From: Monocercomonoides exilis PA203
Lineage: Eukaryota > Protista > Preaxostyla
DNA: 64,000 nt
NCBI GenBank assembly: GCA_001643675.2
Contig: LSRY02000001.1
Coordinates: 2,170,001 to 2,234,000 of the forward strand
Direction: 5' to 3'
Of the stretch, positions 1-64,000 are shown piece by piece; position 1 is the stretch's first letter; each line of letters begins with the position of its first letter. The notes under the pieces are model-generated. The model did not search any database and was not told the origin of the DNA. It saw only the letters and a program-made list of their open reading frames with translations. Made by a program: the position numbers and the translations under genes.

Positions 1-2364
1 TCTTCTTCAACGCCTTCTTTGATGAACATCAAAAATAAGGTTGAATTGTTCATTTCATTCAACTCCCCTCGAATTCAGCTCCAGGCCTTGTCTTTCATTC
101 TAACTCAGAAATACAAAAGAAATATTTATTCTTTCATTGAATAACGGCTGAAATTATACATCAACGGAAACGACTCTATTTTTAGTCGAGAAAAGCTGGT
201 CAGAAGGCATGCAAAAAAAAAGGAGATTGCCTCTGACTTTTTGCATTTTGTAGATGAAAGAGGCTCAGATGAAAAGAGCATATTATCGAAGCAATTCTTG
301 AACGGAATAAATGATTGAAATGATGTTCTTCTTCAGATTTTGCAATGTTCCGAGCCTTCAACGAGCAATCGAAGATGAAACGATGAAGGAAAGCGATTTC
401 AAGGAAAGACATGTTCAAAGAAAATTTCAATGAAATAACAGAATTTACAGAAGATATATGGTGATTAATCAATCAAATGCAAAAATGAGATGTTTTCTTC
501 AATTTTGTGTGCCATCTCCCCAACTTTCTTCGATTTTACCGTCACTTGCACATAAATCCACAATTTGTCTGCTCATTCAATATTATTTGCCAACGTTCTT
601 CACCTTCTTCAGAAAGCCCATCGCATTGTGTGTGCTCTTGCAGGGCATCTTTGATAGCCAGCAATTCACTTCCTTGATGTCAAGCAAACTTTCCACTTAT
701 TCATTGTCAGCTGAATTCTCGATGAGAAATATAAACAATTCAACATCCCAATCTCCGAATGCTCTGTTCCATCGTACCCAACAACCTAATTATCTTCTGA
801 GTGATGCTTCTCATTAAGTTGAAGGAAGACTCGTTCACGGAAGCTTCAAGAGACTCGCCTACAAAATACTCATGTCTTCTTCATCCTATTCCTTCGCTCT
901 CTCACTTAATTGCCAGAACAGTTTATCTTTTCCTTTTAGTGCAACATTTCACAAGCAGTTATAAATGATAATGCTGTGCTGATGCGATTCTGTTCATGGT
1001 TCGATGGTGATATCAATAGAGAGTGTGTGATGATTAACATGGAGGAGGCAAGCATGGAGTTTGATGTGAAAGAAGATAGCGTCATCAGCATTTTCGAAAG
1101 GAGAATTTCGATGAACCAGGCAGAAATGAAAGGAAGATGAGGGGAGGAAGGAGAAGGAAATGAGAAGGACGTGTGATGTGAAGAATAAAAAATTAAAAGG
1201 AGAGATCGAGTTAGTTATCCTCGTTGACTACAATCTCCCGGATATCACATTCTCCGTATGCTGAAGCGTTAGAGCTTGATATCTGGAATTGAAATTTGTC
1301 TATACTGATTAAGATGCAGAAAGGAAAAAAGGAGATAACAAACTGTTTTCATTCTTTTAATATTATTTATAAAATATTTTTCAACATAAAATTCTTGTTC
1401 TCTTTTATGAATGATAATTGTTTTTAGTTTTCATTTTCAAGATTAAAGATTTTTATTTTATGTATTTGTTGAGTTTATTGCTTAATCTTTATTTATTTTT
1501 AGTTCGTTTTTAAGACATTTGATCAATAAATTCATATTCACTTTTATTATAAAAAAATGTATGTTTTTTCGAATAAATTATAAAACAAATGTATATCGCA
1601 CTTGAAAAAGCTTTGAATGAATGAAAAATCAATTTAATATTTTGATCAATTGATACCATAATTATTTTATTTTTTCAATTTTTGATCTTTTTTATGATTT
1701 CAAAAAGAATCTCCCATATATTTTTTTATTTATTAATTCTCATTAATGAATTTTAAAAAAAATATTGAAAATTTCGAATGAATAAGAAAGATTTACAAAC
1801 CTTTGTGCAGTCCAATTTCTCATGAAAGATTAATGGAAGGATTTGAACCCCCCCCCCCCCCCATTTACCCCCCATGAGAAATTAGATTTCTTTCAAAATT
1901 CAAATATAAGAATACTTTACATTTAAATACATACCAAAAGCATATTTTAAAATATCATTTGAGGTTCAGATTAATTTTTATTTATAAAAAAGTGCCAATA
2001 AAGAAAAAAGTGCCAATAAAAAGATGGCACTCATGAAAATAACCATGTTTTTGACATAAACCAAAAAAGAAAAGATTAGAAAAATTCCACTTTAAAATGC
2101 AATTGATATTCATTCAAATAGTGTCAACATTTCAATTTAACTTTTTCACTTAGTGGCACTTTTTATGTTTGAAGCCGCCAATCAGCAAAAAGCCCACAAT
2201 GACTTTCAATTCAAATACAATTTCTTTTTTGCTTGTGTTAGCAGACACTTTTGTAGTGCGTTTGAAAATTATTATTCATTAGTCATTGAGAAATTTCGTA
2301 TTTTTGTTAAATTTGAAAGGACATTTACCAGCCAACCAGTCAACTCCTATAAAATTAGATGAAT

Positions 2365-2633
2365 GGGGCAAAATATCTCACTTCAGGCATATTCATTATA
2401 AAATTAAGCACTTTTCATTAACTTTTTGAGATCCAAATACATAATTAAAATGAGTCAATTTTTCGACAATGGTGAAATGTCACAATACCTTATGTTTTGA
2501 TTTGAATGATGCCTGTTTTCGGATATGAAAATCAAATTTTTTTAGAAATCTGAGAAAGTGAAATAAAGTTATGAGCGAAGCAATTTTTCAATGCCTAGTA
2601 CAAAAAAAGCTTGAAAGTCTATTATCTTCCCCC
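2365..2633 (+). mobile_element. MITE family A copy (~269 bp, GGGG...CCCC termini)
   Basis: Colinear similarity by eye to 15429-15696 and to the reverse complement of 15963-16231. Near-identical length and short G/C terminal inverted repeats. Non-coding. Confidence 0.75.
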
Positions 2634-2699
2634 ATATGAGAATGAAAATTTCAGGTTTTCTGTTAAAGAATACACCTCAAATGAGATGAATCAATTTTA

Positions 2700-4930
2700 A
2701 CACATTGCATCGATTCAAATGTTGCAGAAGAAGGAAATGGATTGACAGTCTTTGAGCTTCCATTTTTTAAAAACTTCATTTTCTCAATTTGTGGATCATT
2801 TGGATGATCTCAAAATACTGAACAATTCGTTGTGAAAATTCAAAAAAATATCAAATATTTCTTTGAAATGTGGACAGCTTTTTCAATTCTTTTTATGCAT
2901 GACTGTTACACAAACATTTGATATTCGAACTTCATTTTTCGGACAAACAAATATACTCAAAAATCATTGGAACACAAACACAATAAAAACAATAAATATT
3001 CAAGTCACTCATAATCATATTCACAAATTGAACTCAAAATCATGATGACATTCAATTTCCTGATTCAATAGATGATGATTTGGATGTTTCATGGAGATGA
3101 ATGCTGCTCATTTCAAATGATTCATCAATATGAAATTCCAAATACCTGAGCAGTTGAAACAGACGACATTTATTGCACACAAAGTTGGTAGAGAGTTATC
3201 AGTTGTGTTAAAACATTTCTTATTCAAATACTGGAGAACAGAATCTCACACCAAAACACTCTTCCAAAATACAAGTGATTGAAATGGATTTTTCCAAATC
3301 GAATAGATTCATTATAATCGAACTTGATAATTCAATATTTGTTGTTCACCAGCACACGTTTTTAATTGTGAGAGACATGTGAGTGTTTTCAGCCTATTTA
3401 TCAATTCCTTTTTCAAAAGTTGAAGTGGAAAATGTTTCAGCTTGATTTCTATTTTTTCCAAAAAAAAAGGAACCAAATTTTATGTGTTATTGGGGAAAAG
3501 ACAAAATCGTTTTTTCTTTGGAGGAAATCATTGAAAAGAGAGAAAAAGCAAATCAACAGTTATTTATGAAAACAAAGAAAGTGTGAATTCTTTTTTGTTT
3601 ATTGATGAATATGAAGATAAATCAACATGTAAGCTTGAAGAAAGATGGTTGCAAAAAGAAATAGCTGAATATTTGAAATTCAAAAAGTCACAAAAAATGA
3701 TTCATGTTTGAATCGACTCACCAACGCGTCAGTGCTATCTGTTTGTGTTTGTCTCTTTCAGCAATTGAGGAACAATAGTATTTTCTGATAGACACTTCTC
3801 GATGTTAGATGAAGGATTTCTTTTCACTTTTATTCTGAAACGTCAGTTGAGAATTGGTGAATATTGAAATCTCACTCTTAATTCCTCTGAGAAAAAGATA
3901 TGTTTGTTAACAATTCACTCAAAACAGTCATTCATTCTTTTAGAATTATCTTTTGTTTCCATGTGTTTGACTGAGAAGGGAATTGAATATTAATGAGATG
4001 TGGATTTCATGAGATCTGTTTTCGAAGTTAATTGATGGAAGATTTCATTTCCCAACAAGCATGATAGTTGCTTTTTGAGAGATGGTTTTAGGAATTATTT
4101 GTTCTGTATTTTTTTTTGGGGTATTTCCAGATGATAGAACATTCAAAAATTGAATAATTTCTATATTTCGATAAAATTTTGGAACAATATAACACAAATA
4201 TTGTTCATGTAAAAACTTTTCTCTGAAAAAAAACAAGTGACTGAAACAGATGTCTCAAACACTTCATTTTCCCCAAAAGAATCCAACACAAAGTTGACTC
4301 CTTCTTCATCTGCGATTTCTGATGCACAAAAAGCAAAGATTTCCAATCTCTTGACAGAAAAGAATTCATTGATCAAGTGTCAGTTTGAAGAAAAACTGAC
4401 TTCATGGATGAGAAAACCTTTGTTTTCCTTCATTAAAAATCAATGACAGTGATATGTCAGTTAAAAATGAAAAGTTGATCAAAGAGCTAGATTGTAATTG
4501 AGACAGAGAAGCAACCAGATGAATAATGAGTTGGAAATAATAAAAAGGAGAACATTTGATTTTCAATTCAACTTCATATGAAACAGGAATAAGAGAGAAA
4601 AGATTGATGAAATGAAAAAAATCAATGACTTTCATTGTTTGATTATCAGGCAGTGTCAAACTGAATAAATAGATTAATACGATTTCATCATGTGAACATA
4701 ATCTGATTGAAAAAACGAAAAGAAGGAGGATGAAAAAAGATTTCGTTTTCCACAAAATAAAGACAGTCTTTTATGTTCTGAAAAATCTGGTTTATTTTGA
4801 TCGAACTATCTCAAATATATAACTGAAGAACAAATATTATTTCATTTCAATCTTTCAGATCCTTAAATTCACAAACAGTGGACTCCATATTCTTCGTGAT
4901 CAAAGTGTTCTCACATTTTCAAGTGGGTTA
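2700..4930 (+). pseudogene. Decayed Mutator-like (MULE) transposase
   Basis: Broken frames keep MULE-type motifs in the expected order. These are RFKCCRR...KCG...THNH (FAR1/WRKY-GCM1-like Zn finger, ~2710-3020), TIVFSDRHFSML (~3772-3810, resembling the second catalytic Asp motif), an ES-N segment (~4280) and CSHIF (4906-4920, SWIM-like). Many stops and frameshifts. Confidence 0.55.
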
Positions 4931-5346
4931 TATGAAATATTGTCAGTTTTCTCAATGAGGGTTTCAAAAAACTTTGCCTTGTTAAGATAATTTTTGTAGT
5001 TGCTGAAAAAGTGATCTGATTTATTAATTGTTGATCATCCACTTTATTTCAAGAATCCACAAAAAAGATCAACTTATTTCACCTCATTTTTAATCTTTTG
5101 TGATTGTTCAATTTTTGTTTCCAAACAAACAGAATGAAACAGTTTTGCATGTTTTTGATGCTGAAAAGAAATTTGTGAATGAAATGAAACAAACAATTGA
5201 TTCACATTTCAACTTTAAGTCACATCATCAATGCGATTAATGAGGAAGAAAAAAATGAAAAAAAAAACACTATTAAATTCACAAATATATGTTGTATGAA
5301 ATTAAAAACAAGTCAAGTTGCTCTGAAAGAATTGGAAATCTCAATT

Positions 5347-7815
5347 CTACTCCTGAGTGCTCATTTCTTGTTCTTTGCTCACATCTGTGTTGTACTTGGC
5401 TTTCTTTTTCTTGATAATTACAACAACCACAATCACAACAACCACAACAACAACAACAACAACCACTATCGGCACAACAACGGCAACAATTATCCTTCTT
5501 TTCTTCTCTTTTTGCTTTCTGTTTTGCTCAGCGATTCGATCTTGTCTCACTTTCACATACTTCTCACATACATCCTCCGGCTCTGATTCTTCATCTTTTG
5601 CTCCAACAATCCACCCAGCTGTTGAATCGTCATAATCATTTGCAAATTCAAATGCATCTTCTTGTTTGCAGAATTCTTCGAAGTCTGGGGCAAGGATGAA
5701 CAGAGAAGTTGTTTTTGAGCCAGCTGTGTTTGAACTGTCTATCTCCAAATTGTTTGCTGTGGGAAGTTGAAGATTCGATGTTGCCTTGGGCATTCTGATC
5801 AGCATCGCCCCTGCTTTCCCCTCTGGTGCTGAACACGATTTGAATGAACATTTGCTTCCCCTTCCAATTGCCACTGTCGATTCTTCTGAGAACAAAACAA
5901 TCTGCAATCCAGCTGTATTTCCCATTTCCGAATTTGAATCTTTGATATCCAGTCCCTCAATTGACACTTTCGAAGTTGTCTCAATCCCATCGTTGATGCT
6001 AATCGCTGCTCCTCCTTTCACTTTCACTTTGCCGATCTCCACTCCGTTCAAAGACACTTCACTGGCTCCAAGGAATGAAAATGGAGATAATAGAAATGAA
6101 ACTGTATTCTTTTCGTCTGTGCATGTGACAGTTTTCACAGAAACTTTCCCACCAAGAACGCTCACAAGACTTCCAACAGCAAAATCATCTTCATGGTTAT
6201 TTGAAGCAATTCCTCCTTCTTGTGATTGTCTCCCAACTCTAACAAATCGGATATTGCTGATTGTGAGTGATGTTGACATCTCATTTCCGAAAATTAAATA
6301 ATCCCATTTTTTCTCTGATGTGGGAATGTTGAGTGCCAAATACTTGAATTCCACCTCCCTTTCGCACATGAATAAAGTACTTAAAGCGCTCACATCGCAA
6401 TCGATTGCCATCTCAACATTTCCATTTCCATCACTGTTCACTCCTTCGATGGTTATCCCATTGTCAACGTCAAACGAGATGGCCTCGGCTCTGATTGGAT
6501 CTTCTGTGTTGACAATGTCTATGAAACATTTTTCACTTTTGTCCAAATAATCGTAAGCATCTTTCAAGCTGTACATTGCCGATTCAAAGTTTATTCCATT
6601 TCCTTTTCCACCATTCTTCACAAAAGCCTTTTGCATGTTTTCTGGCCTTGGAGGAAGTGGATCAAAATACTTGAAAACAAAATCACACTCATTTTGATCA
6701 CTATTGTCGAATCCAACAACATTCCATCTGTTATCTCTTCTGTTGAAATCGGAGGCAAAACTGTTCTTCATTGATGCTGCGATGTCTTCAAATAATGAGT
6801 CATTGATCATCCTTATGAATAATCCTATGTTCCTTTTTGACTCACCTTCTCCTGCTGAACATCTGTCAAATATCAGTTTCCTTCCGTCTTGGGGCCATTT
6901 GAGCTGAGTTGCAGACATGATAGTTGGCATTTGCAGATATATTCCACCTGAGCTATGAAAATCACTGCAACTGCACAATGAAAAAGTGGTAACTCCTCCG
7001 TTGCCAACTGTGAATGTGCTTTTGTCGTTTGTGGTTGCAATATTCAAAGCTGCACCATAGCTTTTCAATTCAGAAAATGTGCTCCGATTCAATGTGATTT
7101 CAGATTCAACATTTGCTGAACTAATTATTTTTATAACGGAATCACCACTAATCTCAATTTTATCCATAGAAATATTTGATAATGAAACAATAAGAGCGTC
7201 TAGTATTTTAAAAGGAACTTTAGAAGATAAGAGTGTATTTTCTGCATCTTTGCATTCAACTGACTCTAATGTCAATAAACCTCTCGTTGTGCACACAAGA
7301 TTTATATCAATGCTTTTCTCTCTTGCTTCTGGTCGAACAAATCTGCAGTTTCTTATTGACAGCGATGCCTTATCACCTTTGATTAATGAGTAAATTGAAA
7401 AATCTTGATTCTCTTTTTCCAATGATGTTGGAAAATGAAATGCCAAGAATTTGAATTCCACTGTGCCTTCACACTTGAATAGATCACTTCCCGGATTAAC
7501 GTCACAGTCTATTGCCACTTCAGTGTTTCCTCTTCCATCACTTTTCCATCCTTCAATCGTCAATGCAGGTTTTTTGTCAAACACAACGGCTTCGGCTGTA
7601 AATGGATCCGTATCGGAAATAATTTTAATGTTGTGCTCCGTTTCGCCACTCAACAAACTGTATGCAACTTTCAATGATTGCTTTTCCTGATCGATTGCCA
7701 ATCCACTGTTTTCATCTTTCCCACTTTGCTTCACAAACACCGTTGATATTGCTGATGACTCTTCTTGCGAGTGAACAGATATCACAATTTGGAAAAGAAT
7801 TAATCCCAGAAACAT
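5347..7815 (-). CDS. Type I membrane surface protein with duplicated beta-helix/pectin-lyase-like ectodomain
   Basis: Intronless ORF. The likely start MFLGLILFQIVISVHS resembles a signal peptide. Two internal ~380-aa repeats (TVFVKQSG..EVAIDCDV..VEFKFLAF and KAFVKNGG..EMAIDCDV..VEFKYLAL). Poly-Val TM helix followed by KKKK and a short tail. Confidence 0.85.
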   Translation of the reverse strand: MFLGLILFQIVISVHSQEESSAISTVFVKQSGKDENSGLAIDQEKQSLKVAYSLLSGETEHNIKIISDTDPFTAEAVVFDKKPALTIEGWKSDGRGNTEVAIDCDVNPGSDLFKCEGTVEFKFLAFHFPTSLEKENQDFSIYSLIKGDKASLSIRNCRFVRPEAREKSIDINLVCTTRGLLTLESVECKDAENTLLSSKVPFKILDALIVSLSNISMDKIEISGDSVIKIISSANVESEITLNRSTFSELKSYGAALNIATTNDKSTFTVGNGGVTTFSLCSCSDFHSSGGIYLQMPTIMSATQLKWPQDGRKLIFDRCSAGEGESKRNIGLFIRMINDSLFEDIAASMKNSFASDFNRRDNRWNVVGFDNSDQNECDFVFKYFDPLPPRPENMQKAFVKNGGKGNGINFESAMYSLKDAYDYLDKSEKCFIDIVNTEDPIRAEAISFDVDNGITIEGVNSDGNGNVEMAIDCDVSALSTLFMCEREVEFKYLALNIPTSEKKWDYLIFGNEMSTSLTISNIRFVRVGRQSQEGGIASNNHEDDFAVGSLVSVLGGKVSVKTVTCTDEKNTVSFLLSPFSFLGASEVSLNGVEIGKVKVKGGAAISINDGIETTSKVSIEGLDIKDSNSEMGNTAGLQIVLFSEESTVAIGRGSKCSFKSCSAPEGKAGAMLIRMPKATSNLQLPTANNLEIDSSNTAGSKTTSLFILAPDFEEFCKQEDAFEFANDYDDSTAGWIVGAKDEESEPEDVCEKYVKVRQDRIAEQNRKQKEKKRRIIVAVVVPIVVVVVVVVVVVIVVVVIIKKKKAKYNTDVSKEQEMSTQE

Positions 7816-9018
7816 TCTTTGAAGCACTACTCGATGAAAAATGGTTTGATCAATGTTTGCATTATTTGAAAAGAAAAAGATCATGGAATGTTGGTCATAA
7901 TAAATATCATAACTGAAGTTAATGAAAATGTTGAGGATTGATTAATTTAAGAGGTGCAAACCACATTCGATATTATTTAATTGATGAAGGTTAGTTAAGA
8001 ATTTGGATTTTTCTTTTTCTCCATTCTCTCTTCTGCTTCTTCCTCACTTCAAATCATCTTTTTTTTTCTGTGTTGTTGATAATGTTATCTGGTTCCTTTT
8101 TCAGCTTCATTGAACAGTGCTTTCTTTTTATTTTTAGTTTGATTTTGGCTTTTTCCACAGAAATATTCTCTTCTTTCTCTCTTTCACTTCTCTTCCTTCG
8201 ATGAAATTGCCTCATCCAATTTGAAAAGAACAGTTCTGCAAAAGAATTCTCAGGTTTTTGTTCGAACCAACTGTGAACAAAATTCTAATCTTTGATGACA
8301 TGATCTGGGACAGTTGGTTTTGTGATTGTTGATGATCAAAGAAACAAGCAAAACAAATATGGCAACATGCGCAATTTGAACATAATTTTTGTCGTTTTTG
8401 ATGAAAATACCAATTTGTTCCTAACTTTTTCAGCAATCACATAATTATTTGTCTTTCATTCTCATGTGAAAAATGATAAGTTGATTTATTAAATTGAGAA
8501 TATTTTTTGAAAATAATTAGTGGAACTAAATTCAGAAAACAGAAAATTTTGAACCATTTCTTTTTGCACATGTTTTGCTAAGCAATGAAATCAAAGCACA
8601 GTTTTGAAATGAAATATCGCTCTTATAAAATAACTGTGACTGCTTTTTCTCAGCTTTCAGAAGGGAATTACAAGTTTCAATTTGATCAATGTTGGTGTAT
8701 AACTTTTTAACAATTGATCAAAATAGTGATAAAAAAACTGAATTAAGATTGAGATAATTTGAATCAGTTGAGCATAATAGAAAAGAATCACATCTTTTTG
8801 AATTGGCTGTATTAATTCAAAATTGTTTTATCATTTGAAATTGCAAAGAGCATAAAACAATCTTATTTGCTATTATTATTATCACGTTATTATTTTTGTT
8901 ATAATTTTTCAAATTCTCCCTTTGATGCAACCCACTTTTTTTTGGTAAGTTAAAAAAAAACCATTATTTTTTAAAAATTAGAAAGAAAGCTCCCCCAAAA
9001 TAAAATAAAGCTCAATCT

Positions 9019-9529
9019 TTATTTCGGATTCCCTTTCTTCTTCCCTCTCTTGTTCTTTGAATTCACAAATCCCAGCCCTGCAATGTATCTTCCCTGAGGC
9101 TCTCCAGCACTGTCTTTCTTCTCATTCTGCTTCTGCCCTCCTCTCACAAATAGAGAGGCATCTCCAGTTGAGGAAGAAGAGGAAGAAGAAGAAGAAGAAG
9201 AGAACGAAGGAGAAGGAGTGGAGAAGGAGGAAAAACGTGATGAAGAAGAAGAAGAAGATGATGATGAAGAGCCTTGCATTTGCATTCTCAGTCGCTCTGC
9301 AAATGAGGAAGAAGCACCTTTCACTCGATACACCCCGACCGGCTGAGGGGCAGTGGAGGCATCGGGTGATTGGACAGCTCCTGATGAGTAAAAGGAAGAG
9401 GTAGAAGAAGAAGAGGGAGAGGAAGAGGAAGAAGAAGAAGAAGGGGAAAGAAGGAAGAGAAGGCGAAATGGTTGCTTTTCGATGGTTATTGGCCCATCTA
9501 AAGCAGAATCAGAAGAAGAAGAAGAAGAA

Positions 9530-9562
<33 letters not shown>

Positions 9563-11531
9563 GCAGGTGAAGAAGAACCAGGAGAATAAGAAGAAGCAGA
9601 AGAGGATTTAACTCCAGCTTCTCTCCACTTCACCATCTGCCTTTCTTTCTCCTTCGCCGACGCAAACAGCGCCGGCTGGAACTTCACGTCGAACAAAGTC
9701 TCCACCCCAAACGAAGCTAAGCGGTGGCCTTTCACATTGAAGAGGATAAACAAGTTGTCCACACGCAGTCTTGGCGTGCACACGGCAGACACGAAAAAGC
9801 GGCTGTCGCACGACCAGCTGATGTCGTTGCCCCACGGATTGAAGCAACGGCCCAGAAGATAGGGTGAGTCCGCCGGTGGTGCTGAAGAAGAAGAAGACGA
9901 AGACGGAGAAGGAGAAGGCCAAATATCATCAGCATTAGCTCCTTTCTTCCCTCTTCCCCCTTCTCCTTTCGCTCCTTTTGCCCCTTTGCTCTTTCTCGTG
10001 TCCAGCTTGTCTGCCACCATCTGCTTCACATCCAGAATGTCCATCTGCCCCGACCCAATGTTCCCAAACCCTCCAACAATCAAGTAATTCCCATTGGGCG
10101 AGAACTTCAGCGTGTTCAGATTGCTCTTCAGCACCTCGTACACCGCCTGGCCTTTCCCGTCAAACAGAGTCAGCGTCGCTGGCATCGCCCCGTGCAGCAC
10201 AAAGAACTCCCCAAATCCTATGTTCCCTTCCCTTTTGGCCCCAGCTTTCTTCTTTCCTTTCCCTTTCCCTTTCCCTTTCTCCTTCTCCTTCTCCTTCTCA
10301 TTCTCTTTATCACCTTCTTTCTCTTTCTCTTTCTCTTTCTCTTTTTCCTCTTCCTCCTCATTTCCTTCGTCCTCATCGTCTTTCGGGAAGCGGTACTTCG
10401 CATCGTGTATCGGCATGCCGATCCCGCTGACTTCCTTCGCCTCTCCTTTCCTCGTGTCGATGAAGAACAGCCCCGTCTCTCCGTAATACGACCGGTTCAG
10501 CATGTCGCTATCAGTCCGCGACAGGCACAGCGCTGTCTTCCCCTTCGGCCCGACAATCAAATCACCAGACGTCGCTCGGAAGAACGACTTCGACGCAGCA
10601 GGAGTCAGCGGAGCACTCGAAGCGGTGGTTGCGACAATAGAGCCGTACGTGAAAACAGAGAAACGCGCAGGCTTTGCCCCCGATGCAGACAGAAATACGG
10701 CCACTGGAGGACCATTTGTACGCAGCTGGGTGTAATCTGGCTGTGTAGGTGGAGGTGACGTGACTGATGAAGATGAATAAGGCTCTAAGCTCGGTGAAGT
10801 CGATGAAGAAGATGATTCAGAAGTTGCTGATGGAGCAGTTGGTAAATTTTGAAGATAATGAGTTAATTTTCCTGACGGAGGCGGCAAAGAAAACGAAACA
10901 AGATGATCAAGTCTTAGTCGATGCTGATATCTTGGAGTTAAAATATCTGCTTTCTTTCCTTCGGCAGAATCTTCTTTGAGTAATGTTTCTTTTTGTTTTT
11001 CAAGGAGTTCTAGAACAACAGGAACTTCGTAGAATTCGATCGTATTTCTCTGCCGCATAACCGCAAACAGGAATTCGTTTTCGCTCCATTTAACAGCCGG
11101 TAACTGCTGGTCGAAAATATTCATTCCAAAAAGAAGCGATTTACGCGCGAGATCAAAAAATAATAGATTTGGAATGCTGTCATTTCTTGTCAATGGGCGA
11201 TAATATACACATAAAAATGTATTTAGTGGTGAAAAATCAATGCATTCGCAGAAAGGTGAATTGTTCTTTATGAAAAATAAATAAATTGATATAACTCAAT
11301 AAAAATAACGTTCCAAACTTCAAAGAAAGCTTCTCCTGTTTCTGCTTCTAATATCACAAATCCATTGCCATCTGGCTTTACAATTCCAAGAAAGCGACCA
11401 TCAGGAGAATAAGACGTGTGTCCTCCAGTCGTAAGCTCTGGATTTGGGTCAGGGATATAAACAGAAGGTGGACCCATGCAAAGAGTCAATCCATCTTTTG
11501 ATCTTGTGAAGAAACGAAGAGTAGAAGACAT
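9019..11531 (-). CDS. EIF2A: Eukaryotic translation initiation factor 2A (2 exons; intron 11266-11318)
   Basis: Motifs KSFFRA, SYYGET.LF, PIHD, F.VLHG.MPA, KFSPNG..LIVGGFGN and PRLRVDN. A GT-AG intron joins EAFFE to NNSPFCECIDFSPLNTFL in frame. Confidence 0.93.
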
Positions 11532-11692
11532 GGAACAATGTTTATAAATCAATCAATTAAAGAATGAACTGTGGGACATCCATATTATGTTGAGGGTGTG
11601 ATCAAAAAAACAATTAAAAAACCAAACAGAAACTACATTATTAAAACATTTATTTCTTAATTTTTTTTTTGTATTCCATGCTTGAAATCTGC

Positions 11693-12091
11693 GGTATAAT
11701 TCAAGTGTACTGGTACCAATTGATCCGACCCACTATTATTTTTTAGGGTTATTTTTTGATTTGGTTTTTTCTATTGATTGATGTTTTAGGGTTAGGGTTA
11801 GCACTCGAAAATACTTGCTAGGGTTTTATTTAGCTATAGGGTTTGCGCGGAGTTCTTCTTTTTAGGTTTTTGTCAAAAATATTAGGTTTTTCTATTCATA
11901 TTTTTTTTTGGGTTAGGGTTGGCAATAAAAGAAAAATTTAAAATAGAACCCCATGGGGGTGCGATAATGGTCTAGTGGTTGGTTGATGTCCGACCATTGT
12001 GCTAGGGTCTGGGTTCAATTCCCACTAGACCCTATTTATTTTTTGCTAATTTTTTATTGAATTTTTGGTACCAGCTCTCTTGAATCTTACC
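11693..12091. mobile_element. Merlin-like non-autonomous DNA transposon (399 bp)
   Basis: Exact 8-bp direct repeat AAATCTGC at 11685-11692 and 12092-12099. Imperfect 27-bp TIRs GGTATAATTCAAGTGTACTGGTACCAA / TTGGTACCAGCTCTCTTGAATCTTACC. GG termini with an 8-bp TSD fit Merlin. Confidence 0.75.
11960..12044 (+). ncRNA. tRNA-like Pol III cassette (A-box, B-box, two hairpins, T-run); not a canonical tRNA
   Basis: TGGTCTAGTGG at 11968-11978 and GGTTCAATTCC at 12012-12022. Stems ATAATGGTC/GACCATTGT and TAGGGTCT/AGACCCTA, followed by TTTTTT. I could not build a cloverleaf. Confidence 0.45.
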
Positions 12092-12786
12092 AAATCTGCT
12101 TTGAAAAGAAATTCATTCTGACTTTTGAATACACCAAAAATAATTCAATTTCGTAATTTATTAATTCGATTTCGAAAAAGAATTATTCAATTTGGAATCG
12201 AAAATTTTTTTTATTTGTGGAATGAATAACTTGTGTTTGGGGCTTTAAATTCTCTAAATTTTTATTTCATCAGTTCACTTTGTTTATCCATATTAAAAAA
12301 ATGATGCATTTTCAATTAAAGAATTCATTTATTTTGTCTTCATATTTCTTTTATAGAAGTTTTTCAAAAAAAAAAAAAATTTCATTTTAGTATTAAAAAT
12401 TGATGTTTTACTATTTTATCTCCAAAGAAACTTAAAAAATTTAATTGTGAAAAAAATACCTGTTTTTTGTTATTCAATAAATTGTGATTATATTTTTTTA
12501 ATTTTTATTTGGTTATTCAATAGAATGAATTTTTATTTATTAATTATTATTTGAGTGATGATTTTCGAAAATGAAAAAAATATTCAAAAAATTGATTTAT
12601 TGATTGTTGCAATTAAAAAAACAGTTTTCTTAGAGTAATAATATTTGATTGGTTAAATAATTTCATAAAATTTTCTGAAAACTATTCTCGAGAAAAATTA
12701 AAAATTTCAGTTTTAAATGAATTTCAAAATTGAAATATTCATTTTCGAAATCGTATGAATTTATAACAAAATTGAAAAATAAATTT

Positions 12787-13288
12787 GGGAAATGGGTGAT
12801 TCTTTTTGAAAAGTCACAAATGTTTAATATTCAAATAAATCAAAAATTTCATATCTTGATCATATTTCGGTTCCCGCTCATGCAACTTCACATGAATGTG
12901 TAAAATAGCATTGTCAAATTATGTCCTCCGCTTTGGTAAAGTTACATGAGCGGGAACCGAAATATGATCAAGATATAAAATTTTTGATTTATTTTAAATT
13001 AAACATTAGTGACTTTTCAAAAAGAATCACCCAAATTATTGTTGAATTTAAATTTTCTCAGTCAAAAATTTCTGTTTGAGATTTCTTTTTGAATATTGAA
13101 AAAAAAATGAACGTTATAAAGTTTTATCTTTTTTTTAAGATTATTTTTTCAAGAATATTATTTGAAGCATTATTTTTTAAACAATTTCAATGCATTTTTC
13201 TTTTAAACGATTTATTCCTCTCCAAAGAAATAAAACCTTTGATGTATTGACACTCCGAAAAAAGTAATGACTTCAAAAATAATCACAC
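12787..13288. mobile_element. MITE family C copy interrupted by a family B insertion
   Basis: Removing 12794-13036 restores GGGAAATTATTGTTGAA...TTCAAAAATAATCACAC, similar to 13406-13665. ATTT flanks both ends. Confidence 0.65.
12794..13032. mobile_element. MITE family B copy (239-bp foldback)
   Basis: ~95-bp near-perfect TIRs starting GGGTGATTCTTTTTGAAAAGTCAC. AAAT duplicated on both sides. Confidence 0.9.
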
Positions 13289-13405
13289 ATTTATGAATAA
13301 TTCGTATTATTAATTTTCAATTTTGAATTATTATTTTTCGAATAATAATTATTTTTGATGCAAATGATTTAATAAATACATTCATGAATGATTTCGTTTT
13401 GAAAT

Positions 13406-13665
13406 GGGTGATTATTATTGAAATCATATTTTTTCATACAAAAATTTCGGTGCAAAAATATAACTTGAATATCAATAAAAGAAAAAAAATTAAAAGTGAA
13501 AATGTTAATTGAATGCATTTTAATCTTTGATTCGGAAAAACCATTTGTTTTCAAAAACAATTATCATGCTTTTTCTCTTTTGAATAGAGATTTTCTTTCA
13601 AAAAACTAACAATCTTTGAAAAAACAAAACCCCGAAAAAAGATATGATTTCAAAAATAATCACCC
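13406..13665. mobile_element. MITE family C copy (260 bp)
   Basis: TIRs GGGTGATTATTATTGAAATCATAT / ATATGATTTCAAAAATAATCACCC. AAAT on both sides. Confidence 0.85.
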
Positions 13666-14028
13666 AAATTAAGTTTTTTTTTCATTTTATTCAAAAGTGA
13701 TCTGTAATTGACCCATGAATAATTAAAAGAAAATAATTAATAATTTTTATCTTTCACATAAATGATGGTTGAGAAAATGATTTCTTCATCATATTCTTTT
13801 CATGATACGTTTTATTATTCAAAACTAATAAACTAAAATTTCGAAATAGATAAAATTGAATGTCTTTTTAAAAAAACTTTTTTTGTGAAAAATTGGTTTT
13901 TGACTAAATGTTAGAAAGTGACGAAAATATCATATAATCACATAATTCATAAAAACGATGAGAAATTGGACCTCTAATGTTAATATTTGTGAACAAACAT
14001 GAAAATTTTTGATTTTTCAGAAATATAT

Positions 14029-14268
14029 GGGTGATTCTTTTTGAAAAGTCACAAATGTTTAATTTTCAAATAAATCTAAAATTTCATATTTTGCTCAAAT
14101 TTCTGTTTCAGCTCACAAATATCCTCAAGAATGTTTGAAATAGCATCATCCAGAAATAGATTCCATTTAAGTGAAGTTTGGTGTATGTTAACATATTTCT
14201 GAGCTTAATATGAAATTTTTGATATATTTGATAATTAAATATTTGCGACTTTTCAAAAAGAATTACCC
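14029..14268. mobile_element. MITE family B copy (240 bp)
   Basis: Same TIR as 12794-13032. ATAT on both sides. Confidence 0.88.
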
Positions 14269-15428
14269 ATATCATCATAAAAGAAATCGTATAATTTTTG
14301 AATTAATTCACCTAACATTGTTAGAAATGTTTTGTTCAATAAAGTTAAATTAATTGAATCATTTCAAGAAGCTGAAAACAGATATTTTTCTCGAGTGAAA
14401 AAGTTAATTAATACATATTTTGAATTCTTTGTTTGTTTTTTGTTTAATCATTTTCATTCAAATATTAAATGCTTATCTATAGTTCAAAAGCTATTGGTCG
14501 CCTTTTTAAAAATTGAAAAGGAACCATTCAATGGATATTTAACTTTTCAAGCTTTTGATATGAATATTCATAACAATTATTCAAACGGAATATTTTGATA
14601 GATAATATATGATTTCATGAACTATCACACAAATGAGATGAATTCGTATGAATATTATCAGATTTCGATGACGAAAAAATTTTTTCTGAAAAAGTGGAAA
14701 TTTTCATGTTTATTCACATATTACACAAATTGGAGGTCATATTTCTTATCATTTTTATGAATATTGTCTGAATACAATATTTTGATCATTTTTCGACACT
14801 TTATCAATGGAAGACTTGTGACAAAAAATATGTTCAGAGAAGCTCAGTAAAAAAATCATATCGGTCATGATCAAGACTGCGCGTAATCTCATTTTTTCGT
14901 TCATCAATAATATTTGGCATATTTTCATGTGTTTTTTCATTAGTAATAATCACATCAAAATCGTTAGTCATCACTAATTTTTGTAAACAATGGGATTTTA
15001 TCTGTTGATTTTGCATTTTTCAAAAAATAAAAGTTGTTATTATCTGCTTTTTTATTAACAATAAAGCATAATGAAACATTGCAAATAGAAAAACCTAAAC
15101 AAATGTGTAGATTTCAATAAATATTATTATTTTTCTTTTTTTGTCAAAAGAAATAAATTCCGAAAAAATTTTTATTGAAATTACAGTTTCTGTCATTTTA
15201 AAAAAAATATTATGTGAAATGGTTAGTGATTATAACCGAGCTTCGCTGCAATTTAATATTTTCAACATTTTTTTTGAATAATAAGTTTATTAAAATTCAA
15301 TTAATTAATGATTTGTCATTAATGAAAGGGAATTTTTGAAGCAAACAAAATTGCAGCATTTTTTTTCCTGAAAAGTTTCATTCATTAAATATCTTTGTAA
15401 AAAAAACAAGAACCTTATTTGGTCATTT

Positions 15429-15696
15429 GGGGCAAAATATTTTGCTTCAGACATTTTCATTGAAAAATTATGCATTTTCGATTAACTTTTTTATATCAAA
15501 AAGCACAATAAAAATGGATCATTTATTTGACATTCGTGAAATGACACAATACTTTATGTTTCGATTTCAATGATGCCTGTGAACGGATATTTCAATCATA
15601 TTAATCTTGAAATCTGAGAAAGCCAAACAAAGTTGTGAGCGAAGCAATTATTTTGTGCCTTATTCAAAAAAAGTTTGAAAGTCTGTATTTACCACC
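15429..15696 (+). mobile_element. MITE family A copy
   Basis: Colinear with 2365-2633. Confidence 0.75.
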
Positions 15697-15702
15697 AAAG
15701 AT

Positions 15703-15956
15703 AAGTTATTCTTTTTGAAAAGTCGTTATTGTTTAATTATTGGGTTCAATAAAAATGTTCCTTTTTTGATCCTTTGTTGTGATAAATCAACCAGATTTCT
15801 CCAGCATGCACTTTTTCTCACACCAAAAAGGTCAGTGAATTCAAATTCTATATATTATTAAGTTTACAATGTTAAAAGCAAAAATTTGTCAAAAAAATGT
15901 TCAATTATTAAAAACCCAGAAATTAAACATTTGCGACTTTTTAAAAAGAATAACTT
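15703..15956. mobile_element. MITE family B variant with AAGTT...AACTT termini
   Basis: TIR AAGTTATTCTTTTTGAAAAGTCG / CGACTTTTTAAAAAGAATAACTT. Flanks are AGAT and ATAT. Confidence 0.75.
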
Positions 15957-15962
15957 ATATTT

Positions 15963-16231
15963 GGGGGAAAATACGGACTTTCAAACTTTTTTTGCACAAG
16001 GCATTGAAACATTATTTCACTCATAACTTTATTTCGCTTCCTCAAAATTCAAAATAAATTTGATTTTCAATACCTTCAACAGGCTTTATCGATATCATCA
16101 CATAATGTTTGATGACCTTTCATGTATTTCAAAAAATGAACCTATTTTATTTGTGTTTTTTTAATCTCAAAAAGTCAATGAAAAGTTCAAAATTTTTCAA
16201 TGAAAAAGCTTGAAGTTAAATAATTTGCCCC
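15963..16231 (-). mobile_element. MITE family A copy, inverted
   Basis: Reverse complement is colinear with 2365-2633 and 15429-15696. Confidence 0.75.
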
Positions 16232-16304
16232 ATATAATTTTAAAAAAGGATAATTTTTTTAGAAATAAAATTAAAAGAAGGACAGAAAAAACATACAGCG
16301 AACA

Positions 16305-16536
16305 ATGCCTTCGCGCAAGTGCAGGAAGTATCACAGTCGGCTGGAGCGAATGGCTCAAATCGTTGTCGATGGAGTAGTTCGCATAACGGATGCTATTAAT
16401 TCCAAGGAATTCAGCTGCACAGGAATAAAGAACGCAGTTAGAGTGCTGAGAAAAGGAAGGCTGTTTGGAAAAATTGGCAGACCTGCATCAGCAGTGGGAG
16501 AAAATGAACAAAGAGTTTTAGACATTATTCACATTG
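16305..16536 (+). pseudogene. 5' fragment of a probable pogo/Tc5-like (HTH + DDE_1) transposase, cut by the long-TIR element
   Basis: MPSRKCRKY...V.DG...I..A...GI......GRP.....E.EQ.VL..I resembles the HTH_psq/CENP-B N-terminus. Protein-like sequence stops where the TIR begins. Confidence 0.4.
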
Positions 16537-19500
16537 GGCATAGGTCTAAATGCGCTCCTTTTGCAAATTGCGTTTTTATTCATTATTATTATGATGAATT
16601 AATAGTTAATAATTATTTAAAAACTTTTTATGGACCGATTTTTCGAAAAAAATTTTTCTTGTTGAAAAAAATGATTTTTGAAAAATGACCCATAAAAACA
16701 TGAATTTCATCGAAAAATATTCAAATTGAAAAGAAAACGTGATTTTTACACATCAAAAGTGTTTGCATTATTATATAGACTTATTTAATTTATTAATTTT
16801 CATCATAAAAAAATATAAATCTTAAAAAAAAAATTTTATAAATATTTTTGATCTAACCCACAAGTAAATTATTTATTATATAAAAAGTTGAATATGTTGT
16901 TTTGGTTTAAATAGAACCTAAAAGTATGTAATTCGTTCACTTTTATATGTTAATTTAAGTATATTATTATATGCACACTTGTAAAATATCGAAAACAGCT
17001 CTTTTTTTTCAATCAGATTTACATGTGCTTTTTGACTTGTATGTTTTTAAGCTGCAAGAAAAAATTTTCATATTGATTGCAATGGGATGTATAATGTTTA
17101 TAAAAACTATTAAAATATGACAAATGTTTATTTTGATTAATGATGTGAAAAAATGACATATATTTTTTATTTATTAACTTTATATTTAAAAATTTACTTA
17201 TTAAATGCAATGCAACCGGAAATTATATGGTTTAATTTGTCTTTGAAGTCTCTAATTCAATTTTAGTAGAAAATATTTGAGAATTAATTTTTTATATGTT
17301 ATTTTTTTTTCTTTTCATATTTTTATTGATCATTACATACCAATGATTTAAATAGAAATGGTTTTAATATGAACGACGCAAAGCGAGTTTAGGGTTTTTA
17401 CTTTAATTTTTATTTTTGAAACAGTTTTTGAAATTATTTTTAAAATGTCTTTTTCAAATATATTAATATCATTTCTTTCTCAAAATCGAAAATTAAACAT
17501 AAAACAAAAATGAATAAGATAATAATATTCATGCAGCTCTTTCAAAACAATAAAAAACAATAACAACAAAGGATTTGCAACAAAAAAAACATGTTAATTG
17601 CAGTTTTTGCAAATAGAAGAAGTCTCAATAAATAATTTGAAATGTTTTCTGCTTCAATTCTAATTTTTTATCCACTCATTGTTATTCCACCTTCTGGTGA
17701 ATTTGATATTGTTGTGTCTTTCATCATCACAGAACTTTTCATAATATCCACAAGAGATCCATCCCATCTGCAAATCTCTTCACCTCTTCCATTATCCTCA
17801 TTCCCATGATTTCCTTCTTTTTCATCTCCTTCCTCTCCATCCATTACACGAAATCCAACTCTCACATCTTCGCACTAACATATCCTTGTCATCCTTCCTC
17901 TCTTGTTTGTGCACTTGCATTGAGCAAAATAGCAGTTCAGCACACTCAACACCCTTTCAGCTCCATCCATCTTTATCACACTTCCTTCAGAAGCTACTGA
18001 GATATTCTTAGATTACACTTCCTTCATCTCTACCTTCGCTTTTCCCCCAACTCTCACAACTTCTTTCTCACACTCGATATTCGATATTCGTGTCTCAGAT
18101 ATTGACACACAAGATTCTCCACAGAATGACAGAAGTGGCACAGCTGAATGAATTCCAATGAACGACGTTTCACTCATCTTCAGCTCTCCACTCTCCACAT
18201 CAAGAATCATCCTCTCCATCACAAGATCCACTGTTGACGAGCTGAAAAAGCAATCTGAAATCTCCAATCTCCCATCCTTCTCTTTCAAAACACTCTCCTC
18301 AACCCCTTCAAACACCTCTCCAATCACACTCATCAACAAATACAATCACACTTCCTCCATTCATTTCATCTTCTTCAATCATTGCGTTGAAATGAATGGT
18401 TGCCTGAACTCTCTTCAATAATTTCACATTCAAATCTCCAATCTCACACACTCCCCCAATCGGACATTCTCCATCAATCAGAATCATATTCGTAACACTC
18501 ATTTCAATATGTCGAACTCCTGAGCAAATGCTTTTCATTCTTCTACCATGCATCGCACCATCTGTTATTTCTCCACTGCGCGATGCAAACGTTGCAATGC
18601 GAGCTAAGCTTGTTGAAGACATCAAATAAACCTTTATCCCCATTCCATTTCCATTCACACACTCACACCCTTCAATTGTTGTATTTTTCACCACAAATGT
18701 CTCTCCTGCCTTCACTCTTTTTTGTCATCACAACTCCATCTCCTGTTGTCCGATTCACATTTCGAATTGTCAAATTCCCCAGTAAACATTCTCCTGAAAA
18801 CTGTTCTGCTGTGATGGATCGGCTAACGGAAGTTGATTCATTTTAATATTTTTTTATCTCAACATCATCCATCATCAGCTACCTCAATGCAACTTCAAAT
18901 ACAGGTGCTGTTATAACACTTCCTCCAATTGCTCCTGAGATCACCACATCCTTCAGCGAAAGAGTCCTGTTCCTCACATCCATAACAAACACACCTGACG
19001 ATGAGATCCTTGCCGTGTTGTGATCCATTCTATTTCCTCCAGTTCTATCAACAATCACCTTTCTTCTCATTGAACAAAAACGCACAAACAGTACAACTAC
19101 ATCTCCTTCATTCCCGTTTTCATTCCCATTCAATTTCAGCACGTCTGATGGAATTGTCAGTGGAGTGAAAAAATGCCAATGAGATTGCATTCACTTTTGA
19201 TACCAACAATATATCACTCCCATCTTACTAAAAACATATTTCAAAAAAATAATATTCAACTCATGTATCCTCCTTTACTTTATTCTATCTTCAAAGCTCC
19301 TCCTTCGTTGCTCATCTTCGACTTTTGCCCTTCAATCCAGCTTCCAAACATCCCTATCCATTCTCTTGCACTCCATCCAAACAGTTCTGTTTCTCTTTCT
19401 CCTTCTGCTTCGCCTCAAATCTCCAATCCCTCATATAAATGTAATTTATCAAATATATTTGAAAAAAAACCATATCTCATTTTAACAATTCTTTTTTAAT

Positions 19501-20272
19501 GAAAAAATATCAAACTTTGATTTAGTGCATTGTTTTTATCGCTTCAAATCGAGTTGTTTTAAGTTATTTAAATTTAAATTTGCAAAATTATTTCATCAAA
19601 GCGCGTCAGGATCGCGTCTTATACAAAAAAATAATAATATATGAAAGGAAAAGAAAATATTAAAGAATAAAGCAAATGAAATTCATAATTTGATATGATA
19701 ATACATTTAACATCTTTTGCATCCCATTGCAATCAATATGAAAATTTTTTCTTGCAGCTTAAAAACATACAAGTCAAAAAGCACATGTAAATCTGATTGA
19801 AAAAAAAGAGCTGTTTTCGATATTTTACAAGTGTGCATATAATAATATACTTAAATTAACATATAAAAGTGAACGAATTACATACTTTTAGGTTCTATTT
19901 AAACCAAAACAACATATTCAACTTTTTATATAATAAATAATTTACTTGTGGGTTAGATCAAAAATATTTATAAAATTTTTTTTTTAAGATTTATATTTTT
20001 TTATGATGAAAATTAATAAATTAAATAAGTCTATATAATAATGCAAACACTTTTGATGTGTAAAAATCACGTTTTCTTTTCAATTTGAATATTTTTCGAT
20101 GAAATTCATGTTTTTATGGGTCATTTTTCAAAAATCATTTTTTTCAACAAGAAAAATTTTTTTCGAAAAATCGGTCCATAAAAAGTTTTTAAATAATTAT
20201 TAACTATTAATTCATCATAATAATAATGAATAAAAACGCAATTTGCAAAAGGAGCGCATTTGGACCTATGCC
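16537..20272. mobile_element. 3.7-kb element with 553-bp terminal inverted repeats enclosing a host gene fragment (Pack-MULE/foldback-like)
   Basis: 16537-17089 is the reverse complement of 19720-20272 (one mismatch noticed near the tip). Termini are GGCATAGG...CCTATGCC. No TSD found and no transposase inside. Confidence 0.75.
17668..19190 (-). pseudogene. Fragmented piece of the large surface-protein family
   Basis: EEICRWDGSLVDIMKSSVMMKDTTISNSPEGGITMSG aligns with EEICKWNGSLVLSTNSSLVMKDVIISNASSGGLSVSTG in ORF 22569-28496. Multiple stops and frameshifts. Confidence 0.8.
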
Positions 20273-21058
20273 TCAAAAACGATGATTCTGGAGATGAAAA
20301 GAAAGATCATTCATTAAATCGAGGTGAAGGAAAAATGAAAGTTATCAGAAGAATGAATTCTGATTTTGTTTTCTTTTAATTATGTTGTTTTATGAACTTT
20401 TTCACTTCATTTTTTTGGGTCAGAATAAAGAAAAAGGGTCAAGATAGAATAATAACCCTATAATAGGGTCATTCAAAATATTTTCAACAACATTCATAAA
20501 AATAATAAATTCGATGGTGATTATTATTTATTTGTTGAATTGCTGATGTTTATGAAAAATGCTTGAGAAAACAGAAAACAGAAAAAAGAAATTTGATGGG
20601 AATTAAATCTACGTGAAAGAACAAGAATAAGAAAAAGTCACGCAAGAATTTTCCAATAGGATCCAAGTGAATTCATTGGAAATTCATTCATGTTAGAGAT
20701 ACACAAAAACTAAAACAAATACATATAAAGAAAAAAAATTTTCAACTCCAAAACACAAAAACAAAAAATGACAAAAACTAAAAAAATACAACACTCACAC
20801 AAACACATTTAGTGACCTTGCTCAAGAGATGGTGGATACGCTGAAACAACATGATCCACATATGACACAATTGAGAAATCATTTCCACTGCAACATATTC
20901 AGTTGAAGGCTTCTTCAAATTTCACCTTTGCAAAAACGAATTTCCATTGAACAGCAGATTCAAAACAAGTCATCAGGGGCAGGTGCTGTTTTCGCAATCC
21001 AAACATTTTTATCATTCAGCTCAATTCCACAAACATGCAGCAAGCAAGCAAAGAAGTC

Positions 21059-24000
21059 TCAAAGCACCACATTAATCCCTTTCAGCAAACCAATCACCTC
21101 ATCCAATGTTGGCCTGTCATTTGGCTCATCTGCCCACATTTTCTCCATCACCTCAATCAACTCTTCTCCTTCGATTCCTTCTGTAAGCGGTCGCACCCCA
21201 TCTCTCATCATCTCCTGCGCTTCTTCTGGATCACATTCGCTCAAGGGCACTTCCCCTGTTGTCATTTCATGCAGAATCAGTCCAAGTGTGAAAACAACTA
21301 CCTGTTCAATTCCGTCATCTTCATCTCCCTCTTCTGGTGCACTCCATCGCTTCATTTCTTCCTTCTGCTTCTCGTGCTCTAATTCCTCTGTCAATACGTA
21401 GATTTCATTTTCGTTTCCTTCCTCAACAAAGATTGAATTCGGACATAATTGTTTTCCCATCATTTCCACTCTTTCGTCTCCAACAGATATCAAATGCTCA
21501 AACAGCTCTGCCACTGCCAAAACCACTTCCTTCCCATCAACAACATCCATCGCTCTTGTTCCCAGCGTGAAATTACCTTGCACTGAATGAATCACCGAAT
21601 GCAATGTTTTGATGTTCTTTTTCTCCTTTTCTCGAAATGGCTTCTTTGCTGATATTACGTTGAATGAATGAGATTGAGATACCAATGAAACAGAATCATT
21701 CTCGGAAAATGGCAATGGAAAATCCAAATCTGGAAGATCATTTTCATTCAGTATTTCATCGTTCATTGACGGAGGCTCTGGAAGATCTTCATCGTTGTCA
21801 ATGAGAAGAGGAATTTGGCTCGTCATCCCCTCCAGTAATGTCGATGGCATTTCACTCATCTCAAAGCTCCCTCCATTATTTTCCCTTTTCCTTTCCATCT
21901 TCCCCATTATCTCCTCGTTTTCTAATCTCTCTTTTTCAACTTTCTTTTCCACTTCCTTCAGTTTCCTTTGCAAAAGCACAGCAACCACAACAATCACAAA
22001 TAACAGAATTATTACAATAGCAATACATCCAATAAATGCAACCAGACTCCATTCAATTTTATCCTCTCCTTTTAACAGTATTTCATCGCCCTTTGGAGGA
22101 GTGATGCTTGCATTCTTTAAAATGAATGAATTTGTTGATGAAGGAGATTCTGCATCTCCAAACAAAATATACACGCTCACTTCCATTTCATTTCCACAAC
22201 TGCTGATTGCATCTTTTGCCACGCACCCTTCGACTTCTCTTTCTGATAAAAATCCATTTGAATCAAAATTGTGTTTTTCAATATCTTTCTCTTCTCCTTT
22301 CCTCTTCACAACTGCAAATGACAGATTGCATGGAACAAGAAGCATCCCTTTGAATGTTAGCTTCATTCTATGTCTCTTCTTTTGCCTCCACACCCTCCAA
22401 CACAGGAATGAAGAATGATGAATCCCTTTCTGAAACAATCCCCTCAAAACTGCACCCTTCATTCAACATCCAAAGTGATGAATTTGGCAAAACTCCATCT
22501 CCCCCTTTCAAGCTGGAAATGGTCAATGACGCTGAATCTGAACAAACGATGTTTCTTCTCATTGATGGTTATCCTTCAATCAATGGATTGTTGTTCAAAA
22601 ACTCCCCTTTCTCAATCGTCACATCTCCAGTAGACACTGACAATCCACCTGATGAAGCATTCGAAATAATCACATCCTTCATCACCAATGAAGAATTCGT
22701 TGAGAGGACAAGTGATCCATTCCATTTGCATATTTCTTCAAAATTATTATTTCTCTCGCTTTCACTTTCATTCGCAATTACTCCAATAAATCGACACAAA
22801 TCCATCGAAACATCCTTTGTATTGCTTATCTCCATAATGCTTCCTTTGCTTGACAGAGAATCACAGTTTGAACAGGAACAGTTTGAAAGTGTTGTTTGAG
22901 CTGAAGTTGAAGAAGCTGAAAGAACAGAAGCTCCTTCTGAATTTCTCGAACAGTTGTTGAATGAGGAGATTCCAATAGAAACTGTTCCTGATGACAAATC
23001 GTTTATCACAATGATGCAACCTTCAGACCATTTCACTCCATCTGCAGATACTCCATTAAATACAACACTTCCACATTGTCCAATCTCAAATACATTTGTT
23101 GCTGATTCAATTTGTTCCAGTTTCATATTTGTAATATTTATCTCATCTACATTTAACAAAAATGAAGGCTTCTTGAATGAAAACATTGATATTGAGCAGT
23201 TGTCAACATGAAGAATTCCGTTTTCGATGCTCAACAATGTTGAATTGAGAACAATAGATTCAATGCTTTCTGATTGGCCAACAGATGAAAAATCAACAAA
23301 TGAAAGAGAAAGCTGGCCACATGCTTCGTGAATGATTGAATTGCCTGAATATGAAAACAATTTCCCAAAATTGAATTTTAATCTTTCAATCCGAACGTTA
23401 TCTGATGTTGTGATCAGATTTCCCTCGTTGGCTATTGTTGAGTTCAGATATACCATTGCAGCTGAGGGAGATTGCAATGAGCGGATGGTCACATCAAGAA
23501 CATCACATTCCCCAACAATTTCCGTTTGCCCCAAGATCAGTATCTGTGAGTACAGAGATGGAATGATGTGCTGCACTCCAAAGCTCAGTGAGTGGCATGG
23601 TGTGTCCAATTCTCCACATTGCTTACTGTCTGCGTGATTGTCTGCAGTCATAGACACAAATATCGTCTCGCTCTGATATTTCACAACCCTCAGCAGAAGA
23701 TCTTCTTCATCCAGAAAGGAATCTGTTGTGCAGCCCCATATTGCCAGCTCCTTCACAAAAGGTGATCTGAAATCCAATAAGAATTGCTCTTCAACAATTT
23801 GCGATTCGACTGAGCGGCATCTTACATACACATCTCTCCCTCTGAATGCAGAGTTGTCTCGGAATGTGATATTCGACAGAACAAAACTCAGAGGCTTATC
23901 AGCTGTCGAGGTGCATTCCAGAAACAGCCACCCACCTCTTCCTGCAGTCGAGCAGAAGCACTCTGAAATCTTGCAAAATGAGCACTCAAACTTTCCTCCC

Positions 24001-27000
24001 TCATTCAACTCACAAAACATCCCTCCTCCCTTTCCACACTTCAACCCTCCACATCTCTTCGTCGTTGTGTTTCGAATCACCATTTTCAATGGCGCATCAT
24101 TCTCATTTCGAATGATCGAGATGTTTTCTGTCTTGTTCTGGGTGACTTCTTCGAACAAACTCCACTCAATATTAATGCTTTTTTCTCCTTCATTGCTCCC
24201 TCTCTTCTCTCCAGCTGATCCCTTTGACATCCTCAATCCACTTGCTCCCTCCACCTCAATATTCTTCATCGTCAGATTTTTCGCATTCAGCACTGTTGTT
24301 GACAACACAGAAATAACATCCTGCGAAAAGCTCAACAATTGCATCGTCACCAATTCCAGCACAACTGTCCCTCCATCTGCTTTGATCAGCCCATAATCTG
24401 TCAATTCTTCTCTCTCATCCCCCTTTTTGGTGAATGAGCAGTCTTTCACAGTCAACAATCCCTCACTTGAGCCAACATGCATCAAATAATACACTCCACT
24501 CATGAATGATGAAGGAATCACAAACTTGATCAATTCAAAATTGGTAATGCCAGAAATCTTCATTGCTGCTCCTTCTGCTCCTTCTGCTCCTTCAAGCGAT
24601 GAGACACATTCCAATGAGCACATGCTGCTCTCATCCGATTTCACTGATATTCCACTCACATCAACACTCTTCTGAAGATACCCTTTTCCAATGATGCTGA
24701 CATTCATTTTATTTCCTTCTGCCAGTCTTCTCAACGAATGATCCATCGACAGACAAGGATAATCCGAGAATCCACACACACACACATCACAACCTTCGCT
24801 CCCAATAAATATCTCTGACCCAATCGCTCGCCAGAAATTGACCAGCGGAATGGCATTCGTTGTGTCACTCCCATCAAAGCCTCTCAGGGAATTCAATGAA
24901 ATACCATCCAGATGCCCAGATACAAATGGAAGAGAGGTGTTTGTGATGCTCTTTGTCAAGTTTGGTGATTCAACAAACAGGTCATTTCCATATTTTGCAG
25001 CATTTGGCTTGTCTGCCTCAAAAACAGGGGATGAGATCACAAATGAAGAATCATCATCAATCAATTTCAGCGCCATCCCTCCCCCAAACCCAATCTTCCG
25101 TTCTTCTGCTGGCGCTGTGCATCCTGTAAATGTGCAAGAAATAACATTCATTTGAATGCTCCCTTTCAACTGAGCATCAATGGCCCCTCCTCTGCTTCCA
25201 TCACCAGCCACAGAGCATCCATCAAAAACACACTCTTCAATATTTATTTGTGTGTTTGTATTTTCATCAAAGTTGTTGTCAATGCTCACACACCCTCCAT
25301 TTCCAGCTGCTCTTTCGATTTTTGTGAAATTGCTGTTCGTCATGTTCAACCATAGAGTGCTCATTGACTCGGTATTTGTGCTGCTCCCTCTCAACCAGAT
25401 CAGCGGATTTCTCCTCAAATCAATTGATGAAGCTGAGAATTTGTCGATTAACAGGATCCCTGACTCAACAGACAAGAACAGAATTGTCAATTCTGATGAT
25501 GGATTTTGAAGAGAAAGCGAACATTGAGACAGAGTTATTGAAGAAGAAGAAGAAGAAGAAATGAAAGTGGAGTGAAGAGGAAGGGAAGAAGGAAGAGAGA
25601 AGATAAGTTTTGATAATTCCGTTTCAACACTTGCTGTTATCATAGATGAATTGGATGTTTCACTTGAATCAGAGACTGTCCAACCACTTTGATCATTATT
25701 TCCTTTGACTTCATGTTTCTGTCCAGCAAAGTCCAATTCATCACTCATCATAATCATTCCATTTACGACAACTTTCTTTGTTCCTGTTTGTCTTGTGAGG
25801 GAGTGCTTCATTGTCAAACAAGGGAATTGGACAATTCCACAGTGTGAGTGATCAGATGCCTCAGAATTGCTCACATATATTTCTTCTGGTGTGGGGAGGA
25901 GATAGATGCACAGAGGGATAGCCACACTGTTGTTTCCGTTGTCATATCCTCTCACCTTCTCAACAGAATCCAATGAATCTGTCACACATGTGATGTTTTC
26001 TGATTTTGCTGTTTCTTCCAGATTTGGTGAAATAACAAAAATATCTCTTCCCCATTTGGCTGTGTTTGTGCCAAACGAAGAGGATATCAGGAAATTGGGA
26101 TTTTCATTCAACAATCGAAGAAGGATTCCTCCTCCAAATCCATATGTTGCAGAGCAATAGCACCCATCAAAATTACCTCCTTTCACTTTCACTTCATTTC
26201 CATTCCCAACACACAGCATCATCGATCCCCCATCAGTCGATGTTCTGCTTCCACATCCTTCAAAAGTGCAACAATTCACATCAATGTTGGACTTGTCATT
26301 CGAAAACGACATCACTGCTACTCCGCTCATTGTTCTCTCAATCCCATCAAAACCACACTCTGAAAGTGCCAATGAAATCTCATTTGTTGAAGAAAGCGAA
26401 AACAGTGAATTTCTGGAAATTGTCTTTGCCCAGCTCACATGTTCCATCTGAAACATCCCATTCTGAACATTGATCAGTTCTGTCGAAAATGCTGTTTCTG
26501 TTGATTGTCCGCTCCCAAAAGATATGTTCAGTCTGCTGATCCTCATTCCTCCTGCTCCACTTATCTCAAACAGTCTAGACCCACAATTATTCGGATGAGC
26601 CGAGTCATGCACAAGAATAAAGTCTCTGGCAGTCAATGCTCCTGTCGAGACTGAAAATAGAGACAGCCCAGATGCTTCAAATTCTGTATGAATTGCTGTG
26701 CTCATATTGCTTTGGCCATAAACAGTAAAAGTATTGACTCCACAATCAAAACTATTTGTTTCGATGATCGTTCCTGAAGAAACTTCCACATTGGGAACCA
26801 AGTCTGGAATGAGTTGTGTAAGGCAACGGCTGATCGTGCTGCATGGATAAGATTCATAAATTCCACATGCATATGTGTCGTTGCCTTTTGGTTGCGAATC
26901 AGTTGATGAGACAAATCTCACATTTCCAAAATCATTGCGAAGCCAATCACTCCGATAGGTATTAGAATTATAATTAGTACAAACTCTGTATGATGTTTGG

Positions 27001-28496
27001 CCGGTTGAATAGCAGGTTGGATCAATATTATTTGAGGTTGAACCATGAAGCAACATATCGTAGCCACACCTTGTGCCTGTGTTATTGTGGAAATAACAAT
27101 AATAAAACAAAACTCTTTTGTTATTTGCATTCAGCAACAAGCAAACTGCTCCTCCCGAAAGCGAAGAGCAATGATAAAATAAACAATTTGAGAATATAAT
27201 TTGAATTGTTCCATCCCAATGAATAATTGCGCCTCCGCAAGAAGTTGAAGAATTTGACGCTTGACAAAATTTGAAGAATGAGTTAATAACGCATTTTTTT
27301 TGTTTTTGAGCAGTTTCTTGATAAAAACCAATTCCTCCTCCGTCATTGGCAGCAGAACAGTTATTAAATAAGCAATCGTCAACCATTGGCTGAACATAAA
27401 TTGTTTCAAACTGAATCCCTCCTCCACCCCAATCTGAAGAACCATATGTAACACATTGATCAAATGTTGAATGATGCACAATGCATTCAGCAATTTTCAA
27501 AGCATATATTCCTCCCCCTCTTGTGGATGAAGCATTGCATCTTGTGAATGAAGAATTCTCAACCGTGAGAATGGCACTTTTGTTATCATGAACAAACAGC
27601 GCTCCTCCTTGTGGTGCTGTGCAATCTTCCCATTCACACAACGAAAATGATTGGCTTTCTGTTGTGTTCAGTTTTTCTTTTTTCTCAAGAGCATTCGTTT
27701 CTCTTCTCCCGAAGTTCGTTGTTGCGTTTTTGCAGATGAATTCATGTGAAGAATAGGATCCGCTCGAAATCCCTCCTTCAAAGACATTCACACACGAATA
27801 AATGAGTGCATTTTCAATTGAACTTCGAAAACATGAATGTTCCACAAAATGATCGCTATTCGTGTTATATTTCACAGACATGTTCCTGAAGGCACAATTA
27901 ATGATCTGTTCACTTTTGCTCTTTCCTGATAACAGGAAATTGTCTGAAGATGAGATAGCCAGGTCTGTGATGATGGAGTTGCTCAAAATAACAGAATTGG
28001 AATCATCAGATGAAAATATGAGACTGGAAGGGTTAATACTCTTTTGGGGTATCAATGTCATGTTTGTGAGGCAGATTGACCCGATATTCAAATGAAAAGG
28101 AGATTCCGACTTTTGGAAGGAAATGCAGGAATCCAACACCACATTCGATTTATCTGTAATTAGAATAAATGGCGAGGAAGAATATTCGACTGCCACATTT
28201 TTCAGTCCAACTGAAGAATTGGAAAAGCACAAAAATGAATAAATCGCTGTGCATGTTCCTGCCTTCCATCTGTTCATTCCTGATACTTTTCTCTGTTCTA
28301 AAAAATAATTATTATTGTCATTTGTGGGAAATTGTGCATCATTTGAGTTATCTTGACCGAAATAAATACAGTTATATTTAAAAGTTATCTTTGAAAAAAT
28401 ACCTTCATTCTTTAATGTGGCTGTTCCACAGATGACTTGAGATTTAGATGTCTCTGCCAAAATCAGATATGCTAAAAGGAACAAATGCACCCTCAT
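21059..28496 (-). CDS. Giant surface receptor (signal peptide, beta-helix-like ectodomain, TM, kinase-like C-lobe) split by a nonsense codon and a frameshift
   Basis: 1975-aa ORF with signal peptide MRVHLFLLAYLILAETS, GGG-I/F..C..GG repeats and recurring D...CG....PC modules. The TAA at 22569-22571 is followed in frame by PSMRRNIVCS. A frameshift at ~22370 leads to MKLTFKG..., the TM WSLVAFIGCIAIVIILLFVIVVVAVLL, then VFTLGLILHEMTTGEVP...MWADEPNDRPTL. Confidence 0.8.
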
Positions 28497-29855
28497 ACGG
28501 AAATAAATTCAGTTTTGATTTGAAAAATTAATTGTTATGAGAATGATCATTTTTTATTTCATTATCACGTGAATAAAAAAAGAAAAGGCGAAATTGAAAT
28601 ACTTATTATAATATTTGAAGCACATAATTAATGATGCAATGTTAAAATTATCCTATTTAACAGCTTATCAGCATAAAACTGTATCTTACAAAAAATATAT
28701 TTTGCCATGAATCATAACAACTATTTGAATGACAAATTTTATTAACAAAATGTAATATTGTGCTTGCCTTTTCAATGCAAATAAAATTGTTTCGACAATC
28801 TCTTAAAACAAAATAATATTTTATAATTATTTTTGAGAAAAATATGAATAAGAAAACATAAAAACAAACAAATATTAGCTGCTTTGTTGTTTGTTATTCA
28901 GAGAATATTTATGTTTTGATCCCAATTCGCTTCGAAAATGAATGACAAACCATAGTTATGTTTTCAGATTGACTTGTTTTTTAAAATGCTTTTGTTGAAC
29001 ATGTGATCGAGGATTTCGAAGAATCCTATGATTATGTCTTTTGTTGAGAAATGATTTTTTCATTTGACTGTGGAATTGGATTCAAGCATTTGTATGTGAT
29101 AGAAAAAGCAGTTTGCATAACCATTTGATAAGATTGTTTTTCGGACAAATATGAAAGAAATGGTTTATATTTCCATTGGCTGACTGAAAAAAGATGAAAG
29201 GGGAAGAGACTTAAAGAATGGAAAGTTATATATTTGCTCATTTCTGGTTTGTGGAATGATATTTTTTTATATCATTTGTTCGTTTTGCAGGCATTTGATT
29301 TGGAATATGGATAAACAACTGTTGAAAATTGCTTTTCTGAAAGAAGAACTGTTGAGAATTTTTGTTAAAGATGAAGTTTGTAATTATTTTCGAATATTTT
29401 AATTTTATTTGACTCCAGCGCAGAAATCAAGGAAATAAATTGAATGAATGATGTTTCCTTATCCAGTTGGTTACAAAGCTCGAATAACTGGCTCATGTGG
29501 AAAGAAAGCAGGGCGAAGAGATTGGATGGGTGTTGGATGAAGCCAATTCTTGATAATCTGAAGGAATTGAAAAGAAAACATAAATTTGTTGTTTTTCAGA
29601 ATGTTCAGAAACCTTCTCAAATGGAGATGAAAAGACTTTTGGAAATGGATGATTGGAGAATATGTTGCTGAAACTGTTGTTGATGGGGGAATGATGAATT
29701 TATTATTGAAGAAAACGAACAATTCCAATGGAACTAAAATTAAAAATGGCTAACAAATCAAAAGGTTTGCTTTATCATTTTAAAAAAAAATTTTTTTATT
29801 GAATTTTTATTGTTTTCTTTTAAGCAATCTAAAAAGCGAGGGATTTGATGACTTT

Positions 29856-30186
29856 GAAGAAGAAGAAAAGAGGAGAAGGAGAAGGCAAAGAAGAAGAAAG
29901 ACAAAAATTCAAGAAATGACGAAGATGCATTGCATTGGGTTTTTGCGAAGAGTAATTTTGGAAGAAAGATTATTTTTGAGAAAGAAGTGAAGGAAAAGCG
30001 GAAGACTTTGAATGAAAAGAATGATTTCCAAATCTTTCATGTATTTTTGAAGGTGAAAAGGAAAAATCAAGTTGAATGCGTGAAAGATTGAGAAGGCGCT
30101 GTTTCTGAGAAGAACACACAAAAATGGAAGAAGAAGAAGAACAACGTTTGATTTTGCTGAATTTCAATCAATTTTATTTGATGTTG
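29856..30186 (+). repeat. ~330-bp repeat, inverted copy of 39495-39825
   Basis: The core 29921-30180 appears identical. The ORF track gives identical peptides on opposite strands (29970-30167 minus and 39514-39711 plus). Confidence 0.9.
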
Positions 30187-30878
30187 TTTCAGCTCTAAAT
30201 TTTTTCAAGCTAATCATCTCATTTTGCATTTAAACCACTGATTCGTTAGTTAAGCTTCTTCCTCCTCCTCCACATCATCTCCTTCTTCTTCTTTTCTTTT
30301 TCTTCTTCTTCTTCTTCTTCTTCTTCTTTTCTTCTTCTTCTTCTTCTTCTTTATTTGTTTCTTCTTCTATTCAGTTGTCCAAAAGAAAGAATAAATGAAT
30401 GAATATTTGTCCCTTCGATTTCTTCTGCCACACCCTCAGACACTCCACAAACACATTCACTCACTCACTCGCTCATTCATTCACTCATTTATTCAACTCT
30501 TGCTGTGGCTGATGCAAATGAATGCATCTCTGAAGAGATTTGAAATGCAAATACAAAAAAATAAAAAAATTTAAAAAATAAAAAAATAAAAAAAAAATGA
30601 ATTTGTTAACAGAAATGTCTGATTTCAATTTTTCTAATGTTTCTGAGGATTTTTGTTCAAAATCAAAAGAACAGAAAAATAAAATGCAATACTGATAAAA
30701 AAAATTACTGTTTCTAATATATACATTAATTATCAAATTAATATGACGAAAAAAAAAGTTTCATTCAAAAAATTGATTACTTTATGATCAAATATATAAT
30801 AATTATAAAGAAAGCATTTTTTTTCTCAATTGACATTTTCGCTGCTAATATTGTAAGAAGAGCTGCAAAACTGAAGCA

Positions 30879-33071
30879 ATGAGCAAAATAATTGAAAGCA
30901 ACACTGACTCGCAAAAAGCGAATTGTGAACTCTCTTTAAAGGACGAGAAAGGAAGAACAAAAGCAATGAGATGGATTATTGAAAAAAAAACTGAACCACC
31001 AATAGAAATAAGACACGATGTTACAATTTCGGATAATGAAGGAAATGCTATGTCAATGTTGTGGATTGGATTTACACATACGGAACCTCCAGAATGGATG
31101 AGACACGATATTGCACTTTGCAACAATTACGGATGGACAATGGCCATGAATTGGATTCAGTTTGTTCAAACAGAACCACCAGAATGGATGAGACACGATA
31201 TTGCACTTTGCAACAATTACGGATGGACAATGGCCATGAATTGGATTCAGTTTGTTCAAACAGAACCACCAGAATGGATGAGACACGATATTGCACTTTG
31301 CAACAATTACGGATGGACAATGGCCATGAATTGGATTCAGTTTGTTCAAACAGAACCACCAGAATGGATGAGACACGATATTGCACTTTGCAACAATTAC
31401 GGATGGACAATGGCGATGCTGTGGATTAGATATGTTGGAACTGATCCACCAGAATGGATGAAACACGAGATTACTCTTGCAAATAAGAACGGATGGACAA
31501 TGGCGATGATATGGATAGAGAATGTCAAAACGGACACTCCTAAGTGGATGAGGCATGACATTACACTTGGCAATAAAGACGGAAACACAATGGCGATGCT
31601 ATGGATTTTAAAAGTTAAAACAGAGCCTCCAGAATGGATGAGACACGATATTGCACTTTACAACAATTACGGATGGACAATGGCCATGAAGTGGATCAAT
31701 AATGTGAAGACAGAACCACCAGAATGGATGAGACACGATATTGCACTTTGCAACAATTACGGATGGACAATGGCCATGAAGTGGATCAATAATGTGAAGA
31801 CAGAACCACCAGAATGGATGAGACACGATATTGCACTTTGCAACAATAACGGATGGACAATGGCTATGCTATGGATTAATCATGTGAAGACAGAACCACC
31901 AGAATGGATGAGACACGATATCACACTTTGCAACAATAACGGATGGACAATGGCCATGCTGTGGATTCAAGAAATCCAAACAGACCCACCAGAATGGATG
32001 AGACACGATATTGCACTTTGCAACAATTACGGATGGACAATGGCCATGAAGTGGATCAATAATGTGAAGACAGAACCACCAGAATGGATGAGACACGATA
32101 TCACACTTTGCAACAATAACGGATGGACAATGGCCATGCTGTGGATTCAAGAAATCCAAACAGACCCACCAGAATGGATGAGGCATGATATCACACTTGA
32201 CAATAAAGGCGGATGGACACTGGCCATGATATGGATTTATCATGTCAAAACAGAACCACCGGAGTGGATGAGACACGATATCATACTTGACAGCAATAAC
32301 GGATGGACAATGGCCATTCTATGGATTTATCATGTGAAAACAGAACCACCGGAGTGGATGAGACACGACAATGAGCTTGCAGATAAATATGGAAAAACAA
32401 TGGCGATGAATTGGATTGAGGAAGTTAAAACAGAACCACCACTATGGATGATAATGGATAGCACACAAGGCACTAAGGAAGGGAGGACGTTGTCGATGAA
32501 GTGGATTGAAGAGAAAAAAACGGAACCTCCAGACTGGATGAGACATAGAAACACTTTTGTCAATTCGAAAGGACAGACAATGGCTATGAAGTGGATTTAT
32601 TACGTTAAAACAGAACCGCCAGAATGGATGAGACACAACATTGCCATTGGCGATAATGGAGGGAAAACAATGGCCATGTGTTGGATAAAGGAAATCAAAA
32701 CAGAACCACCTTTGTCAATAAGGCATGAAATAGCAAAAAAAGATAACAATGGCGAAACAATGGCGATGAAGTGGATTCAGTTTACTGAAACTGAACCGCC
32801 AGAATGGATGAGACATGACAATCGGGTTGCGGACAGGGATGGAAAAAGGATGGCAGATTATTGGGAAAGATATGTTGGGAATGAGATTCCAGAATGGATG
32901 AAGTGCGATGAATCAATTTCCGCTGATGAAGCTCTTGATGAAGCTGATGAGCCCGTTGAAGAACTTGATGATGAAGAAATGATAAAGACAATAAATTTGA
33001 TCAAAGAAAGTTTAAAGAAGTATCGGGGAAAAAGTGGAAAGAAAATGCGCTTGTTGATTAGGATTGAATAG
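30879..33071 (+). CDS. Intronless 730-aa tandem-repeat protein: 21 x 30-aa divergent ankyrin-like repeats (TEPPEWMRHD...NxxGWTMAMxWIxxVK)
   Basis: Open frame with exact 90-bp periodicity at 30990-32879, plus a partial N-cap repeat. (D/N)xxGxTxxM resembles the ankyrin hairpin and first helix. Acidic linker and basic C-terminal tail. Confidence 0.9.
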   Translation: MSKIIESNTDSQKANCELSLKDEKGRTKAMRWIIEKKTEPPIEIRHDVTISDNEGNAMSMLWIGFTHTEPPEWMRHDIALCNNYGWTMAMNWIQFVQTEPPEWMRHDIALCNNYGWTMAMNWIQFVQTEPPEWMRHDIALCNNYGWTMAMNWIQFVQTEPPEWMRHDIALCNNYGWTMAMLWIRYVGTDPPEWMKHEITLANKNGWTMAMIWIENVKTDTPKWMRHDITLGNKDGNTMAMLWILKVKTEPPEWMRHDIALYNNYGWTMAMKWINNVKTEPPEWMRHDIALCNNYGWTMAMKWINNVKTEPPEWMRHDIALCNNNGWTMAMLWINHVKTEPPEWMRHDITLCNNNGWTMAMLWIQEIQTDPPEWMRHDIALCNNYGWTMAMKWINNVKTEPPEWMRHDITLCNNNGWTMAMLWIQEIQTDPPEWMRHDITLDNKGGWTLAMIWIYHVKTEPPEWMRHDIILDSNNGWTMAILWIYHVKTEPPEWMRHDNELADKYGKTMAMNWIEEVKTEPPLWMIMDSTQGTKEGRTLSMKWIEEKKTEPPDWMRHRNTFVNSKGQTMAMKWIYYVKTEPPEWMRHNIAIGDNGGKTMAMCWIKEIKTEPPLSIRHEIAKKDNNGETMAMKWIQFTETEPPEWMRHDNRVADRDGKRMADYWERYVGNEIPEWMKCDESISADEALDEADEPVEELDDEEMIKTINLIKESLKKYRGKSGKKMRLLIRIE
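30990..32879 (+). repeat. Coding 90-bp tandem array (21 units)
   Basis: No indels between units. ~31086-31413 is perfect at the nucleotide level with period 90. Confidence 0.95.
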
Positions 33072-33886
33072 AGAAGGGAATAATGAGGACTTATTGGCTG
33101 AAATGAGATATATCACCATCACCAATGAAACAATGCATTGCAAACAGAGATGAATGAGAAAGGGTGAGCGTTAAAATAGAGACAGCAGAAATGGAAGAAA
33201 TCTAATAATTCAGCAAGAAGGTTTGCTTCACAAGCGCTGAAAATATTTTTTTTTCAACAGTTTGAATAGACAAATCAGCAGATAGACATGCGTATCAGTT
33301 AAGAACATTCTGCGACATTTCAAAATTCATGACTCTTCTTTCTTTCTTCTCTCTTTCTTTGAAGCTGCTTTTGCTCAATTGGCAGATGCTTGGGCATGCT
33401 TCAAACATATTTCATTTTGATATCCTTTCCATTTGCTTCTGATTACTTTTTCGTTTTACCAGAACAATTGAAGCTATTCATTTTAATTGTCGTTTATTCT
33501 TTTTTTTTAATTTTTATTTGATAATGTAAATAATCAAAGAAAATCTCAATTCAAATCATCTTCTTTTCTTCATTTTATCATTTGCCAATGTGACCAAAAG
33601 TTCACTTTGGATTTTTGATAATGAAATGAGTATTTACGTGATTTGAAGTTGAGAAAATCATAGAGAACAAAGTGAAGGAGGCTGTGAAAATGATCTGTCT
33701 ACGATGTTGAGGGAGAAGTGAGGATGAGCTTGATGTTTTCAAAGAATGCAACAATTCTAACTGCCTCTGAGGCAAATTGGCTTTTCAATGGATTTTAGTA
33801 GTGTTTGCTGTGAAAATAAGGAAAGAGTTTCATTTCCAGCCTCGGAACCTCTGCCTCAGTTTAATTCCTGCCCAGATGCTGCTCAA

Positions 33887-34560
33887 TCACCTCTGATCTT
33901 CTTCATTTTCTTCGCCAATCATCTGCTCGCTTAAATTTCCTCTTTTTGAAATCTTTTCCACTTTTCTTTTTCTTCTTCTTCCCTTCTCTCTTCTTTTTTT
34001 TTCTTTGCTTCTCTGCTTTTCAACTTTTTCCTCCACCTCTTCTCGCTCCTTCAGCGCCGCCAGTGCAATTGCTTCAGTCAACAGAACCGCATCCTCCATC
34101 CTCAGCCCCGCCGCCGACAGCCCCTTCTCCACAATCTCTCCCACTTCACACACTTCAACCCTTCACCCCATCACTTCATCATCCAACTTCACCACCACGC
34201 GCTTGCTCTACGTCGTAGTGTTCACCAACGCTGTTAGCGAAGGAAGAAGCTGAAACAACCGAACTGAAAGCATAACCAAAAGTGCAACAATACAGGCGCA
34301 AGTAGCATCCCCATACATCATCGCCCGCAGCGCCACAACATATCCCGCAGCTTCTGCAGCACCCGCGTTGACAGCTGCAGCAGCAGCAATAGCAGCATGT
34401 CCCGCGCATACACCCCAGCTGCCTCAGATACAATAATCCGCAGCCGCCACTCGACGTTGTCCATTTCTGCTGCTGATGTGAATAATGCTGCCACCGCCGA
34501 CGCATCAGAAAAGTCAATCACAATCATCGATAATGATGGCTACTTATTCTCTGAAGATTT
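33887..34560 (-). pseudogene. GC-richer decayed gene fragment, possibly DUF4470-like
   Basis: IVIDFSDA...LFTS...RLRIIVSE...YARDMLLLLLL loosely resembles the DUF4470 pattern. Interrupted by stops. Confidence 0.3.
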
Positions 34561-34634
34561 CTTCTCTTCACTTCTTCCTCTACGGAATGGTGAAGCTGAT
34601 CGGCTTACTGCTCCAATTTAAAAAAGTGAAAGAA

Positions 34635-34769
34635 GGAGAAGAAGACGAAGATGAAGAAGAAGAAGAAGACGAAGAAGAAGAAGAAGAAGAATGAGAAGGG
34701 GAAGAATAAGTTAAATTAGAAGAAGCAGAAGAGGAGGAGGAGGAGGAAGAAGAAGAAGAAGAAGAAGAA

Positions 34770-34808
<39 letters not shown>

Positions 34809-34958
34809 GATGAAGAAGAAGAAGAGGAACAGAGGAAGAAGATAAAAAAGAAGAAGAAGAAGAAGAAAAGAAGAAGAAGAAGAAGAAGAAGAAGAAGAAG
34901 AAGAAGAAGAAGAAGAAGAAGAAGAAGAAGAAGAAGAAGAAGAAGAAGAAGAAGAAGA
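34635..34958. repeat. (GAA)n/(GAT)n/(GAG)n trinucleotide tract
   Basis: Seen directly. Probably a former poly-Ser coding tract on the minus strand. Confidence 0.9.
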
Positions 34959-37085
34959 GAATGATAATGATTATGATATGGAAAAGAAAAAGAAAGATAT
35001 TTTCTGACTATATTGCTGTTGTTTTGAAATGAAAAAATGCCAAAATGTTTTTTGTTTCATCTTTTTCAATTCAATTTTCCCTCTCTTTTCATTTTTCATC
35101 ATTTCCATTCATCTTTTCCCTTCTTTCTTCGTCTTTCACAGAACAGTCTTTTCACTCATTCTCTCTTTTCCCCAATTAAATTCTATCCCTCTTCGCTCTG
35201 ATCATCTGATGAAATACTTTTTCTTTCTCATCTTTCTTCTTCTTCCAATTACTCTTCCCTTCTTCTGCTTATATCCTCAAAATTTCACTTTTTAAGACTT
35301 TAGAACCAAATCCGGAGAATTAGCAGCATCGGAGTAATTTCCCTTTTCGATTGATTTTCCCAGCTTTTGTTTTATCTTTCTGCTTCTTCTTCTTTCCATA
35401 AATATTTTCCTTTTATTCCATGAAAATTCCCCCTTTCGGCTCATCTTTTGGGAAGTTTGCCGGAATTATTAATCCAAACATTTTCTTCATCTGATAAGTC
35501 TTCTTCTTCTCTCTTTCTTTCTTTCTCTTCTCTCTCTTTCTCCAATAAAAAATAGCTTACTTCTTTCTCTGTGCTTTCTTTCCTCATAATGAGGAACATC
35601 TTTTCTTCTTTCATTTCATTCATCAGAAAATATCCAATTCTTCTTTCAAAAATAGCTTATTTCCTCTTTCTCTCTTCTCTTTTCTTCTTCTTCGTCTTCT
35701 TCGTCTTCTTCTTCAAATCCACTTTTCTTGTTCACAACCATTTTTCCCTTGTTTTCTTGTCCATCGCTGAATCTTCCCTCCTTTTTCTCTTCTCTTTTTG
35801 GAAGCACTCCAATTCCAACTTAAATTCTGTGATTTCGCCAAAATTGTGAATCTTTCCATAAAAGCATCAAAATGGCTGTTTCCATCAAACAATTCTTTGA
35901 AATAACGATGACTGAGAAGAAGATGATGAGTTAACCGATGATGAAGCATGCATAACAGATGGCTGAAGTCACAAATGTTATTGTTGAATGCAACCCAAAC
36001 AAGAATAATCTCAAAATTTCTGAATCTTTCGCGAAATGAAAAGAAGATTTCTTTCCATAGCATTCCTGTTCGTAACCAATATGTATTCATTAAAAAAAGA
36101 CCTTTAAAGAAACATGAAAGAAATAAAAAAAGTCAAACCATTTTTTTTTTTGTCTTGAAATATTATCCTATCTCCAACGGATTGGTAATTATCAGCCCAG
36201 CTGGTTTTCTTGTTCTCCAAAATTGCCTCTCACCACATAAAAAAACAGACAACTGGGCAACAAATGGTTGGTAAAGAACATCATCGAAAGCAGAAAATCC
36301 TTTATGAAGCAGGCAATGATTTCATATGAAAACACACATTCTCCAAATAAACAAGAAATCAACTCTTTTTCAAAGACTTATTAAACGCCATTTCTTTGTT
36401 GATAGTTTTCCAAAGGGTTTCGCGTAAATGGCAATGCGTTTGTTGTAAAGGCCTGATGAGTGTTTCGCTCTGCTCGCTTCCTTCATTGTTCAATCCCCCA
36501 ATTCCCTTTCCTTTTCCACAAAATAAATCCTGCGCAAAAGATGTGCCAAGTAAACAACGTTTCCCTCGAAATGAGCAAGCGGTTCAATTCAATCCTTCAA
36601 AAATATTCTTATCGCTTTTTCTGCATCTTGCTTGAGTTATTTTTCATTCAAAGTATCACAGTCGATGTTGCACTGTATGTTTTGTGATTCACAACCAAGT
36701 TTTAATTTCGTGCAATTTCTCCTAACCAATTCACTTTTCGCAAGAAATCGATGTAAAAAGTCACTCGCTCATCCATCTGTAGGCAAAATTCATGCTCTTC
36801 TGCAATGCTATAACTCGCATCGGTGCATCTGTAGTCGTGTTCTCAAGCAGCTCAAACATGCTCTGGCTGCAGTTAATAATTTATCAAAAATCTTCACTGA
36901 TAAAATTAAAGGTTGCTCACCCATATTTCTTTGCTAAAAATAGATTATTTTGTTTCATTGATTTACTTGCATTGAGGCAAATGACATCGAAGTCACATGA
37001 AAATGTGTGGATTTCAGCGTTATTTGATATTTGATTTGGTGCTTTTAATTCTTTTAATTTGAACAAAACACGAATATTTCGAAAA

Positions 37086-38534
37086 TGAATTTATTTGTTG
37101 TTTTTGATTCATTTTGTGATTTCACAGCCAACTTCAGCGAAACAAATGTTTCTTGGTATGCAAATTTTTATAAGAAATGAATGCTTTTCATTCTTTGGAT
37201 TTTTCAATTTTATAGAGAAACTTTCACAGATGGAACAATGCACCGATGCTGAGCAGAAACAGAAAATCGAAGAAATGAATACGTTTATGGATGAAATGGA
37301 GGAAGAAGAATTTGAATCTGTTTTTAAGAGAGAATTGTTCAATGAAATTGATCAAATGATTGAGGAAAAGAAAATGTCAATGGAAAATGCAATTATGTTG
37401 TTGAAGAATGCAGGATTTTGCAAGGAATTGAAATGCTTTTTATTTTTTTCTTTTGATACTTCATTATTGAGCAAAAGATTGGAAAAAATAATTAATGATG
37501 AAAATGAGAAAAAAGAAGAAAAGAATGAAAGGCTTTTGACTGATCTCTGTGAGTGTTACCTTTTATTACATGAAGAATTTAAGTACCCTCCAAAAACCAT
37601 GACAAAAATTTGTGTTCCCTGCCTTTTGAAAGTGGCATCAAACAAGGATGAAAGCGAAAAAAAACAAAAAGAAGTGGAAATGGCATTGTTTGCATTGAGT
37701 ACTGTTATATACCGAGCATGAATATTATTTTTTCATTTTTTCATTTTTTCATTTTTTCATTTTTTTTCCCCTGTTTTTTATTAGGGAAAAGGAAAAATTG
37801 TGTATTTGAATGAAATCAAAGAAATCATCAAATTTAATCAGAAACATAGCAATCTGACAAGACTTGCATATTGGTCAGTTTGGAAGCTTTTGTTTAGAAT
37901 GTTTTCCTTGGGCATCAACATGGAAGGAATGATTGCGAAAGAACTTCATTTCGCAAGAGAAGCTAAAAGAGAGTTGGAAGAGCTGACAAAGTGTGTGAAA
38001 TGGACAAGAAAAGAAGAAGAGGAAAAAGGAAAAGAAGTGAAGGAAGTGTTAATTATCAGGCGATGGATTCGTTCAATTAATGATTGGCTATTCCGGTCCA
38101 AATTATGGAATGAAGAATCTGTTCTGCTTGTTGAAGGAATTGCGCTATTGTTTTATGCCGCGAAAAATAATTGCAGAGATTTTTGCGATCATTGCATTTT
38201 TTCATTAAGAGACGCAGTACATAGAAGAGCTATGATGATTGAAGACTTATTGAAAGGGGGATCCATTGATGTTTTTCTGGCGGAGATTCAGCAACAAACA
38301 TTAAAAGACGATTTGACTAGGTGTTATTTGGATTTCTTTTTGGAGATTTCAGAAAAATTGGAAAGAATGAGGGGAAAAGACAGAGAAGAAATGAAAAGAA
38401 AGATATTTGAAAAGATGGAAGAAGAAGGATATGAAGATGCAATCACAAGTTTTAATGTTATAATTCCATTTTTGAAAACCAATTCTTATTATTTTCTTCC
38501 TAAATATTACGGAGATTATTTAATAAACATATGA
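37086..38534 (+). CDS. Member of a lineage-specific helical (armadillo-like) multigene family, multi-exon; start uncertain
   Basis: Motifs EQKQKIEEMN, LLTDLCECY, CVPCLLKVA, KEVEMAL.ALS and KMEEEGYED are shared with 42144-43628. A GC-AG intron at 37716-37784 joins the two ORFs in frame. Confidence 0.8.
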
Positions 38535-39494
38535 ACTTTGAGAGTTTTTCTTTTCCTTGTTTTTTTGAGAGGAAGATTTTAAAATGGGGTTCGTTGTGGT
38601 TTTGCTTCATTTCAAATCTTAATTTCCAACAATACAAACAGAAAAATATATCTGAAGAAAATATTTTCTATTTTTAATTTTTTATGATTTGAATTTGAAA
38701 AAAGAATGTTCAAAAAAGAATACTGAAACATGGAAACTGGGAATTCAAATGAAAAAAAAAGAAAAAAGAATCTTTTGGAGAATGTGTGCGAATAACTGAG
38801 GAAACAGAGTATTTTCTTTATTCGAATGATATTCATTCACATCATTTCCAGAAGCCAACATTTCCAAATCAAAAATTTCCCTTTCAGAAATACTGATTGT
38901 TCGCCAATTGTATCACACCAAATTATCATTAATGGCAAAAAAAGTAAATATCTGCTCTCAATAACCCTATCTCCATTTGTCATTTCCAATATTCTTTTGT
39001 GACAGTTTCCTTCTCCATTTCAAATCATTTGCCTTTCTCTCATTTCCTTTTAACTCTTCTGCAACTCACAAAAGAGTTGCAACATTGTGAAATCTGTCGC
39101 ATTCCTTCGCTTCAATCGTCCATTCCAAAATTAAAATTATTCCAATATATCTTCTTTTTTCTTCTGCACTTCGTTCAACAGCCAAATAATAAAATGTCAG
39201 AATCATCCTCCTTTTTTGATTGGGTGTCAATATCATATCCATTCAATTGCCTAATTGTTTTCGCTGCTTCTTCTTGACAGATGAGAAAATTAGCTTTGTG
39301 TTTGTGATAGTAATAGTAGAAAAAACTTGTGGAAGAATTCATGAAGAGTTGAATGTAATGAATGAAACAACGTTTCCTTTGAATCAGTGAAGAAGATGCA
39401 AATGAAGAAGAGAAGAAGAAGAATTCGAATAAATAAATAAATGATTGAAGTTAACAAATTGAGGTAATACTCTTGGTGGAATTGTTGTAAAAAG

Positions 39495-39825
39495 CAACAA
39501 CAAATAAAATTGATTGAAATTCAGCAAAATCAAACGTTGTTCTTCTTCTTCTTCCATTTTTGTGTGTTCTTCTCAGAAACAGCGCCTTCTCAATCTTTCA
39601 CGCATTCAACTTGATTTTTCCTTTTCACCTTCAAAAATACATGAAAGATTTGGAAATCATTCTTTTCATTCAAAGTCTTCCGCTTTTCCTTCACTTCTTT
39701 CTCAAAAATAATCTTTCTTCCAAAATTACTCTTCGCAAAAACCCAATGCAATGCATCTTCATAATATCTTTAATTTTTGTCTATTTTCTTCTTTGCCTTC
39801 TCCTTCTCCTCTTTTCTTCTTCTTC
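39495..39825 (-). repeat. ~330-bp repeat, inverted copy of 29856-30186
   Basis: Reverse-complement match to 29856-30186. Confidence 0.9.
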
Positions 39826-42143
39826 CACCTTTCCCAGTCACTCTGATATAGAAAGCCTTCTCAGCTCTTGGACATTTTTGATCAAAAAGAAAAATCCACT
39901 TCTTCTGAGTTGTTTTTTTGATAACATCTTTCACACTATCATCGGCAAACTTTTTCCTGTCAATGCTCAATTTCCCAATCTCCTTTCTCTGCTTCACTTG
40001 TTTTTCTTTGATCCCAATTTCTCCATTCTCCTTCGTTATTTATTTTAAATTGAACAGAACAGATAAGATAAATCCCTCACACTTTCTATCTTTCGATTCA
40101 AAAACCTTCCAAAATTACGCAATTTGAATACGCAGCAAGATTCTAATCCCACCAGTTGACTGTTTTGACAAAAATCGCTGATCGTCAGAAGATCTTCAAT
40201 CTTCTCCATCGTGGAAGATACAAACGCTCAATAATCATTCATTGTAATATGTCATACAGAACAAGATTTAAAAGATTGAATTGCAACGAAGAGATGCCTT
40301 TCATCTTCTCTTTCTCTATCCCCACCTTCCTCATTAGCAAAAAGAATAAAGATGAATGCGCGTTGACTTGTGTGCAGATAACGGATGCTGTGAACGTGCT
40401 TCATTTGCTCCTCCATCTCTTTGATCTATTCTTTATGCATTCAGAGATTTGTAGGACTGACATTTCCTCTCCTGTTCACTTATTTGACAAAGGCAAAATT
40501 AATTCCTTTTCATGAAAGTTCATTAACAGCTGAGCTAACGAGACAAGGAAGCTAATTGAAATGGAAGAAAATGAGGGAAAAGAAATAAAGATTGAAATGA
40601 AGTTAAACTTAGAAAAATTGACTTCTAAAAGTTAGAACTGAATCAATATTATAATTATCAATATGAAAAATAGATGTTTAGCATGTTCCTTGATGGAGAA
40701 AATGGAATCAAAGGCGATGCGGTTGAAGAATATGTTATTGATTGCCATATCTGGCAAATGCCATAAAGATTTCAAATTGAATGAAGCTGATTGTTTAGGA
40801 ATGGCTCGACATATGGAGAGACAGATGATGAAAAAGATGAAGAACCAATCTTTTTAGCACTCAATGCTTTCAATGAATGGAATTTGTCTTCATCATCAAA
40901 TGTCCTAAAAGGAACGAGGTTCAGAGACATAAAAAAACAAAAACAGTGAACAGTCACAAATGAAAGATTGTGATAATGATAATGAAAGCATTCAAAAATA
41001 ATTTCATTCAAAATCGCGTTTTGCTTGCAAAAGCATTGAAACGATCAAGGTGAAGCAGCAAATATTTTGTTTGATTTTGTTGTATCTTTCACTAATGTTT
41101 AAGAGAAGAAACAACTGAAGAATGTTTGACTTGTTTTGGAAATCTTTCAAAAGCAGGGACTGAAACAGAGTTGATGATATTCATTTCACGTTTCTCAACT
41201 TCATGAGAAGGCGCAACAATGCTTAGCTGTTAAAAACTCTGCAAAACACAAGTTCGCATTTCAATTAAATAACCAAAATGTCCATCAAGAAATGCTGTTC
41301 TCCAGCTCCATTGCTAATCATTGTTTCCTTGCCTTTTTTCGTTATAAATATTCTTCCCTCGATATTGCCAGCCACTTTCCTTTCCAAAAAAGCTTCTCCT
41401 TTGCCTTAGGCTCCAAAATTCTACATAGTTTTGTGCAGATTTTGTCCTTCACAGAATTCCTTCTTGCTATCTTCATTCAATAAAATATCAGCTGAATTTG
41501 TTTTCGCCTCTTGTTCCAAATAAAAATTATGAAAATCATGTATCTTCCGTAACTTCATTTATTTCCCAATGGCTGTATAACAATCAGCTCCATTCTCATC
41601 GTATTGCTCTACAAAGCGGAGATTGGCCATTTCAACAATAACTCATATTCCTGCACTTTGGAAAGGATACAGATGGAAATATCTTCACAATCAACAGAAC
41701 AATATTGATTCCATACATTACGTTTTTTGTGTTATTGATGAAATTGTTGTATTCCCCTTGGCCATCCAATCTCCAAAAGTCATCAGATTGAATTTCAAAA
41801 ATATTGCATCACCATCATTGTCTGTTATCTCCACAGGAAATTATGTTTGTAATTCTGCAAGATTAATTCATTCATTAACACTCATTTTGCTGATTGATGT
41901 TCCAGTTCAAAGAAACAATTTGATCATTGAATCCATAACAACAAACCGAATAAAGTTTAACATTTTTTTTCTTAACAATCACTTTCCAAAAGTACCAAGA
42001 CGATAAAGAATGGTGTGAACACGACATTTTTAATGATTTTCTTTGTATATAAATTATCATCGATGTCATCTTTCCAAACAAATTCTTGTTCAATGTGAAT
42101 GATCAAAATTGTGTTGTTTTCCGAATGCAATGCATTTTCAAAA

Positions 42144-43628
42144 ATGCAGACTATGAGTGTCACTGAAAGATTCACAGGTTTGCATTCATTGTTGCATTTG
42201 AATTCCTTGCAATTGCATTTCTTTTTGTTTCAGAATTTTTATCGGATCTTGAAGATTGCGATGATAATGAACAGAAACAGAAAATCCATATAATGAATGA
42301 AGTTATCGATAAAATGAATAGAAAAGAATTTATATCCGTTTTTACCAAAATGATTTTCAATCAAATGAACAAAATAGTTGAAGAAAATAAAATGTCGATT
42401 GACAATACCATTCTGTTGCTGAAGCAAATTGGATATTGCAATATGATGAAAAGTTTTTGGAATTACGGTTTTGAACATTCATCGTTGAATGAAAGATTTG
42501 AGAAGATGATTATTGATGAAAATGAGAAAAAAAAGGATGAAAAGAACGAAAAGCTTCTTGTTAATCTTTGCGAATGCTATGTGATGTTGCGCTTCAACTT
42601 TATTCCAGAAGAATTACTTTCAATTTGTGTGTCTTGCATTTTGAAGGTTGCTTTGAACAAAGAGGAAAACGAGAAGGCTCAAAAAGAAGTGGAAATGGCT
42701 TTGCTGGCTTTGAGCAATATGGGATATTGTGTATGAATATTTCTATTTTTATTTTAATAAAATTTATTTTTTTTTTTTTGATACTTTTCTTATTTCTAAT
42801 AAGAGTTTGAGACAAAATCTTTTTCTCCATGAAATCAAAGAGATTATCCTGCACCACCAGGAGCATAGAAATCTGACTCGATTGGCATATCAATCTGTTT
42901 GGGATTTTTTGATAGACAGATTTTTTTAGGGACAAAAGCTTGGAAGAAGTAATTGTGGATGATTTGCATTTTGCGAGAGTGGCAAGAAGAGAGTTAGAAG
43001 AATTTTTGAAGTGTGTGAATCTGAAGAGAAATAATGAGGAAAAAGGAGAAAAAGAAGTGAAAGATGAGCTATTAATCAGAAGATGGCTTTAAAGTTTGAA
43101 GACTTATTTTGAATTGAGCAACCAATGGAATGAAGAATATATTGGACTAATCGAAGGTGTTGTTCAGGTGTTGAGATCAGCTAAGAGGATTAATAGAGAT
43201 ATTCCAAATCAATGCGTTGCTTTTTTCCATGCAGCAGTAGAAAATAGAAATGTGAAAATGAAGAATTGTTGAAAGGAGGAGCTGTTGATGTAATGATGGA
43301 GGAAATTCAGCAGTCAACGTTAGATGATATAAATGTATTTCATAGCTTACGATTCTTTTTGGAAATTTCAAGAAGAATAAAAGAAGAGAAGAAAGATGAA
43401 AGGGAAGAAGAGAAGGAAGAAGAGAAGAAAGATGAGATGGAAGAAAATGAGGATTATAAAAGGGAAAAAATGAAAAGAAAAGAAGCAAAAAGAAAAGTGC
43501 TTGAAAAGATGGAAGAAGAGGGATATGAAGATACCTTCGCAAGCTTTTTTAAAACTTTCAGATTTTTCAAAAGTTTTTATATCAGTGATATATCATTGAA
43601 TATTTCAGATTATCTTGTGAATGCTTGA
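42144..43628 (+). pseudogene. Disrupted paralog of the 37086-38534 family
   Basis: GT-AG introns at 42178-42233 and 42731-42803. The last exon has a frameshift in a T-run (~42925), an in-frame TAA (~43090) and a second frameshift (~43260). Confidence 0.8.
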
Positions 43629-44319
43629 GAAAATGAAAAGGGTTGGAGCTTTGAAACTTTAAATTTACATTTTTTCATTATTTTTTTAAACAATTCGCTT
43701 ATAAAAGGATCAGAAGAGTTCACGATAGGAAACTTATTTTGATTTTCATAAATAAAAAAGGCAAGCAAAAAAAGAAAAGTTTGGATTTCTATTTTGAGGA
43801 ACTTGACAAAGAGAAGGAAGATTGAAGAGAGAATAAATGATATTAAAAATCTGTGAAATACTTCACTAAATTTGTTTTTAAGATAACTTTCACAAAAAAC
43901 AAAAATGACAAAGAATTTTCAAAATAATCAACATTCCTAAAAAAATATATGATTTCAAATATAATCACCAATATATTTGTTATTCATTTTGATAACTTTC
44001 CAAGGTACAATTCGCTGGTTTTTTGAGTATTTTCATTTTTTTTAATAAATTCTTTCAAAGAGATATGTAAATATATCACGTTTAATCAAATAGTGAATAA
44101 AATTACCAACTTGCATTGTATTGCATTCCGGTCAAATTTGATAAGCAAATAATTAAATTCGATGTAAAAAAATGCCTTGTTTCGATGAACCAAAAAATGA
44201 AACTTGTTTGACTTTTCTTTTTTTAATAGCCAATGTCAGAAATATATTTTCTTTTTTATTGACTTTGTGAAAAGTCAAAAAAAAGTTGATAAAGGAAGTG
44301 TTAAATAACAAAAATAAAA

Positions 44320-44320
<1 letters not shown>

Positions 44321-44398
<78 letters not shown>
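44321..44398. repeat. (TAAA)n microsatellite
   Basis: Seen directly. Confidence 0.95.
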
Positions 44399-45289
44399 AA
44401 AAACAATTTGAATAATAACAACACTCAGCACTTTCAGAACAAATACAATATGGGACAGAATTCTTTCATTTATGTAAAAGTCAGAGATTTGTTCCAAACT
44501 TTACTGCAATCGTTTGATAATTATTCTGACATTATCGTGCAATGTTAAATATTGAAATATTAAAAATCGAAAATAATCATTGAAAGATATATGTGGTACA
44601 AAATTCATAAAATAAAAAAATTTGTCCCATATTTCAATGCGACTAAGTCAAGGATACAAAAAATATTCTGAAATAATCGATATCTAATCACTCAAGCCGA
44701 AAATATACGAAAAATGTTCGCATATACAAAAAAAACCTAATACTATCACGTCGATTGTAATAAACATCAGTAATTATTTCTTTTTTGGAATATGAACATT
44801 TTTTCATATTATTTCTTTCAATTTTCCATAGCAGATAATAATTGGTCTAATAAAATGGCTGATCCTTTTTGAAATCAAACTTTCATATGAATTTTAATCG
44901 ATAATTTTTTTTCAACATGATTTTTATAAAATGAACGAAAATGGTTTATTCGTATTATTCATAATGCTGTGATATTGAAAATAACTTTTTTGAAATTTCA
45001 ATGAAATTTAAATTTCGATAAAAACATAAAAAAGGTTTGGTTTCAAAGGGAATCAGCCATTTGTGGAATAATGTGAAACTTCTTGCTATTTCATTGAAAT
45101 TTTGTGCACTTTTCATTGCCTTTTTGGAACAAAAAATAAAAAAAAAGGGTTTATTTATTGAAATAATTGTGACGTTGAATAACATTATGTTACGATAACA
45201 ATAACATCTGTGATCAGATATGTTAATTACGTTTATTTTCAAATCTCGAAAAGGTAAATTTTGTTTTAAGCGAAACAAAAATATTATAT

Positions 45290-45529
45290 GGGTAATTCTT
45301 TTTGAGAAGTCGCAAATGTTTAATTTTCTTTTAAATCAAAAATTTTATATTCTGCTCAAATATTTGATGATACACACCAAACTTCACTAAAATGGAATCA
45401 ATTTCTGGATAATGCTATTTCAGACATTCTTTAGAAGATTCGTGAGTGGAAACAAATATTTGAGCAAAATACAAAATTTTTGATTTTATAGAAAATTAAA
45501 CATTTGCGACTTTTCAAAAAGAATCACCC
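45290..45529. mobile_element. MITE family B copy (240 bp)
   Basis: TIRs GGGTAATTCTTTTTGAGAAGTCGC / GCGACTTTTCAAAAAGAATCACCC. ATAT on both sides. The interior resembles an inverted 14029-14268. Confidence 0.88.
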
Positions 45530-46469
45530 ATATATATAATGACGGAAGTGGTTTTAAGTTATTTGTCTGGTCACATAGGAATATGAGAGATATCTTGGAT
45601 TGAGATGTTTTTATGAAAGAATAAAAAAAAATCTTTGAAAAATACACCTAAAAACAAAAATTGATTAGTTGAAAAGTCAGTTGTTTGATGTTTATTTTTA
45701 AAATGAATTTCAAAATAATTACAGACATTCTAATTAATCAGTTATTTGCCAATTGTATTCACAAAAAAGGTCAAATGAATAAATGTTCTTTGTTTTGACA
45801 TTGGAAGATATTTTTTTTTTAATTTTTGTGAAGTTCTATAATGAAGTCTCTTTTGTTGTGAATTCTGTAAATAATTAATACAAAAAGTTCGAAAGAAAAT
45901 TTAGTTCCATTTTCAAATTTTTATAATTCCTTTGACAAATTATCTGAATCCTTATTTCAAGCCCATGTTTTTTCTCATGTGAAAAACCTGGATAAGTGAC
46001 AATATTCACCATTGGTTTGAGATTTTTTCTTTTCTGAATCTTTAATAAAAAGAGATAAACATATTAATGTTTTCAATGTTTATTCATATTTAATGTCACT
46101 TTTATGTACCCATAGGAGATATGAAGAAAAAAATTTGCAACGTTTATAAATAAAAAAATCTAATTAAAAAAAAAAAATTGAAATGAATTAAAAATTACTA
46201 AGTTTTTGAAAATAAAATATATGACATTATTCGCAAGTTTTTTTTTTCCTGAAATATTTACAAATGTTGAATTCTTGATTTTTAATACATTTTTCATTCT
46301 TTGAGAAAAAGTTATTCTTTTTTTATAAATGAAATAACTTGAATAAAAAAATAGCTGTCGTTCTTTTCAGTTGTTCAAATTTCAAATTGTTAATAAAACA
46401 CATGCTCTTGATTCAGAAATTTTTTATCAATTATCGATATTAATTTTCTTATGGGAATACGTTGGAGAG

Positions 46470-47397
46470 ATGGGATTGAAAGATTTTACAAAAGTGAGGC
46501 TTTTAGGGAAAGGAAGCTACGGCTCTGTGTTTGTTTTATTTTTATTGATTTTTTTTAAGAGTGGCTTTTGCCTGTTGTATTGTTTTTTTAGTTTCGAAGT
46601 TAAAAGAAATATTGATGGAAGAATGTGTGTGAACACAAGTTCTTTTTTCTTTTGACGGATATTTTCAAAATTTAATGAATTTTTGATGTAATTGAAAAAA
46701 TATAAATGAACATTTGAAAATTTGAATGATTTTAAGTTATGCGTTAAAGGAAATTAATCTCAGATACATGAGCCCAAAAGAAGAGTTTGCCAAAATTTAT
46801 CGATATTTTGTTTATATTTTATGTTTTCGCTTTATATTGAAACCATTCACAAAGAGAAGAATCCTTAAATGAAATTCGAATTCTTGCATCTTTTCGTCAT
46901 CCAAATATTACAAAATATAAAGAAGCTTTCATAGAAGATGATAAATTATTCATTGTTACCGAATACGTTGATGGAGGGGATCTGCTTCAACTTATAAAAA
47001 AGCGAAAGTCTTCAAGAAGATATTTAACAGAAGAACAAATTTGGAGTTATTTTATCCAAATTTGCTTGGGACTTCAGTATCTTCACCAAAAAGCAGTGCT
47101 TCACAGAGACATTAAATCTGCTAATGTGTTTCTTACACAGGATGGCCTCGCCAAAATTGGTGATCTTGGAGTTGCAAAAGTTCTCAAAGCACCCGATGCT
47201 CTTTCAGTAACTGCAATCGGAACGCCCTATTACTTATGCCCTGAAATGTGGCAGAATCGTCCTTATAACAACAAAAGCGATGTGTGGTCACTTGGTGTGC
47301 ATCATTTGATACAAGTTAATTTCAAAAAATTTCCCAAATCAATAAAATTAAATGAAATATTAAAAAAAAAAAAACAAAACCAATTAAATTATTCCTT

Positions 47398-47466
<69 letters not shown>

Positions 47467-49892
47467 AATTTTATATATTTTATATTTTTTATTTTTATTC
47501 CCCTCCCTCCCCTTCCCTCCCTCTTTCCCCCTCCTTCAAAAAAGGATGTGTGCTCTACGAGATGATCACACTGAACCGCCCGTTCGATGCCCCCTCGATG
47601 CAAGGCCTGCACCAGCGTGTGCGCTCCGGCCGAGTCGCCCCGATTCCGAATTGCTTCTCCTCCGACCTGGCACAGCTCGTCAGCGCCATCCTCGTCGTTG
47701 ACCCGGCTCACCGCCCCACAATGGACCAGATCATGGCGATGCCTCGCGTCGTCAGCCACTTCGACTGCCTGCCCGCTGCGAAGCTGCAGAGGAGGATCAG
47801 CGGAGCACCTGCTTCTTCTTCTTCTTCTTCTTCTTCAGCCACTCCATCTTCGTCTTCTTCGCTTTCGTCGCTTTCTTCAATTTCTTCGATTTCTTCTGAC
47901 AGGCAAAGCTATTCTTCTGTTGTGGGTGTTGGGCCGAGCGGGAGTGTCGTAGCTCAGTTCGGCGGGGTGGGAATTCGGAGTGGAATGGGCGGAGGAATCG
48001 GAGGAAGGGCCGGAGGAGGAGGAATTTACGGTGCAAACCCATCTCAGCCGTCTGCTGCCCCTCCGTTTGGCTTTGAAGGGCGAGGCGGGCGAGGAAGATA
48101 TGGCCAAGTTTCGGGTGTGCCAGGCTTGTCGGAGCAGTCGAGATACGACTCACGGTTCGATGGGAAAGGAGGGAGATATGGAGAAGGAGGAGAAGGAGGA
48201 GGAGGAGGAGGATATGACAGCCACACAGGCACAACCACCACAAGCACATCCACTTACTCGACAGAGCACAATTTCTCTCTCTATCCCGACGGCTCCCCCC
48301 GCTTCCAGCTGGCGGGGCTGCTGAAGATGCCGAAGTTGAAGTCGAAGCGGAAGGATCTTGTGCTTCCCCCGCCGAAATACGGCGAAACGCTTCGGCTGGC
48401 TGCACAGTCAGACTCGGCGGTGGGGATGCAGAGCTATGCAAGTGGCGGAGGAGGAATGGGAGGAATGGGAGAAGGAGGTGGAGGAGGAGGAGGAAGCAAT
48501 TCACTCGCTCCTACTTCGTATTCAGACCCGATTTATTCTTCACGGACTGACAGTGATGTGCCGGTTTCGGAGCCAGCGAGAGGAGGCGGAGGAGGAAGTG
48601 GAGGAGGAGGAGGAATGATGGGAAGAGGAGGAAGAGGAGGTGGTGGTGGAATGATGGGGCAACATGGAAGATTGCCACCGGTGGGAGGAGTGGGAAGAGG
48701 CGCGGGGGGAAGAGAAGGGCAGTCGCCGTATGTTCAGATGGCGAACAGAAGAGCAAATGGAAGAGGAGGAAACGGAGGAGGAGGAGGAGGAGGAGGAGGT
48801 TATGCCCCTGTTTCTACTCCGTACCGACCAGAAAGAGGAGAAAGAGGAGAAATGGGAGGAAAAGGAAGAGAGGAAGGGAAAAGAAGCGATGTTCATTTGC
48901 CTCCGCTGAGGGCGAGTGATGAAAGAAGAGGAGGAGAAAGGGGAGGAGGGTATGCAAAGGAAGGGCAGAGAGGGGGAAGAGGATATGGCAGGAACAAGCA
49001 GAATCCGTATGCTGACGATGAATTTGAGGACGACGAGCAATTGGAAGACCGAAGAATAGCAGCAGCAGCAGAGGCGGCGATTGCGGTGGATGCGAGAAGG
49101 AGGATGAAAGGAGGAGAAGGAGGAAGAGAAGGAGGGAGAGGAGGAAGAGAAGGAGGAGGAATGGGAATGGGAATGGGAAGAGGAGGAGGAAGAGAAAGAG
49201 GAGGAGTAGGAGGAGAAGCGGTTAGAACACCTTATGATGATGACGAGTTTGAAGATCTGGCAGAGCAGGAAGATGCAGCGATGGACGAGGAGAGGAGGAG
49301 GATGGAGACTTCGATTGAGGAAGAGATCAATCGAAGAGAAAGAGAAGCGAGGAGAGAAAGGAGGAGGTACGACAGATTGGCAGAGGAAGAGGAGGAAGAG
49401 GAAGAGGTTATGAACAGATATCCATTGAGAGGAGGAGGAGGAGGAGGAAGAGGAAGTGGATATGGAAGAGGAGGAGTGGGACAACAACTTCAACCTCAGG
49501 CGCAACAAGGGTTTGTCAGAGGCGCAGTGGCAAAGCACCCGCCGATTGCGTTTCCTGCTTCGAAGCAGCAGCAAAGGTCGATTTCAGTGGCCGAGTCGAG
49601 GCTTCCTCCTTTGATTGCGTCGCATTCGTCGCAGGCGCAGTTCTCGAACCCTTATCCGGGGCCTTCTAGTTCTTCTTCTTCTTCTTCTTCTTCTTCTTCT
49701 GTTTCTGTTTCTGGAGGAGGAGGAAGAGAAGGAGGAGGAGGAGTGAATGAGATTCCAGCAGCAGGGATAAGATCTTCATCAAGATTTCAGTCAGAATATT
49801 CGTCGCACTTTTTCGCTGCTCCGACTGCTTCGCCGAAAGCAGCGGCGCCTTTGCCAGGGAATGTTGGGGTGAGGGTGAGGCCGTTTAGATGA
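46470..49892 (+). CDS. NEK: NIMA-related Ser/Thr kinase with long Gly/Arg-rich disordered tail (5 exons)
   Basis: Motifs LGKGSYG, YALKEI, LNEIRILAS, HRDIKSANVFL, KIGDLGVAK, IGTPYYLCPE and KSDVWSLGC. In-frame GT-AG introns at 46529-46591, 46625-46736, 46785-46854 and 47295-47544. Confidence 0.93.
47397..47462. repeat. (TTTA)n microsatellite in NEK intron 4
   Basis: Seen directly. Confidence 0.95.
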
Positions 49893-50731
49893 GGAGAGGG
49901 AGAGAGAGAGAAAAGGGAGAGAGGAAGGAAGAGAGGAAGAAAGGAAGGATAGAAGGAAGAAGGAAGAGGAAGATATCACATACAGTTGAGCATTGCAGAA
50001 GAAACTGGACAAAGCAGAAGGAGAATAAGAATTTGGAGGGTATAATTGTGAAGAATAAGGACGAGGTCTAAAGACTCTTTGGCTGAGAGATTGAGATTGA
50101 GAAGGAGAAGAAGAGAAGAAGAGAGGAAGAAAGGAAGGAAGAAGGAAGAAGAAGAAGAAGAAGAAGGATTGAAAAAGGAAGAAAGAGAAGAAGAAGAAGA
50201 AGGGATACGATTGATTAATAAATTGGTTGGTTGATTAAACGATAGACTGATTAAATAATTAATTGAATTAACAAAGTGTTTTTGTTGGATACAGAATTAA
50301 GATCAGAAGGAATTTTTGATCAATAAATGCATTTTATTTTTATTTATTTTGTTGAAACAAATTTTTTCTTGTGTGATGATGATGATTTTCAAAAACCTTT
50401 TTTTTTTTCCAATTATTTTTAAAACACATTTCTCTTCTTTTACATAAACATTCTTTTTTAAATCTTTCTCTCTTTCTCTTTCTCTTTCTCTCTCTCTCTC
50501 TCTCTTCATCTTAGCTTATTTCATTCATTTCATAAAAGCTAAATAATTTAAACCACACTTCATGAATCTTTATCTTTTCACAATATCCCCATTTCTTTTT
50601 CTTTCTTTTTTTGTTTTTATAATCTCACATTTCTCAAAGCTAACAACATTTTCATTCTATTTTTTTATTTTTGTTTATTTCATGCTATCATTTCTGATTA
50701 TTTTCAAACAAAGCTAATGAAAAAATCTTTG

Positions 50732-50981
50732 TTTCTTTTCTTTTTCTTTTTCTTTTTCTTTTTCGTTTTCTTTTTCTTTTCTTTTTCTTTTTCTTTTTCT
50801 TTTTCTTTTCTTTTCTTTTTCTTTTCTTTTCTTTTTCTTTTCTTTTCTTTTTTTTTTTCTTTTTCTTTTTCTTTTCTTTTCTTTTCTTTTCTTTTCTTTT
50901 CTTTTCTTTTTCTTTTCTTTTCTTTTCTTTTCTTTTCTTTTCTTTTCTTTTCTTTTCTTTTCTTTCTTTCTTTTTTTTTTT
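50732..50981. repeat. (TTTTC)n/(TTTTTC)n polypyrimidine tract
   Basis: Seen directly. Lies between the convergent NEK and AK7 genes. Confidence 0.95.
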
Positions 50982-51617
50982 CATTTTGAAGATTATCTTA
51001 AAAAATAATATGATGTTTTTTTTATAACAGAATTTCTCATTCGTTTTATTTCTTTTTGAAGAAAAATTTGATCAGATTTTCAAATAAGACAAGATTAAGT
51101 GACTTTGAAATTTCAGTTTCATAATTTGAAAAATTGAATATAACATCAAGAAAATAACCATTTGTTCATTTAAGTATAACTCCAAGTTATGAAATTTCAT
51201 AAAAATTTCCTTTTGAATTTTATTTGTCCAAAGAAGAATTAGAATATTATGAGAAAGACAAAGAAATGTGAGATGATAATGAGGATGATGAAGATGAATT
51301 GAAAAAAGATGAAAAAAAAAATAAATCGAATTCATTCACACACAAATGAACATTCAACATGGCCTTTCATTTTCATGTTCAACTTAAAAAAAGAACATTT
51401 TTTTGTATTTTTATTAAAAAGAAGGAATAAAAGAAAGTGATGATAAATTTCTGAAATAAAAAACTTCAATAAAAATCTTTAATTTACCTGCTTATCATAC
51501 TCTTATCCTTAATTCTCTTCCTCTCCTCTTCCTTTTTTTTTTCCCTCTTCTCTTCCTCCTCTTTGTCCTTCTCATCTTCTCTTCTCTTCTTCTCCCTCTC
51601 CTTCCCCTTCCTTTTTC

Positions 51618-54600
51618 TCACTGCGCCGTAAACGGATCCGCCTCTGTATCTTCGTCCGGCGTGTGTCTAAACAAAAATTCTGCCAAATAATCAATCGGAT
51701 CATCCGGCCGTGCCAATGCTACTTCCATCAAACCCCTCGTCAACGTCGGCATCACATTCTCCTTCATAAACGTATGCAGCGCTTTTGATCTGTCTGCAAG
51801 CATTTTCGCTTCCTGTTTCTTGATCTCCGCCAGCTGCTGCAAAGATTTCTGTGCGCGGTTGTATTGTCCTGCTTTAACAAGCGCCTCTTCGCTAAGTTTT
51901 TGAGCGATTTGGCGAGCTTTTGTGAGGCGTTCGATTTCGTCTTCGGCGGATTTCTGGACGTTGAGGGAGGATAAGGAAGGGCCGTAGTTGTGGGGCGGGC
52001 CGAGGAAACTGGAATAAAGTTAATAAATAAATAAATAAAAGGAAAATAAAATAAAATGAAAAAATTAAATAAAAAATAACCAAATTTCACCCCACATACT
52101 TCTTAATCTCTGTCCAATCTCCTTCATCCCCTTCATCCCCCGTTCCTTCGCTCATCATTTCCGCCTCAATTGTCATCTGCCTCGTCCCCCCTTTCCCTTC
52201 TTTCCCCCTCTTCAGCATCCACACGATGTCATTATCCGCATTGTTTGTCTCATGATACGCTTTCAGCCTTCTTTCGATCCCTTCCTCTGTGTTATGCGTT
52301 CCCCTCACCGCTTCTTCGCTCAGCTTTGCCAGCCTTTCTTTCACAAATTCGTCGCTGGCCGAGAGAAAAATCGTAAAATCGGGGAAAATGGAGCGATAAA
52401 CTAAAGGCGGAGGCGCAGATAAGGGGGATGTGGTGGTGGAGACTGAGGAATCAGAAGAAGAGGAAGAAGAAGAAGAAGATGATGATGATGATGAAGCAAT
52501 TGCAGCAGCAGCGATATCGCCAGCTGTAGGCATCATGTCATCGATGTCTTCTTCCTCGTCTTCAAACCCTTCTTCCTCGTCTTCGTCATATTCGTCCCTC
52601 ATCTCTTCTCCTTCTCCTAACCCTCCTTCATACCCTTCCCCATTTTCTCCTTCTTTTCCTTCCTCTCCTTCTCCTTCTCCTTCTCCTTTTCTTTCTCCTC
52701 CTTCTAAATTCTTCTTCTTCTCCTCCGCAATCATCTTCCATTTTGCCCTTTCTTTCTCTCTCTCCTTCATCCTCAACCTTTCTTTTCTTCTTTCTTTCAT
52801 CTCGTCCTTTTCGTATTTTTCACATTGCGCTAAATTCATTCCATTGTCCAAATTCTTCCTCGCTTTCTTTTCTTCTTCTCCTTCCTCTTCCTCTTCATCC
52901 GGCTCCAAAACTTCCCCCAAATCTTCATCTTCCACCTCTTCTCCTTCTCCTCCTTCCTCCTCTTCCTCTTCCTCTCCTTCTCCTTCCCCCTCTCCTTCTT
53001 CTCTCCCTTCCCCTGCTTCTTCTTTCTCCTTCTCCTTCCTCTCCGCCTCCTCCCCTTCCCTCACCATTCTTTCAATCTCCTCCAATTCCTCATCTTCTTC
53101 CCTTTCATCCCAAATCTCCGGTTTGATCCCTCCTCCTTCCCCTCCTCCTCCTTCACTGATTTCCGCCTCCGCTCTCCTCTCCGCCTCTGCAACCCGATCC
53201 GTCCACAGCTCCTTCGCATCGGCCAAGCAGCGTGGATAACCTTCTAATACAAACCCTCTGCTTCTGCATTCTTGTCTAATCAGATATTCCCTCATCATTT
53301 TGTTCACTAATCCATCGGATAACCTGCCTGTGGGGCTGAGGAGAAGGGCTGTGCGCACGGCATCTTGGAGGGAGGAGGTGATGCTGGGCTTGAGAGAGGA
53401 GGAGGAAGAAGAAGAGGAGGAATCGTCAGGGGTGGAAGAAGAAGAAGAAGAAGAAGAGGGAGGTGGTGAAGGTGAGGGCTGGATTTATTTATTTATTTAT
53501 TTATTTTTTTGATGCATTATGAAAATGTTTGTTTGGATAGATGTTAACATGAAAGAAGGATTTTACAAACCAAAATAAAAAATAATATTGAAAAAAATAA
53601 AGAAAAATAAAATAAAACACAAAAATGTATTCAAAAAAAATAAATAAATAAACAATCATTTTATCACACCTTATTCTTGTAATACTCCAGCACCTTCACA
53701 ATATTCACATGCTCAATATCGTAGTGCTTGCTTATTCTTTCTGCCAGCACGGTTTTTCCCGACCCCGGCGGCCCGTGCACAAATATGCGAAGCGGCTGCA
53801 GATTTCGCTTTCTTTTGAACTCCCTCACGACTTTTGCCATCCCCCTCACGAAATCTGAACAATGAAATTTCAGTTTTTTCTTCCACTCAGGAAGAACTGT
53901 GCTTTCCATTGGGACATCTGCTAGAAGACAGCGCACAAGCATGCCTGTGGGTGGGATGGTGGGGTCTTCTTGAGAAGAAGAAGAAGAGGAAGATTGAGAA
54001 ATATTTCCTCCTAAAAGAAGTGTTTCGTCTTCACTCACGACTTTCACTTTGTTCGTCCCCATCACTTTTGCCAGTGCTTGTCCGATCTCCAGCTGCGTGT
54101 GCTTTCCTTTGTCGACACACAGAATCAGATTCTTCTTGTTTGGTTCTTCAACAACGCGCCGAACGATCTCTGCCATGTCAAATACATGAATGGTGGGCAC
54201 ATAATTGTTTCCGTTCTCCCCAAACAGCGGAAGACACTCGGGTTTTCCGTCCCATGCCATTTTGAACCACGCGTGAAACACATCTTCTCCGTCTCCGTAA
54301 AGAATACCTGGGTTCAGTACGACAGTGTGGAGTCGTCCATGTTGTGCACCATCCAATCGAAGAAGCATTTTTTCGAATGTGAGATGTTCAACATATTGTG
54401 GGTGAGCTTGACGTTTTCGCTTATCATTTTCATTAAATGGTATGGGCTTTGGAGGCGGTTTTTGCTTTGGTTCTGCACCTTCTTCTTCATTTTCCTCAGC
54501 TTCTTCAGATTCTTCAGGGGGTTGATAACTTTTGGGGGTCATTGCCCATGTCAAAAACGAGGATATGCAAATAAATTTCTTGTCATCATAAAATGTTGCA

Positions 54601-54931
54601 GCTGAAAGTGTGTCTAAAGCAATGTTTGCGTCTCTCAAGCATTGTTCAATATCAAATACCAAAATATCGCAAGTTAATAAAACTTCTTTGAATTCTTCGA
54701 GATTGTCGGACTTTAAAAAAATAAAAGAAAAAACTTAGTATGATTTTTACAAATTTCTGAAGAATTACATACGCTAATAAACTGTGAAATGCGTTCGAAA
54801 TGATCATCTGGCTTTGGTGAATGGTGTCGCGTTGCAACAAATTCATGTTTGCCTTCTTTGTCCTTTTCACAAAATGCTTCGTACACATGATTTTGTAAAA
54901 ATGTGTCCACAGAAGAAAGAAAGATTTTCAT
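51618..54931 (-). CDS. AK7: Adenylate kinase 7 (ciliary; epimerase-like N-domain, AK domain, Dpy-30 motif), 4 exons
   Basis: Motifs ISSFLTWA, GILYGDGE, NYVPTIHVFD, P-loop HGPPGSGKT, GFVLEGYP, GTHN, GPPHNYG and C-terminal VMPTLTRGLMEV...PDDPIDYLAEFLF. In-frame introns at 54711-54772, 53479-53669 and 52009-52099. Confidence 0.92.
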
Positions 54932-55021
54932 TTAAAATATTCTTCAACTGAAAAGGACAAATGAGAACAAAGATCACATTCGATCGAACCACCACAAAAT
55001 TTCTCCTGTTTGAACTTTTTC

Positions 55022-56234
55022 ATGGCTCATCAGTTTACGCAGCTTGATAGAGATGACGCCATCCTAAAAGAAATACACGATTTAGAAGAGCATCACAAAC
55101 AACTGGTTTGAATTTTTTGGAATTGATTTTTATATTTTCATATTTCAAAAATGTGCAAATTTTCTGATTTGCAAAACGTTATGACACATAAAAAAATGAA
55201 GGATGAACATATCGAAGAATACACGCAATTTTTGCAACAGTCGTTACGCATTTTGTATCAAGAACAGCAACTGATGACACAATCATTCAAGTTTGTTATT
55301 ATCTGTTTTTTGAAAAAGAATGTTAATTTTCTTCTAATTTTTTTTAGGGATAGCATGGAAGAATCTTCAAAAACAATGACAGATTTGGAAAGCAAACTTT
55401 CTCATGCGCGCCTTGTCCATCAAGCTTTTAATGATGAAAGTTCACGAATTTTGGACCTTCATCATATCGAGGTGGAAAAAGAAAGGTACATTTTTTTTAA
55501 TAAAATTTTTTTATTAAATTTTATTATTTCTTTTCACTTTTTCTCGTATTTTTGAAGAGAATTACTTAAAGAAAGAGAAGAGAAGAAAACAAGACTAGAA
55601 TCACAAATTTCATCATTATCAAATGTATGCATTTAAGCTCAACATCAATACCAAGCTTTTATTATTTATTATTTATTATTATTATTTTTATTTTTGAAAA
55701 GTCAACTGAAGAATCAATTAGAGCTGAAGCAGAGAAAAGAATCCAGCCGTTTAGCTTGAAACTAAAAAGAGCATCAGAACGAAGAATTCTGATGGAAGCC
55801 AAAGCCAAAGCAGAAGAGGAAGAATATGCAGTTGCAATAGCCACTCATAAGCGCGAAAGGCAAAGAGCCGAAGAATCGTTTGAAAGAACTTAACAAATAT
55901 TTTTTTATGAATATTTTTTTTTATTTTCAACGACTTCATTGATTTTAATATACTTTGCAGATTTTTACGAGCAAGCGATGCCTGGAATGAAGATATAAAG
56001 CAGCTGAGTGAGATGGTTGAAGAGCTTCGAAATCGAGTGAAAGATATGGAAGCGATCGACAGACAAAGGAAGTTTGAAGAAAAACAGAGGAAAGAAGCAG
56101 AGGCAGAGGAAAAACTGAAAGTTGAGATGGAAATTGCAAGGCTTGGGCTGTATGGAAAAGCAGGCAAAAAAATGCTGGAAAAGAAATTGATGGAAGAGAA
56201 GATGAAGAAAAAGAAAAAGAAGAAAAGATGTTAA
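55022..56234 (+). CDS. Multi-exon coiled-coil protein with polybasic C-terminus
   Basis: ATG at 55022 (MAHQFTQLDRDD...). About five short AT-rich GT-AG introns separate helical, charged exons. Ends KKKKKKKRC. Confidence 0.7.
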
Positions 56235-56730
56235 ATTGTAAACATGCTCAAATTCATTTCATTCACTTCACTACTACATTTTTAAGCACATTTCACATGC
56301 TTTTCTTTTGTTCTATGTTGAATTTATTTATTTTTTTGGAAGAAGTTTATTTTTTCATTTCAAAACTTTTTCTTCAAGCTCAATTATTTTTTCTTTTAAC
56401 GAAAGATATTTAGTGAATAAATTCAATAACAAACGCAAATACGAATTCATAATCATTTTGAAGTCCACTTTTGTTTTTCGCTTCAGGAAAAAAATCCCAC
56501 ATCTCGACACTTCAGATATATTCTATTTTGTTTGAAAACTGAAAGCATGGCTTTTGGAAATCTTTTGAAATGTTAAACAATTGTTTCAATTGTTTCATAT
56601 TAAATTTCAATTCTTTTTTTGCTAAAAAAAAAAATTATCCAATCTTTAGCCCATTTTTATTTCAATCAAATTTTGTTCTGTTTTTTTTTTCGAAAGATTT
56701 CGAGGATTTTGATTATAATAGTTTCAAGAA

Positions 56731-58003
56731 ATGTCCTCATCAAATAAATATAAATTCAATATACATAACTGTATGTTTCAATTTAATTATCATGGAGCAC
56801 CAAGATGTTCTTTGATGCAGAATGGTTTTTTGTGGATTGGAGTTGATGAAAGTCTGTTTGTATATGAATCAGTCCACGGCTCTCTTGTTAAAGAGATAAA
56901 GATGAACAGCATTGTTACGAACCTGTGCTTTAATTCTTTTTCATTTACTATTTGGATTGGATTGTCAAATGGAACTATAAAAACAATTAATGCAAACACG
57001 TTTGAATTTGCGCAAGAAATCAACTTTAAAAGTGGATGCGAAATAAGACAAATGATATGCCCACGCATAATTCCTCCATTTTTTGAAGCAACTGGAGGGA
57101 TTCTTATTTTGGATTCAAATGATATAATTTCTCTTGTGGATGCAGTTTTATTGAATACTTTGCAATCGATAAGTTTTAAAAAGATATCGTCAATGAAACT
57201 TATTTCGCCAGAGATCCTCGAAGTCCGATGTTATGCAGAAAGCATATTATATTTTTCACTATTCGATCTTTCTCTTCCATTTGCTCGAGTAGAACTGCCT
57301 TTAGATATTGAATTTATCTATTCATTTGCAAGTCTCAATTGCACAGAAAAGGGTTTGCCAAGAGGTAAATGCAAAGATGCTTCTATTCAGGCAGAAGTTA
57401 ATAAGTCATATGATTTGACATTTATTGTACAAAAAAGAAAAGGAATATTGGAAATTTGGAAGAAAGAACAACCATTAACTCCACCTTCTCTATCAAAATC
57501 AAAGAAAAAGATTCAATTGCCAATGCTCAAAATTCGTGACACACACTTTAGATTCATTGAGCAAATTCTGGACATTAATGTTAGGAAAATAATAATGGAT
57601 CATAAAAACGATGTTTTGTTTGAAGAAATGAAGGAAATACCAACATTTCCTCGCGTTCTCTGCGGAGTAGCCAAAAGCCATGTCATTTTTCTGAGAGAGA
57701 GAGATTTTTCCGTTTTGTTCAGTTTTGACATGAAAAAGGAAACTTCTCCATGTCAAAATTCTTCGTTGGTTAATACGCAACCTCAAATCAGTAGTTCTTC
57801 TGGTGTTTCGAATGAAACAAGAAAATCACTCACTTCATCATCATTTATTTCATCATCATTATCTTCTTCTTCTCCTTCTTCTCCTTCTTCCCCGCCTTCA
57901 TCATCAACACCTTTAACTTCTTCTTCATCAAATTCTTCTTCCTCTTCCTCTTCCTCTTCCTCTTCCCTCTCCTCTTCCTCTTCCTCCTCTTCCCCCTTTT
58001 CTC

Positions 58004-58034
<31 letters not shown>

Positions 58035-61000
58035 CCCCTCTTCCCCCTCTCCCCCCTCTTCCCCCTCTTCTTCTTCTTCACTTCAGCACTCAATATCAAT
58101 ATCACCATCTCCATTTCATTCACTTATTTGCACTGAAAATTCTTTCGTAGCAATCTTCTCAAAAAATGGCATATGCAATTTATTTGCCTTTTTTCCGAAA
58201 GAAATGATGAAGAATTCTTCAAATTCTTCCTTCTCCTCCTCCTCTTCTTATTCATCTTCCTCTTCTTCCTCTTCCTCTCCTTCTTTTTCTCTTTCTTTTT
58301 CTCCTTCTTCTCCAATGAAAAAGACAGAAATATCACAAATTTCACAAACTTTACGTTCTCCTTTCAAAAAAAGAGAAAATTTCCAATTGAAACAACCTTT
58401 TTCTTCCTCTTCCTCTTCTTCTTCTCTTTCTTCTCCTTCCTCTTCTTCTTCTTCTTCCTCTTCCTCTTCTTCATATCCTTCTTCTTCTTCTCCTGATAAC
58501 TTGTTCAATTCTTGTCTCTCTTCAGCCACTCAAAAATTAGAAAAAACGAAGACGAAACAAGAAAATGAGCAAATTTCATCAGAAAACAATGAAAAAATGG
58601 AAAAAATTTCTTCCTCTTCTTTTTCCTCTTCTTCTTTTCCTTCTTTCTCTTCTCCTTCTTCTTCTTGTTCTTCATTATCATCTCTTTCTTCTCAAAAGTT
58701 CTTAACTTCTTCTTCTTCTTCTCTTTCTTCTTCTCGTAAATGTTCTCTGAATAATCCAGCTTTAATGTTATGGTCAATTCAATCAGAAGAAGAAGAAAGA
58801 AGAAGAAGAAGAAAAAGAGAAAATGAAGAAAATGAAGAAGAAGAAGAAGAAAGAGGAGGAAGAGGAGGAGAAGAAAGAGAAAAAGAAAGAGGAGGAAGAG
58901 AAAATGGAATGAAAACAAACATGTTTTTGAACAAAAACTATCAAAAAAATGAATTTTCTTCTGTCTTAAGCTCAAATTCTTCAGTTTCTGATAATAATTT
59001 GCCTTCTTTTTCACCTTCTTCTTCTCTTTCTGCTTTTCCTTCTTCTTCTTCTTCTTCTTCATTTTCTCCATTTTCCCCTTCTTCTTCTTCCTCTTCTTCT
59101 TCTAATTCTTCTTCTCATTTTCCGCTTTCATCATCATCATCTTCTTCTTCTTCTTTCTCTTCTTCTTCCTCCTCTTCCTCCTCTTCTTTTCCTTTATCTT
59201 CTTCCTCTTCCTCTTCCTCTTCTCCTTCTTCTCTCATCATTCTCCCTTCTCCTTCTTCTGCCTCAGAAGAAAGCGTTTCCTCGTTCGGCTTCAAAAGCTG
59301 GCTGAAAACTCGAACTTCTTCCGAATTTGCGAAGAAAATTGAAAATGACATGGAAAAATGGAGAAGAAATGGAGAAAAAATGGAGAAAAATGGAAAAAAT
59401 GGAAAAATTGAGGTTAATTCTTCATTTTCTCCTTCTCTTTCTTCTCCTTCTCATTCTTCGTTTTCTTTTTCTTTTTCTTCTTCTTCATCATCCTCTTCCT
59501 CCTCCTCTTATTCTTCTCAGCTTTTCTCTCTTTTGGCTGAATTTGAGAGGGAAAAAAGCGAAAGAAGGAGAAAAAAAGAGGAAGAAGTTCGTCTGATGGA
59601 AGAAAATGGAATTAAAATTGGATCTTTTGAAGCAGAAAACAAAGAAAATGAAGAGAAAAATGAAGAAAATAAAGAGAAATTTAAAGAAAATGATGAAAAA
59701 ATTGAAGAAAATGACGATTTTTATGATAAATGCATTGAAAATGAAAGGAAAAAAGAGGAAAAAGAGGAAAAAGAGGAAAAGGAAGAAGAAGAAGAAAGAA
59801 GAGAAGGAAGAGAAGAAAAAGAAGAAGAAAATTATCAAAAAAATTTCAACATTTTTTTATCACCAAAAAATGAATTTTTTTCATCAATTCGAACTTTTTC
59901 ACCTTCAAAAAGAGAAAAAGAAGGGAAAGAAGGGAAAGAAAGAAGAGGAGAAGAAGAGGGAAAAGAGGAAATGAATGGAAAACACAACAATTTCAAAGAA
60001 GAAGAAGAAGAAGAAGAAGAAGAAAATGAAAAATTTGATAGTTTAGACGGAGAAGAATATGATCAGCAACGTGAAAGTTCAGCAAAAGTTCGATTTTTAA
60101 TGAGAAAACTGGAAGAATCAATGGAAAATGAAGGAGAAAATGAGAATGAAAGGAAAGAGGAGGAGGAGGAGGAGAAGAAGAAGAAGAAAGGGAAGGAGAA
60201 GGAGGAGAAAGGGAAGGAGAAGGAGGAGGAAATAAAAGAGAGGGAGAAGGAAGAGAAGGAAGAAGAAGAAGAAGAAGAGGAAGAAGAAGAGAAGGAAGAA
60301 GAAGAAGAAGAAGACGTGAAAGAGGAAAAAGAAGAAGTTGAAAGGGAGAAAGAAGAGAGAGAAGGAAATATAGAAACATTAACAGATGAAGAAAAGGAGA
60401 ACAGTAATAATCAAATAGAGAAAGAAGAACAAAAAGAGCAAAAAAAATCTTTCTCAGAAATGGATGACAAATCAGAAAATGAAAAAAGAAGGAAAAATTT
60501 GAAGGAAGTAAATGAAGAAAATGAAGAAAATGAAGAAGAAGGAAAAGAAAAAGAGGAAAAAAGAAAAGGAAAAGAAGGAGAAGGAGAAGGAGAAGGAGAA
60601 GGAGAAGGAGGAGGAGGAGGAGGAGGAGAAGGAGGAGGAGAAGGAGAAAAAGAAGGAGAAGGAGAAGAAGGAGAGGGAGAGGAGAAAAAAGAAAGCGAAA
60701 AAGAAAGCGAAGAAGAAAATAAACAAAACGAAGACAAAAAGAAAGAAGAAAGAGAAAGAGAAAGAAGAGAAAAAGAGAAGATTAAAAGAATAATGAAAGG
60801 AATTAAAATAAAAGAGAAGGAAGATGAAGAAACAAAAAGCAAAAGAAAGGAAAGAATGAAAATTGTATTGCAGTTGATTGAGAAGAGAAGGAGAGAAAGA
60901 GAAAAGGAAAGAGAAAGAATAAAGAGAGAAAGAGAAAGAGAAGGAGAAGGAGAAAGAATTATTGAGGAGGAGGAGGAAGAAGAAGAAAAAGCAGGATGGA

Positions 61001-63396
61001 AGAAGAAAGAAGAAGAAATGAATGAAAATCTGTTAAATTTTCAGAGTGAAAGAGAAGAGGATAATTTGATAGCAACGAAGGATATAGAAGAAATATTAGC
61101 ATTAGCTTCGAATGGAGAAGATGGAATGGAAATGAAAGGGGAAGAAGAAGAGGAGAAGGAAGAAGAAGAAGAAGAAGAAGGAGAAGATAGAAATAAAAGA
61201 GAGGGAGAAGAGGAGGAGGAAGAAGAATGTGAAGAAGGAGAGAAAAACGAGAAAGATGAAAGACAGGAGGATGAAAATAGAAATGAAGATGAGGAATTGA
61301 AAAAGAGAAAAGAAGCAATAGAATTGAAAGAAGACGATGAAGAAGAAAGAAACGAAAACAAGAAAGAAATGACTGATAAAAGCGAAGATGAGGAAGATTT
61401 GAGGGAGAAAGAAGAGGAGAAAGATGAAGAAGAAAAGGAAGAAGAAGAAGAAAGCATTGAAGAAAATGGACTAATTGAAGAAGATGAAGCACACGAGGAA
61501 AGAAAAATTAAAGAAGAAACAAAAGCAGTAGAAGAAGAGAAAAAAGAAAAAGGAATCAGTAAGGAAGAAGAAGAAGAAGAAGAAAAGAGTTTTGAAATAA
61601 ATTCAATTGAAGAAAATAGAAAGGAGATTGACGATTTGAAATGTGAGGTGAAAGAGGAAGAGGAAGAGGAAGAGGAAGGAAAAGAGGAAGAGAAAAACGA
61701 GGAAGACGAGAAAAATGCTTATGAAGAAAAGGATGAAGAATTTGAGACTCAAGAGAAAGGAAAGAACAAGGAGGAAGACAAGAAAGCAATTGATTTTTAT
61801 GCTGAAGAAGCAAATGTCAGTGAGAATTCAACCAAAATTGATAACAAAGATTCAATCAATTTAAAGAAAGAAAGTTCAAAAAACACAAAAACCACAAAAA
61901 CAACAAAAACTAATGAAAAAATTCAAAAACATTCAGAAGCGGAGCATTCTGCTTCTTCATTCTATTCATCTTTTTACTCTCCAACAAAAAAAGGAGTTCA
62001 AAATAACTCGATAAAATCTCAAGAAGTTTGCAAGGGAAATCAAAAGGGTTCTTTCAGAAGAAGTTTAAATGAAGCTTCTCTTTCAGATTTATCTCCATCT
62101 TCGTCATCTTCATCATCATTGCATTCTTCTGCTTCCCAGTTGGATAACCAAAAAAAGAATTCTTTTCAATTTTCATCGCAATTTGCACAAACACCAAAAA
62201 AAGCATCAAATATTCCATTTAAAGCCAAAGAAGAGCAAAGAAAAGGGGTTAATTCTCCATCTTCACAGAGCAAAACCACAAAATTTTCAGATAATTCTGC
62301 ATGTTCATCTACAGAGAAGCAGCATGCAATTGGGCAAGCTTCAAGTCATTCCTCTCATTCTGATGTGTCTCCTCTTCGTCTCTCTCCAACTGTGCTTGGA
62401 ATGGAGAAAAGATTGCAATTTGAAAAAATAACAGAAGAGCTGGAGAATATCAAGCAGGAGAAGGAGTGTTTGGAGGAAGAAACAGAAAAGCTGATGTTTC
62501 AAAACAGTGCAAATGATTTTTCTGATGAAAAAGAACACAAAAAATTGGATAAAAGTTGTGTGAATGATGGTGATGATGCTTCAAATGAAAATTTATCAAA
62601 ACAAGAAAAAAGCAAGAAAATTGTAAGGAATGTGTATGTGAGAGGAGAAAGAACAGCAAAGCCCCGTTTTTTGTCTACTTCGGCCAGATCTTTTTCTTCT
62701 CCTTTAGCAACACCTCAGAAACTGTCTGCATCAGTTTCTTCTTTATCTTCTTCCTCTTCTTCTTTGTGTTTCCAACTGCAAATGAATCGTTTACCAATGG
62801 ATGCTTCAGAAGATAAAGACAAACATAAGTTATCATCATCATCATCATCATCATCGCCATCCAAGTTAATGAAGCATCATGCAAAACAATTCATGGGGGC
62901 AAAGCAGAAAAGCGAAGGAGAAGAATGCGGAAACCAGATGAAATCAAATAGAAGCCCACCGAAAAGAACAGAACCAACATCTTCAGCATCAATGAGGAGG
63001 ATGATGAACAACAATGCAACTCTTGTGTCAGCAAAAAATTCACAAAATTTCACACAAATATTAAAAGATAAAGCGGATGGTCCATCAACAGCAATAAATG
63101 TGACAAAAAGCGGAAAACATTGTGAGATAATTTCCTGTGAGAATCAAGAAAAAGAAAAAGAGAAAGAGAAAGAAAAAAATGAATCTTTGAAACCCGATAC
63201 AAAAAAAGAGGAAGAACTTGATGTTGTTAGCGATATTGACATCTCTTCAGAAATTAAATATCTCGACTTGAAACTCAGTGAACATGCGTTGTCTATCAAA
63301 TCGCATGAAGAAGAAGCTGAGAAACAAATGAATCTTTTTCAGCAATTGAAATTAAATTTGTGCTTGCAAAAAGAAAAGACTTCGAACACAACATAA
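56731..63396 (+). CDS. 2221-aa protein: possible degenerate beta-propeller N-terminus, poly-Ser and Glu/Lys-rich regions, C-terminal coiled coil
   Basis: Uninterrupted 6.7-kb ORF. LWIGVD and IWIGLSNGTIKTIN resemble WD40-like blades. The rest is mostly low complexity. Confidence 0.75.
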
Positions 63397-64000
63397 CTTT
63401 GATATTTAATTTTGACAAAAATGATTTATTTTTTTTTCAACTTTTTTGAATCTTCTTGTATGATTTGAATTAAAAGTTCGTTATCATTTCCATCCATAAA
63501 AAAAGCAATCAAATATATTTTTATTGTAAAGTCTTTTTGACCATTTTTTAAAAGAAAATATTTGGAGTTTATGAAATAAGCTCTTATGTTAATAAATTCG
63601 CTGTATAATTGTTATTTCTTCAAGTTGAGTGATTTTTCAGACAAAATTTGAAAGAAAAACAAATGATATAATTTAAGATGGCTTTGTCCGATGAAAAATC
63701 ATTTTTCATTTTAATTTTTTCACAATAAAGAAAAATTATTTTATTTGTGGAAATCCAAAAATAATTATATTTTCAATCATAATCTATTTTTGTGAAAAAA
63801 AACGAAGTTGAATATATTGAAAGTGAATTTCTTTTTGTATATTCTTCAATTTCTAAAAAGTGAATTATTTTTCAATATATTAGCTTTTGGTTTGATCAAA
63901 ATAAAGAAAAATGCGTGCTTTTCTTCTCAAATACAAAACAATCATGGTTTTGTTGCTGTAACATAGTGCACATTTGTTTATTGAAAAAACCTATCAAATT

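Follow-up and report, generated by a model that had tools for sequence, protein, structure and literature searches.

Canonical ankyrin repeats are about 33 residues long and consist of two antiparallel α-helices, and ankyrins bind extended peptides in a long inner groove. Ankyrin-RING E3 ligases are also known (e.g. plant XB3/XBAT and MIB1). In TALE, PUF and PPR proteins, specificity is achieved through a few variable residues per repeat. The locus analysed here lies in a 64 000-nucleotide stretch of the Monocercomonoides exilis PA203 genome (the window, in whose numbering all coordinates are given unless stated otherwise). We consider it probable, largely from predicted structures, that its product is a cytosolic, repeat-only protein of a shortened ankyrin type, likely serving as a protein-interaction scaffold or adaptor with specificity set by its groove.

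The gene is a single uninterrupted ATG-to-stop ORF on the plus strand (30879–33071; 730 codons plus stop), taken from the ORF list as a complete coding sequence; no intron is required to obtain the 730-amino-acid frame. The same ORF was recovered in the genome scan (G000:C1:2200879-2203068) with no internal stop. A prior sequence-only reading had stated that the protein lacks a signal peptide, a transmembrane segment and introns, and this was borne out: besides the single ORF, neither a signal peptide nor a membrane segment was found in the protein, whose maximum Kyte–Doolittle value over 19 residues is 0.78. The protein starts with a hydrophilic leader without a signal peptide (amino acids 1–22; 30879–30944, plus strand), where the AF2 pLDDT falls below 50; the N-terminal region hardly differs from that of the nearest paralog, L033 (at 5 of the first 156 nt). 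At the other end, alignment of paralog tails delimits a C-terminal tail (amino acids 683–730; 32925–33068, plus strand) composed successively of an acidic linker, a predicted amphipathic helix (amino acids 698–719, placed by AF2 at low confidence) and a short basic/hydrophobic end. This tail is common to a paralog sub-family, those of L003, L007 and L033–L036 being alignable. The protein is acidic (pI 5.46, net charge −26), as are most paralogs (pI < 7), and rich in tryptophan (7.5%) and methionine (8.6%). Antisense ORFs overlapping the array (e.g. 31053–31556, minus strand) were dismissed as a consequence of the repetitive sequence, and Rfam and tRNA scans of the whole window gave no matches.

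Between leader and tail, a W-[I/E] anchor occurs 22 times, always spaced by 30 residues and without any indel. The sequence-only reading had counted 21 repeats of exactly 30 amino acids with no indels; its period and lack of indels stand, and its count is replaced by 22 units (20 good repeats flanked by a degenerate repeat at each terminus), the exact number depending on a nanopore-based assembly. Tandem Repeats Finder reported a 90-nt period with 15.3 copies (score 1494) plus a higher-order period of 270 nt. All units are on the plus strand. From the anchor register, repeat 1 is a divergent N-terminal cap (amino acids 23–52; 30945–31034), identical at 30/30 residues to repeat 1 of L033. Repeat 22, placed in the same way, is a degenerate C-terminal cap (amino acids 653–682; 32835–32924), identical at 29/30 residues to the last repeat of L033 and conserved within a sub-family. 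The 20 intervening units of exactly 30 amino acids, repeats 2–21 (amino acids 53–652; 31035–32834), were defined by the register, DSSP analysis of the AF2 models and superposition on ankyrins. Each comprises a hairpin tip, an inner helix (8–9 residues, positions 6–13/14, according to DSSP of the AF2 models), a T-E-P-P linker and, at positions 20–22, an outer helix of one turn. In the identity matrix, repeats 3–5 (31125–31394) show 100% DNA identity, with an exact run of 236 nt at lag 90; repeats 9 and 10 (31665–31844) are also 100% identical, with repeat 13 at 98% identity to both. The identity of repeats 3–5 is due either to duplication of units in the very recent past or to the assembly; given the identical DNA in repeats 3–5 and 9–10, part of the apparent pattern would be due to very recent unit duplication.

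The residue preceding WI and the two following it had been singled out as variable from the sequence, and those listed then match repeats 2–21 one for one: LGF, NQF (three times), LRY, IEN, LLK, KNN (twice), LNH, LQE, KNN, LQE, IYH, LYH, NEE, KEE, KYY, CKE and KQF. The hairpin variants CNNY, CNNN, ANKN and DNKG were likewise all retrieved in the repeats. Per-position entropy, computed from the 362 unique repeats of 15 paralogs, agrees with the proposed near-invariant scaffold with variation in two patches: it exceeds 3 bits solely at positions 2, 4, 9, 12, 13 and 29, and lies below 0.6 bits at T5, M8, W10, I11, P18, P19, W21, M22 and H24 (0.60 at R23). Positions 9, 12 and 13 have an i, i+3, i+4 spacing, and the opposite face of the helix (A7, W10, I11 and V14) is invariant. 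The position before WI is variable and chemically restricted, never being acidic. Relatives from outside M. exilis vary at the same positions. Register and helical periodicity would thus place variable positions 29, 1, 2 and 4 on the hairpin tip and 9, 12 and 13 on a single side of the inner helix; together these surfaces would correspond to the concave groove through which ankyrins bind their partners.

The AF2 model of the full-length protein has a pLDDT of 87.5, and that of a 6-repeat segment a pLDDT of 96.9 and a pTM of 0.90. A Foldseek search against the PDB returned ankyrin proteins for all of the best 50 matches, headed by the 24-repeat domain of ankyrin-B (E = 1e-22). VIA alignments to ankyrin structures gave Z values of 13–20; on the Notch1 ANK domain, ∼6 model repeats superpose on ∼6 ANK repeats (rmsd 2.8 Å, 172 residues). 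When 48 161 PDB chains were searched, the top 50 were again all ankyrins or DARPins (Z 10.3–13.6), with rmsd values of 2.6–6.5 Å, mostly about 3–4 Å, over 132–180 of 180 residues. A shape search of the ESM Atlas gave TM scores of 0.70–0.79 to Ank clusters, and the Atlas's independent model of the exact sequence scored 0.67–0.81. These are predicted models, and a Z of about 13 is within the range that the tool flags as possible for repeat proteins; the case for ankyrin is therefore made from the fact that the top lists hold ankyrin proteins exclusively, rather than from the Z values. The fold, as predicted, is ankyrin-type repeat for repeat and not a new one. Each unit would keep the ankyrin β-hairpin/loop (D/N-x-x-G-x-T) and inner helix (T-M-A-M-x-W-I-x-x), with the outer helix cut to a single turn (E-W-M) past a Pro-Pro kink and the core formed by Trp, Met and Ile side chains, and the 22 units would stack into an extended, curved solenoid comparable to that formed by the 24 repeats of ankyrin-B. 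It had been proposed that only the hairpin/helix-1 half is ankyrin-like and that a Pro/Trp-rich segment replaces the rest; the former holds at the level of sequence, and DSSP shows instead of a replacement an outer helix shortened to one turn.

Likeness to canonical ankyrin repeats (PF00023, PF12796 clan) extends to the D/N-x-x-G-x-T hairpin/loop followed by an inner helix, to the curved solenoid, and to variable residues that would fall at the hairpin tip and on the side of the inner helix left exposed. The differences are a period of 30 instead of 33 amino acids, an outer helix of one turn (3 residues) past Pro-Pro, T-M-A-M in place of TPLH, a Trp/Met/Ile core, a nearly invariant T-E-P-P-E-W-M-R-H-D block, and invisibility to the Pfam Ank models. 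The best match for both Foldseek and VIA (Z 19.7 over 600 residues for the latter) is the membrane-binding domain of ankyrin-B/ankyrin-R (4rlv, 1n11), also a long uninterrupted array (24 repeats versus 22 here). Sequence identity to it is about 10%, however, and the global rmsd is 22 Å, which indicates that the superhelical pitch differs; unlike ankyrin-B/R, the protein has no spectrin-binding or death domains, since it consists of repeats only. DARPins, which were among the top structural matches, similarly diversify a few surface positions in each repeat of an otherwise constant scaffold, and in the ankyrin register variable positions 29, 1, 2, 4, 12 and 13 would correspond to the positions randomized in DARPin libraries (33, 2, 3, 5, 13 and 14). 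The present family, in contrast, is natural and involves no in vitro selection, position 9 also varies (within its chemical restriction), and pN/pS reaches at most about 0.9, providing no evidence of selection for diversity. As the variable residues would lie on an ankyrin-type groove, the protein is most likely a protein–protein interaction scaffold or adaptor. It would reside in the cytosol, and its groove of varying residues would likely bind partner proteins or extended peptides.

Selection was examined by three comparisons: between nearest-neighbour units, between pairs binned by identity, and between the colinear repeats of this gene and its nearest paralog. pN/pS was about 0.1–0.2 for the scaffold and about 0.6–0.9 for variable sites; between units, synonymous divergence was 0.37–0.5 and non-synonymous divergence at scaffold codons 0.02–0.05. 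The scaffold is therefore under purifying selection. In none of the three tests did the pooled variable sites rise above neutrality, and single-site values above 1 are small-sample fluctuations. Values of about 0.8–0.9 at variable sites indicate relaxed constraint, positive selection not being demonstrated. Whole units are gained and lost as the arrays evolve: L033 has 25 repeats versus 22, with conserved caps and reshuffled interior repeats. Diversity in the family would thus come from whole-unit duplication, loss and reshuffling within conserved caps, and further from almost unconstrained substitution at groove positions. The family is large and clustered in the M. exilis genome, which contains at least 51 such loci, most of them open, and 915 sites coding for EPPEWMRH (0 in a reversed control).

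A 3-repeat family profile retrieved 230 clusters among 1.84 billion representatives, and the setting of these outside relatives bears on what the family may be used for. Thirteen of the best 150 carry a C-terminal RING finger, one of which matches the RING_XB3-XBAT31 model. Such relatives join the ankyrin-type module to a RING as do ankyrin-RING E3 ligases and viral ankyrin adaptors; this is how a substrate-binding module is built onto an E3 ligase, and it offers a hint of function. Outside relatives also lie on compact, AT-rich metagenome contigs that code on one strand and have few recognizable genes, a virus-like arrangement seen on three contigs. One of them, L031 (9.6 kb, GC 29%), has at least eight tandem family genes whose products are 50–58% identical to the protein, and another, L030, has dNK and T5orf172 genes. 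It could therefore be imagined that the family is a conflict-driven repertoire of binders that is traded with large DNA viruses or originated in them. On this view, cassette-shuffled minimal ankyrin binders would be common to a gut protist and to such viruses or other compact genomes, and would serve as adaptors in host–virus or host–symbiont antagonism (e.g. feeding targets to ubiquitin ligases). This reading is compatible with an ankyrin-type fold, and the large clustered family with its shuffled units fits it too. If it were true, foreign or host proteins would be delivered to ubiquitin ligases, with new specificities generated by duplication and reshuffling of units. We nevertheless regard it as unlikely. 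Scans of IMG/VR with the family profile and with relatives P0022 and P0090 gave no confirmed relative, the relatives' metagenome contigs showed no viral hallmark gene, and the contig bearing one relative is plainly eukaryote-like, with genes for Rce1, NifU, an EF-hand protein and RPB10. Variable-site pN/pS, moreover, is not above 1. Nor was the effector side detected in M. exilis: Pfam identified no RING or other effector domain in the protein, no fusion of such a domain to the family turned up in the genome (two weak RING matches there belong to non-members), a RING or F-box-like domain occurs in 0 of the members examined, unlike in ankyrin-RING E3 ligases, and the C-terminal domain fused to the L031 relatives was not found in that genome.

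The ankyrin-type assignment itself has to be weighed against independent convergence, in which an α/loop solenoid of a truly new repeat family would resemble ankyrin in predicted shape only. Direct sequence comparisons favour convergence. None of the Pfam Ank models tested (PF00023, PF12796, PF13606, PF13637 and PF13857) matched the protein at E ≤ 1 or any of 9 M. exilis paralogs at E ≤ 0.1 (0 of 10 members in all), and a genome-wide scan with PF12796 (Ank_2) gave 34 matches, none at family loci. With hhalign, the family profile was aligned to 11 segments of canonical ankyrins from this genome at a probability of 0.85%, which is not significant, and a small purpose-built ankyrin HMM was too weak for use. 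A phmmer search of PDB sequences with the protein gave no match beyond chance, and the 3-repeat profile found among them chance matches to titin/obscurin alone (E > 0.1). A strong full-length match to a characterized ankyrin subfamily, which the sequence-only reading had named as evidence against its proposal, was thus found neither in Pfam nor among PDB sequences. (Pfam matches to DUF5624, YycE-like_C and DUF4926 were discarded as repeat-summed noise, below or unrelated to the cut-offs.) The repeat also departs from the ankyrin consensus in its 30-residue period, its second helix of one turn and its Trp/Met core. On the other side, relatives retrieved by the family profile at E ≤ 1e-10 are matched by Ank_2, Ank_4 and Ank_5 on the same residues as by the profile, and Ank_2 matches 13 of the best 150 relatives at E ≤ 0.01. 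In one of them (P0026), Ank_2 scores 30.3 bits, above the Pfam gathering cut-off of 27.3, at residues 220–266, within the family-profile match (196–275). The conserved D/N-x-x-G-x-T-x-A/L-M/H register is that of the ankyrin hairpin and helix 1, and the sole hhalign alignment to same-genome ankyrins follows the expected register. Two independent predictors, furthermore, give a repeat-for-repeat superposition. Convergence is therefore improbable in our view. The G-x-T-P-L-H signature is preserved in part: G3 (86%) and T5 (97%) are kept, P-L-H is changed to M-A-M, and an invariant His is present elsewhere, at H24. The sequence-only reading had suggested an uncharacterized solenoid family: it is a solenoid and it is unannotated, but a predicted ankyrin fold repeat by repeat, together with intermediate relatives matching Ank_2, argues against a new kind of solenoid.

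That reading had also proposed a modular recognition code for nucleic acid or protein, by analogy with TALE, PPR and PUF proteins; in the form weighed here, each repeat would read one base or residue through two or three positions, probably on nucleic acid. The family shares with TALE, PUF and PPR proteins tandem repeats of fixed length, strictly periodic and without indels, and a few variable residues per unit; positions 12 and 13 even co-vary (mutual information z = 15). The covariation can, however, be explained by a few repeat subtypes spread through unit duplication, and no small alphabet emerges: there are 212 distinct 9/12/13 triplets in 362 repeats, the commonest occurring 10 times. 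The variable positions are 3–24% basic in a protein that is acidic overall, the fold is a different one, and TALE, PUF and PPR proteins account for 0 of the top 50 structural matches, all of which are ankyrin. Acidity and the lack of a small residue code make TALE- or PUF-like reading of nucleic acid unlikely, and we give a code of this kind very little credence. Still harder to believe is that the array is non-functional repetitive DNA (satellite-like, or a decaying pseudogene family, open by chance), for although identical 90-nt units point to ongoing unequal exchange and stop codons are present in a few family loci, scaffold pN/pS is about 0.1, frames of 600–1661 amino acids are open at more than 45 loci, and the distinct cap repeats and the C-terminal tail are conserved.

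A shortened ankyrin-type scaffold is thus our preferred reading, and its novelty is that of a variant of a common protein-binding scaffold rather than of a new kind of recognition system. No description of the family was found in the literature, and the main text of two genome papers does not mention it; since no standard domain model detects it, its members are presumably annotated as hypothetical. Yet it amounts to roughly 50–100 genes, with on the order of 2000 repeat units, in a model amitochondriate eukaryote. An ankyrin-type assignment would sharply raise the apparent ankyrin content of a genome in which Ank_2 alone finds 34 matches, and the family profile picks up the 230 further unannotated clusters in metagenomes. 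As a naturally occurring ankyrin type of 30 residues, with a Trp/Met core and an outer helix of one turn, the repeat may also provide a useful minimal variant for studies of repeat-protein structure and design.

The sequence from 30879 to 33071 of the window (plus strand) is a single, uninterrupted ORF for a 730-amino acid protein. Its W-[I/E] anchor recurs at a spacing of exactly 30 residues with zero indels, giving 22 units (a number that depends on the nanopore assembly), the first and the last of which are degenerate. The sequence-only reading was therefore right about indel-free repeats of 30 residues and its lists of variable residues match repeats 2–21 exactly, but its count of 21 units was one short. 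At the DNA level, Tandem Repeats Finder reported a 90-nt period (score 1494) plus a higher-order 270-nt period. Repeats 3–5 (31125–31394) are 100% identical to one another in DNA sequence, as are repeats 9 and 10 (31665–31844) to each other, which means either that units were duplicated very recently or that the nanopore assembly collapsed or expanded the array in error. The N-terminus of the protein is hydrophilic and no hydrophobic segment is present (maximum Kyte-Doolittle value 0.78). Repetitive ORFs across the array, at 31053–31556 (−), 31608–31826 (−), 31869–32276 (−) and 31061–31429 (+), were rejected as genes; they are side effects of the 90-nt periodicity.

The surroundings are of eukaryotic type (eIF2A, a tyrosine-kinase-like kinase, long ORFs without introns), with a GC content of around 30–40%; tRNA and Rfam scans of the window returned zero matches. 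Nearby lie two very long ORFs, one of 1975 amino acids without a Pfam match (22569–28496, −) and one of 2221 amino acids (56731–63396, +) that spans a region where purine skew is extreme (at 60001–62000, GC skew 0.71 and AT skew 0.66). A 780-amino acid ORF, also without a Pfam match (47550–49892, +), sits in an island of 54% GC which, unlike the rest of the window, displays strong GC and AT skew.

The structure prediction proposed in the sequence-only reading yielded ankyrin-type models. AlphaFold2 with a paralog alignment gave a mean pLDDT of 87.5 for the full-length protein, low confidence being confined to residues 1–16 and the tail, and a 6-repeat fragment modelled with a 45-row alignment reached a pLDDT of 96.9 (pTM 0.90). 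Numbering the unit 1–30 from two residues before its conserved glycine (G3), each modelled unit consists of an 8–9 residue helix at positions 6–13/14, a three-residue helical turn (E20-W21-M22) and, running from position 29 through position 5 of the following unit, a hairpin-like extended segment. The best 50 Foldseek matches listed from the PDB were all ankyrin-repeat proteins, with the 24-repeat ankyrin-B domain first (E 1e-22). VIA-align placed the model on the Foldseek-matched chains with Z of 13–20, and a Foldseek-independent search of 48,161 representative chains had only ankyrin or DARPin in its top 50 (Z 10.3–13.6), Z values which, taken alone, are in a range where the tool advises caution for repeat proteins. 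The local fit to Notch1 (VIA-align) has an rmsd of 2.8 Å over 172 residues, about six model units lying on about six ankyrin repeats. A shape search of the ESM Atlas gave TM 0.70–0.79 to Ank clusters, and the Atlas's own, independently predicted model of the identical sequence gave TM 0.67–0.81. The ankyrin-type fold is persuasive because the hit lists are purely ankyrin, the units correspond one-to-one and the two predictors agree. As modelled, the repeat is of ankyrin type, in a new and shortened form.

Direct sequence comparison did not reveal this relationship. Nothing real was found in Pfam for the protein (E ≤ 1) or for nine paralogs (E ≤ 0.1), no solved structure was found among PDB sequences with phmmer or a 3-repeat family profile, and none of the 34 genome-wide Ank_2 matches falls at a family locus. 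Profile–profile comparison of the family with 11 canonical ankyrin segments of the same genome did not reach significance (probability 0.85%); the one alignment it produced places D-x-x-G-x-T-M-A-M-x-W-I on D-x-x-G-x-T-P-L-H-x-A. A repeat HMM search had also been proposed; among 1.84 billion representatives the 3-repeat profile recovered 230 clusters at E ≤ 0.001, 144 of them at E ≤ 1e-10. In the best 150 of the 230, Ank_2 was matched in 13, Ank_5 in 5 and Ank_4 in 2 (E ≤ 0.01). In one such relative, P0026, the Ank_2 match (residues 220–266; 30.3 bits against a Pfam cut-off of 27.3) lies within the family-profile match (196–275), and its units look intermediate between the family and ankyrin consensus sequences. 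Since intermediate relatives match Ank_2, the family is best seen as a highly divergent lineage within the ankyrin superfamily; that an unrelated solenoid merely converged on this shape is improbable.

Variability was analysed in 384 units from 15 paralogous ORFs. Among the 362 unique units, entropy exceeds 3 bits solely at positions 2, 4, 9, 12, 13 and 29, and is below 0.6 bits at T5, M8, W10, I11, P18, P19, W21, M22 and H24 (0.60 at R23). Read in the ankyrin register, the D-x-x-G-x-T hairpin occupies positions 30-1-2-3-4-5, its tip flanked by positions 29, 1, 2 and 4, and the inner helix runs from position 6 to position 13. Positions 9, 12 and 13 share one helical face because of their i, i+3, i+4 spacing, opposite an invariant face of A7, W10, I11 and V14. 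Register and helical spacing thus place the variable positions, at the hairpin tip and on the helix face, in the predicted ankyrin concave groove; the groove positions that vary are presumably those randomised in DARPin design. In 130 units of outside relatives variation falls at the same positions, and G3, T5, A7, M8, W10, I11, P18-P19, H24 and D25 are fixed. The residue preceding WI (position 9) varies within limits (70% hydrophobic or aromatic, never acidic) and is probably half-buried, not a free specificity site.

Between nearest-neighbour units (pS 0.37), site-wise pN/pS is 0.02–0.1 at scaffold codons and 0.67–0.9 at positions 2, 4, 9, 12, 13 and 29; identity-binned pairs gave about 0.1 for the scaffold and 0.6–0.9 for the variable set. 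In the seven repeats that align colinearly between this gene and its closest paralog, variable sites hold a 4.3-fold excess of non-synonymous changes (Fisher P = 2e-4), with pN/pS of 0.84 there versus 0.21 elsewhere. Strong purifying selection acts on the scaffold, a point in favour of functional genes, and the groove is close to unconstrained. The per-site test thus bore out elevated change at variable sites, but diversifying selection was not demonstrated by these pairwise pN/pS comparisons, which are crude enough to leave room for it. A nucleic-acid code, one form of the suggestion that repeat order programs recognition, is very unlikely: the protein is acidic (pI 5.46, net charge −26), its paralogs being mostly acidic or neutral too, variable positions are 3–24% basic, the 362 units hold 212 different 9/12/13 triplets, strong 12–13 covariation comes from a set of repeat subtypes (QF, EN, EY, AN) that duplication has spread, and structural matches are purely of ankyrin type, TALE, PUF and PPR being absent from the top 50 of the 48,161-chain search. 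Judging from the models, the protein would most likely work as a protein-binding scaffold.

The M. exilis PA203 nanopore assembly comprises 101 contigs and about 82.3 Mbp (PMC8767320). In the 82,301,135 bases scanned (101 contigs, nanopore-based), the protein matches 147 places; scoring 61 of 220 candidates gave at least 51 family loci by distinct contig/open-frame combinations, with frames of 546–1661 amino acids. The loci are strongly clustered, at least 22 of them on one 1.96-Mb contig (C80). A search with a degenerate DNA motif encoding EPPEWMRH gave 915 genome sites (0 for the reversed control), which implies a total of the order of 2,000 units. Detected units per paralog number 15–36, nearly always spaced by 30. 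The nearest paralog (L033, C1:2641761–2644214) has 25 units versus 22 here and shares the leader, N-cap unit (30/30), C-proximal units and C-cap (29/30); its interior units are reshuffled. Arrays therefore evolve via whole-unit birth, death and exchange between fixed caps. After the last degenerate repeat, a C-terminal module (within 32835–33068) of acidic linker, predicted amphipathic helix and short basic/hydrophobic end, with no Pfam match and low AlphaFold2 confidence, is common to a sub-family (this gene, L003, L007 and L033–L036). Three paralogs (L005:1003–3273, L011:1369–3819 and L015:1450–3540) start with Met-Gly-Asn, one of the three fitting the usual myristoylation pattern by eye, and this gene begins MSK; given such starts, N-myristoylation and membrane attachment are conceivable for some members.

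Every outside relative is a metagenomic protein without a name. A word-indexed protein search found two only, both from one JGI metagenome and both with a terminal RING finger; RING fingers occur in 13 of the 150 best profile-matched relatives. These fusions, not found in the M. exilis genome, suggest that elsewhere the array may serve as the substrate-binding module of ubiquitin ligases. One contig (L031:1–9589, ENA ERZ27247346; 9.6 kb, GC 29%) carries a tandem one-strand array of at least eight family genes, 50–58% identical to the protein, several fused to an unassigned C-terminal domain of about 250 amino acids that was not found in the M. exilis genome. Two further contigs with relatives are a compact one-strand contig with dNK and T5orf172 (L030) and a eukaryote-like one (L032). 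IMG/VR scans were blank, and a viral connection is a lead, not a result.

The M. exilis genome papers (one being PMC8767320) give tyrosine kinases as the largest family and raise the suspicion that expanded protein families are hidden in unclassified repeats; the present family is absent from the main text of both, and a full-text literature search for Monocercomonoides with ankyrin found nothing relevant. The family is large and unannotated. The feature is real, and what it adds is a shortened ankyrin variant, not a new recognition code.
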